From a virus: a stretch of DNA of 5,205 bases. Shown here one piece after another: positions 1-5,205 of the stretch. The DNA is taken from the IMG/VR virus record IMGVR_UViG_3300045988_166337, positions 1 to 5,205 of that record; one strand, written 5' to 3'. Every line of letters begins with the position of its first letter. The stretch's first letter is position 1. The notes below the pieces were generated by a model. It did not search any database. It was not told the origin of the DNA and saw nothing but the letters and a program-made list of their open reading frames with translations. The position numbers were made by a program, and so were the translations under genes.

Positions 1-119
1 AACCATAACTACTAATATCGCCAGCAATGGCGGAAACTTGATCAAGGTAATCTGTAGGAATCTGCAAAAAATCCGAATTTATCTGGGGAACAGCAGCAGG
101 AGTAGTACCTGTAGCACCA
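1..119. repeat. Terminal redundancy: bases 1-119 are identical to 5087-5205. This is the assembly overlap of a circular 5,086-nt genome, not a biological LTR or att site.
   Basis: Checked base by base: 'aaccataactactaatatcgccagc...gtagcacca' is present at both ends, offset by 5086. The repeat lies inside the VP1 coding frame, and joining the ends restores one continuous ORF. Confidence 0.95.
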
Positions 120-1516
120 AATGTTCTCTGAAGAGCAAACGACATAAGGGAAGCACCGTCGCGCAGAATTCCATGAACCTCATCCATTTTGTCCTTCCAA
201 TTACTATAACGGTCATTATAACCGAACACGTCATCACCAGCGGTGATTGCTTGGTCGGAGGACAACTGACGGGCATAGATTGGCTCGTTACCTACGTTCT
301 GAAGAATAGGATTAGCCATATCAGATTGAGAATCTTGAATAAGATAACGGGTAAGAATAGGGTCAACACCTGTAGAATAAGTAACCTTTGGAGACAACCA
401 CGTAACGACCATGAGGTACCCGGGCTCCATAGCTGTAAATCCATCGATTACAAGGTCATTGCCATCTACAAAGGCCGAACCGAACTTAGCAGCCATACCA
501 GACATAGGATTATTGAGGCTGTCGCTCGAATCATAGAAATTGGAGGTCTGATATACACCTTTTGAATAGACATCGAAAGAGCCAGAACCAAGGAGAACAG
601 GACGCTGTGCGATAGCGTCATTTAGGTTAGCACCATACTGGGCTTTGACGTAATCGACAAGACGATTTCCTGCAAGATTGTTACGCTCCAAGAATTGCTG
701 CATAGAATTGGCCGCACGAAGAGCGCTAATGGTAAACTTACCTGTGGCGGCTGAAGTATCGAAAGAAACAGACTGGGCGATACCATTTTGAGGAGACGGA
801 GTGCAAGAGGTGTATAGGTCAGAGCCAAAATTAGCCTGGCGAAGTGCTGTAATATCGACACCGTCAGCGAACTTTGAACCTCCAGCAGTAGCTTCGGTAG
901 AAGCAGAGTTAAACGTAAATGTATTACGATTCGCAGCAAGACTGCAAGGAACAACGACAGAAGAAGTAGCAGGGTTATACACAACAGACGCAGCAAGGGC
1001 GTTATTAAAAATATCCTTCTGAACAAGGCTGTTTCTGAACCAATCATTATATATCTTGTGATATGCAAGCATAGGCAGAGCGGAAAGCTTGACACCCTGT
1101 AACTCGGTAAAAGAAGTATGGGCACACTTATAGCCAAGATAGTCGAGAAGTGATCCGTTACCATAAGCGGCTTTATCTGTCTCTGGGTTGAAATAGAGAG
1201 TAGGCAAAACTACCTTTGCGGAGGTAGTGCCATTTGCTTTACCTGTAAGCCAATCCTCATAACGAGCAACGAGAATACGGGTAGGAACAAAGAAAGCAGC
1301 GTATTTCTGGCGAACACGCATGAAAGTATCTGACGCAAGAGGCGGCAGCTGAGTAGTAATCGCCATACGTAGGCGAACAGTGGTGTTCGGTATCAATTCG
1401 TCTGTTAGAATTGGGATTATCGTACCGACTTTACCAGTGAACAGGTTCTGAAATGATTTATCAAAACCCGATTTGCGTTGTACCTTAATGGGTACTTTGT
1501 CGTAAATGTTTGCCAT
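1..1516 (-). CDS. Microviridae major capsid protein VP1 (F-protein family). Start is ATG at 1516..1514. The frame stays open to window position 1 and continues by circular wrap through 5086..4953, giving 549 aa in total. Within the window this is 3'-partial.
   Basis: I translated the minus frame codon by codon from 1516 to 1 and found no stop. The N-terminus reads MANIYDKVPIKVQRKSGFDKSFQNLFTGKVGTIIPILTDELIPNTTVRLRMAITTQLPPLASDTFMRVRQKYAAFFVPTRILVARYEDWL. The PxxDTF and FFVP-R-W signature is typical of microvirus VP1/F jelly-roll capsid proteins. The wrap-around C-terminus is confirmed by track ORF 4953..5153(-), whose apparent start is an internal TTG (Leu). Confidence 0.92.
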   Translation of the reverse strand, partial: MANIYDKVPIKVQRKSGFDKSFQNLFTGKVGTIIPILTDELIPNTTVRLRMAITTQLPPLASDTFMRVRQKYAAFFVPTRILVARYEDWLTGKANGTTSAKVVLPTLYFNPETDKAAYGNGSLLDYLGYKCAHTSFTELQGVKLSALPMLAYHKIYNDWFRNSLVQKDIFNNALAASVVYNPATSSVVVPCSLAANRNTFTFNSASTEATAGGSKFADGVDITALRQANFGSDLYTSCTPSPQNGIAQSVSFDTSAATGKFTISALRAANSMQQFLERNNLAGNRLVDYVKAQYGANLNDAIAQRPVLLGSGSFDVYSKGVYQTSNFYDSSDSLNNPMSGMAAKFGSAFVDGNDLVIDGFTAMEPGYLMVVTWLSPKVTYSTGVDPILTRYLIQDSQSDMANPILQNVGNEPIYARQLSSDQAITAGDDVFGYNDRYSNWKDKMDEVHGILRDGASLMSFALQRTFGATGTTPAAVPQINSDFLQIPTDYLDQVSAIAGDISSYG

Positions 1517-1530
1517 ATCTTTTTTTTTTG

Positions 1531-1563
1531 TTGCGCATTGCGCCCAAGGGCGCGGCTGCGCAG
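1531..1563. other. GC-rich structured element in the ORF184-VP1 intergenic region. It has tandem TTGCGCA/TTGCGCC (1531-1543), the palindrome GCGCCCAAGGGCGC (1540-1553) and the palindrome CTGCGCAG (1556-1563). It is followed by T10 (plus strand) directly upstream of the VP1 ATG.
   Basis: Read directly from the sequence. Possible roles are a complementary-strand origin or a Rep/packaging recognition region, and these are inference only. Confidence 0.5.
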
Positions 1564-1594
1564 TATGCTTTGAGAAAAGGTCAAACGCTTCGCG

Positions 1595-2149
1595 TTAGCC
1601 TATATGAGTTGCGCAATGATGGCGCAACTCTCGTCGCTCGTCGCTCCGTACGCTTTGGAAAAGCTGCGAAAGCAAAATTTTGTCAGAAGCACCGCTAAAG
1701 CGATGCTTAAGGTTAAGACTTGGAGGACAGCCAAGGGAAAGCGCATCACGAGAGAAACTGAAGAACATTGGCGTACATCGGTGGTGTAGGTTGTCTGTTT
1801 GGCTGTAAGATGAACTGGCGTAGGCGTTAGCACGCAGCGTTATTTTTCCGTTGTCCGTACGGTTGTTCGGACAACTTCGGAAAAATAGTCGAGTGCAAGA
1901 CGTTTTCCTAGGATTGAAATTTAGTCCGATAGTGTCCTGCTTGTTAGTAACGTTTACGGTGGTTGGGTTGTTGGTTGTGATTGTGACGGTTGCGGAAGTG
2001 TTTTCAGAGGAGGCACGAACAACAGCTTTAGTGTTCGCACAAGATGAAAGAGACCAAGCACCAGCAAAGGCAAGTGCAAGAAGCACGAAAAGGCGAAGCC
2101 ATAACGGCAAGGCTTTCAGCCACGAGAGAATTTTTTCTAGAGTTTGCAT
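1595..2149 (-). CDS. Putative secreted lipoprotein, 184 aa. The N-terminus MQTLEKILSWLKALPLWLRLFVLLALAFAGAWSLSSC- is a signal peptide ending in a lipobox (L-S-S-C). It is followed by a Thr/Asn-rich linker (TSATVTITTNNPTTVNVTNKQDT) and a Cys/Arg/His-rich C-terminal part.
   Basis: ATG at 2149..2147, 17 nt after the Rep stop and on the same strand. The n-region, h-region and LSSC lipobox are clear. The 3' half (about 1595-1900) coincides with GC-rich hairpins and repeats and has an odd amino-acid composition, so the true C-terminus is uncertain. Confidence 0.4.
   Translation of the reverse strand: MQTLEKILSWLKALPLWLRLFVLLALAFAGAWSLSSCANTKAVVRASSENTSATVTITTNNPTTVNVTNKQDTIGLNFNPRKTSCTRLFFRSCPNNRTDNGKITLRANAYASSSYSQTDNLHHRCTPMFFSFSRDALSLGCPPSLNLKHRFSGASDKILLSQLFQSVRSDERRELRHHCATHIG
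1607..1650. other. Perfect hairpin AGTTGCGC-AATGATG-GCGCAACT (8-bp stem, 1607-1629). It carries a third copy of TTGCGC and its inverse, and is followed immediately by the tandem heptamer CTCGTCG CTCGTCG CTCCGTA (1630-1650).
   Basis: Inverted and direct repeats verified base by base. The element lies inside the 3' end of the putative lipoprotein ORF. Confidence 0.55.
1843..1885. other. Compound inverted repeat TTTTTCCG-TTGTCCG-TACGGTTGTT-CGGACAA-CTT-CGGAAAAA. The outer stem is 8 bp and the inner stem 7 bp, and it contains the palindrome CCGTACGG.
   Basis: Outer arms are 1843-1850/1878-1885 and inner arms 1851-1857/1868-1874. This is a candidate ssDNA secondary structure (sso-like) and it overlaps ORF184 codons. 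Confidence 0.5.
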
Positions 2150-2156
2150 ATAAATA

Positions 2157-2474
2157 TTAGAAATGATTAAAATTTGCTTTTTCTGAATGCTGCAAGATTA
2201 GTTTCGATGATAGTTTGCGCTCTTTGCGCTCGTTCACGCTTTTCGCTATCGCATACAATTTTGGACACGATAGCATACGTTTCATAACTTTCTGGAAGAT
2301 GTTCGTTGGCTGCCAATTGACGACATTTTCCAATAAAGTCTTGTTGAATGCGTTCTTGTAGAGCTCTCGACACCATCGTTGATAACGCAGTCGGGCGATA
2401 ACGCCCTGTAAGCGCATCTTTAACATAGAGTAATCGCATACGATAGTAGCGTGGGAGTTTGTATTGTTTTCCAT
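2157..2474 (-). CDS. Possible overlapping ORF (105 aa, strongly basic) in an alternative frame within the Rep 3' end. It ends 8 nt before the lipoprotein ORF start. This is speculative.
   Basis: True ATG at 2474..2472 and TAA at 2159..2157. About 19 K/R against 7 D/E. Microviruses do carry overlapping genes, but a random frame could give the same result. Confidence 0.15.
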   Translation of the reverse strand: MENNTNSHATIVCDYSMLKMRLQGVIARLRYQRWCRELYKNAFNKTLLENVVNWQPTNIFQKVMKRMLSCPKLYAIAKSVNERKERKLSSKLILQHSEKANFNHF

Positions 2475-3495
2475 TACATTTGTATTTTAATGATGTTGAC
2501 AATCTTTCAACTTGTTTACTTAACCAAAAAGGGTTTACGCCTGTAAACTGGTCGAAACTGGGCAAGTCCGACAAGTCGCCTAAAACGTCCTTACGAAGCT
2601 GCTTATCTCGTTTACGTGTGGGTACACCGAAGCCGATAGATGTAACCTTACGAGGCTTGGCAACCAATCCTTTGACTACAGCTGAATCTTCCAAACATTT
2701 CTGTTTGGTAATGTACTTGGATACATAACGAGCTGTGCGCTCTACATCGCAGGAAGCGATTTTTTTGAAGCAGGTGTAACCGTAATGAGTTTCCCAGTCT
2801 TTTTTGAATCTCATCACATCTTCATCAGATAATCCAACGAGAAGACCGTGGTAATGTGGTCTATGGGTACGAGGTCCATATTCTCCACAAATGAGGTAGC
2901 CGAAATCAACCTTACGGCCAGCGTGGTAGTCAATTTGCCTACGTACGCGCTTTTTCCATAGCTGAATATCTCTGTTATTGAGCGAATAGAGATTACACGG
3001 CCGTTCTCCGGTTTCCTCATCATATATATCACTATCAGAGATAGAATTTTCTGATTCTATATCCAAAGCAGCATAGTCTAGACCATGCCATTTATTTTCT
3101 TTCAAGGATGGAACATCGTAGTAAGAATCGAAGGGCATATCATTCGAATAATCGTCAACCTCGTCAGTCTGGAGGTAGAAATCAGAATTCTCTTCGAGCG
3201 GCTCACAATGTGGAGCGAAAGAAGCAGGACGATATCTTGACGGGTTTTTAAGTATAGGCACAAGATCACGCTCTATAACCTCTCCGTCAGCATCGAAAGC
3301 AACAGGAACGTGATCGTTTGCGTATGTGAGAGTGATAAACCAGAGCGAACCTCTTTTGGCTTGCTCCTCAATAGTACGGATAACAAAGGCGTTCTGATTG
3401 TCTTTAACACATTCAGGACATTTGCCGCAAGGTACATGAACGATTGTCTTTCGTCCACAGACCTCACGGGTTAATTGTACTGGGAAAACACACAT
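2167..3495 (-). CDS. Microviridae VP4 replication initiation protein (HUH rolling-circle endonuclease, A-protein family), 442 aa.
   Basis: ATG 3495..3493 and TAA 2169..2167. The N-terminal Cys cluster VPCGKCPEC is typical of gokushovirus VP4. RCR motif 1 is FITLTY (aa 53-58), motif 2 is PHYHGLL (HYH at 2848-2856) and motif 3 is ARYVSKYITK (Tyr257 at 2725-2727, Tyr261 at 2713-2715), with the same YxxxY spacing as phiX174 protein A. Confidence 0.93.
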   Translation of the reverse strand: MCVFPVQLTREVCGRKTIVHVPCGKCPECVKDNQNAFVIRTIEEQAKRGSLWFITLTYANDHVPVAFDADGEVIERDLVPILKNPSRYRPASFAPHCEPLEENSDFYLQTDEVDDYSNDMPFDSYYDVPSLKENKWHGLDYAALDIESENSISDSDIYDEETGERPCNLYSLNNRDIQLWKKRVRRQIDYHAGRKVDFGYLICGEYGPRTHRPHYHGLLVGLSDEDVMRFKKDWETHYGYTCFKKIASCDVERTARYVSKYITKQKCLEDSAVVKGLVAKPRKVTSIGFGVPTRKRDKQLRKDVLGDLSDLPSFDQFTGVNPFWLSKQVERLSTSLKYKCNGKQYKLPRYYRMRLLYVKDALTGRYRPTALSTMVSRALQERIQQDFIGKCRQLAANEHLPESYETYAIVSKIVCDSEKRERAQRAQTIIETNLAAFRKSKF

Positions 3496-3567
3496 AGCTA
3501 TTAACTAATTACTTTGTTTGCACCACAAAGATAGTAATAATATATAAATAAAACTATTTTTTTTGAA
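3496..3567 (-). promoter_or_regulatory. AT-rich 72-nt VP2-Rep intergenic spacer. On the coding strand it reads TAATTCAAAAAAAATAGTTTTATTTATATATTATTACTATCTTTGTGGTGCAAACAAAGTAATTAGTTAATAGCT(ATG). It contains TATCTTTG, which matches the Bacteroidetes -7 consensus TAnnTTTG, and a small hairpin CTTTGT/ACAAAG (3512-3530).
   Basis: The motif match and the inverted repeat are read directly from the sequence. Promoter function is inferred only by analogy to the Bacteroides sigma-AB consensus. Confidence 0.25.
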
Positions 3568-4548
3568 TTATTTTCCTACACCTTTGGCAAGTTGACCAAT
3601 AACACCTTGGTTTACACCTCCAAAAAGTTTTGACAAGATAGTAGCGGCTTGGATAAAGTCCTTTGCTAACTTTCCAGAAGTCTTTGAAGTGTCGAAAATA
3701 TTTCCGCTACGTATAAGATATTCGTATTCATCGGCAGTCTTACGAACTTCCTTTTCGTCAGCACTGGCGTTCTGTTCTCTGACCATAGCGGTGATATAGC
3801 CACTATCGATAAGTCCTTGCTCATAAGCGGCATGGACGAACTGGGCAGCGGCAGAAGCTTTTGCAGCTTCAGTCTGGGCAGACATCAAAGATCGCTGAAA
3901 CGGCAAAAGAGTAACGAGATTCTTAATCTCCTGATCGGTCTTACGCTCAATAGCTTTGCGCAATGAAGTTTCAGCAGCAGTAAGTAATCGACGCTCTTCC
4001 TCAGTAGCGGCTTGTTTTTTGAGTAGTTCAACCTCTTCACCAATCTTGGATATATTAGCTTTAATCTGCGAAATCTGGACATCACTGAGCTGTAGGCTAA
4101 GCTTCAGACCTTTCATGAGCAAATCATTATAGTCGTCACGTACTTTAGCATCTTTTTCCTTCAAGTCTGCATCTGCATTCTTGAGGCGTATATCAGCGTC
4201 AGCCAACTTATTTTGGATAGATAACTGCCTGGACTGCATAGCGAGCTGGGCAACCTGCGACAAGTCAAGCAAAGGAGTATTTACGTTGGCACCTTGAGCC
4301 TGGGCACTTGAAGTACCCTGTGTTGAAACTCCACCAGACATAGCCAAGGCAGGATTAACGCCTGCGGCTTGCATATCTGCAACAGTTCTTTGATATTTTG
4401 TACTATCAATTTGCTGGTTAAACTCACGCGAGCGTTGCGCTTCATACTTATTGAAAATATTTTGCTCTCTGCGAACCTTATCAGTATAGTTGCGGTTACT
4501 CATATTAGCGTATTGCTGAAGTAACGCTGTAAGGAATGCAAGTCCCAT
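3568..4548 (-). CDS. Microviridae VP2 minor capsid / DNA pilot protein (H-protein analogue), 326 aa.
   Basis: ATG at 4548..4546 (MGLAFLTALLQQYANMSNRNYTDK...) and TAA at 3570..3568. It contains the conserved ...ADMQAAGVNPALAM motif (GVNP at 4351-4362) followed by long Q/A/K/E-rich coiled-coil-like sequence, which is typical of gokushovirus VP2. The track's upstream extension begins at a TTG inside the ori-like hairpin, and I reject it. Confidence 0.82.
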   Translation of the reverse strand: MGLAFLTALLQQYANMSNRNYTDKVRREQNIFNKYEAQRSREFNQQIDSTKYQRTVADMQAAGVNPALAMSGGVSTQGTSSAQAQGANVNTPLLDLSQVAQLAMQSRQLSIQNKLADADIRLKNADADLKEKDAKVRDDYNDLLMKGLKLSLQLSDVQISQIKANISKIGEEVELLKKQAATEEERRLLTAAETSLRKAIERKTDQEIKNLVTLLPFQRSLMSAQTEAAKASAAAQFVHAAYEQGLIDSGYITAMVREQNASADEKEVRKTADEYEYLIRSGNIFDTSKTSGKLAKDFIQAATILSKLFGGVNQGVIGQLAKGVGK

Positions 4549-4575
4549 ATCTTTTATTTTTTTAATTGAACCTGA

Positions 4576-4596
4576 ACACACGGGGGGGGCGTGTGT
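4576..4596 (-). other. Hairpin ACACACG-(G)7-CGTGTGT (coding strand: ACACACG-C7-CGTGTGT), with a G8 homopolymer on the plus strand at 4582-4589. It lies 2 nt from the ori-like hairpin and 27 nt upstream of the VP2 ATG.
   Basis: Perfect 7-bp inverted repeat 4576-4582/4590-4596 enclosing a G homopolymer, in a genome that is otherwise AT-leaning. Confidence 0.55.
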
Positions 4597-4598
4597 CA

Positions 4599-4631
4599 CC
4601 TCGCATATTAATATCAAGTAAAGGTGCGAGG
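4599..4631 (-). promoter_or_regulatory. Candidate rolling-circle (viral-strand) origin. The hairpin stem is CCTCGCA/TGCGAGG (7 bp). On the coding strand its 19-nt loop reads CCTTTACTTGATATTAATA, which contains ACTTG^ATATTAATA, identical over 14 nt to the phiX174 gene-A nick-site core.
   Basis: Seen directly: plus 4606-4619 'tattaatatcaagt' is the reverse complement of ACTTGATATTAATA. The inverted repeat is 4599-4605/4625-4631. It is intergenic, immediately after the ORF85 stop. phiX174 ori is recalled as CAACTTG^ATATTAATAACACTATAGACCAC. Confidence 0.5.
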
Positions 4632-4632
4632 C

Positions 4633-4890
4633 TTACTCCTGCTTAACAGGAGCGGGGTCTTTTATTGTACCTTTGTCCTTGATATAGTCTCCCATACGGT
4701 ACGCATCAAACACGTCTGAAGGCTTGCCGAGTATCTCGGCAGGGTCTTCTATGCCATTATATTGGTCTTCAGAATCTGCAATTGAAGCAGGAACTTCGCC
4801 GTTAGCAAGACATTCGTTGAGGTCTACAAATCCGAATTGGTCAACCTCTTGTATATCCCTATCTGGATTAAATTTACATTCGCAAAACAT
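4633..4890 (-). CDS. Hypothetical small acidic protein of 85 aa (MFCECKFNPDRDIQEVDQFGFVDLNECLANGEVPASIADSEDQYNGIEDPAEILGKPSDVFDAYRMGDYIKDKGTIKDPAPVKQE). It sits between VP1 and VP2 and its function is unknown.
   Basis: ATG at 4890..4888 and TAA at 4635..4633, on the same strand as all other genes, in the gap between VP1 and VP2. The track's longer 102-aa version starts at a TTG (4941) that lies inside the terminator hairpin, so I prefer the ATG. I recognise no family motif. Confidence 0.45.
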   Translation of the reverse strand: MFCECKFNPDRDIQEVDQFGFVDLNECLANGEVPASIADSEDQYNGIEDPAEILGKPSDVFDAYRMGDYIKDKGTIKDPAPVKQE

Positions 4891-4907
4891 GACAATAATT
4901 TTATAAA

Positions 4908-4932
4908 GGGGAGAGGTGCTGGAACTCTCCCC
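4908..4932 (-). terminator. Candidate intrinsic terminator or attenuator just downstream of VP1. Stem GGGGAGAG/CTCTCCCC (8 bp) with a 9-nt loop. On the coding strand it is followed by the T-rich stretch TTTATAAAATTATTGTC.
   Basis: Perfect 8-bp GC-rich inverted repeat 4908-4915/4925-4932, 21 nt after the VP1 stop. The U-rich tract follows it on the transcribed (minus) strand. Microviruses are known to use leaky terminators after the capsid gene. Confidence 0.4.
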
Positions 4933-4952
4933 AGGAAACAAAAAACTTTTAG

Positions 4953-5205
4953 CTATGAAAGCTGCTTACCAGCACGGTCAAGCAAGACGTCATCGCCATG
5001 CTCATAAGCAGGATCCTGAAGTGAAGGAATACAAAAACGGGCAAGCGGCATGGAGACCTTATAGTCGAAGAAAGTATCTGACCAATAACCATAACTACTA
5101 ATATCGCCAGCAATGGCGGAAACTTGATCAAGGTAATCTGTAGGAATCTGCAAAAAATCCGAATTTATCTGGGGAACAGCAGCAGGAGTAGTACCTGTAG
5201 CACCA
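4953..5205 (-). CDS. C-terminal segment of the same VP1 gene, 5'-partial in the window. 5087-5205 duplicates 1-119, and the stop codon TAA is at 4955..4953.
   Basis: The frame is continuous with 1..1516(-) once the 5086-nt unit is closed. Translation ...GTTGTAAPVPQINSDFLQIPTDYLDQVSAIAGDISSYGYWSDTFFDYKVSMPLARFCIPSLQDPAYEHGDDVLLDRAGKQLS*. Confidence 0.9.
   Translation of the reverse strand, partial: GATGTTPAAVPQINSDFLQIPTDYLDQVSAIAGDISSYGYWSDTFFDYKVSMPLARFCIPSLQDPAYEHGDDVLLDRAGKQLS

Follow-up and report, generated by a model that had tools for sequence, protein, structure and literature searches.

A widespread family of small predicted lipoproteins in microviruses, a possible lysis effector

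The window analyzed here, a 5,205-nt stretch of viral DNA (IMG/VR record IMGVR_UViG_3300045988_166337, positions 1 to 5,205), carries a 184-aa open reading frame that begins like a bacterial lipoprotein. We find that the real gene is very probably the first 82 codons of this frame, which by sequence encode an SPII-type prelipoprotein, and that it belongs to a large, unannotated family restricted to microviruses and their prophages. The remaining 102 codons run into a structured DNA element, and their amino-acid sequence appears from comparison with relatives to be free of protein-level selection. Microviruses outside the phiX174 group are among the most abundant gut phages. They have no known lysis gene, and both their lysis mechanism and the basis of their superinfection immunity are unknown (PMC7062461). 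The lipoprotein gene bears on one of these two.

A 119-nt terminal redundancy closes the window into a 5086-nt circle with the following features.

2149..1595, minus strand: ORF with lipoprotein signal, 184 aa, ATG start
1904..2149, minus strand: conserved prelipoprotein gene proper, codons 1-82, MQTLEKILSWLKALPLWLRLFVLLALAFAGAWSLSSC followed by ANTKAVVRASSENTSATVTITTNNPTTVNVTNKQDTIGLNFNPRK; low pN/pS, homologues ending here
1595..1903, minus strand: read-through extension, codons 83-184 plus stop; flat codon-position spectrum, frameshifted in MT135427, other frame in L029
1517..1903, minus strand: clade-specific structured DNA element, ~390 nt, separating the lipoprotein core from the capsid start (1516)
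2167..3495, minus strand: Rep (VP4-like replication initiator), directly upstream of the lipoprotein; PF23343, E 2e-14; phrog_942, E 2e-32
1..1516, wrapping to 4953-5086, minus strand: major capsid protein gene, 549 aa, directly downstream; PF02305, E 1.5e-46; phrog_514, E 2.6e-70
4633-4890: scaffold-like gene, acidic, 85 aa, a separate gene in the window
2157-2474: conserved, soluble overprinted ORF, 105 aa, the only conserved alternative-frame ORF
1851-2153, plus strand: opposite-strand ORF, 100 aa, with wobble positions aligned with the lipoprotein frame

The lipoprotein ORF starts 17 nt past the Rep stop at 2167, confirming the preliminary description, which had placed a signal-peptide and lipobox ORF directly downstream of Rep. 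It is the sole membrane-targeted product of this genome, which otherwise encodes capsid, scaffold-like and pilot proteins, Rep and one soluble overprinted ORF. A conserved E-like transmembrane ORF, overprinted on another gene and able to serve as an alternative lysis gene, was looked for in the window and not found. The conserved 105-aa overprinted ORF is an alternative carrier of an essential function, a point against assigning lysis to the lipoprotein. No Bacteroidetes −7 promoter motif was found directly 5′ of the lipoprotein gene, and the nearest one on the coding strand lies 5′ of Rep (3526-3533). No dif-like attachment motif was found in the window or its clade, and the clade looks obligately lytic. 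The host belongs to the Bacteroidales, probably to the family Muribaculaceae.

Codons 1-82 evolve as a protein-coding gene, with a pN/pS of 0.04-0.09 and substitutions concentrated at third positions (for example, 6/1/22 per codon position). When all six frames of this core were compared, the sense frame had the lowest pooled pN/pS (0.08), followed by the wobble-aligned antisense frame (0.20), and the other four exceeded 2. Cys37 is the sole invariant column in an alignment of 61 homologues, and in the mature part T40, A42, T59, N61 and P62 each reach 90% conservation or more across the same sequences. The conserved protein ends at about ...FNPKK or ...FNPRK and has no hydrophobic C-terminal segment. 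Its predicted parts are as follows.

2042..2149, minus strand: predicted signal peptide, aa 1-36, with a long n-region, an amphipathic helix at aa 2-12, an LPLWLR motif and a 15-aa h-region
2039..2050, minus strand: lipobox L34-S35-S36-C37, Cys codon at 2039-2041
1904..2041, minus strand: predicted mature lipopeptide, 46 aa, Thr/Asn/Val-rich and beta-strand-prone, with the family motif T-I-T-T-N-N-P-T
1928..1936, minus strand: D72-T73-I74, candidate Bacteroidetes O-glycosylation sequon matching D(S/T)(A/I/L/V/M/T)

Within aa 1-19, the n-region MQTLEKILSWLKALPLWLR carries three K/R residues (K6, K12, R19) against one E (E5). Together with the invariance of Cys37 in all 61 sequences, this agrees with the earlier reading of a charged n-region plus L-S-S-C as an SPII signal. 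The 19-aa hydrophobic core given in the same reading needs correction: the uninterrupted, uncharged h-region is L20-L34, or 15 aa (mean Kyte-Doolittle 2.26), and a count of 19 crosses R19. AlphaFold2 (AF2), run with 10-row and 61-row alignments, was confident only for the signal-peptide helices (residues 2-12 and 16-38, pLDDT 85-91). Residues L14 P15 L16 W17 L18 R19 are invariant in 17/17 close homologues, and a W-L-K-x-L-P-x-W-x-R-like motif recurs in distant members. The PROSITE PS51257-type lipobox pattern is matched by 83 of 94 members, with S, A or G at position −1 in all 83. The accompanying positional rule, a heuristic and not a biochemical requirement, places the lipobox Cys within residues 15-35; Cys37 falls two residues past this limit because the n-region is long.

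The 45 residues following the lipobox are 40% Thr plus Asn. A Thr/Asn-rich tether had been proposed here, and while the composition holds, the segment is no tether but makes up the family's conserved functional core. AF2 gave the mature part a low-confidence beta-hairpin (53-56/64-67, pLDDT about 55), and the structure therefore suggests no target. The mature N-terminus is predicted to be C-A-N-T-K-A, and D or E occurs at positions +2 to +6 in 0/83 family members. The signal for surface export of Bacteroidetes lipoproteins is K-(D/E)2 or Q-A-(D/E)2 right after the Cys (PMC5080379), and the window lipoprotein, with no acidic residues near its Cys, does not carry it. The D-T-I motif does fit the O-glycosylation sequon and the site is DTI, DTV or DSL in 17/17 close homologues; family-wide, any sequon is present in only 52/83 members.

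Searches of Pfam, PHROGs, NCBIfam, PADLOC and PDB sequences with the protein and with a 61-member profile returned nothing that reached threshold. Several curated NCBIfam lipoprotein models matched weakly over the signal and lipobox region. One of these, the PG1828 family of Porphyromonas (NF050142), also describes a small Bacteroidales lipoprotein, and the match runs from the h-region through the lipobox to about residue 28 of the mature part. It scored 21 bits (E 4e-4) against a cut-off of 50 bits, and although 10/61 members matched at E < 0.01, the best was no better; since the signal peptide accounts for most of this match, the window lipoprotein is not a member. The gene is unannotated in the four GenBank microvirus records that matched, and a literature search found no paper describing a microvirus lipoprotein. 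A lipoprotein is thus unusual for a microvirus, as first described, in literature and annotation but not in nature: public metagenomes contain at least 221 clusters of the family at a 90% identity cut-off, or at least 82 at 50%, and almost all of them are 81-86 aa long.

All family contexts examined are microvirus genomes or dif-flanked microvirus prophages, and one such prophage sits in a Muribaculaceae MAG. In most relatives the lipoprotein gene abuts the capsid gene with a gap of 0-4 nt, and one prophage type has it closer to attL than any other gene. One prophage shares 82% identity in the lipoprotein but only ~20% in the capsid, and the capsids of family-bearing viruses range from 549 to 895 aa. 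By these comparisons the gene is an accessory one that is transferred horizontally among widely differing microviruses. Close relatives of the window (capsid 70-85% identical) do exist that have no lipoprotein and carry a small transmembrane protein instead. Across the wider clade (capsid at least 62% identical), each genome has either the lipoprotein (window, L013, L011, L014-16, L017, MT135427 and L029) or the small transmembrane protein (L024, L025 and L026). Outside this clade, the lipoprotein occurs together with a 47-50-aa transmembrane ORF in prophages L003 and L008. Perhaps two or three evolutionary events underlie the either/or pattern, which fails beyond the clade, and non-essential 'moron' genes typically show a patchy and horizontally mobile distribution too; both observations weigh against a lysis role. 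A match of 22 aa in a Candidatus Microgenomatus genome (L010) was treated as spurious. The distant member P0026 had no match among GenBank phages by tblastn, probably due to the low-complexity filter and the short query.

We tentatively favor a role for the lipoprotein as a periplasm-acting, single-gene lysis effector, which we consider plausible but short of an even chance. Among the roles listed in the preliminary description, superinfection exclusion and a lysis or envelope factor are the appropriate candidates. We infer that the prelipoprotein would leave the cytoplasm through Sec, receive its lipid on Cys37 and then be cut by signal peptidase II, yielding a 46-residue Thr/Asn-rich lipopeptide that would build up in the envelope during infection. 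Its beta-strand-prone motif could then bind a conserved host envelope component, and the unusually long, conserved signal peptide may contribute as well. The outcome would be envelope failure and virion release, an action akin to that of the small-lipoprotein colicin release proteins, though unrelated to them.

Several observations are in line with a lysis effector, among them the standing of the lipoprotein as the sole membrane-targeted product of this genome and the lack of a known lysis gene in microviruses outside the phiX174 group. Other microvirus families carry lysis-associated accessory genes between VP4 and VP1 (PMC9239249), the slot that the lipoprotein occupies in the window. The lipoprotein-or-transmembrane pattern fits non-orthologous replacement of a necessary function. 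The 82% identity of the lipoprotein beside ~20% for the capsid points to a conserved host target and not a virus-specific one, and strong purifying selection in a clade without a dif-like site suggests that the lipoprotein matters in the lytic life cycle. Small lipoproteins that cause lysis do exist in the form of colicin lysis proteins (PMC2896534). Against a lysis role, no lipoprotein was found among the known phage single-gene lysis proteins (Sgls) in the papers searched.

These colicin lysis proteins, or BRPs (Kil, Cel; Pfam Lysis_col), are likewise very small SPII lipoproteins of a small selfish replicon. The BRP signal peptide is itself functionally important. The two differ in size (precursor of 82 aa here and about 47 in BRPs, mature part of 46 and about 28) and in host (Bacteroidales here, Enterobacteriaceae for BRPs), and they share no sequence similarity and no Pfam match at E ≤ 1. 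BRPs cause quasi-lysis and release of macromolecular cargo (PMC2896534); by analogy, lytic activity is a candidate property of the window lipoprotein. Spanins (lambda Rz1, T1 gp11) are also small phage lipoproteins that act at the envelope step of lysis, and u-spanins have a beta-strand-rich periplasmic part (PMC6139136). Unlike in a two-component spanin, there is no adjacent or overlapping i-spanin ORF in the window, and the C-terminal transmembrane domain of a u-spanin is absent from both the 82-aa and the 184-aa forms. The lipoprotein also has no intermolecular Cys and is not Pro-rich, and an Rz-like PHROG match arose in 1/61 members at noise level (E 0.008). A further comparison is phiX174 E, also a small membrane-targeted microvirus protein, with a conserved Pro beside its transmembrane helix, which would fill the same functional slot if the lipoprotein acts in lysis. 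E, which inhibits MraY, has an N-terminal transmembrane segment that stays uncleaved, and its gene is overprinted in gene D, whereas the window gene is free-standing and encodes an invariant lipobox Cys and a conserved peptide predicted to be exported.

It is possible, if speculative, that the family supplies the lysis gene so far missing from many gut Bacteroidales microviruses, which form a large group, and is thereby a new class of single-gene lysis effector. Such a lipid-anchored periplasmic peptide would kill from outside the cytoplasmic membrane through binding to a conserved component of envelope biogenesis, in contrast to phiX174 E, a transmembrane inhibitor of lipid II supply. Should the target be a conserved Bacteroidales envelope component, the lipopeptide would offer a starting point for a natural 'protein antibiotic' and a tool for studying lipoproteins and the envelope in this phylum. 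The family is widespread, strongly conserved, predicted to be exported and only 82 codons long, making direct synthesis and testing possible.

Superinfection exclusion or receptor shut-off, by analogy with T5 Llp or phi80 Cor, is a more doubtful explanation but a serious one. A lipopeptide in the periplasmic leaflet of the outer membrane would bind the periplasmic face of the receptor, for instance a SusC-like TonB-dependent transporter, or block the VP2 DNA-delivery conduit, and would thereby keep out further microviruses and prevent progeny from being wasted on debris. Exclusion is the role of the best-known stand-alone small phage lipoproteins (PMC9586334). Like the window lipoprotein, T5 Llp and phi80/N15 Cor are small, predicted to face the periplasm, and encoded beside a receptor-recognizing gene in lytic phages (PMC9586334); the close abutment of our gene with the capsid, or receptor-recognition, gene in most relatives recalls the adjacency of T5 llp and pb5. 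The patchy, mobile spread of the gene is typical of such accessory functions, and its position nearest attL in one prophage type also speaks for exclusion. Carriage of gokushoviruses gives superinfection immunity by an unknown mechanism (PMC7062461). Resistance to the only cultured Bacteroides microvirus goes along with phase variation of susC/susD and with lost adsorption (PMC13064476), and a TonB-dependent transporter is therefore plausible as receptor.

Other features fit exclusion less well. The lipoprotein does not co-vary with the capsid, being conserved while capsids diverge in both identity and length, and a pN/pS of 0.05 does not look like an arms race. Neither Llp and Cor nor any entry in PHROGs, PADLOC or PDB is homologous to the lipoprotein, which has no confident fold and no disulfide, and the comparison is between an ssDNA microvirus and tailed phages. 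Presence of the gene does not correlate with a temperate lifestyle, in that the dif-bearing relative L026 is without it while the dif-less window clade retains it. Receptor masking in a lysogen, as originally suggested, is a poor fit to a clade without a dif-like motif; an Llp-like role could operate in a lytic virus. The either/or pattern with small transmembrane proteins is also less expected for an optional function.

A periplasmic role that is neither lysis nor exclusion seems rather unlikely. Examples would be envelope remodelling or vesicle formation in aid of replication or release, countering a host defence linked to the envelope, or inhibition exerted mainly by the 36-aa signal peptide, which would stay embedded in the membrane after its release. 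Such roles would accommodate the unusual length of the signal peptide, its invariant LPLWLR and its confidently predicted amphipathic and transmembrane helices, as well as a mature part that has neither a confident autonomous fold nor homology to anything characterized. Against them, no positive evidence favors any specific alternative, and microvirus genomes are extremely economical, with lysis enzymes and methyltransferases reportedly joined by few other accessory functions (PMC9239249). The idea of a divergent VP3/VP5 analogue is likewise improbable given the separate 85-aa scaffold-like gene and the predicted export of the mature part.

Downstream of codon 82, the sequence is organized as a nucleic-acid structure. 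As ssDNA, the element folds with −68.7 kcal/mol (z = −4.28; 0/100 shuffles), against z = +0.73 for the core, in agreement with the preliminary description, which had the 3′ half of the ORF overlapping dense secondary structure. Compensatory changes were found at seven pairs of the element across 5 relatives. Four of its hairpins are listed here.

1842..1886, minus strand: hairpin H1, ATTTTTCCG-AA-GTTGTCCG...CGGACAAC-GGAAAAAT
1606..1630, minus strand: hairpin H4, inside 'codons' 173-181, GAGTTGCGC-CATCATT-GCGCAACTC
1579..1600, minus strand: hairpin H5, across the ORF stop codon (1595-1597); pair 328/336 is CG, GC or UA, pair 330/334 CG or UA
1532..1562, minus strand: hairpin H6, GC-rich, then an A10 tract just 5′ of the capsid ATG; centroid fold, with pair 366/386 CG or AU

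H1 has 16 pairs, with 99% of cells paired and 4 compensatory pairs, and 0/500 shuffles equaled the observed value. It lies inside a 77-nt unit that is tandemly duplicated in MT135427. When element-like sequence was sought elsewhere, only MT135427 (phage collection) and one IMG/VR contig matched, the latter as an exact match to the 26-nt inner part of H1. In H4, both sides have changed at 3/9 pairs and 0 pairs are broken; the peptides that it encodes vary accordingly (ELRHHCAT, EIRHHCES, EFRHHCET, VFRHHCET).

In this clade the structured element lies between the lipoprotein and capsid genes and the stop codon has disappeared, and the ORF therefore reads on for 102 codons. These codons show a dN/dS of 0.67-1.16, substitutions spread evenly over codon positions, and a pS that is 2-3 times lower than that of the core. 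The earlier suspicion that the ORF may be shorter or partly spurious is borne out, with the conserved protein ending at about residue 82. The 'Cys-rich part with six Cys' turns out to be the lipobox Cys plus five Cys in the extension that are not conserved among the closest relatives, and it forms no domain. Among the family clusters listed, the extension is confined to the window clade and L029, and the others end at ~82 aa. In MT135427 the 77-nt tandem duplication frameshifts and truncates the extension, and in the sister lineage L029 the homologous DNA is read in a different frame. The core frame, by comparison, is conserved in relatives, so the check proposed in the preliminary description, frame conservation, leaves the core standing. 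P0004 (112 aa, 95% identical) was rejected as evidence of truncation; it is a probable assembly break because both contigs end ~20 nt after diverging inside hairpin H1.

Since no stop intervenes, the extension is probably translated. In four related sequences, as in the window, its frame is open (P = 0.016 by dinucleotide shuffling), and two indels among these sequences are multiples of 3. The L029 extension is likewise open in the other frame (P = 0.017). Pure chance is an uncomfortable explanation for two such values obtained independently. We tentatively attribute the openness to nucleotide-level freezing, possibly together with selection that keeps the element translatable; that two different frames are open is evidence, at most, of ribosome transit being selected and not the peptide. 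Secondary to the lysis-class proposal, and equally speculative if possible, is that the ORF is kept open over the element by selection for ribosome transit. This would suggest coupling or anti-polarity, with element lineages keeping the ORF open in any available frame.

The ORF length, the openness in the window clade and in L029, and the in-frame indels of the former could be taken to mean that the full 184-aa product is functional, as a lipoprotein of two domains, the C-terminal one being periplasmic, rich in Cys and disulfide-bonded. We regard this as very unlikely given the dN/dS values and flat codon-position spectrum, the unconserved Cys positions, amino-acid changes that are driven by compensatory changes in hairpins, the truncation in MT135427, the alternative frame in L029 and the shorter end of the other clusters. 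A chance or antisense artefact that encodes nothing has practically no likelihood: despite the wobble-aligned 100-aa ORF on the opposite strand and the missing Pfam or PHROG family match, it is refuted by purifying selection with the sense frame the best of six (0.08 against 0.20 antisense), by every other gene also lying on the minus strand, and by hundreds of homologues, in at least 221 clusters, with an invariant lipobox Cys and conserved synteny. For the window clade, gene callers would give a misleading 184-aa protein, and the correct model is an 82-aa protein plus a structured non-coding element.

The lipoprotein gene of the window is real, is under selection, encodes a product resembling an exported lipoprotein, and is specific to microviruses of Bacteroidales. 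Its corrected model comprises 82 codons. The window ends with the same 119 nt with which it begins, so it represents a 5086-nt circle, and the minus strand carries every recognisable gene.

Genes of the window
start 1516, wrapping round the circle, minus: major capsid protein (PF02305)
4633-4890, minus: scaffold-like acidic ORF, 85 aa
3568-4548, minus: pilot protein VP2
2167-3495, minus: Rep (PF23343)
2149..1595, minus: lipoprotein ORF, 184 aa, starting 17 nt past the Rep stop

The closest GenBank record, MT135427.1 (a porcine 'Microvirus sp.', 83.6% identity), is annotated with capsid, pilot and Rep only.

The lipoprotein N-terminus proposed in the preliminary description holds: in the n-region, K6, K12 and R19 precede an uncharged stretch, L20-L34, and then L-S-S-C37, although the hydrophobic core is 15 residues long and not 19 as claimed. 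D72-T73-I74 does match the Bacteroidetes sequon. A database search recovered 16 relatives, in whose alignment residues 1-82 are strongly conserved, 37 of these columns being invariant. Twelve relatives stop directly after ...FNP(K/R)K, and the extension of about 100 aa is common to three close relatives only (clusters P0001-3). When 1.8 billion cluster representatives were searched with a profile, 82 clusters defined at 50% identity came back, with lengths of 54-107 aa in nearly every case; a second profile search gave at least 221 clusters defined at 90% identity, and here almost every one falls within 81-86 aa. Across 61 diverse members the lipobox Cys37 is the sole invariant column, conservation reaches at least 90% at T40, A42, T59, N61 and P62, and the family motif reads ...C-G/A-x-T-K/R-A-V-V-R...T-I-T-T-N-N-P-T.... 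A PROSITE-type lipobox pattern fits 83 of 94 members, with S, A or G always at position -1. Because none of 83 members has an acidic residue at +2 to +6, the Bacteroidetes surface-export signal K-(D/E)2 (PMC5080379) is absent. The lipopeptide is predicted from its sequence to stay on the periplasmic side, and we infer processing by Lgt and LspA with periplasmic-side localisation.

AF2 was confident only for an amphipathic N-terminal helix (aa 2-12) and a transmembrane helix (aa 16-38); it models the mature part as a low-confidence beta-hairpin around N-N-P-T. The lipoprotein had no match in Pfam, PHROGs, PADLOC or the PDB, curated NCBIfam lipoprotein models gave sub-threshold matches only (PG1828, LppU, YgdI/YgdR and others), and homology tests against known families were all negative. 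This is a phage-encoded small lipoprotein, from a large and unannotated protein family, in a virus family for which the literature searched describes none.

Codon-level evolution was followed in a DNA alignment of the window and four related genomes (L013, L011, L014, L017; L numbers denote contigs or genomes compared with the window).

Substitution in the two parts of the ORF
codons 1-82: dN/dS 0.04-0.09; substitutions by codon position, e.g., 6/1/22; pS 0.21-0.50
codons 83-184: dN/dS 0.67-1.16; substitutions by codon position, e.g., 15/15/16; pS 0.07-0.21

The homologue search that the preliminary description had proposed as a check found codons 1-82 conserved. Of the six frames of the core, that of the lipoprotein has the lowest pN/pS, 0.08. 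An antisense frame with aligned wobble reached 0.20 there, and this alignment accounts for a plus-strand ORF of 100 aa. The lower pS of the extension indicates constraint at the nucleotide level and not at the amino-acid level.

Structured element and its open frames
1517-1903, minus: clade-specific structured element, about 390 nt, between lipoprotein core and capsid gene
1842-1886 (H1), 1689-1706, 1606-1630, 1579-1600, 1532-1562, minus: hairpins in the element
window 1595-1903; L029 3366-3593: lipoprotein ORF open across the element, in different frames

Folded as ssDNA, the minus strand of 1517-1905 gives -68.7 kcal/mol (z = -4.28, 0/100 shuffles) against z = +0.73 for the lipoprotein core, which bears out the earlier remark that the 3' half of the ORF lies in dense DNA secondary structure. 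The consensus fold of five relatives contains compensatory double changes in 7 pairs. Three of these fall in hairpin 1606-1630, within 'codons' 173-181, where the peptide goes ELRHHCAT, EIRHHCES, EFRHHCET, VFRHHCET while the stem co-varies; in total, eleven base pairs of the element show compensatory changes across relatives. In MT135427, a 77-nt tandem duplication spans H1, the frame is shifted and the ORF ends at about 128 aa. H1 (16 pairs, 99% of cells paired, observed values reached by 0/500 shuffles) has a homologue, with four compensatory pairs, in the sister lineage L029, where identity is 62% for the capsid, 70% for Rep and 71% for the lipoprotein. L029 reads this DNA in a different frame, so that GCTGCGTGCTAACGCC yields L-R-A-N-A in the window versus C-C-V-L-T-P in L029. 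The six Cys described earlier are present (C37 and, in the C-terminal half, another five), but the five in the extension show no conservation among the relatives aligned. From the fold, the covariation, the MT135427 frameshift, the L029 frame switch and the unconserved Cys, we conclude that the extension is a clade-specific structured DNA element, read through by the ORF after loss of a stop codon. The suspicion that the ORF was shorter or partly spurious was therefore justified, codons 83-184 being free of amino-acid-level constraint and frameshifted in MT135427.

Sequences similar to the element were found only in MT135427 (phage collection) and in one IMG/VR contig with the H1 motif. By dinucleotide shuffling, the chance of an open frame across the element is about 0.016 for the window and 0.017 for L029 in its other frame. 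The L029 lipoprotein ORF stops 13 nt ahead of the capsid ATG, and in relatives lacking the element the lipoprotein stop adjoins the capsid start (gap 0-4 nt). We speculate that the ORF may be open in two frames because selection favours the passage of ribosomes through the element, by way of coupling or anti-polarity. The complementary-strand origins of phiX174 and G4 contain hairpins, and by analogy the element may serve ssDNA replication; it may be a complementary-strand origin or some other cis element.

Two contigs from different samples, L006 (2700-2744) and L007 (1135-1175), show no difference from the window throughout the lipoprotein core, diverge exactly at the H1 3' arm and end about 20 nt further. 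The spurious 112-aa protein cluster P0004 results from this, and the probable cause is that assembly broke, or joined unrelated sequence, at H1.

Every genomic context examined for the family is a microvirus, either a free genome of 4.2-6.9 kb or a prophage in a bacterial contig of 13-189 kb. The L003 prophage (5.8 kb) sits between dif-like repeats CTTAACATAA-N6-ATTGTGT(A/C)ACAAGA, in agreement with the proposal that Bacteroidetes microviruses integrate by way of Xer (PMC3091885).

Dif-like copies
L003: 9866-9895 and 15625-15654
L026: 4962-4986
L008: 5610-5634 (attR copy)

L008, a homologue of L003 with 75% identical host flanking DNA, lies in a Muribaculaceae MAG. L026, a free genome related to the window virus, has the same dif-like motif (TTAACATAA-N6-ATTGTGTAAC). 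From these two observations, the host of the window virus is probably Muribaculaceae-like. The motif is absent from the window clade, which looks obligately lytic; temperate and obligately lytic lineages would thus be close neighbours, their capsids being 70% identical.

The lipoprotein gene is accessory and mobile. It is missing in L024, L025 and L026, whose capsids are 85%, 83% and 70% identical to that of the window, and the L003 prophage pairs an 82% identical lipoprotein with a capsid of about 20% identity. Genomes of the wider clade carry either the lipoprotein (window, L013, L011, L014-16, L017, MT135427, L029) or a small transmembrane protein, namely a 64-75-aa protein with an N-terminal transmembrane segment in L024 and L025 and a 35-aa transmembrane ORF adjoining Rep in L026. 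This either/or breaks outside the clade, where L003 and L008 carry both; in the incomplete contig L009 the lipoprotein alone is visible, and the other small ORFs checked in L018 and L020 include no membrane-like one. The L003 and L008 ORF (15483-15623 and 5461-5613; 44-50 aa) occupies the interval from Rep to attR and encodes a single transmembrane helix with a basic tail (MSPDTIAIILIAVVALLFLVPYLVRLRLLWHRGSFYKGRKSGRL). In the circular form it would directly precede the attachment site and the lipoprotein gene, and its product is a candidate second membrane effector. Alternative frames of the window clade hold no conserved overprinted transmembrane ORF. In the distant family-bearing microvirus L021, the lipoprotein gene (2607-2888) follows the capsid and scaffold genes, and between it and VP2 comes a 93-aa ORF whose C-terminus carries a hydrophobic anchor, so the gene's position varies across the family.

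Non-phiX microviruses have no known lysis gene, and gokushovirus carriage gives unexplained superinfection immunity (PMC7062461). We tentatively favour a lysis-type envelope effector over exclusion, since the lipoprotein is this genome's sole membrane-targeted product, gives way to small transmembrane proteins in some close relatives and is kept in a lytic clade. Its slot also matches the lysis gene position of other microvirus families, some of which have lysis-associated accessory genes between VP4 and VP1 (PMC9239249); its conservation, far above that of the capsid, fits a conserved host target; and the colicin release proteins are a precedent for cell lysis by small lipoproteins (PMC2896534). 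Llp-like superinfection exclusion is somewhat less likely; in its favour are precedent (PMC9586334), a patchy and mobile distribution, a gene adjoining that of the capsid and a TonB-dependent transporter as plausible receptor. Resistance to the sole cultured Bacteroides microvirus follows susC/susD phase variation and adsorption loss (PMC13064476). Some other periplasmic role is less likely again. All three readings rest on analogy of mechanism and not on family membership.

The Rep 3' end is overprinted in another frame by a basic, soluble 105-aa ORF (2157-2474, minus) that stops 8 nt ahead of the lipoprotein ATG. It is fully open in L013, L011, L014, L025, L026 and L029 (56-85% aa identity), is the sole alternative-frame ORF kept in all relatives, and matches no family in Pfam or PHROGs. 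This may be a genuine overlapping gene, whose product might bind DNA or serve some other essential function. The VP2-Rep intergenic region of the window is just 72 nt (3496-3567). The same slot holds a soluble 77-85-aa ORF in the closest relatives (L013, L015, L017, L011, MT135427) and small transmembrane proteins of 35-75 aa in L024, L025 and L026; this accessory slot was lost from the window or never present. Upstream of Rep, the coding strand has a -7 promoter motif of Bacteroidetes type, TATCTTTG (3526-3533). In the scaffold-VP2 intergenic region (4550-4632), two hairpins were spotted by eye only: ACACACG-G7-CGTGTGT at about 4573-4595, and CCTCGCA...TGCGAGG, with a 19-nt loop, at about 4599-4631.

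Follow-up and report, generated by a model that had tools for sequence, protein, structure and literature searches.

Thousands of microvirus genomes have been deposited, and to our knowledge a replication origin has been defined for the phiX174-like phages only. Work in the 1980s showed the 3' part of the 30-bp phiX174 origin to be a binding or "key" region. In phiX174 and the Bullavirinae this element, CAACTTG^ATATTAATAACACTATAGACCAC, is nicked by the gene A protein (gpA); the reference genome NC_001422 carries it as CCCCCAACTTGATATTAATAACACTATAGACCAC and places rep_origin at nt 4306, on the A immediately 3' of the nicked G. The heptamer CTTGATA is likewise the documented nick site of the pC194-type origins served by Rep_1 initiators (PMC10378824), an origin sequence of this type being given in PMC7072734. 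Among other small microviruses, conserved intergenic hairpins with compensatory substitutions have been described in the roodoodoo- and reekeekeeviruses, where they are discussed as possible complementary-strand origins; the passages that deal with these hairpins mention neither a nick motif nor a link to the phiX174 origin (PMC9865509). Here we describe an intergenic module of a 5.09-kb microvirus in which a conserved hairpin carries the phiX174 nick sequence in its loop, and which we interpret, with a probability of roughly 80%, as the Rep nick site and viral-strand (plus-strand) rolling-circle origin of this phage. This comparative interpretation draws on sequence identity to the phiX174 nick site, on the conserved and co-varying hairpin, on where and on which strand it lies, and on the catalytic motifs of the encoded Rep.

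The window, that is, the whole 5,205-nt stretch of viral DNA that was analysed, begins and ends with an exact 119-bp direct repeat (1-119 and 5087-5205), and these identical ends identify it as a circular genome of 5086 nt with terminal redundancy. All its genes lie on the minus strand; going by what is known of the family, we take this coding strand to be the packaged strand in the present phage. They comprise the major capsid protein VP1, which spans the circle junction (Phage_F, 4.4e-48), an 85-aa ORF (ORF85, 4633-4890, with its stop codon at 4633-4635), the pilot protein VP2 (3568-4548, with its ATG at 4548-4546 and matches to pilot-protein families) and the replication initiator VP4 (2167-3495; PF23343, 2e-14; phrog_942, 2e-32). 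The closest GenBank record is a pig-gut "Microvirus sp." with 83.5% nucleotide identity. VP1 is less than 60% identical to all except 4 of the 3390 matching records, with values of about 21-32% in the rows sampled, which places the phage in a poorly sampled, unclassified microvirus lineage rather than in the classical Gokushovirinae. The sequence-only reading that preceded this analysis had spoken of gokushovirus-like phages.

Two further features of the genome deserve mention in their own right. Between VP4 and VP1 lies an ORF of 184 aa (1595-2149, minus strand) that has no match in Pfam or PHROG, and whose N-terminus resembles a lipoprotein signal peptide with a lipobox (…AWSLSSC). Its counterparts at the same position in relatives are only 84-94 aa long; its product could act in lysis or in the membrane, unless the ORF is simply over-extended. 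Directly past the VP1 stop codon the minus strand has a perfect 8-bp hairpin, GGGGAGAG-N9-CTCTCCCC, followed by TTTATAAAA (4908-4932), which occurs in MT135427 too and may terminate transcription or act in regulation between VP1 and ORF85.

The predicted origin module is housed in the 84-nt non-coding gap between ORF85 and VP2 (4549-4632, minus strand). At 4606-4619 on the minus strand this gap contains the 14-mer ACTTGATATTAATA, which corresponds to the core of the phiX174 origin. The phiX174 sequence given with the initial observation is correct, and comparison with NC_001422 confirms an exact identity at 14 of 14 positions. The 14-mer is the sole match in the window even when up to two mismatches are allowed, shuffled sequences yielding 0.05 such matches. 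The chance expectation of an exact match on both strands of the 5086-nt genome is 3.8e-5 with uniform base frequencies, in line with the initial estimate of about 4e-5, and 1.2e-4 with the base composition of the window. The motif sits on the coding strand, in the 19-nt loop CCTTTACTTGATATTAATA of a hairpin with the stem CCTCGCA/TGCGAGG (4599-4631, minus strand), exactly as first described. Its 7-nt arms (4599-4605 and 4625-4631) are 100% complementary, and five of the seven pairs are G-C. By identity with the G4305^A4306 of phiX174, the Rep nick is predicted between G4615 and A4614 on the minus strand, a position proposed at the outset that agrees with the rep_origin annotation of phiX174.

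Further elements flank the nick hairpin on the same strand. On its 5' side a first hairpin, CTCCTG-TTAAG-CAGGAG (4636-4652), overlaps the final codons of ORF85. On its 3' side follows a TGACAC box (4593-4598), the G of which stands 17 nt 3' of the predicted nick, and a third hairpin, ACACACG-C7-CGTGTGT (4576-4596), whose 5' arm overlaps this box. When the minus strand from 4560 to 4660 is folded as single-stranded DNA, the three consecutive hairpins are obtained with an energy of -18.5 kcal/mol (z = -5.4; none of 200 shuffles equals it). The loop of the third hairpin corresponds to a run of eight C on the coding strand (4582-4589), a homopolymer prone to slippage and length errors; the relatives have unrelated short loops at this point.

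Relatives with as little as 30% Rep identity retain the motif and the hairpin and show compensatory changes in the stem, which answers the conservation check suggested together with the initial observation. Two relatives from GenBank and three from IMG/VR have the 14-mer unchanged within the loop, and in them the stem shifts from CCTCGCA/TGCGAGG to CTTCGCT/AGCGAAG in a compensatory manner. The 5' part of the loop differs by 1-3 nt in length among the close relatives, which indicates that the gap is non-coding. Twelve further genomes were chosen by VP4 similarity only (30-72% identity), so as to avoid selecting on the motif. Gene order is identical in all twelve, and each of the 11 with a readable gap has the same module in the equivalent gap and on the coding strand; in the twelfth (L212) the contig end cuts inside the motif, and it was not counted among the readable gaps. 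The layout in the relatives comprises a first hairpin, usually with the consensus loop TTGAG, then a second hairpin with ACTTGAT at the end of its loop, before an A+T-rich run, then TGACA(C), which is usually the 5' arm of a third hairpin. The first hairpin is non-coding in some of them, for example in L208, and a TGACA...TGTCA palindrome is present in most, though not all. Thus, beyond what was first noticed, the module includes a TGACAC box at a phiX-like spacing 3' of the nick and a second conserved hairpin 5' of the nick hairpin.

The conserved positions are distributed unevenly. ACTTGAT (4613-4619) is invariant across 18 genomes, and the rest of the 14-mer varies: the ATTAATA half persists, apart from single substitutions in two genomes (L127 and L216), as far as relatives with about 50% VP4 identity, and beyond this point ATTATATAT or ATTTATAT stands in its place, A+T-rich again and different in sequence. 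The spacer between the nick and GACA measures 17 nt in 15 of the 18 genomes and 18 nt in the other three. The stem, on the other hand, has 14 distinct sequences among the 18 genomes, each of them attained by at most 0.7% of shuffles of the genome's own upstream sequence. In an alignment of 16 sequences 91.8% of the cells pair, compared with 68% in column shuffles, and the covariation score is 0.724, compared with 0.276 in shuffles; neither value was attained in 500 shuffles, and controls with slid partners gave 45-56% pairing. Two-sided changes affect six of the seven pairs of the nick hairpin (93.8% of cells paired) and all six pairs of the first hairpin (89.6% of cells paired).

These observations also bear on the possibility that the 14-mer matches phiX174 by chance, or entered the sequence by chimeric assembly with reads of spiked-in phiX174. 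The latter is a common sequencing control, and a scan of IMG/VR with the bare 14-mer gave at least 120 matches, of which nearly all among the matches listed are chance occurrences in large unrelated contigs of this big database; the informative ones among those listed are two phiX-like contigs (L107 and L115) and a distant microvirus (L020). Yet only about 1e-4 matches are expected in a genome of the present size, the identity to phiX174 is confined to 14 nt with unlike flanks, and the element recurs with co-varying stems in many independent assemblies from different studies. A fortuitous or artefactual match is therefore hardly credible.

The covariation in itself fits a DNA hairpin and an RNA hairpin in the transcript alike. 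The hairpins might act in the transcript, by terminating or attenuating transcription or by controlling mRNA stability or translation between ORF85 and VP2, the likeness of the loop to phiX174 being incidental. This would be in keeping with three stable hairpins lying between two genes in a region that is probably transcribed, and covariation would support RNA helices equally well. However, no site resembling a terminator, with a G+C stem and a T-run, was called between 4300 and 5000 on the coding strand; the three terminator-like calls in this interval are all on the non-coding plus strand, and the coding-strand tails, including the one after the third hairpin, are A-rich and not T-rich. No Rfam family matches the window. 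An RNA element would moreover leave unexplained why the invariant ACTTGAT loop is a known DNA nick site, and why TGACAC keeps a fixed 17-nt spacing across lineages with Reps of 25-30% identity. We accordingly regard this explanation as highly improbable and return to the module as a DNA origin.

The initiator encoded by the phage has the catalytic residues that such an origin calls for. VP4 shows an HUH motif, H214-Y-H216, and two tyrosines, Y257 and Y261, in the sequence YVSKY; the corresponding motifs of phiX174 gpA are H263-F-H265 and Y343-VAK-Y347. Across 47 homologues the HUH and tyrosine residues of VP4 change little or not at all, and we presume VP4 to be the rolling-circle initiator and the nicking enzyme. 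Four N-terminal cysteines (C2, C23, C26 and C29; …VPCGKCPEC…; residues 2-29, 3409-3492 on the minus strand) show the same full or near invariance in these 47 proteins. This cluster is probably a zinc-binding module and a candidate recogniser of the TGACAC box, and may form the DNA-binding part of the protein. The predicted origin is on the same strand as all the genes, about 1.1 kb from VP4.

From these features we predict how the module might work, including the binding of VP4, the position of cleavage and the roles of the flanking hairpins. VP4 would bind the 3' arm of the stem and the TGACAC box on the supercoiled double-stranded replicative form, and the inverted repeat together with the A+T-rich stretch would expose ACTTG^AT as a single-stranded loop. 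Cleavage of the minus (viral) strand between G4615 and A4614, by either Y257 or Y261, would leave that tyrosine joined to the 5' phosphate of the A, and the 3'-OH of the G would be the primer from which host enzymes synthesize the leading strand. Once a round is complete, the restored origin would fold spontaneously into the hairpin on the displaced single strand, where the second tyrosine would cut it, and the strand would be ligated to a circle for packaging. Priming of the complementary strand could possibly be served by one of the flanking hairpins.

The last point leads to another explanation, namely that the hairpin itself is the complementary-strand (minus-strand) origin, recognized by host primase, RNA polymerase or PriA. 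The F-G hairpin of phiX174 and the priming hairpins of G4 and M13 provide models for such a site, which every microvirus needs, and the hairpins of the module are stable as single-stranded DNA. Intergenic hairpins of other small microviruses have tentatively been read in this way, as far as the passages concerning them go (PMC9865509). Against this, a hairpin recognized by the host would not be expected to carry the nick sequence of the initiator across different hosts, and the phiX174 motif concerned is the annotated viral-strand origin. Such a function of the nick hairpin appears improbable to us; the first and third hairpins are better candidates for it, and may supply this role alongside a nick hairpin that initiates the viral strand.

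To assess how far the architecture extends, we sampled 80 microvirus contigs from IMG/VR by means of a VP4 profile, nearly all of them about 25-50% identical over the matched VP4 segments. The pattern CTTGA-N15-17-GACA is present on the Rep-coding strand in 51 of the 80 contigs and on the opposite strand in four, with a mean of 4.2 and a maximum of 9 of the 80 after shuffling, and the spacer is 17 nt in 41 of the 52 occurrences. Across 46 distinct sequences, positions outside the pattern are conserved too: a T precedes GACA in 100%, a C follows it in 89% and a T follows CTTGA in 96%, and two positions of the 3' arm retain a G and a C. In 40 of the 44 distinct distant sequences the nick is spanned by a perfect stem that is at least 7 bp long (median 10), with 37 different 5' arms; in shuffled controls a stem of 6 bp was found in 7.6% and one of 8 bp in 0.4%. 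RNAalifold predicted no structure for a gap-free alignment of 32 distant origins, a consequence of the different registers of their 5' arms, and the stem was for this reason tested in each sequence separately against shuffles. A common variant has the form AGCACTAATA-nnnnCTTG^ATA-TATTAGTGCT-AATTGACACC, and its 45-nt consensus matches 152 GenBank microvirus records. Of these records 40 were listed; in each the matching stretch is either unannotated or falls within a "hypothetical protein" CDS, and none bears an origin annotation. A similar element, CTAGCGTATAACAG-tctaCTTGAT-CTGTTATACGCTAG, is found in the gap between VP3 and ORF8 of Chlamydia phage Chp2.

Simple motif searches gave no obvious equivalent in SpV4, Chp1 or phiMH2K, the last of which has no CTTGAT on its coding strand, and the simple pattern is absent from 29 of the 80 diverse contigs. 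Hence the architecture is either not universal or has diverged beyond the reach of a regular expression. A profile search of genome contigs with the protein alignment returned no confirmed relatives. Nevertheless, judged by the patterns found, the putative architecture of a nick hairpin followed by TGACAC is common to much of the non-phiX Microviridae, and the nick-site sequence has been retained across lineages with Reps and capsid proteins only about 25-30% identical to those of this phage.

One of the relatives is an integrated prophage (L208:9852-16425; GCA_002438965.1, DJSK01000012.1) that lies between host genes on a 93-kb bacterial contig, indicating that the lineage can be temperate. 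An IS110-family transposase gene interrupts it between VP4 and VP1, and the copy is probably no longer active. The occurrence of relatives as prophages might suggest that the module is an attachment or dif-like site for lysogeny, the more so because some gokushoviruses integrate via dif-like motifs in non-coding regions (bioRxiv 10.1101/743518); alternatively it might be purely a packaging signal. However, the junctions of the prophage fall between the end of VP2 and the start of VP4, and the module is internal and intact (L208:15115-15200), so that in this prophage the module cannot be the attachment site. Packaging, for its part, is a function that cannot be told apart from that of an origin. 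We give either of these explanations very little credence and retain that of a replication origin.

The module is not confined to complete phages. A pattern scan of bacterial genomes detected a complete copy in an uncultured member of the Bacteroidales (L222:650-2400; CAKUVR010000060.1), near which there is no VP1, VP2 or VP4. The insert adjoins a glycoside-hydrolase-like gene of the host and has the order 49-aa ORF, 331-aa ORF, 76-aa ORF, module. The 49-aa ORF has weak matches to PHROGs of homing-endonuclease families, and the 331-aa ORF has weak Rep_trans/Phage_CRI matches, below the Pfam cut-off; the family of the latter is small (nine clusters), and a search of IMG/VR for relatives of this ORF found none. 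One member of this family is encoded on a 4800-nt contig (L225/L226) whose 55-nt terminal repeat points to a circular element of about 4745 nt. This element encodes a large serine recombinase, a NUMOD3 ORF, a Rep_trans-like ORF and a 79-aa ORF, followed by the module (about 4440-4530 of L225) with the exact 14-mer, the stem TTTTTAC/GTAAAAA, a 17-nt spacer and GACAC. It has no capsid gene, and pilot and VP4 genes are likewise absent from both elements. With microviruses the capsid-less elements share only about 60-130 bp, at 78-88% identity, and these coincide with the module.

A cassette of this size common to otherwise unrelated elements is what would be expected of a self-contained cis-acting site, and its presence in them fits a cis-acting cassette moving between replicons. 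We define the cassette as the TTGAG-loop hairpin, which is known from this clade, the ACTTG^AT nick hairpin and the TGACAC box or hairpin. Plasmids with the phiX174 origin are packaged via the helper Rep and capsid, and the capsid-less elements may in like manner be satellites, or represent a case of origin piracy. We offer only tentatively the more specific proposal that the module of about 100 bp is a portable cassette captured by capsid-less elements, which would be satellites nicked in trans by the Rep of a helper microvirus and packaged with its aid. These carriers encode an unrelated Rep_trans-like protein, in which a profile comparison with VP4 found no homology, and the module may therefore be used by another protein. 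If the proposal is true, these would be the first satellites described for the Microviridae.

The signature that emerges from these comparisons reads, in order, as stem, N3-6 CTTG^AT loop and 3' arm, with TGACAC at a spacing of 17 nt, and can be put to several uses. With it, metagenomic microvirus genomes could be given a uniform zero point and strand assignment, and elements that hitch-hike on microvirus replication could be traced. VP4 nicking assays could in addition use the module directly as their substrate, and phagemid or ssDNA-production tools for gut Bacteroidales could be built on it. Neither the openly readable full-text literature that was searched nor the matched GenBank records listed contained a description of this origin. 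As far as we found, the module is thus new to the literature searched, and the nick sequence itself is known from phiX174 and from pC194-type origins.

Compared with these and other known systems, the predicted origin shows both likenesses and differences. It has the identical 14-nt core of the phiX174 origin, on the viral (coding) strand in both phages. Of the phiX174 recognition sequence (C)AACTTG^ATA it contains ACTTGATA exactly, the two bases 5' of the core being TT instead of CA, and the A+T-rich spacer 3' of the nick, ATATTAATA, is again identical. In the phiX174 sequence ACTTG^ATATTAATAACACTATA-GACCAC the GAC stands at 17 nt, as it does in the window. The phiX174 "key" ACTATAGACCAC and the TGACAC box nonetheless share only GAC and the spacing, and differ at the other conserved positions of the 3' arm, so that the likeness on this side is suggestive only. 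The initiators gpA and VP4 have in common the HUH motif and the two-tyrosine motif YVxKY, although VP4 is far diverged from gpA. Unlike the phiX174 origin, which lies inside the initiator gene, that predicted for the present phage is intergenic, and the former arrangement is probably a peculiarity of the Bullavirinae and not a functional requirement. The same nick sequence is also presented differently: in phiX174 it is unpaired between two flanking hairpins, whereas here it is enclosed by a co-varying stem. With origins of the pC194/pUB110 type the module shares the nick heptamer CTTG^ATA and rolling-circle initiation by an HUH-type protein; it differs from them in its flanks and its TGACAC box, in belonging to a phage and not a plasmid, and in its initiator, as VP4 matches PF23343 and not Rep_1 (PF01446). 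Finally, the display of a nick site in the loop of a co-varying intergenic hairpin, with an HUH Rep, recalls the origins of CRESS-DNA viruses, from which the module is set apart by its lack of a nonanucleotide of the NANTATTAC type, by a two-tyrosine Rep that has no helicase domain, and by its bacterial hosts.
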